Positions 1-64,000 are shown, numbered from the stretch's first letter. The stretch is 64,000 nt of DNA from Eremomyces bilateralis CBS 781.70 (GCA_010015585.1 ML975177.1); one strand, 5' to 3'. Notes: generated from the sequence alone by a model not told the origin. Made by a program: numbers and translations.

Positions 1-288
1 TCTTGTGATCTGGTTCGACGGTATACTAAACTGTCCGAAGCCCTGCCACTGACTCCTGTCTCCATCTTGGTTGGCTTGCGACTCTTCCCGTGGAGCGACT
101 TGCCATTGAGGGCGTGATTGAGAAGGTTGAGAGTAGGGTCGTCGAGCAGTCCATGTCAGAGCATGTGGTCTAAAGAAGCCGGCGCATATCGAGCAGATCT
201 CATGTGGATGAGAAAGTTTCTGAAGGACGATCAGATTGACAGACACGAAAGGAGAGGGAAAGTTATTCCCATACCTTGATAGACGCAT
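1..288 (-). CDS. 5' end of a hypothetical protein running off the window edge
   Basis: ATG at 288 opens a frame with no stop to base 1 (MRLSR..KLSHPHEICSICAGFFRPHALTWTARRPYSQ..). It resembles a mitochondrial presequence. Identity unknown. Confidence 0.35.
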   Translation of the reverse strand, partial: MRLSRYGNNFPSPFVSVNLIVLQKLSHPHEICSICAGFFRPHALTWTARRPYSQPSQSRPQWQVAPREESQANQDGDRSQWQGFGQFSIPSNQITR

Positions 289-2131
289 TTCGAGGCATAG
301 TATAGAGTGAAACAGCCCCAATACAAAGAACTTCCACAACTAAAAAGAGGTATCAAGTGGTTCCATCGGCGATTCAATTCCGCAGTGAGCTCCAGCCGCG
401 AGATGCCAACAGGAGATACCGATTGCCATCAAAAAAGTTCCGGTCGAGATCCCGATAATAAGTGGGGCCACTTTATATATAGCACGTGACTGCCTGAGAT
501 ACTGGCAGGGACATCGACGATCCAGAAATGACATGAACTGTTTCAACTCCAAAAACCTCTCCCATTCACAGTTCACCTAATTATATTCGATATTCGATAA
601 TGTCTTCTGAGTGCCTTAGCATTGATTGGTTCGCAGGCCTAAAAAATATTTTAGAACTCAGTTTCCCTTCTTCATTTAATATATCCGATCAGGCCGTGAA
701 TCGACTGACGGCATCAAGAGTTCAGGACTACATCCTCAAATGATCCCCCTTCTTTCATTGCGCACCTGATCCGTGTACAACATACGGTACGCCATTCAAT
801 CGAGGTGCTGGAGTGGCTACTCTGCTATCTCGGCAGCTTTGGGCGGCATTGGGCTTCCCGATTACGTACTTGCTTAAAAATGCTATGCCTGACACGTTTG
901 GGATTCCGTATCGCGATCGCTATCGCGTTACATCAACCCTAGTGCCCTCCGTCACCAAGAATGTTGCTCTCGTATGTTCCATCGTCTTTCTCCTCTGCAT
1001 GAGGTATTTGCTTCCGCAATTTACAAGAAATCTCAAGTCAAAATTGTTAACTAGGGCTGTGGTACCTATTAATACCTACGCGACCTCCCGCAGGACCCAG
1101 GGGCCAGGACAGGGACAATGCACAATAATCAATAATGGAGCTTTGTTGGCAATCCAACCACTTAGCCAATGGGAGAATTGGCAATGAATGATCACCAATT
1201 TGGGTCAGACATGCTGCATGAGTGATGAGGCAATCGTCCAAACGAGTCAGGAATGTATTTCAAGAGTTCATCCGCGTAGCAACTAACTGGGGGTAGCCCA
1301 CTCTCACTAAGAGCTCTAGAAACATGAATAGCAGCGACAGGCCAAAAACCCCAAACCATCGAGGCGGAGCACCACGTGTGAAGTCCAGAAATACTTCCTA
1401 GCTATGCCTTATCAGGTTATCCTAGATTTCCATGTACGTACTTGGCGACAATCCCCACTCTTGCCTCTCAAAGACCAGGGTAACTTGAGGGTCGGCTTGG
1501 AGTCCACTGCAGGTTGCTATATATTGACAATGGATTGTTTTTGCCATCATGGAGACAGCCGAGATCGCGACGCCCGTGAACTAAGGAACTCTCCGCCGCT
1601 GCTACAACTCCCCTGCGACACACCGGCGATTCTACCATCCGGGAGATAGTCTGTTTGGCATGAACGAGATACTCATCCAGGGGCCTGGCCTTCGAATGGC
1701 ATCGGCTTAAATGGCTACCGTATTATCTATCATGATGGTAATTATATTTACCGTGAGACAGTCGTGGTGGGTGCTAGCCTACGACAGACCGCCGGTTTAA
1801 CCGGACCGTAAGCGCATGCCAACATTAATAATACAATGATGACCATGTACGGCATGTACATAATAGTATCAGAGACTCGGAGTCAAACAAGCCAAAAGAT
1901 GACTGGCGCGGATCGGATGGCTTCCGCGTCGTGGTGGAGGCGCGGAGCAATTTAATCTTTCTAAGTTCTTACATAGTTACTACTTACAGAACGGCGCATG
2001 CAGGGCGATCAGCTAAAGAACCTTAACACGAACTTGCTGGAACCGCTCTCTGTCATTCGAAGAAATTTTCCAGGGATACGAGTGGTTTAGAACTTATTAT
2101 CTGTCAGAACATTTCAATATTCCATGTCCTT

Positions 2132-2826
2132 CTATGCCCTTTTGATGCATATCGTACACAGTGTATAAAAAATGCTGAAGCCAAGGGAATTAAGAGTTAG
2201 ATCACACAGGTTTTCAATGACCTCAGCGGCTTCGTTGTCATCCGAAATTTCTATTTTCCTTCCCGAGGCATGTTTATTTAAAAATTCCGCGTCTCTCAGC
2301 TACCACCATGTCAGCGTTGCGAGTGGGTTTGAGCATCCAACAGTACAAGCCGCGCCCTATCCTCCGGATAACGTCTATCCGCAGAAAGTTTCCTGGTCGC
2401 AGCTGCATTACCAAGTCCGCACCTTGTTTCTGACTATAATCCTTCCATGTTCCTAGGCCAGTTAAGCAAAATTCTACCGGTGCGCGGCACTGTTCTATCT
2501 TAAATTGCTGCGGTGATCTCAGATCTACCCATGGTGCGACATCTCCTCTGCCCAACCACCCCACGCTGCAAGGCCGCCAGCCCGTTGACAGGCGGTCCGC
2601 GGGATCTCCGGCCTCCACATATTTCGTGCAATCGCGCCACACCCAGTCGGATCGGGATCCGCCCGCACATGAACCATGATAGATCAAAGTATCGGGATCA
2701 ACGACTCTGGGTCCTGGGAGCAGATGTCTCAGAAACGTGGTTGTAAGGCTGAAGGGTCACACCTGGTTTGATGTGCTGTTCGATGAAGTCTGATAGGCGA
2801 TGATTCCGCGTCAAGCGTCGAATCAT
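2132..2826 (-). CDS. possible multi-exon hypothetical protein
   Basis: ATG 2826 MIRRLTRNHRLSDFIEQHIKP, then a GT..CAG intron joining in frame to ORF 2274..2687. Further GT/CTGAC/AG signals downstream. No recognisable domain, 3' end uncertain. Confidence 0.3.
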
Positions 2827-3249
2827 TGCTTAAAGTCGCTTTGGTGCTGCGTTCAGAAACATCCCACAAATAGACTGGGGCTGGAAGTGCGGCGTGGATC
2901 CAAACATGCGAAGCCTATATGCGGGGGACAGTGTGGAACTATGGAATCATTATTGTCCTACTACAAGTTGGGCCACTGAAAATAGTGATGGAATTTCCAT
3001 TTCAAGAGACAGAAAGTCTGTTTCTAGTATCAGGTAATGATGGCCGTATATGGAGCATTCAAACTCCGGTCCTATGATTCGTTATGTCGTGGTATTCCAG
3101 AGGCGCCGCCCTTGATACATCAAATCCCACGTAAAATGTCCATTGCGGTTCTAAAGAGGAGCCAATGTCCGCAACTCATCTGGTGCTCCATTGGCGCCGC
3201 AATAACCCCACCCAACTCCATATCATTCAGAGAGGTCAGTCATTAGGGC

Positions 3250-4138
3250 TTACTTAGCGACAGCCCGCGTAAGTTCCTCTTGTTTTGCCGCTTTCAGATG
3301 AATTCGCTTTACATGATCCCGCTGTTGGAGGTTAGCGTAGAGCATGAGCTGAGAAGAGGCTTGAGCTTACCATATTGTCTACTCGGCTGAATACACGCTC
3401 GCAGCCTTCCCATTCGCACAGCACGCCCGGGTTATGTTTGGCCTCATGCCTCGCCAGGTCCTTCTTAGAGCTGAAGCCGCCACCGCGCGCTTGCGGACAC
3501 CCTTCGTGCCGGCAGAAGAACGATTTTGTGTGTCTCTTGTGATGTTTTCGGAGATCGCAGCCCCGGGTAAACACTGCCCGCGACGTGCAAGCCGGATATG
3601 CACAGCTCCAGGTGCCTTGCTTATTTAGATATCCGTATTGTCTCAGATCACCGGAACTGGGGGATACCGAGCGAGAGTAATCAGACCGCTGCGGATCTGG
3701 CGACGACTTGGCTGTGTAAACCCCGGCAGACGTAAAGGAGGGGGATCGAGAAGCGCGAGTGTGTAGCTCTGGGCTGAGACCAAGGCCATTATCATGGTAT
3801 TGATGATGTGACCGAGGAAATGAGAATGCTGGATCCGAAGGAGGGAACGCTAGTTGCTGAGAATCCGCAGATGGCGGCGGCGAGGACCAGATCTGCTGGC
3901 CCGTGTAGGATGTTTGCGAGTACGGTGCGTAGGTCGTTTGAGGAAGGTATTGTACAGGTGCATATGGAGGCGAGAATGTCGGTGCAGATTGCGGAAGAGA
4001 AGCTGCTCCTGGTCCGTAGATGGCTGGTATCGCAGTGTTCCCGGTCGAAGACGAGGCTAATGATGCCATGACTTCCTCGTGACTCATCATGGAGAGGTCT
4101 GTTTGGGATGGGTAGTAGCCAGACATGACGAGAGACAT
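3250..4138 (-). CDS. C2H2 zinc-finger transcription factor
   Basis: Three fingers: CAYPAC..LRKHHKRH, CRHEGC..LARHEAKH, CEWEGC..DNM|RDHVKRIH. Intron 3322..3370 (GTAAGC..CTAAC..CAG) completes finger 3. TAA at 3250-3252. Confidence 0.9.
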
Positions 4139-7100
4139 TAAGAACTGAATTCAATGAGATGAGATGAATATGACGATTAATTATCAAATTATAAAAGAAG
4201 GCCCAATTGTTGAGGCTCAGCCCATGCCTTGCAAGTATACAAGGCTTCGTCGAGCGACCAGCCCTGTGGAAGGTGACAGGTAGGAATGAACAACAAGAGG
4301 CCTCAAAGACTTGGGAGTTCTTGTTCGAAAATAAGAAGACTATGAAGCACTCGAGGTAATGCGGGTCATAGAGACTTGATATAGGCTATCTCGCCCGATC
4401 GGTGAGCTTGTGGTCAAGCGTCTTACAATACTTAAGTGGCGGAGTTTAAGCTATTGTCCGTACGTTAACTGCAGATGGCCAGGCCTTGTAAAAGCCCACA
4501 CGTGATCCTCCGTTCCCATCGGTCATTATTTAAGAAAAGCGATGTACGGGAATAGAAGCTGAGGATCGATGCTTGCCCATAATAAGACAGTTCCGGACAC
4601 TGTCCCAGGCGGGCAAGTCTTGGTGTGTGGAGCTTTTCTTAGCCCCAGGGGGCTTAGTAGAAGGATCGACAGGCACGTCAGAGCCTCGAGGAGAGAGCAC
4701 TAGAGTTTCATGTTATTTTCTCTCTTTACGGAATAGACTCTCGAAGAAATCGTGTCCTATGGCCTGTCGGCGGGTAAGCATCCGGCAGCTTGGGGAATTG
4801 TTTGATCTCCGTCCAACCGATATGCAGAATGCCGCTATTGCAGGCTGCAGCAAGATCCGAGCAGTGGGAGGGGCCATGGACAGGCAGGAATCCTGCATGC
4901 CGCTTGGAATAAGTTGGGTGATAGGATTTAGTCTCATGTATGACAAGAGGACGGCTCGCAAATTGAGCCTTTTCCACACCAATGAATGCTTGGATATCAA
5001 CGTAAACATTCCGACCTTAGGACTTGATGGCTGCGATCTGCAAAAGAGCGACATTGTGCCGGATTCTAGTTTGTTTCGGGTTGGTCAGCACCAACTCCGA
5101 AAGATTTAACGCGACGGCTCAACTCGGGTTCGGCTTTTGGAACTATCAATCGGTGGAAATAGAATATTTGAGCAAGGGATCGTGAGCAAGGTCATCCTTC
5201 ATTCCAGTCGGTACATTAATATCGACTCGATCGCAGCATGATTAATGTTATAGTAATAGATGCTGCGAAATATGGGTAGAAGGGATCCGTAGCGCGTATC
5301 TGATTATTCTGGTAGAAGTTTGATGGAATCTCGCCTCTCGGGTTCATGGGGCCGAAATCCAAATCCCACGAAACCAATTAAGCATTTGCTTAGCGGTGAG
5401 ATGCTTATATTCGAAGATCCCGGGGAAGAGTCAAGAGCATTATTATTGGAAACGATGGTTAAGCGGTAAGGTTTATGAGTTTTGATATTGGTATTGACTA
5501 GCTTTGAAGACAAAGATGGTACCTTACATGTAGCAGTTACCAGGACACTGCATGACCCAATAGAGAAAGGGGTGTGGTGTTGGAGAGAAGAGGCGGGAGG
5601 TTCCAAATTCCAATGTCCATCCAGGGGGTGTCCATTCTCTCACCTTCACTTATCTCAAGGTCTCATAAAATTCGGGAGAATTGGTACCTATCCTCAACAT
5701 GCAAGTCAAACATTCAAAGAGCAAGGACGTGGAATACATCATGGTTAGAGAGCATTCTGCAACCTGGTTCTACCAAAGATTCAGATGGTGGGTCATTGAC
5801 CCGGGGTCTAATTATATTGCCGACAATTCACGATACTTCAACCCCTGCTTGATTGGGATTTGAGATGACGTGAATTGTATTTCATGCTTATGATTTAACG
5901 GTAGCTGTCACTGTTCAGCGCTCCGGCTCCTTACCGACTGAAGGGTCGAGTCGATCTCTAGGTTGGTGTTGCACAGTTGTAGAATAGAACGATAGAGAAG
6001 ACGTAGCTCAATGCTATATGGATCGGTTGCGGAAGACAAAGAAGAAATACTTGGTGGTATGAAAATAGCATTTCCCCCACTCGTTCGGGTTGTCTTGTAG
6101 GGAAGCTAGTCATGTCATCGTTTCGGAATGGATTTCGGGGCAAAGCTGATTTCCCGTGGCTTTGCTGGCGGAACAGGAACCCAAAACAAGTCAGTGCTAT
6201 CATTAGCAGGAGAAGTGAGGCTAGTCCAGCCGGTCGGATATATATTCCTATTGTTGGATTAACCTATTCCTGGGATCGAGTGGGTAGTGGTTTGGACTCT
6301 CCACGCAGTTCGCTCAATAAACCCGAACGCAGTTCTGAACTTGGGTCCTATCGCCAATTTGCATGCTAGTCATAAAATAACATTCAGTGGGTTACCTGCC
6401 ATCAAATATAAGGCCTCCTAAAGCCGATTTAAGACCGCTCGTGGTACTCAACACCCAGAACAGTCAATAAGGTGGGCATTCAATTGTATATTCGGAAGCC
6501 GAGTTGCGAGAGCTATGTATCTGTGCTCGTCAATACCTTAGCCATGGTTTAACTCTCTTAGTTAGAACAGTCCGCTACTACTCATTGGCCACCATAAACC
6601 GCCCTGTACTGATTTTCAGACTAGATGGACTGATGTAGTTCCCTGTTCACCTCCCGTCTTCTCAGTCAGCTCACTAAAGGGCTCACAACAGGGCAGTTGC
6701 GCTTTAAACAATTCCAAATATTGCACAGTCTAACTAATCTCTGTTTTATGGAGAATACTTGATTCCCTTCTGCAGAAACGGAACCAGCCAGCCGTTCTAC
6801 ACCCATCGTGATTGCTGAGCACCCTTTTTGCATGTCAAGCAGCTGAATACGAGAAGGGTTGCACCACACCAAGGTTTCTCGACATTAAGCATCGTACAAC
6901 CATTCTCCAAAGGTTGAGTAATACGGAACATTATGCATATTCTTCCTTAATCAGACGGCACTTTTCGGCTGCGTGGCATTTGGCTGGTAGGAGTATTCTT
7001 GGATACACGCCTCAGTCTCCGGTAGCAAGAAAACTGCAGGATGCCGGAAGCATTCGATCAATGAGAAACATGCGGGACGGATTCGATGAGCATAGCCTAT

Positions 7101-8058
7101 ATTCGACGAGCATATCCTATTCATCGTGGTAAGGATACCTAAGACAGATATATTCACATCGAGGACTTGCTATCGGCTAATCAGTAGCAGTTATAGGAAA
7201 TACTACTAGAATTTATCATAGATGGGATTATATGATCATTGGTCATTCATACTCGCACCCAGTATCTTCGAATCACTCACAGCATGGCTTCCAACCCGCT
7301 GGAGATTCTTTTCCATTACCGTCACCGTCGTCTTCGATCCAAGGGCGTCTTCTATGAATGTCAGGGTCCTATTTTTGCTCTGTGTCTCCACGTCATAGAT
7401 GGCTACGTTCCAATTATCCGAAGACATATGCTCCTTTGATTAGGGTGAATAGATAGATGTGTCTCCGAACTCCGGGCGTCTCTTAATGGAGCATATACTT
7501 AGTATGCCGTCGACCTAGTCGTGGTCGTTGACGCACGCGCAAGCTCATGATGGCCGATTGCGGGTCCGGGTCCAGTGAACTAGCCAAAACATTTCTTTTG
7601 GGGGGTTGAGCAGTAGAGTGACTGGGCCGGTGGAAAACTGTTCAATTGAATTTGAGGTGTAAGAGGACCGTTAACACAGAAACCCAGCAAACCCATATCT
7701 TCAGAGGAGGGGAGTGATCCAACGTTGGTTACAGATATGAAACTGGGGTGAACTCGTGCCTACGCTGACCACAACTGCACGATTGTGGACCGAGGGACAG
7801 ATGGGTCAGGAGCCAGGAGTACCAGGCTCAGGATCTGAAATGACAACCGGTCGAGAGGAAATGAGAACTCCAGGGTGTCAAACTAGAGTCTTGATTCCCA
7901 AAAGAAAGGGGCACGTTCCAAAGCCTGCGCAAAGATGTCCAAAACGCCTTCCAAGAGAGGAGTGTATTGCCTTCCGATTGGACGGCATCGAAGCACCGAC
8001 GCCATCCCATTATGCCTTTTTTGGTATCAGGGCAGTCAAATTGCGCCAGGGTCTTAAA

Positions 8059-9143
8059 TTATCCAGCGCCCATAAACCATATCTCAACTCCGAGCACGTC
8101 GAATTTGGTCCCTTCGTCGCTCAGCGCCTCGTTACCGAATGTGGGACATGAACTCGAAACTCCTTTCTCAAGGTTGTCGTCAAGCCAAAGACCGTAATGA
8201 CCATCGCTGGAAGAGATCAGCATCAGCCGCATCAGGACCGCGCCATTGAACTTACCCTCCGCCTACGCTCAAATAACTCTGCTCGCAGTATATCATATAG
8301 TCGTTGATCCCACTGTACGGGAATGCTTTGAACCTGATCCGCTCTGGTGTACTCGTCCCGCTTCTGCTTACACCATTGGATGACGCCGGACTCAGCATGT
8401 TCCTTGCGTGTGATATCGTGGTCATTCGTTGCGCATTCGTCGTGTCTGCGGACGGCGGCGGAGGGAGCGAGGCAAGGGTAGGCAGCTCTTTCAAAATCGA
8501 AGCGCGCCATAGAAAGCATTCGCCGGTGCCGTAATAATAGGTGGTTGGATGTGGAGCATCGCTCAGATATGCTCCGAAGACCTGGAGAGTGAACGTGTTA
8601 GCTTTGCCGTCGACAAAGTGTTCAATCCCGACGTACATTGTCACCACCATCTTTTACCACCAAAACGAACCCTCCTCTTTTCCCGCGCAACGGCTCTAGC
8701 TTCTTGTATAACGTCGCCAAGCTCACGCCGTCCTGCGCCAGACTAAACGCCAACTTCCAATCCTCCACCAGCTGTAGCCGTGGGGGTAACAACAACCGAA
8801 TCTCCTCCGCCAGCGCTCGCGACAGCAATCTTCCAGAGCCTGTCGTGCTTTCCTTATACCCTTCCAGGGATAACGGTGTCAATGGCGGGGGTTGGAACGG
8901 GGATGCGTTCCGCCGTGGGGGGGTGTACACGCGATCCATCGTCGCCTTCTCGTGGGTGGCCGCGTGACCGGTTCGGGGTGGTGTGGAGGAGCTCGCCCGG
9001 GGCCCTTCGGATAGGCGTCGAAGTAGGCCAGATACGGCGTAGGTCACCGGGTAGGTAAAATAGGATGCGGATGGTCCGCTAGGTGGGGAGTGGGTGGGCG
9101 CCGGAGGGGCGTGGACTCGCTGCCCGGGAGATGATGACGGCAT
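8059..9143 (-). CDS. OXR1: oxidation resistance protein 1 (TLDc domain)
   Basis: LPPRLQL..W.LAFSL.QDGVSLATLY, VFGAYLS, YYGTGECFLW, LSVGGGDGHYGLWLDD..CPTFGNE.LS. Introns 8582..8636 and 8207..8255. Confidence 0.93.
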
Positions 9144-9704
9144 GCGGGATCCAATTCATCAATGAATGTGGGAATCGATAAGGATCGGGGATTAATGGTC
9201 TAGGAACAAATCAGAAATGGCATTCCCATCGAATGGGTAGGTTATACATGAGGAAGATGCCTTGAGGCCGCCTGCGTAGTCAGGCGAGTGGGGTATGGAT
9301 TTCATGGGTACGTGTCATGGAGTTGAAGAAATCATGGAAGGTCAGGTACACCATATCGACCGCTGTTTTTTACGTGACGGGCCGAACGGAAGACCTAAGT
9401 CCTAAACTAATTACCCCGGATTTCTTGGCAGATCCCATAGGGCTAAATGACAGGAGCGATTCAGGTATAAAGATCACTGAACTACTGCAACATGTCAAAA
9501 TTGGGTGACACGGGGGAATCCTTGATTCACGAGCTCTGAATAGGTACGTAGAATCGTGCTGTACGCCAAACCCTTGGTTCACCGCGGCGCCAATTTATCC
9601 AGATACTTGTGCAACGGGATCACAAGTAACAATCTGAAAGTTCATAGCCGTAGCGCCCCCAATATTAAAACCGAAAAGAACACCGAAAAGGCACGGATTC
9701 CAGC

Positions 9705-10755
9705 CTAAACTCCAGCTTCCTCAGGCGGAACGTCCAGATTCCAGTTGATCTCACCATCTTCGCCATATCGTTCCCGAAGCCATTCGTTCGTCTTTTTGAA
9801 ATGCCCACACTCGAACTAGATGACGATGTCGTCGGTTAGCCATGTCGCGTTCAAACCGGGGATAGATGAACCTACGAAGCCTCGAGAAGCACTCAAGGGA
9901 CTCGGATGCACGCTCTTCAAAACCAAATGCTTCGATCCACTAATTCCCGCACACCGCTTCTGGGCTGGGTTCCCCCATGCTAGGAACACCACCCCTCGCG
10001 TGCGCACCTTGACGACGGTGTCGATCACCTTTTGCGTGAATCGTTCCCAGCCTCGGCCGGCATGGCTATTGGCATCGTGAGCGCGAACGGTGAGGCAGGT
10101 ATTCAGCAGGAGGACGCCACGGTCCGCCCACGGAGTTAGTAGTCCACCTCTGTTCGGAGGAGGAACAAAATCGGGATAATCGATCGCCAGCGCTTTGTAG
10201 ATGTTCTTGAGGGATGGAGGGGCGGGGGTGGGAGGTCGGACGGAGAAGCAGAGACCGTGGGCTTGGTTGACGTTGTGATAGGGATCTTGACCGAGGATCA
10301 CGGCCTTGACGGTATTGAGGGGCGTATGACGGGACCTGCATGCCGTTGTTTAGCTCAGCTTTATATGGCTGCAGAACTCTCCTGACATACCAGCTATACA
10401 CATCAGAGCTGGGAGGGAAGACTTGCTTCCCGCTCTGCACCTCGTTCTTGAGGAATTTCTTCAGTTCCAGAAATTCCTTGCTTGTCACCTCATCCTTCAG
10501 GTGTGCCAGCCAACTTTCATGGAGCGTTGCAATCTCCAGCGCCAGCAATTCCTTTTGCTCGTCGGTGAGCTTGGCGACCCAGGCTGTTTTGTCGAACTTT
10601 GGAGCAGGTCCTTCTGCCGCCGCAACTTTAGCAGTGCCATTGGTAGTTGTGCTTGGTGCAGCATTTCGCTTGAAGAATGAAGTAATGGTTCCTGAAGGCT
10701 TGGATTTCTTTGCTGCCTCTTCAACAGCCCCGGCCGCTTTCCGTTTGAGTGACAT
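9705..10755 (-). CDS. UNG1: uracil-DNA glycosylase
   Basis: Motifs [32 protein letters not shown]. Introns 10336..10390 and 9816..9875. Confidence 0.96.
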
Positions 10756-10971
10756 TGTGCTCTTGGTGATCTTGAGGAGCTAAATTGAATTGTTAGAGGA
10801 GTTTCCACTGATGATGGATTGTAGACAATGCTTGGAACACCACAACACGATGCAAAAACTTGTGTTTGAGCAATGCTCAGCTTTAGCTCATGAATATATA
10901 TTGGGATAGACTGATCCGGATATGTTCATGTTAACCCCTGATTAACTGCTGAATGTTAACTTCTGATGTGA

Positions 10972-11011
10972 CTGAGTGACTGGTCACTCAGCTGGACGCG
11001 TCGCAGCGCGT
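10972..11011. promoter_or_regulatory. MCB-like elements and short inverted repeat upstream of UNG1
   Basis: ACGCGT at 10996-11001 and a nearby GCGCGT about 240 bp upstream of the UNG1 ATG. CTGAGTGAC-TG-GTCACTCAG inverted repeat at 10972-10991. MCB boxes are typical of G1/S DNA repair genes. Confidence 0.45.
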
Positions 11012-13002
11012 TCTGGTCCGAGCGGGAGGCACCATGGGTGAGTCGGTGAGACGGTGAGCGGGTCCACCTATGATGTATTGATGCCTGTATTGATGCCTAG
11101 TTTGATGCCTCAGCATCAGCCCAGGCCTAATCCATCCCACACCACAGCCACCTGCACATCGGGTGGGGGTTCATATCCAGCGACGGAGCAGCGTCCACTG
11201 TGACCGCTGACCAGTATCCAGACTTTCGGATTTGGGAGGACTAGCTTCTAATTTTACAGACAGAATCTACATTTGCGTGTAAGGGCACGTTATCTACAAG
11301 TAGCTCTCACCTCGGAAGCTCCAATTTCCAACGCGTTTACTTGAATCACCAGTCCGATATGTCGCCATGACCGGGCGGTTGAATTGCCAGAGGGAGTTTG
11401 TCGTGACTCTGGAGAACGTCCGGATTCGGAAGTAGGCATAGGCAGATCCGAACTGAACCCAACGGGTAGTCGACGAGCCATATCAGAAGCACTCCTGAAT
11501 TGGTCCAGAGAAGAGCTCGAGATGTTACTCGGCGACGATAGGTGATAGATGAAAACGGGTTCTTGAGGGTCATCGGCACTTCACTCTCGCCCCCATTTTG
11601 AGCTTATATTCAGATTATTCATCGGTAGTATCGGTGGGATATCAAGCGGAATCAAAATCGGCTGACAGATATAGAATTCTCCGGGTTGTCCGAACTACCA
11701 GAAGGACGGCTCAAGGACTTCACCTCAATCGAGCCAGAGTGCGTACACTGGCAGACTAGTTTTACCACGCAGAGGATGCCTCAACTGTCAACTGTCTTCT
11801 GATTAACAAAGTCCAACTTCTTTGCGACCAAAGGTCTCAGACTCATCATCAAACCGGGAATCCGACGAGCAATTGCATGCGAGATCACCACGGTCAGCAT
11901 CCTGCACCAGTTTGAAGAGCATACTGGTCGGTTAGGTCCCTCGACGCTGGCCAACCTTCTCGTTTCTGGATTCGGCCCCCTTCAAAGAGCATCTGGTCCG
12001 ACCCTGCGCTGCGTCTCATGCCTCGCAAAGCGGACCATGAATTGGCCCCCAACGATGTCCTATTCACCCCCAATCCTCCATGCCTGGGCTGGAGCTTGGA
12101 AGATCTCACATCGATCTCTGAGCGCCGTTAGAATGTCTACACGCAGTCTCTATGGTCATTTCTCGACATCACCGTCGTTGTGCCCTACTTCGGATGTTGG
12201 ATCCTTCGAATGCGCAAGATCAACGTTCTCCGGACGAAACGGCCTGGCTTATGGTTCAGCTTCTCACAGTATTCGGGTCACGGTGGCATCTAAGGGGTAT
12301 TGGAGGATGGCCTCCCCAATAGGTCATAGAGCCGATCAAAGCGGAGGATGAGCTCTGTTAGACAACGTTTTCTAGGCTGAATCTTCGAGGCAGGGCAGCG
12401 AGCCACAGGCATAGGCTGCCAAGTATAGGAAACTGAAACTAGGCAATCTACTGGCATTTGTATTAGTGGTTCGATTCTTATCCCTTCGGAACACTCACAT
12501 AATACCTGCAGCATGGGAGATATGTGGAGGAGCGAATGGACTGAGCAGTCCTGGGAAGTTTGATATTGTTAGAACCACACGACGATGCCTCCGGATCCTT
12601 CTAATGTGTGATCAAGAATTCACACAGTTAACAGATTCGAATGGAATGGTAGGAATGTCAGAAAAACAGTGCACAAGTTTGGTACGGTAATTAATGGTGA
12701 CCACATCCGCTCGCTCCCTCAACTCACCTGGTTCGGCTGAGCCACAGCGCCACCTGAGGTCTAGGGTCCAAGTCGCACACAACAACGCTGGCGTGGCTGG
12801 TGACATGACTGACATTTGCCTGTATCGAGGTGATCCCACAACGTCACCTCTTCTTCAACCTAAACAACTACTTACCCCTAACCTCACCTTGTACCCATCC
12901 CGCACTCCCGCCTTCCTCTGAATATCCTTAGGTGACTCCGCATCCTACCCCCTTCCCCTCCTCGGCTTTGGTCCTCGGTTTTCTTTTCGTCACTCCTTCA
13001 CA

Positions 13003-14253
13003 ATGGCCTCTGAGGATCAGGATCAGAAGGTCACCCTCGACCCTACCTACGATCATTATGACTTCCCCGTCCACAGCGCTACCGAGCGACCCGGCCACCC
13101 GGGCCATACGACCCCCGAACAGGATGCCCAGGTCTTTCAGCTGCGGTCCCTGTTGGAGCAGGAGGGGTACAAAGACCGGTTGGACACATTGACAATGGTG
13201 CGGACATCGTGGCTGGTGGGAAGCCCGCGCTAACATGGCATCTCCAGCTGCGATTTCTTCGAGCACGAAAGTTTAATGTAGAGGCATCTAAGAAGATGTA
13301 TGGGCTCCTGCGTATCGTTTCGTACGCCTTTACTAACGGTTTGGGATGTCAGGTTCATTGACTGCGAGAATTGGCGCCAGGAATTCAAACTCGACGATCT
13401 TGTGGTGAATTTCGACTACACGGAAAAGGCCCAAATCTTCCAATATTACCCTCAATACTACCACAAAACGGACAAGGTAGGACACGCCATCACCCGTCGT
13501 GCGGACTGTGAACAGCTGCTGACACGTCGGTAGGATGGCCGACCGGTGTACATCGAACAGCTCGGCAAGATCGACTTAGCCGCCATGTACAAAATCAGTA
13601 CCGGCGACCGGATGCTCAAGAACCTTATCGTCGAGTATGAGAAAATGGCTGACCCCCGCCTCCCGGCCTGCTCTCGTAAAGCAGGCCACCTCCTCGAGAC
13701 CAGCTGCACGATCATGGACCTGAAAGGCGTCGGCCTCGGCTCCGCCTCCTCGGTCTACGGCTACCTCAAGCAAGCCTCCGGTGTCTCGCAGAACTACTAC
13801 CCGGAGCGCCTGGGCAAGATGTACATCATCAACGCCCCCTGGGGCTTCTCCACCATCTTCTCCTTCATCAAGGGCTTCCTGGACCCCGTCACCGTCGAGA
13901 AGATCCACGTCTTCGGCGGCGGCTACCAGGCCACCCTCCTGGACCAGGTGCCCGCGGAGAACCTGCCCAAGGCGTTCGGCGGCACGTGCGAGTGCGCCGA
14001 TGGCTGCGAGCTCAGCGACGCTGGCCCGTGGCACGATCCGCAGTGGGCGAAGCCCGCGTGGTGGCAGGTCAAGAAGACGGAGCAGGAGGCTAAGAAGCCG
14101 GAGGATATTGCGACGGAGGATGCGGCGGGGTCGGCTAGTATACCCGCCGAGTCCGGAGAGGCGGCGACGGTTGAGGGGGCTGCCCCGGCCGAGGCCAAGC
14201 CGGCGGATGCGCCGGCCGCGGCGACTGACACTCAAAAGGCACCCGTAGCATAA
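13003..14253 (+). CDS. SEC14: Sec14 phosphatidylinositol/phosphatidylcholine transfer protein
   Basis: [79 protein letters not shown]. Three canonical introns. Confidence 0.96.
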
Positions 14254-14623
14254 ATGACGCCGTTGGTGGTGCTAGAATTTTTCAAAGGGGCTTTTGGTAT
14301 ACCTGTTCTTTCCCCCTCACCTACCTATCGGAGAAATGCACACCTGTTCCTGAATGCGCTGGTCCACTCGCCTAAAGCAACCCGTCAGGATAGACAAATA
14401 TTAAACCCTTTTCAGTTAGCCTCAATAAACGCAGGCGGGCAACGACCTTTGAGATGATGGGATCACAACGACAGTGGTGTTTTGGAGTGAAATATGTGAT
14501 TTTAGACGCCAAGACCGGCGACAGACACTGCACACCTCCGGGATCTATATATATCCCTCCCAGTACCTCATCTGCTCCAAAGCGCTCGACAAATAATCCG
14601 CGACCCCCGGTCCTCCATGCCCA

Positions 14624-16679
14624 TCAGAATTCAAACTCCCCCCGAAACCGGTCGACGTCCATCTCCGGTCCAACGATGTCGCTCAAATCCCGCCGTCCCA
14701 TCTGGCTGAACACGCGTCGCAGGGTATCGTACAGGTTCGTGCTCTGGTTCTGCAGCAAAATCCGATCCACGTCCGCATCGCTAATGTTCGCCCCGTCGCC
14801 GCCGTCGCCGCCCGCCGAGCTGATCAGCTCCTTCGCCTTCTCGCGACTCTCGCGCTCGACGACGCGGTGCATCGCCAGGGCGCCCAGCAGGTGCTGCGCG
14901 GCCTCCTCGTAGCATCCGATGTTGATGCACGAAACGCCGAGATTGTACCGGGCACGGACGAAGTTTGGTCGGAGCGAGAGGGCGCGCTCGTAGGCTTGGA
15001 TGGCCTCTTCGCTGCGGCCGCTGTTGGCCAGCGTGGCGCCGAGACGGTTCCAGAGGAGGTGCAGGGTGCTTTCCTGGTTGGTGGTGCCGGCTTCGGTGCT
15101 GGCGAGCGCGGCGCTGAAGCAGTCGACGGCTTTGTCGTACTCTTCGGCGCCGTAGAAGAGCACGCCGAGGCCGACTTGGACATCGGGGTCCATCTGCTCG
15201 CCTTCGGGAGACATCTGGGCGGCGCGGATGAATAGATCGGTCACCTTTTCGTGAAGTTGGTGGCGGTCGGTGAAGCCGAGGTCGGTGCCGGAGTCGAGGG
15301 GTCCAGTGATTAGGGCGGGATATCGAACAGAGATCCAGCGCTCCAAGGTCCGGTATGCGGTGCTGTCGTAACCTTCGTTGGTGTAGGAGACCGCCAGTCC
15401 CATGAGCGCTTCAAGCTTGGATGGATCCAATGTGAGTGCCCGTTCCAGAGCTCGAATCGCCGGCGATTCCTTTTCGTTCTGGGCTTGCGCGGTCCCTAAC
15501 TTAACCCACGCATCAACGTGATCTGCGTTCCGTTGGACGGCAGCTTCGAATGCAAGCGCGGCAAGACTGAGGTTCCCACCGTTGTCCATAATATCCATCC
15601 CCTCCGCAAATGGATCCACGTGCGATTCGAACGGATTGTGTTCCTCGAATAGATATTCGCCCAACTGTGGATCTCGCAGGGAGGAATGGGTGTTCAGACC
15701 ATCGAAGCTATCCCACTGATCCAACCCGTCCATATTCAGTTCCGAGGGAAACGTGTTCTCTTCGTCCACGAGCGCCCTGGCGTGCGCCGTTTCAGCTTTT
15801 ATGCCTCGCCAGATGGATTCAAAATCCTCAAACGCGTCCGTCTCGTTGATAGGGTCTTGATTTTGGGGGACTGACCTGTCTAGATCTCCCAACTCTCGCT
15901 CTATGTCTCTTCGAGCCTGCTCGTCCACATCTTCTTCCGTTTGCGGGGCATCGAGAGATGCGAATTGTGCCTCCCAATCTTGGTCGTCAAGCTCGACCAT
16001 CCGTGCCTTGCCCTTCCCTTCGGCCTGCTGAGGTTGTTGCGGTTGTTGGTATCCCATCTGGTTGTACTGTCCGCCCATCATGCCCATGCCGCCCATACCC
16101 ATGCCCATACCCATACCGCTCATGCCCATACCGCCCATACCGTAGCCCATCGGACTCTGGTTCATCATCGACGGGGCAGCGGAGACGCCCGCGCTAGATG
16201 TGTGCGCGACCGGGCTCGAGTTCATCTGCTGGTATTTCGCGAACTCGGCGGGGTTGAATCCGGGGCCGTGGAAGCCTGCATCCATATGCTGCGGTGCTTC
16301 CACCCCAGGATCGAACTCAGCTGCCCACGCAGGGGAACCGCCGCCGTGGGCTCGTTCCAATTCTCGCCGCATCTGCTCCATGGCGAATGGAGAAGCGGGG
16401 CCAGGGCCATGTGGCAGTTGTGAGGGTTGCTGGGCGAATTCGTCTAACATCTATACCGACGTCAGCGGCTATCCTAAGCCGGCTCGGCATTTCGAAATCG
16501 GAGAAACATACCTGATCCCCTCCAGGACCTCCCGTCTGCGTCCTCATCCCCTCCTGCAGCCCTGGACCCCGCCCCACCAACCTGTCACGCTGGAGTGACT
16601 TGTCATCATGGACGTGCTTGGTGAACTGACTGAGCGGGTTGCTCCCGGTCGAGCACTCTGGGCCACCGAGGAAAGACAT
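14624..16679 (-). CDS. PEX5: peroxisomal targeting signal 1 receptor
   Basis: N-terminal MSFLGGPEC with the conserved Cys, WxxxF motifs (WAAEF, WEAQF), TPR repeats, LWNRLGATLANS, FVRARYNLGVSCINIG. Intron 16451..16511. Confidence 0.96.
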
Positions 16680-17210
16680 GTCTACCGAGCAACGAGGGGA
16701 ACACGATAGAATGGGATTTGTAATCGACCGGTCCAACCGTTCGTGGTATGGTGTTATGACGTTCTTCGAACCTGTCGATTGGAACTATTCTGGTAGAAGT
16801 AGGGAAGGCAAATAAAGGCCAGAAATGAAGCACCAAGAGGTTGACAGGTAGAGGAGCTCGTGCAATAAATTCCTTAAATTCATGGAGCTCGGTAACTTGG
16901 ATGTATCCTGATATTGCTCAACGTGATTCGGACTCGGAGCAGGTGGCGACGACGGATGCCCTCCCGAGGTTAAGGCGTTAATTAAGGCCTTAAGGGCGGG
17001 CCGTAAGGCACCAGTTTCCCGTCTTAGGCACCTAAAGATTCCGTTGCATGTGTTCCTCCATGGTGTACTGAGGTAATTATTATGTATGGTGCTCGACAGA
17101 ACATATTTATTTCATCAAGAACGGAATAGTATTTTGAGATAAATGATAAGTTGTCTGTCCAAAACTGGAGTACATAGTAAATCCTACTAGCACCGTTCAC
17201 TGGGTGTAGA

Positions 17211-19558
17211 CTACAAGCCATATGTTCGCTGTACAAGACCTACCATCATCCCTTTATCGATATCCGGCTGTTGACAAAGCAAATCGACAATATCGAAGTG
17301 CCCACTCTCCGCAGCGTGAGACAGGACTGTCCGACCATTCATATCAGCCTTGTTGATATCGAGCTTGAGCTGCTGCCGATTTCCTAAATCCGTGCTGTTC
17401 ACCCGGGGGACCGTCCGCTGAGATAGCAGTAAGAGCCTTTGCACCCCGTCATGAAAGCCCTGTGAAGCCGCATAAGACAACGCAGAACGGCCGTACAGGT
17501 CTAACGCATTGAAATCCAGGTCCACTCTGCTTGACAGTAGTTCAATCATATCCACGCGCTGCCTGAGAGATGCTATAATCAACGCAGTGCGTCCATGATG
17601 ATTTCCAATGTTCAGGTTGACTTCTGGACATTCAAGAAGGACTTCGAGGATTTCGGTGTTAAGGTGTCCCACGGCAATATGGAGAGCGGTGCCTCTTTCA
17701 TTTACGTCCGTGTAGTTCACATCTTGCCCTCCTTTCAGAAGCAATAGGCTCAGCACATGTTTGTGCCGCTCCCTCGCGGTCTTGATGATCGGGCGACCAA
17801 GAAAGACCTGCTTGCCAGAATCTAAGTCTAGAATGTCCTGGATATAGGCGTGGAATCCCTCACTGGCCATGATGAGATTAATCGGAAGCATTGTACTGCT
17901 CTGCTCCAAATGACGCCATAATGCCGAGCTTAGTCTTCCAGAATTTCGAACGGCGGTGCTCAACTGGAAGAGTCTTGTGATACCGTCGTTGTGTCGAAAT
18001 TGTGACCTTGGATCTTTTGCGCTGCAACCATAGGGATTATGAATGTCCGCAGTGACTCCCCCGTCGCCTAAAAGAGCGAAGACGATGCCCAAATGACCTT
18101 GCCTGACAGCGTAATGGAGGGCTGTTAGCCCAGCCGCCGTGGTGATATTAGGGTCCAGATCCTTAGATTGGAGCAATCCTGAGCATGCGCTGATATTACC
18201 GACCGCTGCGGCGAAGTGCAAAGGCGTAGCAAGCCATCTGTTCTTCGCGTTTACGTCTGCTCCTCTTTCAACAAGTCTTTTTATCACCTCGGGATTATCG
18301 GATTTCCAAGATCCTAGATGGAGTGGGAAGTTCCCGAAAGAGCGCTTGGTGTTGGTATCGTAGTCTACCGTTTCCAGGAGCCTGAGGATCATGTCAGAAC
18401 CGCCAGAGCCGTAGCGGAACAGCACTGCGTGAAGCAGTCCATACCCCAGGAATCCCGACAAGCGGTATCCGCCAGCTTTCGAAAATGCCTCTATTGATGA
18501 AGCGTCTCCGGTGGCTGCTGCGGGTAGAGGCAACGGCGAAGCGTTTAAAGTGGGGTAGATCCCTAATTCTTGTAGATGCGCACACATGCGCTCTTCGAAT
18601 TGTTGATAGCACTGGGTGAACTGAAGCCAGCCACTAAAAGGCATATAAGAGAAAGACGTGCCTGAGTAGTAGGCATAAGCTGCCCCATGATTTCCGGTCA
18701 TCCGCATGATTTTCATGGAATCCAAGTTTATGGTATGTTTAGAAATATCGACCATTCCGGAATCCAACTGAACAAGCAGTTGAGAGAACAGGAGCGCCTG
18801 TAGAGGCTCCTCAGACCCCGATTTTATGACCTTTAGGCGCAATATTTCTCGCAGATGTTCCATCCAGGCGTCATATATGGACCGGAGCTGATCTAGACTC
18901 GAGCAGACTTTATCCGCGACAGTTGTGTCGATGTTTCGAAATATTTCTTGGAGTTGAAATCCTTTTTTTGGTCTTGTGGATCGTCGAACGCAAAATATGT
19001 GCATAGTTCAGATGCTCTACCCTTGATGTGGCTCCATATTAGCTTGAACTCGGGAGGGTGGAGGAATCTGGGCTTTACGCACATCATTTGTACCTCCTCT
19101 AGCGAAGCCGATGAGGAACTCGAACTTTGGGGGGTTCTGCTTGTTTCATTCTCTGAGCAGGGAAATCCTTTCTGTTGGCACCGACCACATTTCTGGCCAG
19201 GCCTCCGCTCTGTTGGTAGGCACTTCGGCCAAGTGTTAGCCGCGCGAGAATGGTACCAAGAAATGAATTGAAATGAGTACTTGGAAGTTAAATGGAAGAT
19301 TTGAAAGGGCAGAACATTATTAACATAGAGCATATTCAGTGAACATGAGTATAAAAGACTGTAGCGGGCTATGTGAGAGGCAGTCTATCCGATTCAGGAT
19401 GCTCTGTATAGTGACTCGGTTGCCCTTATGGATAAAGGTGCCTGTCTTGCACGGTATGTATCCGGGGAACGTACTTTTTGCTTATCCCGACGACAATGCC
19501 TGCATTTCAAGTATTCCAGTTTTCGGTTTCTTCGCCGCCCAGTTCTTGCGGGTGGCAT
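17211..19558 (-). CDS. Zn2Cys6-like domain plus ankyrin-repeat protein, reading frame broken near 18963-18969
   Basis: Exon 19475..19558 (..KCRHCRRDKQK) splices across 19223..19474 to CLPTERRPGQKCGRCQQKGFPC. ORF 17211..19004 has many ankyrin motifs (TPLHFAA, TALHYAV, TALHIAV, GRTALIIAS, GRSALSYAA, GRTVLSHAA). Confidence 0.75.
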
Positions 19559-19856
19559 TTCTTCAGAGAAATAAATAATCGGTTGCCTGGATATCGTTTG
19601 ATGGAGTTGAAAGCCGTAATTTGCAGAGTATGAAATGCTGGTGGACGTGTTCGGTATCGTCGGAGGTGGAGGAGTAAACTTCGAAGAAGATATCAAGGCG
19701 GTTCAACGGTCAAAGTCTCCGGACTCGGGAGGAGGACGCTAACCATCATTGACCAGCGTGAATAAAAATTGGCCCTGCCTGGCGACGGTGGGGAGGACCG
19801 AGGAAGACAATATTTAATGAACGGCCAATGACGCACCCGACGCACTGAAAAGACCT

Positions 19857-20083
19857 ATGCGACGGTCTTGGAAAGGTGCCACACTACCGGACAATGTACG
19901 CCGTACGGAGTACTGCCATATTGACACTGAAGTCCCGTCCCAGTTGCTGGGGGTGTCGTAGTTCAATGTGACGGTCTTGGAAAGGTGCCACACTACCGGA
20001 CAATGCACGCCGTACGGAGTACTGCCATATTGACATTGGAGTCTCGTCCCAGTTGCTGGGGGTGTCGCAGTTCAATGCGACGG
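19857..20083. repeat. tandem duplication, 2 x 109 bp
   Basis: Units start at 19861 and 19970 (GACGGTCTTGGAAAGGTGCC..). Six mismatches, all transitions. Confidence 0.95.
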
Positions 20084-21182
20084 AATCGTGGGAGTTGTTT
20101 TGTTTGGAAATGTCATAGAATTCATGACCCACTTGCCGCATCTGGGCCCGGGTATCGCACTGAAGTGCGATAATGAGGTTGTTGATCCACTCTCGCAAGA
20201 GAAACGAGAGTTGACCTCACCATGCGACCTATGAGCTTCATCATGTCTACTAGATGTAAGCGGTGGCTCTCTCCATAAATATTTAATTGCTCCCAAAATC
20301 CTTTGCACTCGACGAACTGCAGTCTTGAATCTTTCTCTTTCACTCCTAAGTCTAAGTCCCTGCTAGTTGGATTGCTTCGCGGAGAATATACTTCGTTCTG
20401 TACGAAGATCGCTTCGCCTATGCTTTAGCTTTGCAAAATGGCTCCAGCCTTGCCACCGCCCATCGAATGGGCCAGTGTCGAGTCCGATGAAACCTCAGCA
20501 GCCTCGATCACCTTTGGCATCATTGCTAGCGTTCTCGGTATCGGTACGTTTGTGCTGGGATACATCCAACTCCGCCGCTTGATGAAATACTGAAATGTGG
20601 TAACGAGGGAACCTGACCATCCCTCGACCGAGTAAGTCACCCTCGTCAAGCGTGAAGCAGCGGCTAATAACCTGAGTAATAGATCCGGTATCCGCAACAC
20701 TCAATCGCAGAGTGGGGAGCACGACGGACATGATCTGACGAGCGTTCAATCGACTTAGCATTTGGCTTTGAAGGAGCGATGACAACGGCGCTTGTTTGGA
20801 AGACAATGAGATGCGATGTTTAGGTTTGGTTTGGTGTTCCTTAGGAGTATCGGCGTGGCACTAGGTGAGTTGAATAAAACAATGAAGATATATGGGTTGG
20901 ATCGCGAAAGCTTCCAACGTACCGACTCGTGTATTAGACTGCTGGAAGATAGTATACATGAATACCCAGGCGAAGTTGACTTTGTTCGCAAATTGTGTGC
21001 TTGAACATGGACGTCGCGCGTGACAATCCCCGCAACAAATGCTGACGATCATGGCCAACGGGAAGGAATCCGATTACAAACCCCGCAGATATGGTATTGA
21101 CAAGTAATGGAAGACAAGACAATAGAACCCAAATATCTGTCAGCACAGGGGTATCTTAACTGAAAAGAAACATGAACTCGAA

Positions 21183-23076
21183 TCACTGAAACTTGACTTT
21201 TGGCTTCGACAAAAACGGATTGCGCCAGTATCCCGATTGAACCATCAGCATACCGAGGCACCAGGTGTAACACAATGAAAACCCTGCCGCGCCGATAAGA
21301 ACATTTAGCACGACCCAAAGGTCAGGTTTGTTGTATGGCGGCGCAATGAACGCCTCGCAAATGTGCCATCCCACCATGGCGATGTAGAAAGCCGAGTGGA
21401 TGATAGCCTCCGCCCAATGAAGACCAGGCTCATCGACGACGCGTCTCCCAGGCAAGTAGAGATGCCATGAAACTGGAGGAAGCCCCAGGAGCCACGCCCA
21501 AAGAAGAGTGAGTACGACGTACGGCACCGCTAACCCGTCGCGATTAAGAAGTGGGAATAGTGTCCATGCCGCGAGAATATTTGCAAATCCGATCCAGGAG
21601 CGTAACCGAAGTGCCAACCCACCCGACCCAGACAACAAGACTGTCATTGGAAGGAGAGGAAGAAGCACGTTCTTCTCATGGACCTGGTAGCTTGCAAGGA
21701 AAAAGCCCCAAGCTGTCGTTGCGAATGCAAGAGGTATTGATGAGCGTTGGGGTTTGAGGAACAGTATTATACATGGAGGAAGAATTAACAACAGCGTCAG
21801 GGCAAGTGACACGTGCTGAAGCAGCGCCGAAGGATATATGTGAAGTTTGTGGAATGTGTGAAGTGCACACCAAAGGTTGGCAACTTTATCCTCGAATAGA
21901 CCACGGGCGAAGGGGAATATGCGGTGGTGAGCTTGGGATAGTTGAAGCACGAAGGGGTAGATTGCTGAGCCATCCGGAATATCGAACGGTAAATCGGAGA
22001 GAAGCGGCGGAGGCGGTGTCCCGGTGGCGGTGGTGGGTAAAGGCAGCCCTCGCCGGTAATTGTAGAGTGAGCCGAGAAGAAGAGGGAAGCATAGTATAGC
22101 GAAGCTGACGATAGTTGTGACAGCAATGGAAACGAGTCGGCCGAAGCTGAACTTTGGGAAAACACACTTTCCAAGCAAGTAGGCGAAGATGGCCGGGGCG
22201 AAGAAGAGTGCCATCTGCTTAAAGCCAAGAGCGGCAATAAACCACACGCAACTCCATAGCAGGTTGTCTGCCATTAAGCCGGACATGCTCGCAAGGACGA
22301 ATCCTAACATGACGGTGTTGTACTGAAAGTGGCCGTGGTCAATTAGAATCGTTGCCGGCTGCATGAGAACGGCAGTGACGGCAATGAGGAAGTCCCACTT
22401 CCCAACACCCTGGCTATGAGAAAAGCGGCGCATGAACGAAATAGCTGCGGGGATGTACACAGCATACTCGGACAGCAAGACAGAGGCTCGCATGAAAACC
22501 TTGAGTTCTTCCGATTCGAGCCCGCGTGACGTGTCCAGCTCAAAGAACGATGGATTAACTAGGGAGCCTCTGGATAGAAGTTAGAACATGCTACAGAATC
22601 TAAGATCTTGTTTGGATCATACATCTTGCCAAGTACCCAGCTATGATACGCAGTCAATGGAGGGTAATCTAAGCCCCACCATTTCAAATCGTAGAAGTAC
22701 CATTGAGACACAGGCAGGTGGATAGTTAACTCCATCCAGTGTCTTTGGGCTTCAAAATCGCCAAACATCGGTGGCTTCTGGTGTCCTGTAGCAATGTCAG
22801 ATACCGATGACTAGCATGAGTGGAGCAACGAAGCAGACCTGAGTAGCCCCAGAACGTGGTCGCCCACCGAAATAGCCCGACTACCATCAGAATGATCGGG
22901 AAAATAATCCATTTTGATATAGTTACTTTGGCAGGCCCAAGGAATCCTACGAGAGGGAACAATGGCTTCTTTTCTTGCGTGACAGGATCCGTATAGAGGA
23001 GGCCATGGGAAGCAGCAGATCCCAGCTCTCTACTTTTTCTCCTGGGCTTGTGAGAGTTGTGGTTTAGTGAAGACAT
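21183..23076 (-). CDS. ALG6: Dol-P-Glc:Man9GlcNAc2-PP-Dol alpha-1,3-glucosyltransferase
   Basis: [71 protein letters not shown]. Introns 22786..22838 and 22570..22622. Confidence 0.95.
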
Positions 23077-23354
23077 CACGATTCCCACAATTGAATGACT
23101 GGGTTATACATTCATGGTATCCGTGTCAGAATTCAGATGAGTTGATTTCTGGCAGTCAATAGATTCATTCGTTGAATGATCTAATCGAAGCTTCGTGATA
23201 CGTGTAGATTGTAGAAGCCGGGCGGTGTCACGTGAGGCTCCCGGTACGCGGTCCGTATGAATCGTGTAATATTCGGTTGAATATTCCCAACTGGACCCTG
23301 CGCTGCAATGCTCCACTCTCACATTCTGTCCTCTGATGGTCTGTGCGTTGGTTC

Positions 23355-23392
23355 ACCGAAATTTTCCATATCTCGATTCGAAAATTTCCCCG
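23355..23392 (+). promoter_or_regulatory. RRPE-like motifs upstream of nucleolin gene
   Basis: CCGAAATTTTCC and CGAAAATTTCC resemble the ribosome-biogenesis RRPE element, followed by a pyrimidine-rich start region. Confidence 0.4.
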
Positions 23393-23585
23393 CCTCTCTC
23401 TTTTCCTTCTTCATTCACTCACATCTTTTCCGCTCGATATCTTTCTGAGCCGCCTACTTCGATCCTCTATATCATTCTTGTGGGCAGTCACTTGAGGGTT
23501 ACCGGAGCAATATTCAAAGCTCCTATATCGTGGGATTTCGCACTTTGCCAACAGTTCTCTATAAGGGAACATACATCAGCAACTG

Positions 23586-23910
23586 GTCAGTGAATGAACG
23601 TCAGGACTGCAGAGCCCGAACTGCAGCTTCCTTTGAAGCACACACTTGGAAACTACTTGATTGGGTCTTGACTGTCACACCTATCATTCGGCACTTGTGG
23701 GAACACTCAGCCTTGTATTGGGAGTGACAGATCGCTTTTCGTGGGTTGGCTCGCCGTGGGTTTTGCTATCTCAATCACGGAGATCGGTTACGCCGCACTG
23801 AGGGGACCTCAGGACATCTTGTCCTGAACAATCGCATTTTCTTGGGCTCTGGGGGACAGCACATCGATTGAAACATTGACTCCGAGGGTGGCTAAGCTAA
23901 TACTTATTAG
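23586..23910 (+). ncRNA. long structured 5'UTR intron of NSR1, candidate intronic ncRNA or cis-regulatory RNA
   Basis: Donor GTCAGT at 23586, branch GCTAAT at 23896, acceptor TAG at 23908-23910, 30 nt before the ATG with an in-frame TAA between. At least five stem-loops inside. Confidence 0.5.
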
Positions 23911-23940
23911 GACTAAGAGGGAATTGACATTATCAACATC

Positions 23941-25631
23941 ATGTCTAAGTCAAAGCCAACAACTAAGGTCTCCAAGAAGGATGCCACTGAGGGCGTGAAG
24001 AAGGGAAGAGTTGTCAAAGCCTCTGCGGACTCTGGCAAGAACAAGTCGGCGCTGAAGAAGTCTTCCAAGGGTGACAGTGGAAAGTCTGCCAAGGCTGTCG
24101 AGCAGATCAAGAAGGCTGTTGAGTCGAAGGTCGATTCTTCATCGGACGATGACAGCGACATTTCTGACAGTGTCGCGAGCGAGGATGAGGCGGTAGCGAA
24201 GAAGGCTGCTACCAAGGGCGATTCCAAGTCAAAGGTATGAATATTCTCCGCCGCTTAGATTTCTATTACTAACCCGTGGATAGAAGGCAAAGGCTCCCAC
24301 TGATTCCGAGGAAAGCTCCGACGATAGCTCGGACTCCGACGCTGAGAGCTCGGCGGCATCTGACTCCGATGAGGAGGCCAGCTCTTCTGATGATAGCTCC
24401 GAATCTGAGTCTGAGTCTGAGGCTCCCAAGCCCAAGGGCAAGGCTGCCAAAGTCACGCCTGTCGTCAACGGAAAGTCTGCTCCTAAGGACAAGAAGGCGG
24501 CTCCTGCTGCGGATGAGACTTCGGACTCGAGCGCAAGCAGCGCATCTGAATCCGAAAATGAAGCCGAATCAGGATCCGACGCAAAGAGCGATGCCTCTGA
24601 CTCCGAAGATGGCTCCGATAGCTCCTCTGATTCTGAGTCTGAATCCGAGGAAAAGGAAGTGAAGGCCGCTCCGGTCAACGCCAACAAGCGCAAGGCCATT
24701 GATGAGGAGGCTACTCCTGCGAAGAAAGCCAAGGTAGAGACCGGAGAAGGCTCCAGCCTTTTCATCGGCAATCTCAGCTGGAACGTCGACAAGGAATGGG
24801 TCGCCCGCGAATTCGAGGAGTTTGGAACCATCACTGGATGCCGTATCATCACTGACAAGGAGAGCGGCCGATCCAAGGGGTAAGCAGTACTATGAAATTC
24901 ATCTGAAATGAACGCTCGCTGACCTCTCGTTCCACAGATACGGATACGTTGACTTCAGCACCCCCGAGGAAGCCCGCGCCGCTCAAGAGGCACGCCACGG
25001 ATATTTCCTCGACGGCCGCGACCTCCGCGTCGACTTCGCCACCCCCCGTCCCGAGCGCCCACAAGACTCTCCCGCCGCCTTCAAGGACCGCGCCAATTTC
25101 CGCGCCCAGAAGTTTGGTGACGCGACTTCGGCGCCCACCAAGACCCTTTGGGTTGGCAACCTGCCTTACGGCACCGATGAAGATACGATTAAGGCTGGGT
25201 TCGGCGAGTACGGCGCCATCTCGCGTGTCGGCCTGCCCCGCGATCGCGAGACCAATGAGATCAAGGGTATCGCATACGTGACATACGGAGAAGTCGAGGA
25301 GGCCAAGGCGGCGTTGGAGGCGCTCAACGGCACCGATTTCAATGGACGTGCGCTGCGTCTCGATTTCGACAAGGGCCGTGATGATGCCGAGGGTGGACGA
25401 GGTGGCTTCGGCGGCCGCGGTCGTGGAGGGTTCGGCGATCGTGGTGGCCGTGGTGGGTTCGGTGGTGGCCGTGGCGGGTTCGGTGATCGTGGTGGACGTG
25501 GCGGCGGCCGTGGGTTCGGCGATCGTGGGGGACGTGGCGGCCGTGGCCGTGGACGTGGTGGTCCTCCTAATACCACCAACCGTGGTGGATTCGGTGACTT
25601 CAAGGGCCAGAAGGTGAGCTTTGATGACTAG
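23941..25631 (+). CDS. NSR1: nucleolin-like protein (Nsr1/Gar2)
   Basis: Lys-rich and Ser/Asp/Glu-rich N-terminus, two RRMs (LFIGNLSWN..SKG|YGYVDF; LWVGNLPY..KGIAYVTY), C-terminal RGG/GAR tract ending RGGFGDFKGQKVSFDD. Two coding introns. Confidence 0.95.
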
Positions 25632-25975
25632 AGGATTCGTTGAAGGGGTTTTGCTTTCGAACTGGTTTGTTCCACTGTAATGCTCTGTTTCCATTGTCTC
25701 GTGTTTTCTTTTTTCCTCATTGTAGCTTGCGATTGAGCTGGTATAACCACAGCCAAACGGTTGGGGCTCCCACGTCCTTGTTAGGTCACTAAAAGTTTAT
25801 ATTTGGGTCCCGGTTAGGCAGATCAATCAAGTTTCGATACTCTCTCAACACTTTGCCATCCTCTAGTAATAGATTCCGAGTGCACATTCGTTAAATCTTA
25901 TTGAAATTCATGGTGATCTGAACTAATAAACTCATGACAGCGCCTCATAAACTCTCAAGCCCCCTCCCTGCGCAT

Positions 25976-27581
25976 TCACCTACCCCCCACCCATCCCGCG
26001 CCTTGCCCCCCCGTCGTTTGATCCACCGGAGCGCCCCCAAACCTCCCATCCGACTGCTGACTCAAATGTCGGTTCTCCAGCTCACTCGCCGCACTACTCC
26101 TTGTCGGACTGCTCGCCTGATATCGAGCCGGGCTCGAACCCGGCGGATGCGCAGACTGCGGCGGCGAATAGGCGCCCATCCCCACCTGCTGCTGCTGCTG
26201 ATAGTACTGCTGCCGCGGATCCATCGTCAGCAGCGGGGCCATCGGCTGCTGCTGCTGCATCGGCGCGGCGTACGCGGCGGGGGTCTTCCCCTCGCCATAG
26301 AATCCGACCGCCCCCGCATTATCCAGATACGCGCTCGGGTGCGGCGACGTGGTGCCGCTCTGGGCGGGAACCCATTCGCTGACCGCGGGCACGTCCGCGC
26401 GGCGCTTGTTGCGTCGTACGATGAAGAAGATGAGGCCGATGATGGCGGCGATGACGACGACGCCCCCGACGGTGCCGCCCGCTACGGCACCGACGGGGAA
26501 GGGGGTGGGGGGATCGGTGGGGGGGGGGGGGGGGGGATCGATTGCTGAGACGACTACGAGGGCGGTGGAGGTAGAGGTGGAGGTAGAGGTGGTCGTTGTT
26601 GGACCGGATGGACCGGTTTGGATGATGATGGTTGTAGCGATGATTATGGTGGTTGAAGTGGAGGTGGAGAGGGGTCTGATAACCGATGAGGAAGGGGATT
26701 CAGATGCTGGAAGGTGGTTAGATGGAGTACGGCTGGAAAACGCAGTTGAGGGGAGGAAAGGAGGAGGAAGGTGGGGATGAAGAAGATGGTGTAGACTGCT
26801 CTCGAGAGGGCATCGACGTTTCAACGAGCTACTTGAATGATTAACAGAGTAATGCTTACAAGTCGAGGGAGTAGTCGGCCTCGGAGCGTCAGGAACACTT
26901 GGCCTGGGGATAGATGGCACCGTCGGACGTGCCAGCGGATTTGTAGACGTGGTGGAGGCCGTAGTGTACACATCAACTGCGAGCGAATTGGCGGACTCGC
27001 ACTGATAGTTGCTGAACAGTCGACCATTCATGGTCATCCAGTACAGATTACAGTACGGCGCGGTAGCAGAAGAGCTGCATGGGAAGTCAGCATAACTCCT
27101 CCAGGCGAGCGTTTAGTACAACCATGTAGTAGCCCCGACATCGTGCAAGCAGCTGCCTGTACATGCGGCCGCGAGTGCCGATGGGACGCATGTCGTCGCC
27201 AGCGTGCAATCGTCGTTCGCAAGACTAAGCAAGTTGCAGCACCCGAACGCATAGAATGTGGTGTCCGTCGCGCAGACGGCGGTGGACCGGCAGTACCATG
27301 GCCGATCTGAACATGTATCTTAGCACTCATCCATCGGTTTACCCTGCGGTAGTGCGAAGTGTACCTGGAGCTCCGAATTCATAGCCGCAAGTCTGCTCGG
27401 GCCCTCGCTTCATCAGGCCAAAGAGCTCTTCCACCCCGCCCGTCGGCCGCGGACTCGTCCCTCGCGCTACCATGTCCTCGAACTGTGCCTTTGCTGTGGG
27501 GTACGGGCCTACCCATGGTACTGCGTCGACGACGGCGATGCTAGCACCGAGCAGCATCACTAGGGATGGAAAACTCGACAT
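25976..27581 (-). CDS. signal peptide + Cys-rich ectodomain + Ser/Thr/Pro stalk + single TM protein
   Basis: MSSFPSLVMLLGASIAVVDAVPW signal, spliced Cys-rich exons (TCGY..YCRSTAVC..FGCC..TCVP), T/S stalk, VGAVAGGTVGGVVVIAAIIGLIFFIVRRNKRR TM, Q/P-rich tail. Confidence 0.8.
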
Positions 27582-28623
27582 GGCGAAATTCCAAGGCTTC
27601 GGCGAAACCATTGTCGAGCGATTGACGGGAGAAACCGAAAGGAAAACCCTCCTAGGACCACGAGGCTACGCTCATGGCGGAAGGGCTGCAGTTAAGTACT
27701 TCGGGCTCTCTGCCGAGAGGGGCAAAATGGTGGCCAGCATAGCAGGTCGGGTTCGGTTGAGCCTCATCGGAGTATAAGTTTGCTCATTTCCGCACTCTAG
27801 ACGCTTGAAAGAGGGGCACGATGGGGATGGGTAGCCTGGTGGGCGTTGTTATCAATTGTTCTGGTGACCATGGTGTCATGGATGCAGTGGGAGGCGAAGT
27901 AGGCCCGCAGATGTGAATCATCCGTAATAGGATAGACTTGGCGAGCTAGATGGTGAAAGGACGTCCAGAGTAAAAAGTGGCTTGCAGATGCAGGTATGAC
28001 AGCACCACAATGGTCATTCTGATATTGGACTAACTAGATATGGAACGATAATGCTGGGCAAGGTCTGGATTTCGGAGCCTAGACTGACCCAAAATGCTCG
28101 AAGCTCATGGTTCATGGTTGCAACATGCAGCCGTGCAGGACATGGACAAAAGCATCAGGCAAACTGGAAAAGAACAAGAAGCGATTAAGGGAAGGGCCGC
28201 CGACCGAATTTGTCGGATCATAAGGTGATGGATGCTTGGCGGTGATTTGATAATTTATGCTCGACAGCCCTCCATTGTGGCTTGATTTACGTGCAAACGT
28301 ACACCAAACAGCTATCCCTTCTCGTAGCGCAGCTCTGCGGCACAGTTCCATATCATCCTTACGCTGTTGTAAACGGAGGTAGGTGAAATGGAAAATGCAT
28401 CAGATATATTGTTCGCAAAGCTAGGTGGAGTAGGTCTTATTGTGAACGCGGCGGATTTTCAACAGTAGAGGGGAGCAAGATCTCGGAGTTTCCAACTGTT
28501 AACAACCAAAGGTATGTGCATGACGAGTTTATAAATGCCGACCGGAGTCTGAGGATGCGTCGTGACTGGATAAAGGGACATGGTATAAAATACGCGAAAA
28601 AGAGTACCGCCTTGCCTTGGCGT

Positions 28624-29856
28624 TCAAGTTCCGAAGCGCATTTGGGCTTTGCCGAATTTATGAAGCGCTCTCAAAAAGACCTGGTAGCCGACTCCCGATG
28701 AATTGTCTGGACTGCAGCTGGGAGGCATGTTAGTGAATCCATAACAGTCGTTCCGGTTCTCCGGAATGCAGCAATCACTTACAATATCTCACTTAACCGT
28801 ATCTGCCACGGCGGAAATCCATCCAGTTTCATCCGCTCCCCAAAGCAGACCACCAAATCCGGTTCGCCCATGACGCTTTCGGTGATTTCCGCGTCCACGA
28901 GATCGGTGCTGATATCGCTCGGGGCGAGTTTCCCGCGCTGACTCATCTCGGTGAGGGTCTTGGTCAGGTCCACGATGGTGTCTCGACCGTCCTCGGCGGA
29001 GAGGAGGATGACGGTAAGGCGGGGGTTCGGAGTCTGGGAGAACGGCGAGGGAGGAGTGGACGGTGGAGAGAAGGAAGGGTGGTTCGGACAGCGGAGGGAG
29101 AGGGCTGGGGTGGTGTGCGGAGGGAAATAGGTGTGGAGGGTAGAGGTAATGTGGGCATGTGTCGTAGGTATGTGAGTTTTGAGGATTCCTGGGTGAATAG
29201 TTAGCTTTGCTTGAAAGAGCGGTCCGATCTCTAGATGACATACCCGTCCTTTCGTATACACTCAACGTTTCGATTCCAGCGCTCGCACACCATGCGCTCA
29301 ACTCGCCGACATGATTGAGCAATCGCTCCAACTCCACGCCTCCATTTCCACGCGGGTCATAGCTCACCACCACGCTCAGATGCCTGGGAATCTTCGACAG
29401 CTTCGCAACGTCTCTCCGAATGAGCTCGGGGGTATGGTGATGGTAATACGTCAGCGCGAACATGCGGTCCTTTAACGCACGCACTACCCGTCTCACGCGC
29501 ATGTAGACGGCAAAGACCGCATGGACGATGAGGAAGAGGCACAGGTAGATGCGCTCCCGGATGAACTTCCGCACGGGTTTCCGTCGAGGAGGTTTCGGCT
29601 TCGATCCATTGCGCTGCGACATGGCAAGGATCTCATTCCGCAGCGACGAAGATTTCGGAAGGGTGACGTTCGAAAGACGCTGGCGATGTTTTCGTTCGAG
29701 CGGGATAATGGGAGGGAGGTCCGAATCCGGTGGCTCCGGGAGGTACTTGCTGATCACCAGTTCCCTCTTCTCCGGTGGAAGGTCATCGAATTTCTTGGAG
29801 TTGCCATAGGGAGTTGACAAGGAGGGAACATCGCCGGTGCTGGCGGTCATTGGCAT
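28624..29856 (-). CDS. NUS1: cis-prenyltransferase subunit Nus1 (Nogo-B receptor homolog)
   Basis: YHHHTPELIRRDV.KL.KIPRHLSV, WCASAGI..LSVYERTG, LLSAEDGRDTIVDLTKTL, EPDL..LDGFPPWQIRLSEIF, C-terminal RxG motif (QMRFGT). Two introns. Confidence 0.92.
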
Positions 29857-30602
29857 GTTCAGCAAGAACGCGTCGCTTCAACCGAGCTTGCCAGTGAATT
29901 TTTGCGGCTCCAGTACGGGAAAGCTCAATCAACTAGCGCACATGGAGCTTCGGCCTTAAGCTACCAATATTGATTACCAAAACGTTCAGGAGGGCGTCGT
30001 CAATGTCAAAAGGGTGGGAAATTCAGGTATAAATCGTAGGTATGGTAGAAACGGAACAATTGCATGTACGGGATGTATTACATAGGTGGCATTATTCTCA
30101 GAACAGCGTCATCCCGTCGCTTTTAGTAGTCCCGGATTCCCGGTTGCAATGGTTGGTCCCCGACCAAGGTGTCGTAAGACCGAAGGACCGTGAGGCGTGA
30201 AGGCTGAGCACTGAGGAGTGAACGCCGCAAATCGCCATCCGCCCCAACTCCCAAGCCACGGGAACTCCACGGCAAAGGGGGGTTCCCTGGCTCGGATATG
30301 GAAACGTCCAATCCGACTGGATCTGACGGATCGTGTTCATGGACTGACGTCGATCAATGTGGTGATGGTGCATCAAGCAGCTTCGGCAGTCAGATTTAAC
30401 ATGTGGAATTTGCGGGGAAATGAACGTGAAATATAGAGGATTGCATTCCAGACTCCTGTCGTATATCAGACCTTGAGTAGTTGAGTTCGTACTCCGTACA
30501 CTCAGCACAATAATGGTGAACTCATGAAACTGGTCATGCTCGAGCCTTGAGGATCTCCATGCCCATGGTGCTGGAAATAGAGACACAACCATGTGATTTG
30601 TC

Positions 30603-30691
30603 CACGTGATCTCGCATGAGTCAGTTTGGGGATGAGACCGTGAAGAATTCCGAGCAAGTCTCAGCAGGTGATGGACAAGCATGACTCATGC
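30603..30691. promoter_or_regulatory. bZIP (Gcn4/CpcA/AP-1 type) sites and E-box upstream of SEC10
   Basis: CACGTG at 30603-30608, ATGAGTCA at 30616-30623, GCATGACTCATGC at 30679-30691. Confidence 0.4.
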
Positions 30692-31006
30692 AGCTCCTCA
30701 GCCGCCGTGTTCACATCAGCCATGAGCCAGAGAGCCCAGACAGGGGAACGAGCCTCCACGTCCTGCTTCTCTACTCGGACTCCAGGTGTGCTGTATAATA
30801 CGTATCAAGTGCGTTATTTGTAAATTCCTCCTTTCTGTGAAGCGGGAGCCTTTCGGCTATAGGTTACGTGCGCGAATCAATGACATGGGAAACATCGAGC
30901 ATGCCATTCCGAACCCTCCAACCTTCGTCGACATGAATTGATAGCTCTCATGTCTGTATGCGACCACGGAATAACCATATAGTGATCTAGAGACGTTCAT
31001 GCAAAC

Positions 31007-33716
31007 ATGTCCTCCCGAGCCTCCATATCAACTCGATCCCCCGCATTCTCCCTCGATACCTTCTCCTCAAAGGATTTCATTGTCAAAGACTTCATCGAGT
31101 CCCTGTCCGACACGGTCATCCCTACAGCCACCCGCCGCTCCGCACCCACCGCCAGCGGCTCATCCACCGCCGCATTCGACCCGAAACCACTCATCAGGAC
31201 GTTCGAATCTGCATTAGCTCGTCTCCGCGGCCTCAGCGAAGATCTCGAGAAGCGCGAAAACGAGTTGTCGAATGCGGTGAGGAGAGCTGAAGCGCAACAT
31301 ACGAACGCAGCGGGAAGCTATGGACAGAGGTTGGAGGGGGCCGTGGACAGATATAATCAGCTGGAAAACAATTTGAACGCGAGTGCCTCGAGCGGCTTGA
31401 CCGACTCGCAGGTGACGAACGGCAATGGATACGGATACGGGAATGGGAACAGGAACGGGTCGGAAGGACGAGATGCCGTGAGCATTGGAGAGCGTCTGGA
31501 AGAGCTGGATAAGCAGAGGCAACGAGCGCTGGACGCAAAATTCTTGATCCAGTGCTGGCAGGAGGTCAGCAGCAAGGGTCAATTGTCGAGCTTGGAGGAT
31601 ATGCGACGACTTGGCGGGAGTGAGGGAAAGGTTCGCTGTGCATCAATCGCGAGACAGCTGCTCCGAATCTGCACGCGGCTGGATCAGGAGGGAATTAGCG
31701 GACGCATCACCAAGGGCAATGGGGTCCGAAACGGCTTGGGAGAGGCCGATTCTCCCGCCCGCGAAATCATCGAGAAGTTCCTGGAGATGCTGGAGAAAGA
31801 TCTCCTGAAACAATTCGACAACCATTACCGGAAACAGAATTTCGACGGCATGAGGGAGTGCGCCATTGCGCTTCGTGACTTCAACGAGGGCGCAAGCGTC
31901 ATGGCGGTCTTTGTCAACCAACACGAATTCTTCATCGACAAGAATCAGTTGCTGGCCGACGAAAACGTCGGCGATGGAGAAGGCTGGGATAAGCTTGCTG
32001 ATCCGGATACCGAGCCTCCCGGAGTCGATCCGTCCTTGCAAGCGTTGGTTGACGAGGTCAAGCTGGTTGTGCAAGAAGAGAGCTTTATCATGAAGAAAGC
32101 CTTTCCGTTCTCAGAGGAGGTGCTCACTCGGTTCTTGCAACGAGTGTTCCAGCAGTCCATACAACAGCGACTCGAAGTGGTTCTAGACAAGGCAAGCTCG
32201 ATATCGTCGCTTGCGTTTCTGCGATCGTTGCAGGCCGCGCGAGGTTACATTGGCGCTTTGGTCGACAGTATGAAATCTCATGGCCTCACGGAACATCCAG
32301 AACCCGTCACTCCTCAGATCGCCGCCGTCCTGGACCAACAGCTAGATGAGCTGTTCGTGCCCTACTTTATCGGTTCATCATACATCGAGCGTGAGAAAAA
32401 GAACCTGGATGAGCTCTATGCGTCATTGCTCTTCAAGTACACAACCTACCATGTATGTGGTCCGTTCCCACGGCAAACTATCCACTAACCAGAGCATTAG
32501 TCCCGTCGGAAGAAAACACCAACTGGCTATTTGGCAGCCCTTAGCATGAGGAGCAAAGAGCTGGTGTCATCTGCAAGAGACGCATATATGGAGCGGTTGG
32601 ACTCGACCGAGTTGCCTCCCTCTCAAAAAGCCATGCTTCTCCGGATCGCCGGAATCAAGGACTCCGAAAAGGACAAGAAGAGCGACATCGAAGTTACGGA
32701 AGCGGACGGCGAGCTCAGTCTTGCCGTGGCAAAGCGCATGATCAAATGGCTGGCAGAAGCCGTGGGAAGAGGATTGGAGCTCAGCGGGGCCGTCGAGGTT
32801 CCAAAAGATATGCAGGCGCTTCATGGCTTGGTGCTGCTGCATATCGGCGAAATTTACATCGAAACGGCGCTCGAAGCGTAAGTCCACCGAACGTCTTGAG
32901 AAGCCAAGGAACTGACCTGATCACAGAGCCGCCGAGCAACTCCCTGCCACCGACGCCCTCAAAACCGAACCCTCCTTCAGCCACTTCCCCACCCTTCCAC
33001 CCATCATCTCCACTCTCCACCTCCTCCGCCTCGCCATCACGACCATGCTCCTCCCCCTCGCCGCTCCCAACCTCACCATCCGCCGCGACATCGAAAAGAC
33101 CCTCGAAGGCACCCTCACCGCCCTCGAATCCCGCATGTCCATCATCCTCCACCGCTCCCTCGACGTCTCCCTCCTCTGGTCCTCCAAGCTCCTCGCCGCC
33201 CAGAAGAAAAACGACTTCCGGCCCCGCGACGAGGATCTCACCCGCCAACTCGACGCCCTGCAAACCCCTACCTGCGCCTCCGTCCACGCCTTCCTCACCC
33301 GCGTCGCCACCGCCGCCGCCGCCGCCCTCGACGGCAAGAACCGCACCGTCTTCTTTTCTGAGCTCGCCCTCGGCCTGCGCTCCCTCCTCTTCGAGCACCT
33401 GCGCAAGTTCACCGTAAGCCTCGCCGGCGGGCTGATCGTCAGCAAGGACGTGAACAAGTACGCGGAGCTTGTGCGCGCGTGGCCGATGGACGCGGACGGC
33501 GAGTTCCGGCGCGACGGCGGCATGGAGGTGCTGGTGGAGGTGGCGAACCTGTTCGTGGTGGGGCCGGAGGCGCTGAAGGAGCGGCTGAAGGTCGGGGCGA
33601 GCGGGGCGGGATCAGGGGCGCGGACGCTGGAGGAGGTGGGGGAGATGAAGAAGTATGTGGAGCGGAGGGAGGATGTAGGATCGGTGGCGGTGCAGGCGGT
33701 GTTGCATGGTGTGTAA
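31007..33716 (+). CDS. SEC10: exocyst complex component Sec10
   Basis: FSLDTFSSKDFIVKDFIESLS, FDPKPLIRTFE, FVNQHEFFID, FLQRVFQQSIQQRLE, QKKNDFRPRD, HLRKFTVSLAGGLIVSKD. ORFs 31007, 32531 and 33045 are joined by two introns. Confidence 0.93.
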
Positions 33717-34379
33717 TGACCGTTCGGCGAGTTCGTTGGCGAAGTCACGCCTGGGGTTTCGAAGGACAAGATCCCAAGGTGGTCGGGGACGCGGTTTTAA
33801 ATCGACCATGTCGCCAGCAACCGTTACCCCCGACCGACGCTCACCAAAGCATGGCGAAGTCTCCTTGTCTGTCCATGGGGAGCAACGCTTTTCCACCCAC
33901 TTATAAGCCACCAAATTCCGTACCTCCAACATCTCCGATGCTCGAATAGTAATTATTATTGATACTCTCATGTGGCCTATGTTCAGGTCTTAGGTGAAGA
34001 GCATTCCTTAATCTAGGCGAGTCCACAACAGTGTAGATGTTGTACCGGCCCCCATGTTAGATCTAATCCTGTCACGTAGAGAACATCGACAGATACATTG
34101 GCCGGCCTAACATAAAACTCATAGCACCCTGATTGTGATGCTGGACAGGAAATCCGCCATCCAGTGGATGATTACAGATCCACAAAACAAACAGATAGAC
34201 AGGGAATCAGCTAATGCCCATCGAGACCACTCCATGGTTTCGTCAATTACACATATTTTCTCATTGTACCCCACTTTCTATTAACATGAACAGTCCAAAC
34301 ACTTAGACGCTGTGTAGAGAGACCTTCCCAGAATGCATGTACGCTTTCGACCAACGCCTTATCCCGAACCAGCACCTAA

Positions 34380-35801
34380 TCACACCCCATTCCCCTCCTT
34401 CCTCTCGTTCATCTCCGTCGCCATCTTCTTCCCAATCTCATACGTGCTAATCATGATCGCACACGCCGGCGCCACCTTCAAGCACCGCGCCGCCCACCCC
34501 TTAAACAGCCCCGCCATCCCCTGCTCCCGGAAGATATGCAGCAGAAACCGTGGCATCGACTGCTCTTCGGGCACCAGCGCCCGCCGCGTGCCCGCCGCCC
34601 CCTCCCCGCCCACCGCGTGCTGGAACACCTGCTGCCGCGTCTTCCCCACGTCGAACGGCTGGGTGACAATCGACGCGACCCCGCCGGACGCCGCGCCCGC
34701 GAGGAAGCTGTCGATCAGCGTGTTCGTGTGGTTCTCCTTGTTCATATTATGTCGCCGCCGTGCGAACGCCTCGGGGCTGGTCGCTTTCGTGGGGGGGGGT
34801 ACCCCCGACCGGCGTGTCCGCATGTCAGTCAGGATGTTGCGGCCGGCTTCGTAGCCCCACCAGTAAAGCGCGGAGAAGGGCGCGTCCCGCCAGAGGGTGA
34901 GGGTGAGGCCGCGCCAGAGGCTGAAGGGGCCTTGGACGGCGACCATTTCTTTCAGGCCTTGGAAGGTCTCCTTGACCACGCCTGTCGCGGAGTTCGATGA
35001 ATGAGAAGCCTGCATTCGTGTCCGAAACATCTCGATCGGACTGACGGCCATCGCTGCTAGAACGCGAGCCGAGCTGCCGGCGACTAAGGGTGCGTATTGG
35101 TCGCTCACTCCCACCCGCCGGACCGGGGACTTTCGATTGTACCGCAACCAGTCGTAGCCTGAAAAATAGATGACATTGGCCGGGACGGCCATGATGAGGG
35201 TGGGGGTTAACCCTCGCCATAAGGTTCTCGGCCCCTCGTTCCGGGCGATCTTGCGCAGGCCGTCCAATGTGGAGGTGATGGTCTTTCGCTGGATTTCTTC
35301 GGCGGCACAGTTCGCGGGCAATCGAGGGATGGCGGCGGGGGTGTTTAGAAGTGCCATGTTCGATCCCGCGACGCAGTATGGGGCGTTGTTGTTGACCCAG
35401 AAGACCTCTCGACAGCAGGCGGATATGCCGATGTTTGAGGGGAGGTTATGGAAGGCATTGGAGGATGCGAAGGTTCGGGGAGGGCGGGTAGGTCGTGAGG
35501 GGGTCGGTTGTGATTGTAGGCGGACGCGAACGACGTCTAAAGGAGTGACTGTGATCTGTTAGTCCAATTGATATCCGTTGGTCTGATATGACAATGCCAT
35601 ATGACGTGGTGGGTTACCGAGGAGGGATGTGAGGATGCTTCCAGAGAGGGCGGAGACCATCTTCTGCGATAGGGTAGTTTGGACCTCATCCTCAGAATCG
35701 TCTGCACCCGCGGAGCCATTGTCGAGAGGGTCGCTAGCAGGGAAATCTATTCTATCATGGCTTTGGCTGCCGGTTGTGTTTGCCTCTCGAGTGGAATCCA
35801 T
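34380..35801 (-). CDS. MTM1: mitochondrial carrier, SLC25A39/40 (Mtm1) family
   Basis: QKMVSALSGSILTSLL|VTPLDVVRVRLQ, CCREVFW, KIARNEG..TLWRGLTPTL.MAVPANVIYF.GY, LTLWRDAPFSALYWWGYE, KVAPACAIMISTYE. Confidence 0.9.
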
Positions 35802-36359
35802 CAAAGCCGCGATTAGCTCCAAGAATGAACGAGTGTGTGGATTGCAGACAGGTGGTCTATCACCTGGAATGATAATATGAAGTTCTCATGTTTGGCAGCG
35901 ATGGAAGTGTTGAATGGCAATGAAGAAATATTCATATGAAAGTGGGAGTCAGTTCACGCCTCCACGAATTATTATTCCCCCCCGATTCCAGGCCTCTCCG
36001 CATCCGCGAATGACGCTGCGGGAGGGAACACTAAGTCTAAGAGCTATTTTGCACTGATTACGGCTGCCGATAGCGACCAATACGCCAATTGAATATTTCA
36101 CCTACACCCCCTCAGTCCAGAAGCAAAGTGTAAAGGGCCAATTAATGCTTTGGCAGTTATCGTCTGCCGTAAATCTCGGTCTTTGTTTGCCATCGGCTCT
36201 CTATCTCCGATGCTATCCAGTATGAGCTAATCATCGTAGTTATTCACTTACTCGTACAGGTAAGTTACTCAAGCGAAGTATGACACACAAGTCCGTCTTG
36301 CACGTAATGTTTCCCACCGAATATCTTTCATAGATCCTCAAAGAGCAAGGGATCACACC

Positions 36360-37991
36360 ATGGACCAAACAGAGGCCGAATTAGAACGTTTCCGCCAGCA
36401 GTGGAAAAAAGAAGTGTCGGCGAGGAAGGACCACCGCCAATCCACCGATGCCGGCACCAGCGGACAAGCTCCTCGAAGTCAAGATGCCGGTTCCACAAGC
36501 AAATCCGGGTTGCCTCCTCCACATGTGCCTGCAGGAGCGGCAAGGAATCCTTACGAAGGGTGGGACGAGGTGCAGCCACATTCATATCATGATATAGAGC
36601 AAGTCTCGAGGCAACGCGCCTTGGAGTCATCGTCACATCCGGAAGGGTTGGGGAATCCGCCAAAATCCGCTCTGGAGCATTATGAAGAAGCTGTGACGAG
36701 AGAGACGCAGGGTAATCTGGGTGACAGTGTTAATTTATACCGCAAGGCATTTCGGGTAAGCCATATTACAGTCACCTCATATTGTAGCATCCGTCGACTC
36801 ATGATAGCACTGTAGCTGGATTCCTCTGTCCATGAAATCTACAAGAAGAAACATTTCCCTCCAGCAGCCAAACAAAATGCCGCCGAACGTCAACCGACGA
36901 AGGGTTCCTCATCTCAGGAAGCCGAACGGCAGGATCCCTTGCAAGCCCTTCCACGACCCATCGCAGATCTCATTCAAGAATATTCTCATGCCGAGATATC
37001 CCCTGAAGCGCCCCCTACGGAGCTATCCCCTCCTCCACCATGTCCAATGGCATTCCTTCCAGAAGAGCTTCTCGTCGAGATCCTCGGACATCTGGCTATC
37101 TCGGACGTAGCCTCCTTCGCTCGTGCGGCGCAGGTGTGCAAAAGGCTAGCGTACTTGGTCACGACGGAGGAAACCATATGGAAGCGAGTATGCGAAGGGG
37201 ATAAGTTCGGGTTTGCCGCGATGCATTACCGCTATGTCTGCACCATTCGAGGCAACCCCATTGTGGAATCGGTCTTGGACCCAACGTCGGTGGAAGGTCT
37301 AACGACGGCTCATGCGGGCCTTTCTATCACGGACCCATCGACGACAAAGATCCCGATCTCGCTGTCACCATCATATCCAACCTATCGCCACATGTTTCGA
37401 ACGCGGCCACGTATACGGTTTAACGGCTGTTACATCAGCACTGTCAACTACTCTCGACCTGGTGGGAATATAACATCACAGGTGACCTGGAACTCTCCTG
37501 TCCTGATCGTTACCTACTACCGGTACCTCCGCTTCTATCGCGATGGAACGGTCATCAGCCTTTTAACGACGTCGGAACCCACCGAGGTGATTCCGGTGCT
37601 GCATGAAGGTTACCTGCAGTCAAAAAACGAAAGAAACCGCAGATTACGGGAACAGTTGTCTGCAGCTACAGAAGGGGTTGGTCCCGATCAGGAATCCCAT
37701 CCGAGCTCGAAGGTAATGAAGCATGCCTTGCGGGGACGGTGGAGGTTGTCGGATCCCATCACAGAGGGTGAAGGCGATGTCCACATCGAGACCGAGGGCG
37801 CGGTCGCCAAGTATACCTTCAAAATGCAATTCGCCCTCAGCAGTGCAGGCCGCGGAGTGCGAAACAACAAGCTGACCTGGAAGGGGTTTTGGAGCTATAA
37901 TACGTTGACGGACGATTGGGGAGAATTCGGGTTGAAGAATGATAAGAGTTATTGGTGGAGCAGAGTTAAGAGCTGGGATGTTGGGTCATGA
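36360..37991 (+). CDS. HRT3: F-box protein Hrt3/Pof7 (FBXO9 family)
   Basis: ELERFRQQWKKEV, SALEHYEEAV.RETQGNLGDS..LYRKAFR|LD, F-box LPEELLVEIL, RPRIRFNGCYISTVNY.RPG, VTYYRYLRFYRDG. One coding intron near 36756. Confidence 0.9.
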
Positions 37992-38058
37992 TACTAGCAC
38001 TATTGGTCCAATTCCGGTCATCCAAGTCCTCGAGGGGGGGTTCTTGGACGGAGCTGCT

Positions 38059-38903
38059 CTAACTGGACTTTCGCTTTACCATGGCCTCGACTCCCTTATC
38101 AGCGTCAAATATCTCCTCCAGCGACCTCAGGATTACCGTGGGCTTCCCCTTCTCCCCAGCCACGAGTGCATCAGTCCAGCCTTTTCCTAGCCTATCAACC
38201 CACGCTGCCTGCATTCCCGCAGAGCGAGCACCGACGATGTCGAACGGATTCGAGCTAACCAGCCAGATCCGTGCCATGTCTTCCGCCTTTCCCGGATCGA
38301 ATCCGACTCGTTTCGCTACGAGGTCATATGTTGCTTTGGCAGGCTTGAATGTCTTGATTTCGTCGACGGAGACGATCTGTTCGAAGACATTCCCAAGACC
38401 AGCCAGTCCGGAAGAGCTGGACAGTGACGACGCCACCATATTGGGTGTGCCGTTGCTGAACAGCACTGCTTGAATGTTTGGATGGCCCTGGATGGTCCGA
38501 AGTGCTGGCTCAACATCCGGATATGCCGCTAGGGAGTCGTACACGGCCAACACTGACTTGATGGCCGAGTCGTCGAGGTGGACGTCTTGGTCTGCCAGTG
38601 TTTGCAGAAACGCTCGGTGGAGAAGAACTGAAAAATCCTCATACAGACCTGTGAGGCGGGTCAATATTCTTATTTTGATGTTCGGAAAGGCAACCGTAGC
38701 CATGCAAGAGAGTAGACAATAGAGCCCTTACCCATACAAGTCAATCTCCACGAATAGCTCAAGTGATATTGGCGCCATACTGTAGCCAACTGTTTGGCCT
38801 TCTCCTCCCCCACAAATCCAGATAGTTTCTCGGCTACGCTATCCGTGGAAAGAATCGTCCCGAAGAGATCGAACGCCAGGACGATCCGGGACGTGGACGC
38901 CAT
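38059..38903 (-). CDS. haloacid dehalogenase type II (HAD superfamily)
   Basis: LAFDLFGT motif I, WRQYHLSYSWR, FSNG, FKPA..TY, WLVSSNPFDIVGA..AGM..AWVDR. One intron. Confidence 0.88.
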
Positions 38904-39199
38904 TGCGGGTTGTCTATCTCCTTAAAGCTGTTCTGGCGTGTATTTAAGATTCGAAAGGAGTATATACTAGATAAACCGCTAGATTCTTAGGGAATAGCAA
39001 GAAAATATATGAATACGCCTTTTTCATGCAGATACCTTTGTATATGTCTCAGCAACGGTCCTAGCATTGTCAGATTACATGAGCAACCCCCCACCCCACC
39101 TTTGTCCGATCGATACTGTTCGGTGCCGGTGGAAACCTTACTACGTAGTACATCATTGATGGCTACCATTTACATGATCATTTTACGGTGGCTACTCCA

Positions 39200-40043
39200 A
39201 TGTCGAGAAGCACGGATGAACCAAACTATAATATATTCCGAGACATAGTGTCTGAATTCATAATCGCCCAGTTTACGATGCGACAAGTTAAGAAGAAGGC
39301 GACGAAGCGCGCCTCAAGAAAGAGCAATGGATCTGTGTCTATCGAGGCACCAAGAGAAGATAAATCTACGGAGGATGTTGGAGGCCCGGAAGGGCTAACG
39401 GAATTTATTGATGTAAGGACGCAACCACTCCGAAAAGCGTGGCTTAAAAAGGAGGCAGTACATCGCCACAGAGATATTCCAGTCACTCCCAAGTGCGCTC
39501 CGATCCATCTCATACGCAACCTATCGAGACTCCGATGCGGTTCAAGAAACGTATCCTTCCTCGCCTCCTCTTCCCTTCCCCACGATCGATGCTCTCAAAT
39601 CATGCATCCCGCCAGATGTAGCAGAGACCTTATCTCTCTACGTCTCCGTAACATCGGAGCTGGGTGATGTAACAGTCCCCATCGTGCACGACATGATACC
39701 AAACTATATCTCGCAAGCCACCTCCGCTCCACCTTCTCATAACACCGCTCCTCCTCCTCCTAGGTCGCCATGCGAGATCTGCGAGCGCACACAGCTCCCT
39801 CTAACCTACCACCACCTAATCCCGCGAGGTGCGCACGCGAAAGTCGTAAAGTGCGGCTAGCATCGAGAAGAGGAGCTGAATACCGTGGCGTGGCTCTGCA
39901 GAGCGTGTCATAGTTTCGTCCATCGGATTGCGTCGAACGAGGAGCTGGCGAAGGACTGGTATAGCGTGGGGTTGCTGCATCAGCGGGAAGATGTCCAGAG
40001 ATGGGCAGCGTGGATAGGGACTGTTAGGTGGAAGAAGCGTTAG
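39200..40043 (+). pseudogene. HNH-like (CxxC..HH..CxxCH) protein gene with one in-frame TAG
   Basis: After the intron (~39412..39458) the frame reads ..CEICERTQLPLTYHHLIPRGAHAKVVKCG*HREEELNTVAWLCRACHSFVHRIASNEELAKDWYSV..WKKR*. Internal TAG at 39858-39860. Confidence 0.7.
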
Positions 40044-40316
40044 GGGACTCTCGACGCCTTCTTCACAAATTCAGCCAGCAAGTCTGGCGCACTAATAGGA
40101 CGCATTAGTTAGCATAAAGGATGCGTGTAGGACACATACTCCTCAAAGCATTAAGGTCGTCTAGGGTTTGGGGTCCCCAACATGATAAATTATATAATTA
40201 CAATTACAAGCAGTTTTAATGTCCTCGATGACGGCGCTGCTGTGCTCTGATACGACTTATTTCCCCGCGCTTGTCGGCCCAGCAACATGTGCATCGAGGT
40301 AATAATACACCAAATC

Positions 40317-42053
40317 TTATCCAGAACCGCTCTGGTTCGTTCCCGGCAAGCCAACCCAATCCCTCTCGCCCCACAATTTGATGATATCAAGCGCAGCCTT
40401 CATGTCATCTTCCTCCATCCTCTCGTCCAAAATATCTCTCAACCGCTTGCGCTTCTTCTCCAGCTGGGGGGGTCCCCTTTCCCCTTCTGGGCGCGACTTC
40501 GGCTCCTGCTTCTTCTTTTGTTCCCGTAGGCCACCAATGTGATCGGCCCCAGGCCGAACTTCAGGCGTTGACATTGGCGTCGCGATCGCGGCCACGGGCT
40601 GGCGCACGCTGACTTCTTCCGGTTCAGAATCGGACTCGGAATCCGAATCGTCGGATGAAACGTAAGAACTGGTGGATGAGACCGACTCTGAGTCCGTGCC
40701 TTCGGAACTGGTGTAGCTGATCAGACCCGGTTTCCTGGAGATCTCGTCAGGTACTGGAGCAACTCCTTTACGTCCTGCCGCAGGATTTCCAAGAGCCTGT
40801 TGTCTATGGGCCATCCTCGCCTGTCTCACCCTCGCGTACTCCTCATCTCTTTCTTTCCTTTCTTGCTCGGCCTTCTCTCGTTTCTCCTTCGTAGGAAACT
40901 TCTTCTTTCTCTCTTCCAACCACTGGGACAGGTCTCCTCGTTTCCCGATCATCTGCTTCAACTCGAGAAAACGGTAGTTACCCATGGATTGCGCTCGAGT
41001 CACCTGCTCCGTCTCATCAAGGTCTTCTTCGCTCAGTACCGGACTCGGGGAGCGCTCTGGGCCCGACGGAGTGAGTCCCAGTTGATTCGTCTTCCATTTT
41101 CGTTTCCGCTTCTGTCCTTGCGAGGCGGTTGATGAGGTTGGCTGAGTCGGTGACGCCAAGGAGTTGAGATCGAAGCCAAATGAAGGGATAGTAGGAGGTG
41201 CGGACACTCTTGGCTGAGCGGTCGGTTTAGGCCTATGCTGATGGATAGTAGAAGGCGGTCGCGATTGGGGAGATGGACTGAGATTAGTAAAATGTGACCT
41301 CACATCCTGTATTCTTGGATGTGGTGCAGGTTGATATGCTCCGGACGGGTTCGTCCTCTGGGGGTTCTGATAGTCGTTCCCGGAAGCTTGCTGATGTGCA
41401 AACGTAGACGTATTCAGCTCTTGTGGAGTGTCAGGAGGATTTAAACTGCCTGGATCCACAGGCGAGAGAGCGACCATAGCCTGTGCCTGGATTGCATTCG
41501 TCATGTTTTGAGCCATCTGCATAATTTGCTGAGGGCTGCAGCCTTGAAACATGTTTCCGTTTGCTTGCGCTGCCATCATAGTCGAAAGCGCTTGCTGCAT
41601 ATCAACTCCTGAGTTGCCTTGATTCGAAGGGGCAGCAGGGCTGGGAGTTGGAGGGATTGGTCCGGTTTGAGAAGCGTTCTGGTATTGTCCATAACTTTGT
41701 CTCTCGCTATCGCCATTCCTAGCACCATTTTGGTTCAATGACCTTCCACGAGAAGGACGCGGATCGGCCGTATATCCTCCACGGCTCATTCCACCTCTTG
41801 GATAAACCCTGGGAGGAACGTTTCTTGGCCCACTAGATGCGTTATGGAAGCCTCTTCCCCTTCCTCTTCCACTTCCTCGTCCTCGTCCTCTTCCTCGAGC
41901 ATTCGAGAATCCACCTTGTTGGCCATCATTGCCAGGGTTTCCTTGTGAAGGATACGGAGAATCATTGGTTGTATCATAATCCGTCGCAGCCTTTGGGGGC
42001 GGTGGAGGCGGAGGAGGGAAAGCGAATCCTCGTCCGGAACCTTGCGAGGACAT
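40317..42053 (-). CDS. low-complexity protein with NUFIP1/Rsa1-like motif (box C/D snoRNP assembly factor candidate)
   Basis: 578-aa ORF with RG repeats, NQLGLTP, DLSQWLEERKKKFPTK, acidic Ser tract DSDSEPEEVS. Confidence 0.75.
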   Translation of the reverse strand: MSSQGSGRGFAFPPPPPPPPKAATDYDTTNDSPYPSQGNPGNDGQQGGFSNARGRGRGRGSGRGRGRGFHNASSGPRNVPPRVYPRGGMSRGGYTADPRPSRGRSLNQNGARNGDSERQSYGQYQNASQTGPIPPTPSPAAPSNQGNSGVDMQQALSTMMAAQANGNMFQGCSPQQIMQMAQNMTNAIQAQAMVALSPVDPGSLNPPDTPQELNTSTFAHQQASGNDYQNPQRTNPSGAYQPAPHPRIQDVRSHFTNLSPSPQSRPPSTIHQHRPKPTAQPRVSAPPTIPSFGFDLNSLASPTQPTSSTASQGQKRKRKWKTNQLGLTPSGPERSPSPVLSEEDLDETEQVTRAQSMGNYRFLELKQMIGKRGDLSQWLEERKKKFPTKEKREKAEQERKERDEEYARVRQARMAHRQQALGNPAAGRKGVAPVPDEISRKPGLISYTSSEGTDSESVSSTSSYVSSDDSDSESDSEPEEVSVRQPVAAIATPMSTPEVRPGADHIGGLREQKKKQEPKSRPEGERGPPQLEKKRKRLRDILDERMEEDDMKAALDIIKLWGERDWVGLPGTNQSGSG

Positions 42054-42394
42054 TATGATCGTGATGAAATTTGCTGCATCCTAAGACCCTGGCCGGATAC
42101 TATTGGATTTGCAAGATGTTTGAATTAGGAGTTATGATGAGAAATTTGTTGTATGAACAAGATGCAGAGCAATGGAAATGTGAAACCCGATCATCTGATT
42201 GGTCAAACGCCCTTGCAGAGATCCTTTACAGGCAAAGTTCAGTTGACGAGCGATGAGCTTCTTCCAGCGCACATTCGCCACGGGCATATGGCAATCTTAA
42301 CTCTTGACGCACAATCTCGAGGTGTTGGACGAATACATCAGGGAGTAGATAAGTCTCGTTCTTGCGGTGGTTGACCCGACGAATTCCATATGTG

Positions 42395-43492
42395 ATGTTT
42401 ATCCTCGTAAGCCTCCCGATCCTCTACGAAAAAGCTTTAGGATCGACGAATAGCTAATCATCCCGATAGACGACCTTCGACGACCTTATTCAAATTCCTC
42501 CTCAGGAGTTTGACATCCCAAGCCATCAAGTTATCGAGGACAAAATCAATGGGAGATACGCGGATCGGGTAGAATCCATCATCACATTAATTTGAAGTCC
42601 ACGCTAACCGGCCATAGGTGATTCAGAAGGTAGGACTCTGTATCTGCCTTTATGATGTCCTGGAAGTTTCAGATGGTCTCATCGGCCATGGCACTGGAAT
42701 GGTCAACGTCAACGGTATGATCAAGAGCAAGGAATTACGGGACAGAGCCTAATAGATCACAGTGACGTTCCGAATGGTTGTATTTAGACCTTTCCAAGGG
42801 GAAATTCTGGAGGGCACGCTGTGGAACTCGGACGCGGAGGGCATCAAACGTAAGAGCACCGATTTACGACTGCTGCAACGCCGATACTAATTGCCACCAG
42901 TACACACCAACTTCTTCAGCGACATCTACGTCCCCAAGGATGCATTGTTCGACAACACGAACTAGTGAGTGACCTCCGTGAATGATTGTAGCTCCCTCAC
43001 CCCCTAACCCGGCACCAGCAATTCCAAGGAACGTGTTCACGTCTGGGACACCAACCCTGACGCCGCCAACCAACACCCCGGGGCCGCCGATGACGACTCC
43101 CGCTACCTCTGGTTCGATCTCGGCGAGACGGTCCGTTTCCGGATCGAAGGCGAGGTCTGGATGGAAGAGGAGTCCACGACGCCCAAACCGCCGATTATCG
43201 ACGCACCGCCGCCGGGAAAGCAGCCGGATCCTCATCGAGTGAAGGCGGAGGCCGGGGATGTGGGACAGGAGAAAGGCAAGAGCAAGGTTCCCCCGTATCG
43301 TATTATGGTAAGTATAGCTACTACGGGCGTAGGGAAAGAAATGAGTGTTAGGAGCTAATATACGTTACGTAGGCTTCAATGTCGCGAGAGGGACTTGGCC
43401 CCACGATGTGGTGGACTGGAGGGGAGGATGAGGGGATGGATGAAGAATATCAAGAGGAAGGGGAAGCCACCGAAGGCGGTGCTGCGGTGTGA
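42395..43492 (+). CDS. RPC25: RNA polymerase III subunit Rpc25 (RPC8)
   Basis: Manual splicing over six introns gives MFIL|TTFDDLIQIPP..INGRYADR|VIQKVGLCICLYD..DGLIGHGTG.VNVN|VTFRMVVFRPF.GEI..FFSDIYVP..WFDLGETVRFRIE.E.W..PPYRIM|ASMSREGLGPTMWW. Confidence 0.93.
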
Positions 43493-43807
43493 GTTTGGAA
43501 AAACAAAGTATTCCTTACAAATGTTTCCTATATTGTCGAGATACCCTAACTTTGAAAATTGATATTCTATTCCATGATCCATCCAATGAAATTATCCACC
43601 CACTACCAGCTCCCAGTAAGCTCTGCCAGGGTCGGAGTTGATCAGTTGAGGCCTCGATCGTCAGGTCCCATAATTGGTAACGTCATAACGAACCTCAATC
43701 GTTCCTTTCAGAGTCTCAGCTCCAACTCAGACACCACTCTACATCAACAATTTCTATCGCCGTTGAAACCCAGCCACATATTTCGATTGTGTGAACTCTC
43801 CGCGACC

Positions 43808-44086
43808 ATGCCAGCTGAATCCCCCGAATCGCTGGTCCGCTCCTGGGGCTTCGGACACGTCTTCACCTGGAGCGATCGTCCCGACGCGCACTATCCGCCG
43901 CACTCGCACTCCATGCTGACGACGCATTTGATCCTCTATGGATCGTTGACCATCACGTACCCCGACGACGAGGCGCCGACGAAGGAGACGTTTGGAGAGG
44001 GGGCGCGGGTGGACGTGGCGGCGGGGCGGAAGCATGAGGTATGGACAGGGGGGGAGGGGTGTACATATGTGATCGGGGAGATGTGA
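43808..44086 (+). CDS. small RmlC-like cupin protein
   Basis: 92 aa: WGFGHVFTWSD.P.AHYPPHSH..LTTHLIL.G..GARVDVAAGRKHEVW.G.EGCTYVIGE. Confidence 0.8.
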   Translation: MPAESPESLVRSWGFGHVFTWSDRPDAHYPPHSHSMLTTHLILYGSLTITYPDDEAPTKETFGEGARVDVAAGRKHEVWTGGEGCTYVIGEM

Positions 44087-44521
44087 AGGGGTCGCGGATG
44101 AAAAGATGGGGAGCTGGGTAAGGACAGAAATAGCTGTCTAGGGACGAGGAATCCTCCCCAGCCGGGAGATGCGATGAATGGTAGCAATTTATGCGCGCAG
44201 TTAACCGAGATCGTGGTTCGTTCAGACTTCTATGCTACCTTGAATTATTGCTGCTAAGTGGATAAAGAAGCTATAACACAAGTCGAACGTACACCACATT
44301 AGATCCATCCGCAGCCGCTCCCAACATGCATTGAACGCAAACGAGTCCTTCCCCTTCGGTATTCATGATCGATATACTCTCATGGATGATGCTAGGTCAA
44401 GGAAAGTATTAAGACAGACATGCTTAATCCAACGATGCTTATACGTCACGCGGGGCATCAACCAGATTTTGCTAATGCAATTAACCCCGACATACCTCCG
44501 ACAACCCTAAATCCGACACGC

Positions 44522-45720
44522 TTAGTGGAAGAAGATCATGGCGGCAAGAACGCCGAAGAAGAGAGCCACCGGGCTGGCCTTGCTCAGGGCACCGGCGCCG
44601 GGAACGTTGGTAGCAGCGGGAGCCGATCCGCTAGGGGTGCGGGAACCACTGGGGGAGTTCGTTGGCGTGGGGCTGCGCGAGGTCTGTGTGCCATTGGAGC
44701 TGCTGCTGGGGGCTGACGAGGGGGCCGAGGTGGCCGAGGTGCTCTCGGAGGTGGCGCTGGATTTGGAAGACGAACCGGTGCCTCCGGTGATGCCGAACTG
44801 GGCGGAGTAGTTGGGTGCGCCGCCGCCTTGGGAGATCTCAAGGGCGTAGTCAGAACCTGGGGCGAGATCGGACGCGGGAGTCCAGGTGAAAGAACCGCCG
44901 GTCGAGGAGGCTATGGGAAGGGTATATTAGAAGCTGTTGTTGTGAAAGAAAGGGAATGAGAACATACTGGTCAAGGTGGAAATGGTGTCGAGGGCACCAG
45001 GGTTGCCCTTTCGGAGGACGATGGTGACCGGCTAAGAAGGATGAAGTTAGCTAGGTGCTAGAATAGGATAAAATGCGAAGTCCATGTATTGTTGCAGCTT
45101 GCAGGATTGCGCCGTTGTATGCACAAGTCTCAGATTCTCGTGGCATCGCTCCACGGGCCCGCAGTGTGACATAGGCACCCTGCATCTTATACATCTGCCA
45201 AATTCTAGACCGGTGGCTCCAACCGCGACCACTGCATTTTCATAGTAATGTGGGCGGGTGGTTGGTTGGTTGGCCCGAGGCGATCTGCGCGTCGTGCAGG
45301 GCCGGCATGTTGTTAATCAACACACAACAGCAACACCGACAGAAACATCTCGATTGTGCCCCAGTCTCGCATCATCGGTGTCCACTGTACGCTGTGCAAG
45401 CAACCCGTACGACTAGCCGGCAACCTCGACGTTTTTGCGCAATTCTAAATCGCGAGCTGATGCCTTGGATTTTGGAAATAGTGAACGCGAAAAAAACTTA
45501 CCGCGGAACTCGGGGCGGTATAGGTGATGGTGACTGGCTCACCAACACGTGCGCCGGTGCCTGGGAAGTCGTTGATAGCCAGAGTACCCGTGGAAGGACC
45601 AGAAGGCGAGCCAGTGGGAGAGGTTCCTGCGGCAGAAGTAGCAGCACCGCCTGCGCTGGTCTGCGCAAACACCGACGAGGTGAGGGCGAGGCCCGAAAGG
45701 ATCGTAGCGAAGAAGCGCAT
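44522..45720 (-). CDS. GPI-anchored Ser/Thr-rich cell wall protein (Kre9/Knh1-like N-terminal fold)
   Basis: Signal MRFFATILSGLALTSSVFA, VGEPVTITY|PVTIVLRKG..GGSFTWTP.SDLAPGSDYALEI..NYSAQFGITGG, Ser/Thr stalk, hydrophobic C-terminus. Introns 45032..45501 and ~44912..44967. Confidence 0.87.
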
Positions 45721-47749
45721 GTTGATGATGTGTCGCGGGTCGAACAATGGGAGGACGGGTCGGTCAATTACAAGATGATATAGGTTTAATAACGATGGAC
45801 TGCAAGCAGATGCTTGGGATAGGAGTACCCGTTGGAACGATTGAGGGACTGGAATTGAAGATTATTGAGGATAGAGAAAGGAAGACGAGAGAAGGAGAAG
45901 TCGGAAGGAAGAAATAGGGGACGAGATGAACGACGCCTCAGCAGTCAGCACTTTCAGAAGTTAGCACATCATTCAGCAGACAGCAATAACGGAATTTCAG
46001 CACGCTAGTTAAGGGAGGGATTCAGCATTCGTCAATCAGCCAGGCTCCTCTAAACGCAGAGCCTGAGACGCTGAACAGAAGCCGAAGCCTGAGAGATGAT
46101 AGCCACTACGCCTCCAATCCAGCCTCCCTAGCCAAGTGGCGAGTTTCATTTCGCTCTCTCACCGGTCAGGCCATTCTGTGATTCGTGCCGGCAAATTTGA
46201 CGATATTGGTTACTTCTGCCCCTTGCACCGTACTAGCCCATCCCAGCGTGCCACTGGCTTTGAGGCTTTGATGCTACTCCGTACGGTGCTTTTCATCGTG
46301 TTCATGGTGCTCATTGTCACTCGTTCATACTTCATTCCATTGCCACAACGGTCCAGCCATGGCAGTACCAGACACCAGTACACATGGAAATGGGACTTGG
46401 GAGGGCTAAGGCTCTCATGGATTCGATTGTTATTCAAAGACGACGCGTACGGTACAAGAACAATACGCATGATTGTCCCCATCCCGTTAGAGCCGCTAAA
46501 GCCAAGTAGCACTGTAGCAGGGGCTTGGACGGGAGATGGAACTTTCCATCCATTCGACAGGAGCTCATAGTCCTCACTTTTTTACTTTCGGCGCTCGAGA
46601 CGGCCTATCACGAGAACAGGTCGTTTTGTATTTCGTACATATAACATTGACAGTTGATAGGAAGTGCTTGTTTTACTGTTTCACCGTTCCACCGTTTCGC
46701 TGTTTTGGGGAGAAATTTTCAACGGCGGAACATCCTCGCGTTCGCGCCATTAGCGTGCCTGTGATGCTCCCAGCCTGCCACTCCGGCCGGCTTGGGGCTT
46801 GCCACTTGCTAGGCTCAATTCTACCGGCATCTCGACTTAATTTAGTGTCTTAGCCTCGATTCGACCTGTCCTGGTGATCTTTCATTGTTGCCTTCATGGA
46901 GTCATAACTCATCATCCTCATTGTCCTCATTCCTTCCGGTGCAACCCCTCAGGGGTTCTGTTGCAACTGCAATTTCACGGTGAAAGAATTGCATTTGATT
47001 GTTGAATCCTTCGTTCCTGCAGCCATCTGTTCAACCTAGGGATGTGTAAAGTGCGAAAAGTAAGGTCCTTACCGTAAACTAGCCCTAGATTTCTGGAAAG
47101 GTTATTTTTTACCTAACATGACGGTATGATACGCTAGCTTAATATGGTTAGTGTATTTTTGGTATCAGCAGAACGCTAGCCGTATATAGTTAGTGGAGAC
47201 GATTCTACCAAGGCCCCAAATTCCAAACCACCCTCATTTCTATCTACGATATCTTCACAAAACGACATTTAATCTTAATATACAATACATTCCTATAATG
47301 CCCTGATCAAAGGCTACAAAGCAATGTTTATATCACATGAAAAAGTCTATGTTCTACTCACTTCAAACTGTCGCGTCTTCTTGTCAACTGTCGAGCCGAA
47401 AGATGATGCACGTTGCCTTGGGCAACGAGCAGGAATATTTGATGCATTTTCTGCCGCCGCCCATAGCCGTACGAAACCTCACTTATTATTATTATTATTT
47501 ACATGAGCAGATCCCTCTCGATGAGCTGTATAATTTGATATGGATAAGACAATATCTAGACTAGGTTTTCGTTGGTTACGGGTATGCCATTGCGTTGAGC
47601 ATGAAAGTGCTCAACTTCTTGAATAAGTTTGTGGCCACTTTATTCATCAACTACAGAACTCAAAATAATTTCACCAAACATCGATCAATTCGTACTTTTT
47701 TTACATCAAATTATTCGTCTTGATAAGCTCTACTACTCCATCTATTCAA

Positions 47750-49666
47750 ATGCCCCCTAAAGATCGTCTTGTCTGGAAATATTTCGAGGAGCGCCCAAAG
47801 CTTGGCATACCGAAGCAAAAGTATTGTACACTCTGCAATAGATACAGCTGTCAATCGAACGCCACCAGAGAACGCACACATCTCGTTACTATTTGCAAGG
47901 AAAATATGGAGGCAAAGGAATCAGAGAACAGAGGAAAGGATGAGATACAGAGAAAGAGGCCTCTTTCTCCAAATGAAGATGCTTCGCCTATTGTCAAAAT
48001 ACCCAGGCAAACGACGCTGACAGCAAACGGTATTACCTACCGTACGCAGGGCGAGAGACTGCAGGAGAGAATCGAGGCTCTTCTAACGCGGTTCATCGTG
48101 ATGTCTGGATCTCCGTTTTCACTTGTTGAAAACAGCGATTTCCAGAGTTTTATCAAGATACTCGATCCTGCCTTCAAACTCCCTAATCGCGAACGCCTCA
48201 GTGGTGAGCTCCTCGCCGACCTATATCACAAAACATCGCTTCAAGTCCAGCACATTATCGACCATCGACGCGACCATTTCGGCCTCAATTTCTGTCTGGA
48301 CGAGTCGAATAACCAACAGAACGATCGCGTCTTGAACTTCTCCGTTGTCCATCCCGACTTTGGATCGCTTACACTCCATACAAGACCTGTCGATGCGCAA
48401 GCCTCCTTGACTGGGGAATTCTATTACGAATACTTCCGCTCGGTGGTAAAACCGGTGGTGAAAGGAGATTACAAGCGGATCAACAGTATCTCGACGGATA
48501 CCTGCAAGACAATGAGGAAGTTCTGGAAACTCTGTCAAAATGATGAAGAGCTATCGCATATCATCTGTGTACCTTGTCAATCTCACAGTTTAAACCTCCT
48601 CATTGGCGATATCATCAAGATGGACCATTTCCGCGATCATTTCACCACTTTCAAGAATCTCGTCCGCGACCTCTCGTCCTCAAACAAAACCATCGGTGAG
48701 ATTAAAAAGATACAGCAAGAGAACGGACGGAAATATATCGCTTTCGCTTCAGCGGTAGAGACGCGATGGGGAAGTCATATCGCGATGCTGAAATCGCTGC
48801 AGGCGAACAGAGATCCTATACAAGAATTCTTTTTCTCGCGATTACCTCTGCTTACCGGTGATGCGATTAAGAAGCTGAAACCGTACCGCGATGAGATTTT
48901 GGGCCCTGGTCTGTGGAATGAGCTTGATCGGACTCTCCACGTCCTTGATCCTATCACTAAGGCTCTGAAAAAGACGGAATCATCTCGATTAGACATTGGG
49001 CGTGTCGTAAAGCTCTGGAACGACCTTAGGAAAGAGGTTGAGTCTGCAGGAATCCGGTTTGGTATGGATGCCTTCGCAGCGAAGCTCCTCGCGGTGTTTG
49101 ATAAGCGATATCAAGACCAGCTGGATGTCTCATTTCACCACCTCGCGTTTTATATCCATCCAGAGTTTAGGAAAGAGCCTCTCCAAGCTGATTCGCTCGA
49201 TCACATCAAAAGCACGATCCAGGATCTATTTTTTCCAGAGGAGGAAGATGTCCAGGCCTGTCTTGATGAGATTATGCTATTCAAGTCTTCAACGGGCATC
49301 TTTGCATCAAATAAGGACCTAGCGAAGCGAGTTGGTGATCCTGAGGGATACTGGAGGTTTGCGGAGACTCTCCTTCATCGCAGTCGTATCGCTTCTATCG
49401 CTGCCCGCATCTTTTCAGCTCCAACGAGCTCAGTTCCATCTGAACGGGCGTTTTCTATTCAGAATCTCACGATGAGTGCGAAGCGCTCACGATTGGATCC
49501 AGAGAGATGTAATAAGATGATGTACATCTATATGAATCGGCGATCGATGGACGCGATGAAGCAGGAGCGAAAAGAACGCGGTGTTTCGCAGATTGAGATG
49601 GAGGATCTCCTCCTCCAAATTGAGGAGGAAATCGGGCTGCGATATCACGCATTTGACGATGTCTAA
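47750..49666 (+). CDS. hAT transposase
   Basis: Uninterrupted ORF with BED finger (VWKYF..CTLC..THLVTIC), PFSLVEN, catalytic CLDES and STDTC, CxxH (CQSHSLNL), TRWGS, and C-terminal dimerisation motif PTSSVPSERAFS..KRSRL. Confidence 0.93.
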   Translation: MPPKDRLVWKYFEERPKLGIPKQKYCTLCNRYSCQSNATRERTHLVTICKENMEAKESENRGKDEIQRKRPLSPNEDASPIVKIPRQTTLTANGITYRTQGERLQERIEALLTRFIVMSGSPFSLVENSDFQSFIKILDPAFKLPNRERLSGELLADLYHKTSLQVQHIIDHRRDHFGLNFCLDESNNQQNDRVLNFSVVHPDFGSLTLHTRPVDAQASLTGEFYYEYFRSVVKPVVKGDYKRINSISTDTCKTMRKFWKLCQNDEELSHIICVPCQSHSLNLLIGDIIKMDHFRDHFTTFKNLVRDLSSSNKTIGEIKKIQQENGRKYIAFASAVETRWGSHIAMLKSLQANRDPIQEFFFSRLPLLTGDAIKKLKPYRDEILGPGLWNELDRTLHVLDPITKALKKTESSRLDIGRVVKLWNDLRKEVESAGIRFGMDAFAAKLLAVFDKRYQDQLDVSFHHLAFYIHPEFRKEPLQADSLDHIKSTIQDLFFPEEEDVQACLDEIMLFKSSTGIFASNKDLAKRVGDPEGYWRFAETLLHRSRIASIAARIFSAPTSSVPSERAFSIQNLTMSAKRSRLDPERCNKMMYIYMNRRSMDAMKQERKERGVSQIEMEDLLLQIEEEIGLRYHAFDDV

Positions 49667-49838
49667 ATAGCTTCATAACTTCCTACTTTAGCGTGTTTTG
49701 AGTCTGAGATCTCCATCACTTATGGTTGTCTGTGAACATCATCAGTCGTATTACAAATTTGTATGGTAATATGGGCCGGTAAAGTAAAAACCCTATAATA
49801 CCGCCAAGACCCGTAATTACGGGCGATCTATCTTTCAT

Positions 49839-50272
49839 GGCTGGTGAGATTTTCCCCCCCGTTTTGAGATTTTCCCCCCTTCAGAAGTACCAAAACCGCC
49901 GCTTTAGAAATTTACAAGGCAATATAGCCACACTTTCAACATTATTTTTAAATTCAAAACTTAGATAGAGTTCTTTAGGACTCCCTCTTGCTCCTAGACT
50001 CCGAAATTTAATCCTAATAAGTTGTGGTGTTACGTGATTTAGGATTAAAGCTATGGCAGTTTTTTCATACAACTCACCAACTTCAGCACAAAATTAAACC
50101 ACAACGCAGAGGGTATATAGAGATCTAAAATAGTAGGCTCAGTTACCCAGGCTTTAGTATTTTCCTAAGCATTTAAAAATTATATTATTTCGAAGCTGGT
50201 GTTGAGCTGTTTGGCGTTGAAGTTGAAATGTGGCGATTTTGGTACTTCTGAGGGGGGAAAATCTCACCAGCC
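49839..50272. mobile_element. non-autonomous TIR element (MITE), probably Mutator-like, nested in the hAT
   Basis: 9-bp TSD ATCTTTCAT at 49830-49838 and 50273-50281. About 43-bp TIR GGCTGGTGAGATTTTCCCCCC(T)CAGAAGTACCAAAA(C/T)CGCC. AT-rich interior without a credible ORF. Confidence 0.9.
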
Positions 50273-50821
50273 ATCTTTCATACATCTTACATTACACACC
50301 CCTAGTTCAACCGGATTATTATAATGATCATTGTTCTCTGAAGTCAATTAAAGTCGAAGCGACAGGGAAGAGCCAGGTGTACTTGCGCAAGGTATATCGA
50401 TATTACATTAATTCCTCTCGGACTCCCAGGCTCCTGCTAGGTGAACGCCGCAAGAGATGAAGAGGCGTATTCCCTCGTCCATCCGTATTCCTGACATTAT
50501 TAGCCATTCAGTTGTGTAGGGCGCCGATACTTATCCCCAGTCCGCAATTGAGAACCGCTATTTGTTTCGTTCTGTACTCTTGGCCTGTCGAATCCATGGA
50601 TATGACAGCCTCATTGACTGGACTGGCTTGTACCTTACAAGGTATTGTATGCTGGAATTCACTAAATCATATCCTGTAACAGACACTCGTTGAGGCAGGT
50701 GTGAGTATCCTTGAGACCACGACCTGTGAATGAACCTTTTGAAGTTGCTGACAAGTGACCACGAGACAACGATTTGTCGCATAAAAATAGTTGGACATTT
50801 GATTTCGCTCCCCATGCCTTT

Positions 50822-52642
50822 CTACAGTTGGTATCGGAATTGCGGATTCTTCCGGTCCGTGAGGTCATCGTCGTAAGCATGCTCAAATGCTTCAATACCC
50901 TTCGAGTCTCGGCGCTTGTTCTCCCACATGCACACAAGCCGATAGACAATCGACAATCCCGCTGCGACGATGGCAGTAACCAGCACAACGATGAAACCCG
51001 GGCCATAGCGTGGGGCGTCCTTTGGCTTAAACACTAGGGGTCCGACAACGTTTCCTGAAATGGCATTGTTAGCACATCTAGGATCATGGGAAGCTGCATC
51101 TTGAAGCCAACCTACCTAAGCAATATCCCATGAATATTCCGGAGCTGGTGATACTTCGCTTGGTATATCCAGCAGTGTTGGCAATCTGTTGTCCCATTTG
51201 GACGGCATAACCACCCCCAAACGACGCCAGGATGTAGACACCAACCAGGAGGCCACCCTTTTGGTCGCGCGGCAGGAGCCAAAGCAAGAAGCTGCCAACA
51301 ATGGTGCCGATCTGGCACACAGCAATAAGGTAGCTTCGAGTGCCGGGGACCTTATAAGCAATGTACGGCACCACCCACTCGATCGTACCGGTAACGACCC
51401 CCGCCGGCATAGTAAGGAGCAACGAGTTGAGGGTGCTATAGCCAAAGCCGGAGATAATGATGGGAATGAAGGTGCTCACGGGTCCGTTCGCGATCATGAT
51501 TAGGAAAGCCATGGCGAACATGATCCAGAATTTGATGTCGGTGAGCGCATCGACGACCTGGTCCATCTTATAATGCGTGTTGCGGACACCGGTATTGTTG
51601 GATCGGACGCGCGCAACGGCAATATACCGCTCGCGGTCGGTGAAACCCTTGGCACGAACTGGGTCTGGAGGCATGAAGAAGTAGATGCAGAAAGCCCAGA
51701 GACTACAATTTGCATGAGCGAGACGCCCCAGTGTTTGGGAGCGGGATAGGATGGAACTTACATCGTGATTGCACCAGCAACGAGGTACATGTACTGCCAT
51801 GAGTTCAAACTACCCCCCTTGATATGGCCCAGTCCGTAGTTGATCAGGGGGGACACAATGGAGACGTAGCCGGTGCAGCAGTACCACCAGCCTTTGCCAC
51901 GGTCAGCATGAGATATTTTTTACATCGATTGCACTTACCCATTCGCAATGCCTGTTCATCCTTCTTATACCATCCTATCCTTTCGGTTAGCGTTTTGCCG
52001 AGATGTTTATGAGATTTGGGCATTCCACGAACCGCCAACTACCAACATGAACATCGGAGAGATGCCCGACTCGAGAAAGCCGAGGAAGAAGCGCTGCACG
52101 TATAGGTGTCGCCACGTTGAGCAACCAGCTGTCGACATCAAACAAGCGCCCCAGAGAATTACAATGCCAGCTGCAACACGCTCGATTGGCCATCGTTGTG
52201 CCATTACGATGGCTGGATAGCTGCCGACGATGAAACCGAGATAGAAAATTGCGGCAGAAAAGGAGTACCGATCTCCAACATTGAGATCCAAATCATCTCG
52301 CAATCCAAAGAGTGCCTAAGGAATCCGTCAGCGACTATAGTTTTGGGATAGCATGGGCCTCAGGTGGGATGGTCTTACAGCTTGAGACAGCATAGCCTTA
52401 TCGTAGTACTGAAGACCATAAGTCATACAAAGGATGCTCATCAGCTTCAGGTCGATCTTGCGCCTGAGGCTCTTTTCCTCCTGCTCTGTCCATGTCTCCT
52501 CGCCGCGGTAGGCCGCCAGGACTTTCATGGCCTCATCACCATGGATCGTGTCCACCGTCATCGTCTTGTGCAGGTCCTCCACGACCTGTGGAGCCTCCGC
52601 ATCGTGCTTAACATCAGGGACGAATTCCTTCTCCTGTGACAT
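50822..52642 (-). CDS. MFS transporter, allantoate permease (Dal5/ACS) family
   Basis: LRRKIDLKLM..YGLQYYDKAMLSQA, YSFSAAIFYLGF, QRFFLGFLES, WYKKDEQ..RMG, NTAGYTKR, GNVVGPL.F.PKDAPRY, DLTDRKNPQFRYQL. Several introns. Confidence 0.92.
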
Positions 52643-55156
52643 GCTGGCGATTGAGAAAGCAGAACAAGTATCCCAAGTCTAATCAAGTGAAAGCCAATGG
52701 GACTGACTGGAAGCGATGGAAGGAAGGGACTCTCGCTAGACTGACTTCAAGGCGGGATGGAAAGGATCAATAGCTATGTTATGGATACGAGCCGGAAATG
52801 GCTTTACAGGTATAAAAGAGCCGCAAGCAAAAGGCAAATCCCAAAGTTAATCTTAACCCGAGGGTATGGAGGTCTAGAGCGTGCGGGGAGTTGTCCTGAA
52901 TATCATCATGTCGGCAATAGTGAATTGCGTGCATTTGGAAGCAGTATCCGGCGGGATAGCGACTCATCGTGCAGAGTGAATGAGCAACAGTAGGGAGAAC
53001 GTGCGTTAGCGACTTGGCGTATCCCCATTTCTCCGCCTCTGGAAGTGGATCCGCGATGTTAGGCATGAACGATTCATGCTCTAGGTTCGGGGTTAACGAA
53101 TCGGAGCCTGAACGAATGCAAGGCGGACCTAAACGAGGAGATGCAACCCGAACCTAGGGGATAACTTACGGGTAAGATCTGCAAAATCTTTGCGACCTTG
53201 TGGCCGGTTGAAATCGCCTGTAAGTTAGTGCTGAGATCGGGGCCTTTCAATACTGGTATGATGGTATCATCTACAGATATATTCTGTGGGTCTCTCAATT
53301 CTCATGCCTCTCATGAAACAAGAGAACGAAGATGTGTCCTCGAAAGATGTCTGGTAACATTCCGATTCCTGAAGCATCCCCAGCTCTTCGCCGTATTTCC
53401 TGCTAACCGACGTCTGCCGATGTTCGCCTAAGCTTTGGCGTCCGTAAGCGACGATGCCTAGAGTGCTTGGAAACCTTGACTATTGGTAGGGTGCGTGAAT
53501 GGTCATTCCCGTGTCCGAAGAAATGGAAATAAGACATTTTATGCAGGACGAAATGCGCCAATGCCTTGAACCAGGGTATAAAACGGATGGTCCGCCATAA
53601 GCCCCAAACAGGACACTGAATAGTGAAAAGTGGAAGACCAGGGACACGAGATCGAGGACATAAACGAGTCACGATCGGTCGTCAGTATGTCATTGAAGGC
53701 GGGTCTATTGGTCACTTGCCCGGTTGACTGATTCCCAACTTCGGCTGGTGTTCACAGCTCGCGAGAGCTCAGAGCTCCATATGTTTTATGGCACGCTAAA
53801 TCTAGAGAGCAGATGAGGGGAATCATGTACGTAGTAGGTTCAGTATTCACTGATTCAGGTTGGAAAACCGCGCCAGTCGCCCTAGCATCTTGTGCCGCAC
53901 CATAATAAGTGAGGGGGAAAGGGGTCATTTCATGTTCTGTGTGGAGTATTACTGAGAGATGTGGAAACTGGAAAGATTGGTCAACTCCCGGTGGCTGCCG
54001 GGTTCCATCAAAAATCCAGAAGGTTGGACAATTGGCGATTTCCAGCCTCCTCAATGGCTCAATCCCATCTCTGCGTCCCCGCCTGCCAATAAACATCTGA
54101 TGAATCATGAATCGTGAATCCCAATTCTCGATGCTCCCGCTCCCCGCATCCGGAGATCATGATACAGCGAGCGGAGAGTGGGGATGGGGTAATTCCCGAG
54201 TGTTACCGAACTTGCGGATGAGACTAGGATGAAGAATGACGAGACTAAGTTCTCACGCATCATCATTGATGATCATCATTCTTGGAAGTTCTGTAATCTA
54301 TATTAATAGTAATACTGCCTGAAGCTTCCATGAAAGTCCAACACGATTGACTAACATCCTTTAGGGCCTGGCGAATAGTTGGCTGAATAGAGAGTCGGAA
54401 GAACTATTCCCGAGCGTTTAATGGGCCACCTCGTGTTTCTGCCAAGGCCCATAGGTCATAAGAGCGACAGGGCATGCCAAACGAAGAAATTAGCATCCTG
54501 CCAGTCCCAGGCATACTGGTTTTTGATCCATCAAGTTGGCGGACAAGGGAGAGACCTCGTCAGTTGTCTAGGGTGGCGAAAATTGTCAATGATGTCGGGA
54601 TAGAGAGGGGACACGCATGATGGAGAGAGAAACCTCATATTTTGGGTTCACATTCGTGGCCCAGATCAACCAACAGAAGAGCCCCAGAGGTCGTTATCTG
54701 GTCGTTAGGTATTCTATGCCTTCGATCCCAGCGGCCTCATTACATAGACAGGCTCCCACCATGCTGCCGCAACTGCTGCTGCATTTGCTTGTTATATTTG
54801 ATTCTCCAGCACTCGGACACGTAAATTGGGGTAATACGCTTTTCTTTGATGCTTGCAAGCGATTTCCAGCTGACAATTGCGTGTTTCTGTCGCATTTCCT
54901 CGTGCCGTTGTCGAAATAGGTATCCTGGTAGGTGAAGCCCGACCATCCCCTCTTCGTAGTCCAAGCGATTCCAGTTGAGGGCTCCGGATCCGTTAAGTCA
55001 TAAAATAATTTGGTTCAGAGGGAGCCATGTCTGCGAAGTATGAAACCCTCCAGCTTCGACCTATCCAAAGCACAGGTCTAGATGGTGGTTAAAGAAAGGA
55101 TATCCAGGAACGCCACATATCCTCGTTCATCAATGGATCCCGCAAATGTATGAAGC

Positions 55157-56377
55157 CTAGATCTTCGAGGCCGCGATCATAACCTCTTGAGTGATTTGAT
55201 CACCCTTTTTCCTGATAGGTCCCAATCTCCCGATTTTCATAAGTCGTTGTATCATATCCTCATCACCGAAATGGGAATTGTGCTCAAACTCGGGCTCCTC
55301 TCCATACGCTAATCGAGCCGCGTCGACACAGATGCGAGCTGTCATGCCAAAGACACGGAACCGGTCTGGCGGGGCATCCTTGATGCGGACAGGATATGTT
55401 GGATCGTTCTTGGGATCTGTTTGCCTTAGGGTGCTGGAGGTTGGCATGGTCCGCGTCGGCTTGGGTTGATCCTTCGTACTCGTCCCTAGATCTTTTGCCG
55501 CCTCCGTGGAGGCTTCTTCAAGCTGCCTCGCCCACGCGACAGATTGTCCTGCTCGGGGGACGAAGAAATTGTGCATCCTCCACTGGCTCTCGTGCCACCC
55601 GGTCCACTCCCCTCGATACCATTCCGCTGGAAATCCTGCGGCTTCAGCCCCAGGGGCGGATCCCGCAGGGGCAGCGACGTGCTCTTCAGTTGCCCGCAGG
55701 AAGTTATGGAACGATGCCGTGAACACCGCGGCGACTTCTTTCGGGTCCAGATGTGGGATCAGGGCCTCTTCGGCGGTGGGAATTCGCCGTGACGTATCCT
55801 TGGAAAGCCGCGATGCACTGAGGAAAGCGATGCATGGTCGGACCCCCAGTTCGGTTCGGGCCAGGTTCGTTGGCATTTGACATAGGTGTTCGATGGTGTA
55901 GGGCCAGGGGAGTTCGGTGTCGAGGAGAGGGAGCCCAATTTCTTCGTATGCTTCTCGACGCGCGATTTGAAACGCAGTTTCTGAGGTTGAATCGGCCTTA
56001 CCTAATGCTTGTGTCAGCTACCTACACTGCAGTATATCTAGATAGGATTGCTGGATTACATACCTCCGGGAAATGCAGCCTCTCCCGCATCTGCAGTGTC
56101 ACATTAGTATCTGTCCCGCTATACAATCGCAGTGGTCATACAAGAATTCAAGTGTTTGGACCGGATGGTCAGAACAACCCTAAGGTCTCCCCTCTTGTCG
56201 GCGAACAATAATATTAGGACGGCGGCTCTGCGGCTCAAGGGAAGGCTGTAATAAGGAGTTGGAGGTGGGATGTACGCTCTCATGCGCGCTATGGCTTGCT
56301 GCTGTTGTTAGCAACGGCAGGTATCAAATCCCATGCATTGGAACACTTACCGCCGAAGCTGATGATAGAGTAGCCAT
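55157..56377 (-). CDS. Nudix hydrolase, CoA diphosphatase (Pcd1/NUDT7-like) with PTS1-like end
   Basis: Spliced N-terminus RRAAVLILLFADKRGDLRVVLTIRS..AAFPG|GKAD..ETAFQIARREAYEEIGL (Nudix box), FRVFGMTARICVDAARLAY, C-terminal SKI. Three introns. Confidence 0.88.
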
Positions 56378-57150
56378 TGAAACCAATTTACATACTCATT
56401 GTTCAGGGAAGCACCCATCCTGCAAAGGGCGATCTTGGTGACTTTAACCACAGTCTGTCGCTGGAAGCCGAGGTTTGACAGCGGCTGGGGTATGCCGCCT
56501 GCCGGGCTGTGATTCTTATCCCAACGACGATCACTCCTCTAACTACGTCTATATGTAGTAGTTAGGGCCAATTGATCAATTGAACCTCAGGTCAATCCGA
56601 ACGATATCGCCCGCACAGTATGCTCCGGCCATCGAATTAAACGGCGAGCATCGTCGCCATAGGCATGTTTGATGGCTTAGAACTATCCTCCAGTGCCCCC
56701 ACCCGTTCTGCAGCTTGAAGTCGACGAAATCAGGGACGTTATTGACGATACCCTGAAATTTGAGTACAGAGACTCCACCGTTTAATGTCTATGTCCGAAT
56801 CATAGTTACGGTAAGCGTATCCCCTCCGTGAAGTCCAGGTCAGAGTGATGTTCTTGCTCAAGTTGTATTTGTTCATAGTAATATCCAATTTTAACTGGTC
56901 ATTCGCGGCGAAGCTGAAATCACGATGTCGTCACCCTTTCACAAGACGGTGTTATCGTACTATTCAGTATGACGACCAACCCCCTTTTTCCGCTGGATTC
57001 CCTCCGTAAGGTTCCGTTAGAGTTTTTATATGCGTTTTCGAAAAGCTTCCTCAGAGTCTATTCATTGTTCAGTTCAAGTCAGTTCACTTTTCCTGTCTAC
57101 TATCAAAGCACTCCCGTTGTTTGCCAGCAATCACCTTGTGACTGGACACC

Positions 57151-59707
57151 ATGTCGTCAATCGCAATTCGGAGCATGGGCCCCGAAGGGACGGATGTTGC
57201 AAAGTTGTCTGCATATGGGGAGGCCCGATCAACCGTGAACAAGAACCCATTGACAAAAGATGAATTGGAGAAGAGCACCAAGTACTTCTACGCCTCTCTC
57301 TATCTCTCTCTAGGGATGATCTACCTCAAGCAGAACCCTCTCTTAAGGGAACCTCTCCAAACGAAGCATCTGAAAGCTCGATTGCTGGGACACTGGGGTT
57401 CTGATGCAGGACAAAGCTTCACCTACATCCACTTCAACCGATTGATCAAGAAGTATGACCTCGACGCGATATTCATTTCCGGTCCCGGTCATGGAGCACC
57501 AGCTGTTCTCTCCAACTCCTACCTCGAGGGTGTCTACTCCGAGGTGTATCCGGACAAGAGCCAGGATATTGAAGGCATGCGTCGGTTCTTCAGGCAATTC
57601 TCCTTCCCCGGCGGTATTGGCAGCCATGCGACGCCCGAGACTCCTGGCAGTATGCATGAAGGCGGCGAGCTTGGATACTCGATCTCCCATTCATTCGGGG
57701 CAGTGTTCGATAACCCCAGTTTGATCTCAGTAACGATGGTCGGAGATGGCGAAGCGGAGACTGGCCCTATGGCGACCAGCTGGCACAGTACCAAGTTCCT
57801 TAATCCCATAACAGACGGTGCTGTTCTTCCTGTGCTCAATCTCAACGGGTACAAGATCAACAATCCCACCGTTCTGGCTCGAATCGATCATGAAGAACTT
57901 GAGAGCTTGTTTCTCGGCTACGGTTGGACCCCCTACTTCGTCGAAGGGAGCGACTTGGACTCTATGCACCAAGCCATGGCTTCTACCCTTGAAGAGTGCG
58001 TCCTGAAGATCAGGCAGTATCAAAAACAGGCTCGGGAATCCGGAAAGGCGTTCCGTCCGCGATGGCCAATGATCATACTTCGAGCTCCCAAAGGGTGGAC
58101 GGGTCCCAGGAAGCTCGGTCCCCATTACTTGGAAGGGTTCTGGCGGGCCCATCAGGTTCCAATCACCGACGTTCATACCAAAGAGGAAAGTTTGAAAACC
58201 CTCGAAAAATGGATGAAGGGCTATGAACCCGAGAAACTTTTCGACAAGAACGGTACTCTGGTGCCCGAACTGCGGGAGCTGGCACCGAGTGGCGATCGCC
58301 GGATGAGCGCCAATCCGGTGACGAACGGCGGACGCATGAAGCAGAAGCTGCATATCCCCGACTTCCGAGACTATGCGTTCAGAGATGTCTCCCCCGGTGC
58401 CACGTTCGCCGGCAGCATGGAAAACTTCGCCACTTTCCTTCGCGACATTGCGGCGCAGAATCTCAAGAGTTTCCGGGTTTTCGGTCCCGATGAAACCCAG
58501 TCGAACAAGCTGCAGAAAATCTACGAGGTCGGGAAGAAGGTCTGGCTGGGAAGTTACTTCAAAGAGGATGAGGATGGAGGGAATCTGGCGCTGGAGGGCC
58601 GCGTCATGGAGATGCTCAGTGAGCATACGGTTGAAGGATGGCTGGAAGGATACGTCCTGACTGGACGACACGGCCTTCTGAACAGCTACGAGCCTTTCGT
58701 TCACATCATTGATAGCATGGTCAATCAGCACTGCAAGTGGATTGAGAAGTGTCTTGAAGTGGAATGGCGAGGGAAAGTCTCGTCGCTCAACCTTCTCTTG
58801 ACGGCTACTGTTTGGCGGCAAGGTATTTGGTGGACCGTGATTTCTTAGTTACCTGGAGACTCTGACCGATGAGACAGATCACAACGGTTTTACACATCAG
58901 GACCCCGGGTTCCTCGATGTCATTTGCAACAAATCTCCGGATGTGGTTCGCATCTACCTGCCTCCCGATGGAAATTGCCTTCTGTCCGTGGCCGATCATT
59001 GCTTCCGCTCATCCAACTATGTCAACGTTATCGTCGCGGACAAGCAGAACCATCTACAGTATCTGAGCATGGAGGACGCGGTCACGCATTGTACCAAGGG
59101 CATCGGCATCTGGGACTGGGCGTCGAATGATGCTGGCGAGGAGCCGGACGTGGTACTGGCTACTTGTGGAGATGTACCAACGCAAGAGTCCCTGGCTGCG
59201 ACTAGTCTCCTTCGCGAGCATCTACCCGACCTCAAGGTCCGCTTCGTTAACGTTGTGTAAGTTTGCAAGATCAATCCCTTTTCAGTCGATACTCACAAGA
59301 TGCCTAGGGATCTGTTCCGAATCCAGGCCAAGTCCTTCCACCCGCATGGTCTAGACGACAAGGAATTCCAGGCCGTCTTCACTCCCGACAAACCCGTCAT
59401 CTTCAACTTCCATTCCTACCCCTGGCTCATCCATCGCTTGATTCACAGCCGGGCCTCGTCGCACAACTTCCTGGTCCGAGGATACATGGAGAAGGGCAAC
59501 ATCAACACTCCGTTGGAGCTGGCCATTCGCAACAATGTGGATCGGTTTTCGATCGCCATCGATGCCATTGACCAAGCTCCGAGGCTGGGGAACTCGGCGT
59601 CAGGGGTGCGAGACCGGCTGTTGGATCAGCGGGTCAAGGCGCAGAATTTCGCGTATCATGAAGGCCTTGACATCGCCGAACTGACGGACTGGCGCTGGCC
59701 ATATTGA
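57151..59707 (+). CDS. xfp: xylulose-5-phosphate/fructose-6-phosphate phosphoketolase
   Basis: [37 protein letters not shown] motif [47 protein letters not shown]. Introns near 58823 and 59257. Confidence 0.96.
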
Positions 59708-62700
59708 GGGCATGTTGCGCCGAACCAGCACAAGGTAATCGAACTATTCTGCTTTCCGATGCCATAATGGTGTTGAGAATTGGAGTCACTGGGTTTTAGT
59801 AATGGTATCTGTTTGGACTTTGTATCTCTCTCCTCTTCCTGCCGTGACTGGTACACATCAGTTCATCTGTCGTGTCTGGCATGCAAATTACACTTGCGAA
59901 CCCCCCCACTGCTGATTCCCTCCGCCCTCCAGAATCTAGACTCAAGAGGCGTGAATCACGGTAGAGGAGTCCAATATTGATTGGGGCGGCACCGCCCTGG
60001 ATCCTCGTAAAGGAGCATTTCCAATGCAGGATGCAGCACATGATGTTTGGCATGGCTAGACGTTATGTAGTTCATACGCAGAAGTATGTCTTGCAACCGT
60101 CTTGCCGGTGCTTCACAATTTGGGCAACCATGTTATATCGGATGGCCCGTTGCGGCGGCACTGTTGAACCATGGCTAATATCCAACTCATTGCCTAACCA
60201 TGTCTCTGGGGTCTTATTGGACCTACTCTCGATGCGATGGACCAGCTGCATCATGTATGCAAGACAATATCTGTACAAGGGTCGATACGAATTCAAACAT
60301 GGGAAGCTTCGGTGTTTTGAGCAGCGATTTGGAGGAGAAAAGAATGGTCTGCTCCTTAGTTGGGCACGCTGTGAGTATAGATATTCGATGGTCTTGAACT
60401 GCACGAGCGAACTTGGCGATTTTCTCCACCAACAGAACTGCCGGTTGGGTATAAGAACAGTAATGATAGGTAGATCAGGCTTACCATACCTTGACCTGAC
60501 CCGATATGCAACCATTCCACCATTTAGGATGCACGTTGGGGAAGGAGACCTTCCATCCCGACCAGGGAGGAGGGGTTTATACAGGTTCCTACCTTCCGTC
60601 GTACGTAATCTATCTATATCGCTCAGCATAAGGTCAAGGGGTAGGATCGCCAGGATGAGGCCAGAGGAACGGATTTTAAAGGCGGAACACCCGAACACTT
60701 GTCGAACACTGGCACATACGCGAGTCGGGTCCCGTTCCAAGAGATCCAACCAGTTTCCTACAATCGTCCCGCCAATGTCCGTGATACAAGTTACAACTGG
60801 TCTGCATCGTCGCATCGGAGGAATGAGGTGTAGTTGACTCATTTGGTTCAACGCTTCCAAGTCCTGATGTGCACTGGTTGTTCCCAGTCGGCTGGGCGGG
60901 CAGGGATGGACAGGCCAATCTATCCCAGCCTGTTTCAGGTGTTCAGCAGAACATGAGGATGAGGATGGAAACCCAAACGGGTTCGGAGAATATGGTGGGC
61001 GGTGGCACCCAGGCTGGAAATACGCTGTCATCCAAACCGGCCGCGGACCTTCGAAGGTCCAAGTTCCAACGGATCTAAAGGGCCATGGGATCCAAGGCCG
61101 GCCTAGCAGAGCAACGGCATCGGAGCCCACACCGATCATCATGCAGCAGCGAGAATGGCGTCGCGTATGCATGAGAATTCAGTGCAGCTGGCCTTGCGCG
61201 TTACGACACGAAGCAGTTTTTCCCGCACTCCCACCCCCAGTTTCCCCTCCTTGCATTAGCCAGCGGTTCCCGTTGGCCAGGAACCGGAGGTGCGACCGAA
61301 CTAAGGAACCAGAGCACCTGGGCCGCAGCCCGGCACAAGCCACCAGGACGCAGCGTGGAGGATGATGCTCCCTGATGATCGTGGAACGGAGGCGGAACAG
61401 AGGTTGGATGGGCGGGGAAGAAGGGTCACGCGGGGCGGAGGACGCCAACCAGAAGGGCCAGGGGTGGTTAGCTCCCCAAAACTCAAACCTTCAGCGTATG
61501 GTGGTGTCCGCAGATGGCCGAATATCGACGGCAACGGTCATCAGGAGATGAATAGAACACCCTGTTTGGGAGGCAATGAGCGGAGGATGGATAAGTCAGT
61601 ACGAGTAGGATACCGTCTGGCGGTACTCTGAGCAATTACAGTCTTCTGTGAGAACGGTAGGACCGAGGACCATCGAATTTCTCCGCTGGTCCCACGAGGG
61701 TTGGACAAGCAGAGAGGCACGAGCAGGAGAAGCAGTGGTTGATGTTGAGCCAAGGGGGGCTGCATGTCTGAAGTTACGGTGCTCAGAATACATAGTACCA
61801 GTCGTCGCTTTGCCAAATGGTTGCTCATAGTAGTAATGTAGTACCTACTGCTTCAGTGTATCGGTACTGTAGGTGTTATTATATTAGATTATTTGCAAGT
61901 TGCAAGCCATTAGGTATTAATATTGGAGGCCGATGCACAACATGAACTGGGACATGGCAAGAGGACAGGGACAGGATGAGAAAGCAAATGGATGAGGAAG
62001 TTGACACCTTGTCGCCTTATAGGTTGTATTTATGCCTTGGCGCCTTGGCGCCTTGACGCCCTAAACGCCTGCTAGTACCAGCAGCAGTGGGAACGCGGTC
62101 TAAACCTCCAATCCCCCCAGAATGATCTCCTCCTCCATGTCCATATCCATCCCCACACCCACTTTTGTCGCTCTCCCAATCCCATATCTCCTCTCCTGAT
62201 GGCTACTTTATCCTTTTCATCCTGTTACTACCTGGTCCTGTCGGCATCTCCGGTCTCCTTTTGATCCATTCTGTATTCCACCCGTCCTTGTGCAGCATCT
62301 GTCGTTGTTGGTGGTGACGTGCGTGGTCCTGCACCCACATGTCAGCTGTCTCTCGCCATTTCATTTCCCAAACCACGAAAGAAAAAAAACGCTGGGCGGC
62401 CAATTCTCTCATCCTCTGCAGCCGACACGAGTTCTACGTTCCGGTCGACTTCTCTGCTCTTGACCGGATTCAATTCTAGAGCTTCGACCGCCCGACTCGG
62501 ATATCCTCCGGAGAATATCGCGTTCGGTCGTTCTTCACCTCCCGCTCGCTCCTTCCTTCTCCAGGATTGGGAATCTCGTACGATGATTTAGCAGCGTGGT
62601 CGGTCGTGGTCGGGTTTGTGTATACCGGTGTAAAGAACTAAATATCCGAGGTTCTCCGTCTTTCTTCGATCCAACTTCGACTCTCGTTTCCCTTCCTGCC

Positions 62701-62973
62701 GGGCGTCGAGGGGTCGTCCCCCGCCGACATTCGATATCAAGCGCGACATCCACGCGTCGTCCTCAGCATCTGTACGGAAGATTCGCCATGAACTCCCTCG
62801 CTGGATCTGTCTGATCGATTCGGAATCTGGCAGCCCATTGGCATGTCGGGAGGACAATTGCACGTTCGGGGATATTGTCAATATACTGGGAAACGGTCTG
62901 CCGTTAGGTACATTTTACGTTTGGCACGCTTCATCTCGCGTCGTTCGTTTGTTCTGAACTTCGTTCCTTATAA

Positions 62974-64000
62974 ATGGCCGACGAGAAGAGCACCATGGCA
63001 TGCGATGCCGATAAGCCCGATAGTCAACAGGAAGGGCAACCCATCACGATGGTTAGGTCTGCCAGCGAGGACATGAGAGAAGAACGTCAAGATCTGAAGG
63101 AGGCGGCGGAGCACAATCTCAACGTCATCGTCGATCTTACCCTCGATGGCCGCATCCGTTGGGTGAGTCCGTCCTGGCTGGATGTCATCGGAACGGACCC
63201 GGACAGCGTCAAGGGGAAGCCAATCGCAGATTTCATTGTCGGAGAGGACAAGTCAATATTCGCCAATGCCGTGGAGCGCATACAGCAAGATGATTCGAGG
63301 AGCAAGATCATACGTTTTCAGACTGAAATGGGCCCACTATCGAAGATTGGGAAACGAAGGCAGCTTCCCCATGCTGCCGAGGAGAGCACAGCCCCTGTAT
63401 CGGACGAAGTCGGTGAAGCCGCTCCGGCGTCTGAGAAACCGGAGGCCGAGACTGGAGAACAGGATGTGCCAGAGGATGTCGATCTTACCCTGGAGCTTGA
63501 AGCTCAAGGGATCATCGTGTTCGATCGAGCCTCTGGCGGCGAGAGTCATGTAAGTCTTCTTTGTCTCAAGACATTATGGTTGGGTCTAACTTTTATAGAC
63601 AATGTGGATGATGCGTCCCACTGTGATCAGGGAGGTTACCATCGATCTTCCTAGCGTTCTCGTCGATGCCCTTGGTGTCGGCGCAGAGATGCTAGCCCAC
63701 TACCTTAATCAATTGACCGAATCCGGCGCAAGCCAAGATGAGACCGGCGAACTCCCTCCCCCGCCTCCCGTCCTTTGCCGGATTTGCGAGCGTCAGATAC
63801 CTCCCTGGTGGTTTGAAAGGCATACCGAACTCTGCCTCCAAGAACATAAAGCGGAAATGGAGGTTCAGATGGCCCATGAGAACCTCACCGATCACCGTAA
63901 CCTGATCGTTAAAGTCCTGGATGGTCTCGAGGCCCAAAGCCGGCAATCTCGCCAACCGCCAACTTCCGGGGAATTGAGTGTTACGCCTCCAGCGCTGCCT
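62974..64000 (+). CDS. RIM15: Rim15/Cek1-type PAS kinase, 5' part
   Basis: MVRSASEDMREERQDLKEAAE, PAS (LDGRIRWVSPSW.DVIG), LEAQGI..GESH|TMWMMRP, VLCRICERQIPPWWFERHTELCLQEH. Intron 63550..63598. Runs off the window. Confidence 0.9.

What the first reader, a model, noticed from the sequence alone, without database searches (positions are those of the whole stretch)
23586..23910. Highly structured RNA inside a long 5'UTR intron of the nucleolin gene
Seen: a ~325-nt intron (most here are about 50-60 nt) packed with consecutive stems. They are CTGCAG/CTGCAG (23607-23626), GCTTC/GAAGC (23626-23639), CTGTCAC/GTGACAG (23672-23730), CCGTG/CACGG (23754-23780) and the perfect TCAGGACA/TGTCCTGA (23809-23827), followed directly by ACA (23828-23830). 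An ANANNA box (AAACTA 23650-23655) follows the first domain. A second TCAGGAC at 23601-23607 could compete for GTCCTGA, allowing an alternative long-range fold. Established: ribosome-biogenesis genes often host intronic snoRNAs (vertebrate nucleolin hosts U20/U23/U82). Inference: an atypical ~230-nt H/ACA-like RNA or a splicing-control switch. I could not match it to a known family.
Basis: partly seen in the sequence, partly recalled or inferred. Interest (0 to 1): 0.7.

Follow-up and report, generated by a model that had tools for sequence, protein, structure and literature searches.

The report
Conserved hairpin in nucleolin leader intron
The long intron in the untranslated leader of this fungus's nucleolin gene is not a snoRNA host; it carries a hairpin and short G-rich words that related fungi keep on the same gene's RNA, which probably lets the cell control how much of this ribosome-assembly protein it makes.

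Summary
Window 23586-23910 is a real 325-nt GT..AG intron in the 5' leader of a nucleolin/NSR1-type gene.

The snoRNA reading is not supported:
- Rfam gives no match, even at E<=10.
- There is no C box in 9 of 9 related leaders.
- The whole intron folds no better than shuffles (z -1.15).

One stem is special. The hairpin at 23670-23733 (z -3.72) recurs at the same place upstream of the nucleolin start codon in 8 of the 62 metagenome loci fetched. All 8 look Dothideomycete. The apex is invariant (UGUG-GGAA-CAC) and the stem below it covaries.

Around the hairpin lie G[T/A]GGG words, on the sense strand only: 8 against 0 in the window, and GTGGGC 37 against 0 over nine leaders. In other fungal loci the same word array sits in the 3'UTR instead, so it acts in RNA.

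Intron-containing RNA has about the same contig depth as the spliced joint, while the two coding introns have none.

Best reading: an undescribed RNA control module, probably a protein-binding platform that gives feedback through splicing or retention of the leader intron. No binding protein or effect on expression was shown.

The parts
23450..23585 (+). 5' leader exon 1 (lower bound of its start)
   Evidence: RNA-derived contig covers 23450-23586, and depth is 0 over 23101-23403. It carries G-words at 23480, 23494 and 23530.
23586..23910 (+). 325-nt leader intron: 5' site GTCAGT at 23586-23591, branch-like GCTAAT at 23896-23901, 3' AG at 23909-23910
   Evidence: A joint skips 325 nt with GT..AG ends. 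A second contig runs unspliced over 23557-23939.
23670..23733 (+). Conserved hairpin. Outer stem 23670-23678 pairs with 23724-23733. GGC 23690-23692 pairs with GCC 23710-23712. GUG 23697-23699 pairs with CAC 23704-23706. The loop is GGAA at 23700-23703.
   Evidence: The minimum-energy fold and the centroid are identical, z -3.72. The covariance model matches 23684-23718 at 47.5 bits. The exact 11-mer at 23696-23706 occurs once in the window and once in each of 8 loci. Pairs covary.
23480..23889 (+). Span of eight sense-strand G[T/A]GGG words, starting at 23480, 23494, 23530, 23697, 23741, 23756, 23800 and 23884
   Evidence: 8 sense against 0 antisense over 23450-23910. Expected 1.17, Poisson P 3e-5. 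These are degenerate forms of the GTGGGCTT/GAGGGCTT words of the related loci.
23594..23671 (+). uORF of 25 codons, present only if the intron is retained
   Evidence: It holds the only ATG upstream of the start codon in 23450-23940. The spliced leader has none.
23809..23827 (+). Perfect 8-bp hairpin followed by ACA, specific to this species
   Evidence: z -2.20. GTCCTGA is absent from the 8 related leaders.
23607..23626 (+). 6-bp hairpin with GCCCGA in its loop, not conserved
   Evidence: The word [TG]CCCG[AG] occurs in 2 of 9 leaders, below the 5.1 expected.
23792..23798 (+). GCCGCAC word that accompanies the G-word arrays in other loci
   Evidence: Overall it is not enriched (44 sense against 34 antisense), so this rests on position only.
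23941..25631 (+). Nucleolin/NSR1-type coding region, with exons 23941-24234, 24284-24879 and 24938-25631
   Evidence: Joints, translations, RRM_1 matches at 5.4e-26 and 7.8e-08, and relatives named nucleolin or nuclear localization sequence binding protein.

Best explanation
The intron is part of an RNA-level control module of the nucleolin transcript. The module has two parts.

1. A hairpin (window 23670-23733). Its apex sequence is fixed across Dothideomycetes and its lower stem changes by compensating substitutions.
2. An array of short G-rich words, G[U/A]GGG(C)(U/A)U, written only on the RNA-sense strand through leader exon 1 and the intron.

Most likely the words and the hairpin are binding sites for a protein. 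The prime candidate is nucleolin itself, because proteins of this type bind guanine-run nucleic acid. Binding would slow or block removal of the leader intron. The unspliced RNA carries a uORF and a 490-nt structured leader, so it would yield little protein. That would give negative feedback on nucleolin output.

**Shown:** the splicing, the presence of intron-containing RNA, the conservation, the covariation, the strand bias, and the move of the array between leader and 3'UTR in other lineages.

**Inferred:** that a protein binds, which protein it is, and the direction of the effect.
For: **(1) Conservation at one gene and one place.**
- blastn of window 23400-23941 against 62 metagenome loci found a single shared block, 23688-23715, in 7 loci. 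All hits are on the + strand and lie 950-1180 nt upstream of the exon-3 protein match.
- The exact 11-mer TGTGGGAACAC occurs once in the 64-kb window and once in each of 8 loci. It never occurs on the other strand or anywhere else in 327,101 nt of loci.
- nhmmer gives the nine at E<=1.4e-8 and the next hit at 0.34. The covariance model R1 gives the nine at 27.8-55.1 bits and the next hit at 14.7 bits, E 0.27.
- In all nine the core lies 238-503 nt before the nucleolin ATG. A branch-like word lies 27-52 nt before that ATG.

**(2) Structure.**
- RNAalifold predicts GGC/GCC plus UGUG-GGAA-CACA.
- On the model-fitted alignment, 94.7% of 95 cells pair, against 85.5 +/- 2.0 in shuffles (0 of 500 reach it). 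Slid controls give 19-67%.
- Three pairs of the lower stem change on both sides (7 cells). Examples are CUUC/GAAG, CCUC/GAGG, CGUC/GACG and UGUC/GACA. The covariation score is 0.197 against 0.071 (0 of 500).
- The same three-helix shape is the minimum-energy fold in 7 of 9.
- The sense strand is the more stable in 7 of 9.
- One-base insertions inside the conserved block in L009 and L024 rule out a coding constraint.

**(3) G-words.**
- Over nine 700-nt leaders, sense against antisense: GTGGGC 37:0 (expected 2.2), GGGCTT 36:0, GAGGGC 18:1.
- In the window, G[TA]GGG is 8:0 against 1.17 expected.
- The hairpin apex contains the same word.

**(4) The array acts in RNA, not in promoter DNA.**
- Loci whose protein is closest to Leotiomycete (Coleophoma) proteins have no upstream array. 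They have one right after the stop codon: L022 6:1, L025 6:0, L030 6:0. L029 has 9:0.
- In the window, all the words lie inside the stretch covered by RNA contigs.

**(5) RNA (contigs only, so a hint).**
- Unspliced contig 23557-23939 has depth 2398 and the spliced joint 2246. The two coding introns add no depth: bin 24212-24312 reads 1478.8, which is what the exon contig alone gives.
- The promoter side, 23101-23403, has depth 0, so the intron signal is not DNA carry-over.

**(6) Retention adds the leader's only uATG**.

**(7) Background.** Yeast Nsr1 binds a guanine-run oligonucleotide, and this depends on the G runs and on its RGG tail (PMC7768239, abstract and passages). RGG proteins often bind G-rich parts of their own mRNAs (PMC11789052, abstract and passages).
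Against: - No binding, no regulation and no change in splicing were measured. The trans factor is a guess.
- Contig depths are one mean per contig. They cannot separate true retention from a stable excised intron or an internal fragment (warning). There is only one run, and its kind is recorded as 'RNA?'.
- The hairpin is thermodynamically unremarkable in 7 of 9 loci (z -0.06 to -0.94).
- In L006 and L004 the minimum-energy fold does not form the full shape.
- Covariation rests on nine sequences, some closely related (L002/L003). The alignment was fitted to the model, which favours the structure.
- In the window the G-words are degenerate. The strict 8-mer G[TA]GGGC[TA]T is absent from the intron. 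A GGG-over-CCC tract skew this large occurs in 19 of 1271 overlapping windows.
- The 5' splice sites of the other eight loci were not established, so 'inside the intron' is shown only for the window.
- In L040 the array lies upstream of an AAATTTT-type promoter-like word, which would fit a DNA element there.
- The words are often spaced about 10-11 nt apart, which could also fit DNA binding.
Confidence: 0.55

Rival explanations
1. The intron hosts a stable small RNA: an atypical H/ACA-like snoRNA, or another intron-derived RNA. The conserved hairpin would be part of it.
For: - Intron k-mers are about as abundant as the spliced joint, while the coding introns are absent. An excised stable RNA would produce this pattern.
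- ANANNA and ACA words exist.
- The 234-nt span folds slightly better than shuffles (z -1.82, 7 of 200).
- Ribosome-synthesis genes often host snoRNAs (recalled).
Against: - Rfam gives 0 matches at gathering score and 0 at E<=10.
- TGATGA occurs in 0 of 9 leaders.
- The conserved hairpin has internal loops of only 1-4 nt and no guide pocket. The 8-bp hairpin before the ACA has none either.
- That hairpin's arm GTCCTGA is in 0 of 8 relatives.
- No H/ACA box is among the shared words.
- In other lineages the same word array sits in a 3'UTR, where no intron-processing route exists.
Confidence: 0.07
2. The hairpin is a splicing aid with no regulatory role. In a long intron it would bring the 5' site and the branch point closer together, and the G triplets would act as general intronic splicing enhancers.
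For: - The intron is about six times the local norm.
- The hairpin sits between the 5' site and the branch.
- Structure that shortens long yeast introns, and G-triplet enhancers in animals, are both known (recalled).
Against: - A mere spacer would not need about 20 invariant apex bases across a fungal class.
- It would not need words of fixed spelling (GTGGGCTT).
- The array also works from 3'UTRs in other lineages, where there is nothing to splice.
- Splicing here looks incomplete rather than helped.
Confidence: 0.12
3. The G-words are DNA sites for a transcription factor (an intronic or downstream enhancer). The hairpin would be a by-product of site arrangement.
For: - Word spacing is often 10-11 nt.
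- In L040 the array lies upstream of a promoter-like word.
- The word loosely resembles telobox-type sites (recalled).
Against: - Strand bias is total: GTGGGC 37:0.
- TAGGG and TTAGGG occur in 0 of 9 leaders.
- The array moves to the 3'UTR in 4 loci.
- In the window all words lie in transcribed sequence.
- Compensating changes in the hairpin stem make sense only for RNA or single strands.
Confidence: 0.08
4. It is an introner-like element, a recently inserted self-copying hairpin intron of the kind known in Dothideomycetes.
For: It is a long, stem-rich intron in a Dothideomycete. The idea came from earlier notes of this scan.
Against: - There is no second copy in the 64-kb window; the best other match is 16 nt.
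- The hairpin, and a branch/AG just before the ATG, are shared by nine distant members of the class at the same gene. The intron is therefore old.
- The whole genome is not held, so copy number beyond the window is untested.
Confidence: 0.02

Closest known systems
Self-regulating RNA-binding proteins that hold back an intron of their own pre-mRNA. Examples: FUS and Chtop (PMC8419956 and PMC5175361, search listing and abstract starts only), and yeast RPL30 and other ribosomal-protein genes (recalled).
   Same: A conserved element lies in the protein's own transcript. A spliced form and an intron-containing form exist side by side. The retained form has an upstream ORF. The gene belongs to ribosome synthesis.
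   Different: Binding by the gene's own product is not shown here. The element is a hairpin plus a multi-copy word array rather than a single mimic of the protein's rRNA site. In other fungal lineages the array has moved to the 3'UTR.
RGG-domain proteins that bind guanine-rich parts of their own mRNAs (PMC11789052, abstract and passages), and yeast Nsr1 binding to guanine-run DNA (PMC7768239, abstract and passages).
   Same: The protein has an RGG tail, and its transcript carries many guanine-run words on the sense strand.
   Different: - The words are in the non-coding leader and intron, not in the RGG-coding part.
- A canonical four-tract quadruplex is absent from the window. It is present in only 1 of 9 leaders with loops <=7, and in 3 of 9 with loops <=12.
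- The words have fixed flanks, which a quadruplex would not need.
Vertebrate nucleolin recognition element, a hairpin whose loop carries (U/G)CCCG(A/G). The consensus is recalled, not taken from a call.
   Same: A short hairpin that could be read by tandem RRMs of a nucleolin.
   Different: The conserved loop here is GGAA on UGUG/CACA. The vertebrate word occurs in 2 of 9 leaders against 5.1 expected. In the window it sits in another, non-conserved hairpin (23607-23626).
snoRNAs hosted in introns of vertebrate nucleolin genes
   Same: The host gene family is the same, and the intron is structured.
   Different: No snoRNA boxes, no guide pocket and no Rfam match.
Structured RNA motifs found by fungal comparative screens. 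Sources: Li and Breaker 2017 (PMC5640933) and Gao, Jones and Rivas 2021 (PMC8216456). For both I ran term searches of the main text and read passages; supplements were not seen.
   Same: Hairpins with a GNRA loop in leaders or introns of ribosome-related genes of Pezizomycotina.
   Different: Neither main text contains 'nucleolin', 'NSR1' or 'gar2'. Their listed motifs belong to other genes.

Membership tests
H/ACA snoRNA | Match to a curated family model | tested here: not met
   Rfam 15 gives 0 matches at gathering score over the window, and 0 at E<=10 over 23400-24000.
H/ACA snoRNA | Hairpins with a large internal guide pocket about 14-16 nt before the H or ACA box | tested here: not met
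   The conserved hairpin has internal loops of 1-4 nt. The hairpin before the ACA is a plain 8-bp stem with a 3-nt loop.
H/ACA snoRNA | H box in the hinge and ACA three bases from the 3' end | tested here: inconclusive
   AAACTA (23650) and ACA (23828) are present, but such words are common. Contigs cannot show RNA ends.
H/ACA snoRNA | Boxes and hairpins kept in orthologous introns | tested here: not met
   The only words shared by at least 6 of 9 leaders are the hairpin core, the G-words and GTTCGTTG(C). GTCCTGA occurs in 0 of 8 relatives.
C/D snoRNA | C box RUGAUGA paired with a D box CUGA | tested here: not met
   TGATGA is absent from 9 of 9 leaders.
Autoregulatory element in an RNA-binding protein's own pre-mRNA | Conserved cis element in the gene's own transcript | tested here: met
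   The hairpin is present in 9 of 9 Dothideomycete-type leaders that have enough upstream sequence. The sense-only word array is kept in the leader or the 3'UTR in further lineages.
Autoregulatory element in an RNA-binding protein's own pre-mRNA | An unproductive isoform exists beside the productive one | tested here: met
   Spliced joint depth is 2246 and the unspliced contig 2398, while the coding introns have none. Retention adds a 25-codon uORF. This rests on one run, on contigs only.
Autoregulatory element in an RNA-binding protein's own pre-mRNA | The gene's product binds the element, and the isoform ratio follows the protein level | not testable with these tools
   This needs binding assays, CLIP and dosage experiments.
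Canonical RNA G-quadruplex | Four runs of three or more G separated by loops of 1-7 nt | tested here: not met
   None in the window leader. Present in 1 of 9 leaders (L024), and in 3 of 9 with loops up to 12.
Vertebrate-type nucleolin recognition element | (U/G)CCCG(A/G) in a hairpin loop (consensus recalled) | tested here: not met
   The conserved hairpin's loop is GGAA. The word occurs in 2 of 9 leaders against 5.1 expected.
Introner-like element | Many near-identical copies in unrelated genes of one genome | tested here: inconclusive
   There is no other copy in 64 kb, but the whole genome is not held. The shared position across the class argues against a recent gain.

The most novel reading that the evidence does not exclude
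The hairpin apex and the GUGGG(C)UU words would be the natural recognition element of fungal nucleolin (Nsr1/Gar2 type). The protein would measure its own free pool by coating the leader of its pre-mRNA, or the 3'UTR in other classes, and so shut down its own production. That would give a first sequence-and-shape specificity for the two RRMs plus RGG tail of fungal nucleolin. It would also be a self-contained feedback loop on a central ribosome-assembly factor, conserved across Pezizomycotina but rewired between intron and 3'UTR.
Probability: 0.3. Interest if true: 0.75.

Novelty: new variant of a known kind. Interest (0 to 1): 0.6.

Why it matters
Nucleolin-type proteins are needed for early pre-rRNA processing, and little is known about how fungi set their level. 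A hairpin with a fixed apex and a covarying stem, together with a strand-specific word array that follows the transcript from leader intron to 3'UTR across fungal classes, points to post-transcriptional control that is missing from current annotation.

- It is not in Rfam.
- The main texts of the two large fungal RNA-structure screens I could search do not mention the gene.
- My four other text searches listed no paper that describes such an element.

The finding gives a concrete, short RNA to test for binding and for control of splicing. It is also a warning that long leader introns of this gene should not be read as snoRNA hosts by default.

Two earlier notes of this scan saw the word array in other genomes. 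The conserved hairpin, its covariation, its restriction to Dothideomycete-type loci and the RNA evidence for the unspliced form are added here.

Tried and rejected
- **snoRNA.** Rfam at two thresholds, C box search and shared-word search found nothing that fits a snoRNA.
- **Whole-intron structure.** It folds no better than shuffles on either strand.
- **G-quadruplex.** Canonical motifs are absent from the window and rare in the relatives.
- **Telobox (TAGGG/TTAGGG).** Found in 0 of 9 leaders.
- **Vertebrate nucleolin loop word.** Not conserved.
- **Conserved uORF peptide.** The window's uORF ends at 23671, before the conserved apex (23689 onward). One-base insertions in L009 and L024 break any reading frame.
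- **Introner-like element.** No second copy in the window.
- **A second dense G[TA]GGG cluster in the window** (minus strand, about 33,000-33,400). It is the antisense of a coding region and is unrelated.
- **GGTTCGT as a conserved weak 5' splice site.** I first read it that way. I dropped the idea because the same word accompanies the arrays in 3'UTRs.
- **Whole genome.** Not held. The records behind my loci could not be searched.
- **The look-up of sequencing runs.** No holder on record as RNA was listed. The one run listed is marked 'RNA?'. It behaved as RNA when laid, because its contigs skip the coding introns.
- **Mimicry of an rRNA or pre-rRNA site.** This could not be tested, because no rDNA of these fungi was at hand.
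- **Literature word searches for the motif letters.** They returned only primer lists.
- **Earlier-findings look-ups.** By place and by sequence they returned nothing.
- A pattern search for ATG over the whole window was useless. It was replaced by a script.

Full report
**What is there**

The window around the finding holds a nucleolin/NSR1-type gene on the + strand.
- The start codon is at 23941. The exons are 23941-24234, 24284-24879 and 24938-25631.
- The product has an acidic, serine-rich N-terminal part, two RRM domains (Pfam RRM_1, 5.4e-26 and 7.8e-08) and an RGG tail.
- Its relatives are named nucleolin or nuclear localization sequence binding protein.
- A neighbouring ORF (34380-35357, minus strand) is 100% identical to a protein named from Eremomyces bilateralis CBS 781.70. 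This is a Dothideomycete of uncertain placement, and the next best hit is 68% identical.

**The observation**

The intron is real. In the one public run that holds this stretch (coded X1, kept as contigs), one contig skips 325 nt between 23585 and 23911 with GT..AG ends. Another contig skips both coding introns (49 and 58 nt), which shows that the run behaves as RNA.

'Packed with stems' is not more than chance for the intron as a whole:
- whole intron, z -1.15 on the sense strand and -1.00 on the other;
- the proposed 234-nt RNA, z -1.82;
- 23669-23734, z -3.72, with 0 of 200 shuffles as good;
- the 8-bp hairpin region 23792-23834, z -2.20, 2 of 200;
- the other three segments tested, z between -1.31 and +0.67.

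**Not a snoRNA**

- Rfam 15 gives no match in the window at gathering score, and none in 23400-24000 even at E<=10.
- No close relative of the species was available, so I fetched distant ones. A profile of nucleolin proteins pulled 62 loci from metagenome contigs, at most 49% identical to exon 3.
- Among nine comparable leaders there is no TGATGA.
- The only words shared by most of them are the hairpin core, the G-rich words and a GTTCGTTG word.
- The 8-bp hairpin before the ACA has no pocket. Its 3' arm is found in none of the eight relatives.

**The conserved hairpin**

blastn of the window's leader and intron against the 62 loci gave one shared block, 23688-23715, in seven loci. The hits were always on the gene's strand, about 1 kb upstream of the exon-3 match.

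The exact 11-mer TGTGGGAACAC occurs once in the window (23696) and once in each of L002, L003, L004, L005, L006, L009, L024 and L035. It occurs nowhere else in 327,101 nt of loci and never on the other strand.

A profile HMM and a covariance model (35 positions, 11 pairs) recover exactly these nine:
- nhmmer gives E<=1.4e-8 for the nine, and 0.34 for the next hit;
- the covariance model gives 27.8-55.1 bits for the nine, and 14.7 bits for the next hit.

None of the other 54 loci has the hairpin. That includes 14 for which 1,200 nt of upstream sequence was examined.

By their best named protein matches the eight loci are all Dothideomycete-like:
- L002: Parastagonospora, 92%
- L003: Pyrenophora, 91%
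- L035: Friedmanniomyces, 98.7%
- L006: Saxophila, 62%
- L009 and L024: Oleoguttula, Cryomyces and Lepidopterella, 62-68%
- L004 and L005: the best matches are unnamed proteins; the best named one for L005 is Aureobasidium, 59%

Loci closest to Leotiomycete (Coleophoma), Chaetothyriales (Rhinocladiella) or Geoglossum-type proteins lack the hairpin.

In all nine the core lies 238-503 nt before the nucleolin ATG. A branch-like word followed by AG lies 27-52 nt before that ATG. So a leader intron that ends just before the start codon is probably shared. Only the window's splice sites are shown by RNA.

The shape has four parts:
- a GGAA loop on UGUG/CACA (GUG/CAC in the window);
- an invariant GGC/GCC helix;
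- a 3-5 bp helix that changes by compensating substitutions (CUUC/GAAG, CCUC/GAGG, CGUC/GACG, UGUC/GACA, CUGG/CCAG);
- outer stems that differ from locus to locus.

On the model-fitted alignment:
- 94.7% of cells pair, against 85.5 +/- 2.0 for shuffled partners (0 of 500) and 19-67% for slid partners;
- three pairs change on both sides (7 cells);
- the covariation score is 0.197 against 0.071.

The caveats are nine sequences, some of them related, and an alignment fitted to the structure.

The fold is the minimum-energy structure in 7 of 9. It is thermodynamically outstanding only in the window and in L005. The sense strand is the more stable in 7 of 9. One-base insertions inside the block (L009, L024) exclude a coding constraint.

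**The G-rich words**

Around the hairpin, the eight related leaders carry many copies of GTGGGCTT, GAGGGCTT or GTGGGCAT.
- Over nine 700-nt stretches, sense against antisense: GTGGGC 37:0 (2.2 expected), GGGCTT 36:0, GAGGGC 18:1.
- The window has a looser form. Eight G[TA]GGG words lie on the sense strand of 23450-23910 and none on the other strand, against 1.17 expected (P 3e-5).
- The strict 8-mer is absent from the window's intron.
- The hairpin apex itself contains the word.

The array is wider than the hairpin. It is upstream of the gene in L010 (8:0), L040 (7:0) and L014 (3:0). In L022, L025, L030 and L029 it is missing upstream but stands directly behind the stop codon (6:1, 6:0, 6:0 and 9:0).

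An element that keeps its strand while moving between leader and 3'UTR acts in the RNA. Two earlier notes of this scan had said the same for other genomes. I tested their claim on my own loci and it held.

**RNA state**

In run X1:
- the unspliced contig 23557-23939 has mean word depth 2398;
- the spliced joint has 2246;
- exon 1 has 5625 and the coding contig 2872;
- 23101-23403 has depth 0.

The leader intron, unlike the coding introns, therefore persists in RNA at a level of the same order as the spliced form. Contig depths are means. They cannot tell retention from a stable excised piece, and this is one run only.

If retained, the intron brings in the leader's only upstream ATG (23594, a 25-codon uORF). 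The spliced leader has none.

**How it most likely works**

I read the hairpin and the words as a protein-binding platform on the nascent nucleolin transcript. It would hold back removal of the leader intron, or act on the mRNA from the 3'UTR in other classes, and so tune output.

The obvious candidate binder is nucleolin itself.
- Yeast Nsr1 binds a guanine-run oligonucleotide in a way that needs the G runs and the RGG tail (PMC7768239, abstract and passages).
- RGG proteins commonly bind G-rich parts of their own mRNAs (PMC11789052, abstract and passages).
- Intron-retention feedback is known for other RNA-binding proteins (PMC8419956 and PMC5175361, listing only).

All of this is inference. 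No binding or regulation was measured.

A canonical quadruplex is not the conserved feature: 0 in the window and 1 of 9 overall. The vertebrate nucleolin loop word is not conserved either, in 2 of 9 leaders against 5.1 expected. One copy does sit in the loop of the window's first hairpin.

**Rivals**

- **A stable intron-derived RNA.** This remains possible from the depth data, but it lacks every snoRNA hallmark.
- **A passive splicing aid.** This does not explain an invariant apex or the 3'UTR arrays.
- **A DNA enhancer.** This is contradicted by the total strand bias, the 3'UTR placement and the stem covariation. The 10-11 nt spacing and the L040 layout keep it alive at a low level.
- **An introner-like element.** This is unlikely. 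There is no other copy in 64 kb and the position is shared across the class. The whole genome could not be searched.

**Novelty**

Rfam has no such family. The main texts of the two fungal structure screens contain no mention of nucleolin, NSR1 or gar2; their supplements were not seen. My four other text searches listed no paper that describes such an element.

I rate it a new variant of a known kind, namely a cis-regulatory RNA in the transcript of an RNA-binding ribosome-synthesis factor. Interest is moderate to high. The finding rests on comparative evidence and one RNA data set.

Noticed in passing
window 23229-23234 and 23357-23389: Upstream of the RNA-supported start lie a CACGTG word and two AAATTTT-type words (cgaaattttcc, gaaaatttcc). 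They look like the promoter words of ribosome-synthesis genes. The label is recalled and was not tested.
   Followed up: no
window 23485-23491: CAGTCAC sits between the first two G-words of the leader. From memory it resembles the fission-yeast HomolD box. It lies inside the RNA-covered exon.
   Followed up: no
window 23450-23586 against 23910-25478: The leader exon contig has about twice the depth of the coding contig (5625 against 2872). This could mean short or prematurely ended transcripts, or simply uneven cover.
   Followed up: no
window 23792-23798; L010, L014, L015, L024 upstream; L022, L025, L030, L029, L011 downstream of the gene: A GCCGCAC(A) word accompanies the G-word arrays in both the leader and the 3'UTR versions. 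Overall it is not enriched (44 sense against 34 antisense).
   Followed up: partly
L004, L006, L009, L024, L035 (about 110-135 nt before the hairpin core); L025, L030 (3'UTR): A GGTTCGTTG(GC) word recurs next to the arrays, 17 sense against 3 antisense over all loci and the window. Its first six letters recall a tRNA-type B box (recalled). It is probably not a splice site, because it also occurs in 3'UTRs.
   Followed up: partly
L010 about 4700-4735; L002 about 3497-3512; L003 about 627-642; L022, L025, L030, L029 3'UTRs: Other small hairpins sit inside the arrays. L010 has AUCUC-GAAA-GAGAU. L002 and L003 have a GAGA-capped stem. The 3'UTR versions have a 5-bp stem that covaries (CUCCU/AGGAG, CUCCC/GGGAG, ACUCC/GGAGU) just before a G-word. 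These were seen by eye.
   Followed up: no
window 23796-23818 and L005 about 5098-5150: Downstream of the hairpin, the window and L005 share CACTGAGGGG and CTCAGGACATC in the same order. This may be a second conserved block in part of the class.
   Followed up: no
window 23607-23626: The loop of the first hairpin reads GCCCGA, the vertebrate nucleolin recognition word (recalled). It is not conserved in the relatives.
   Followed up: yes
window about 33000-33400, minus strand: This is the densest G[TA]GGG cluster of the window (12 in 461 nt). It is the antisense of a coding region on the + strand and is unrelated to the nucleolin module.
   Followed up: yes
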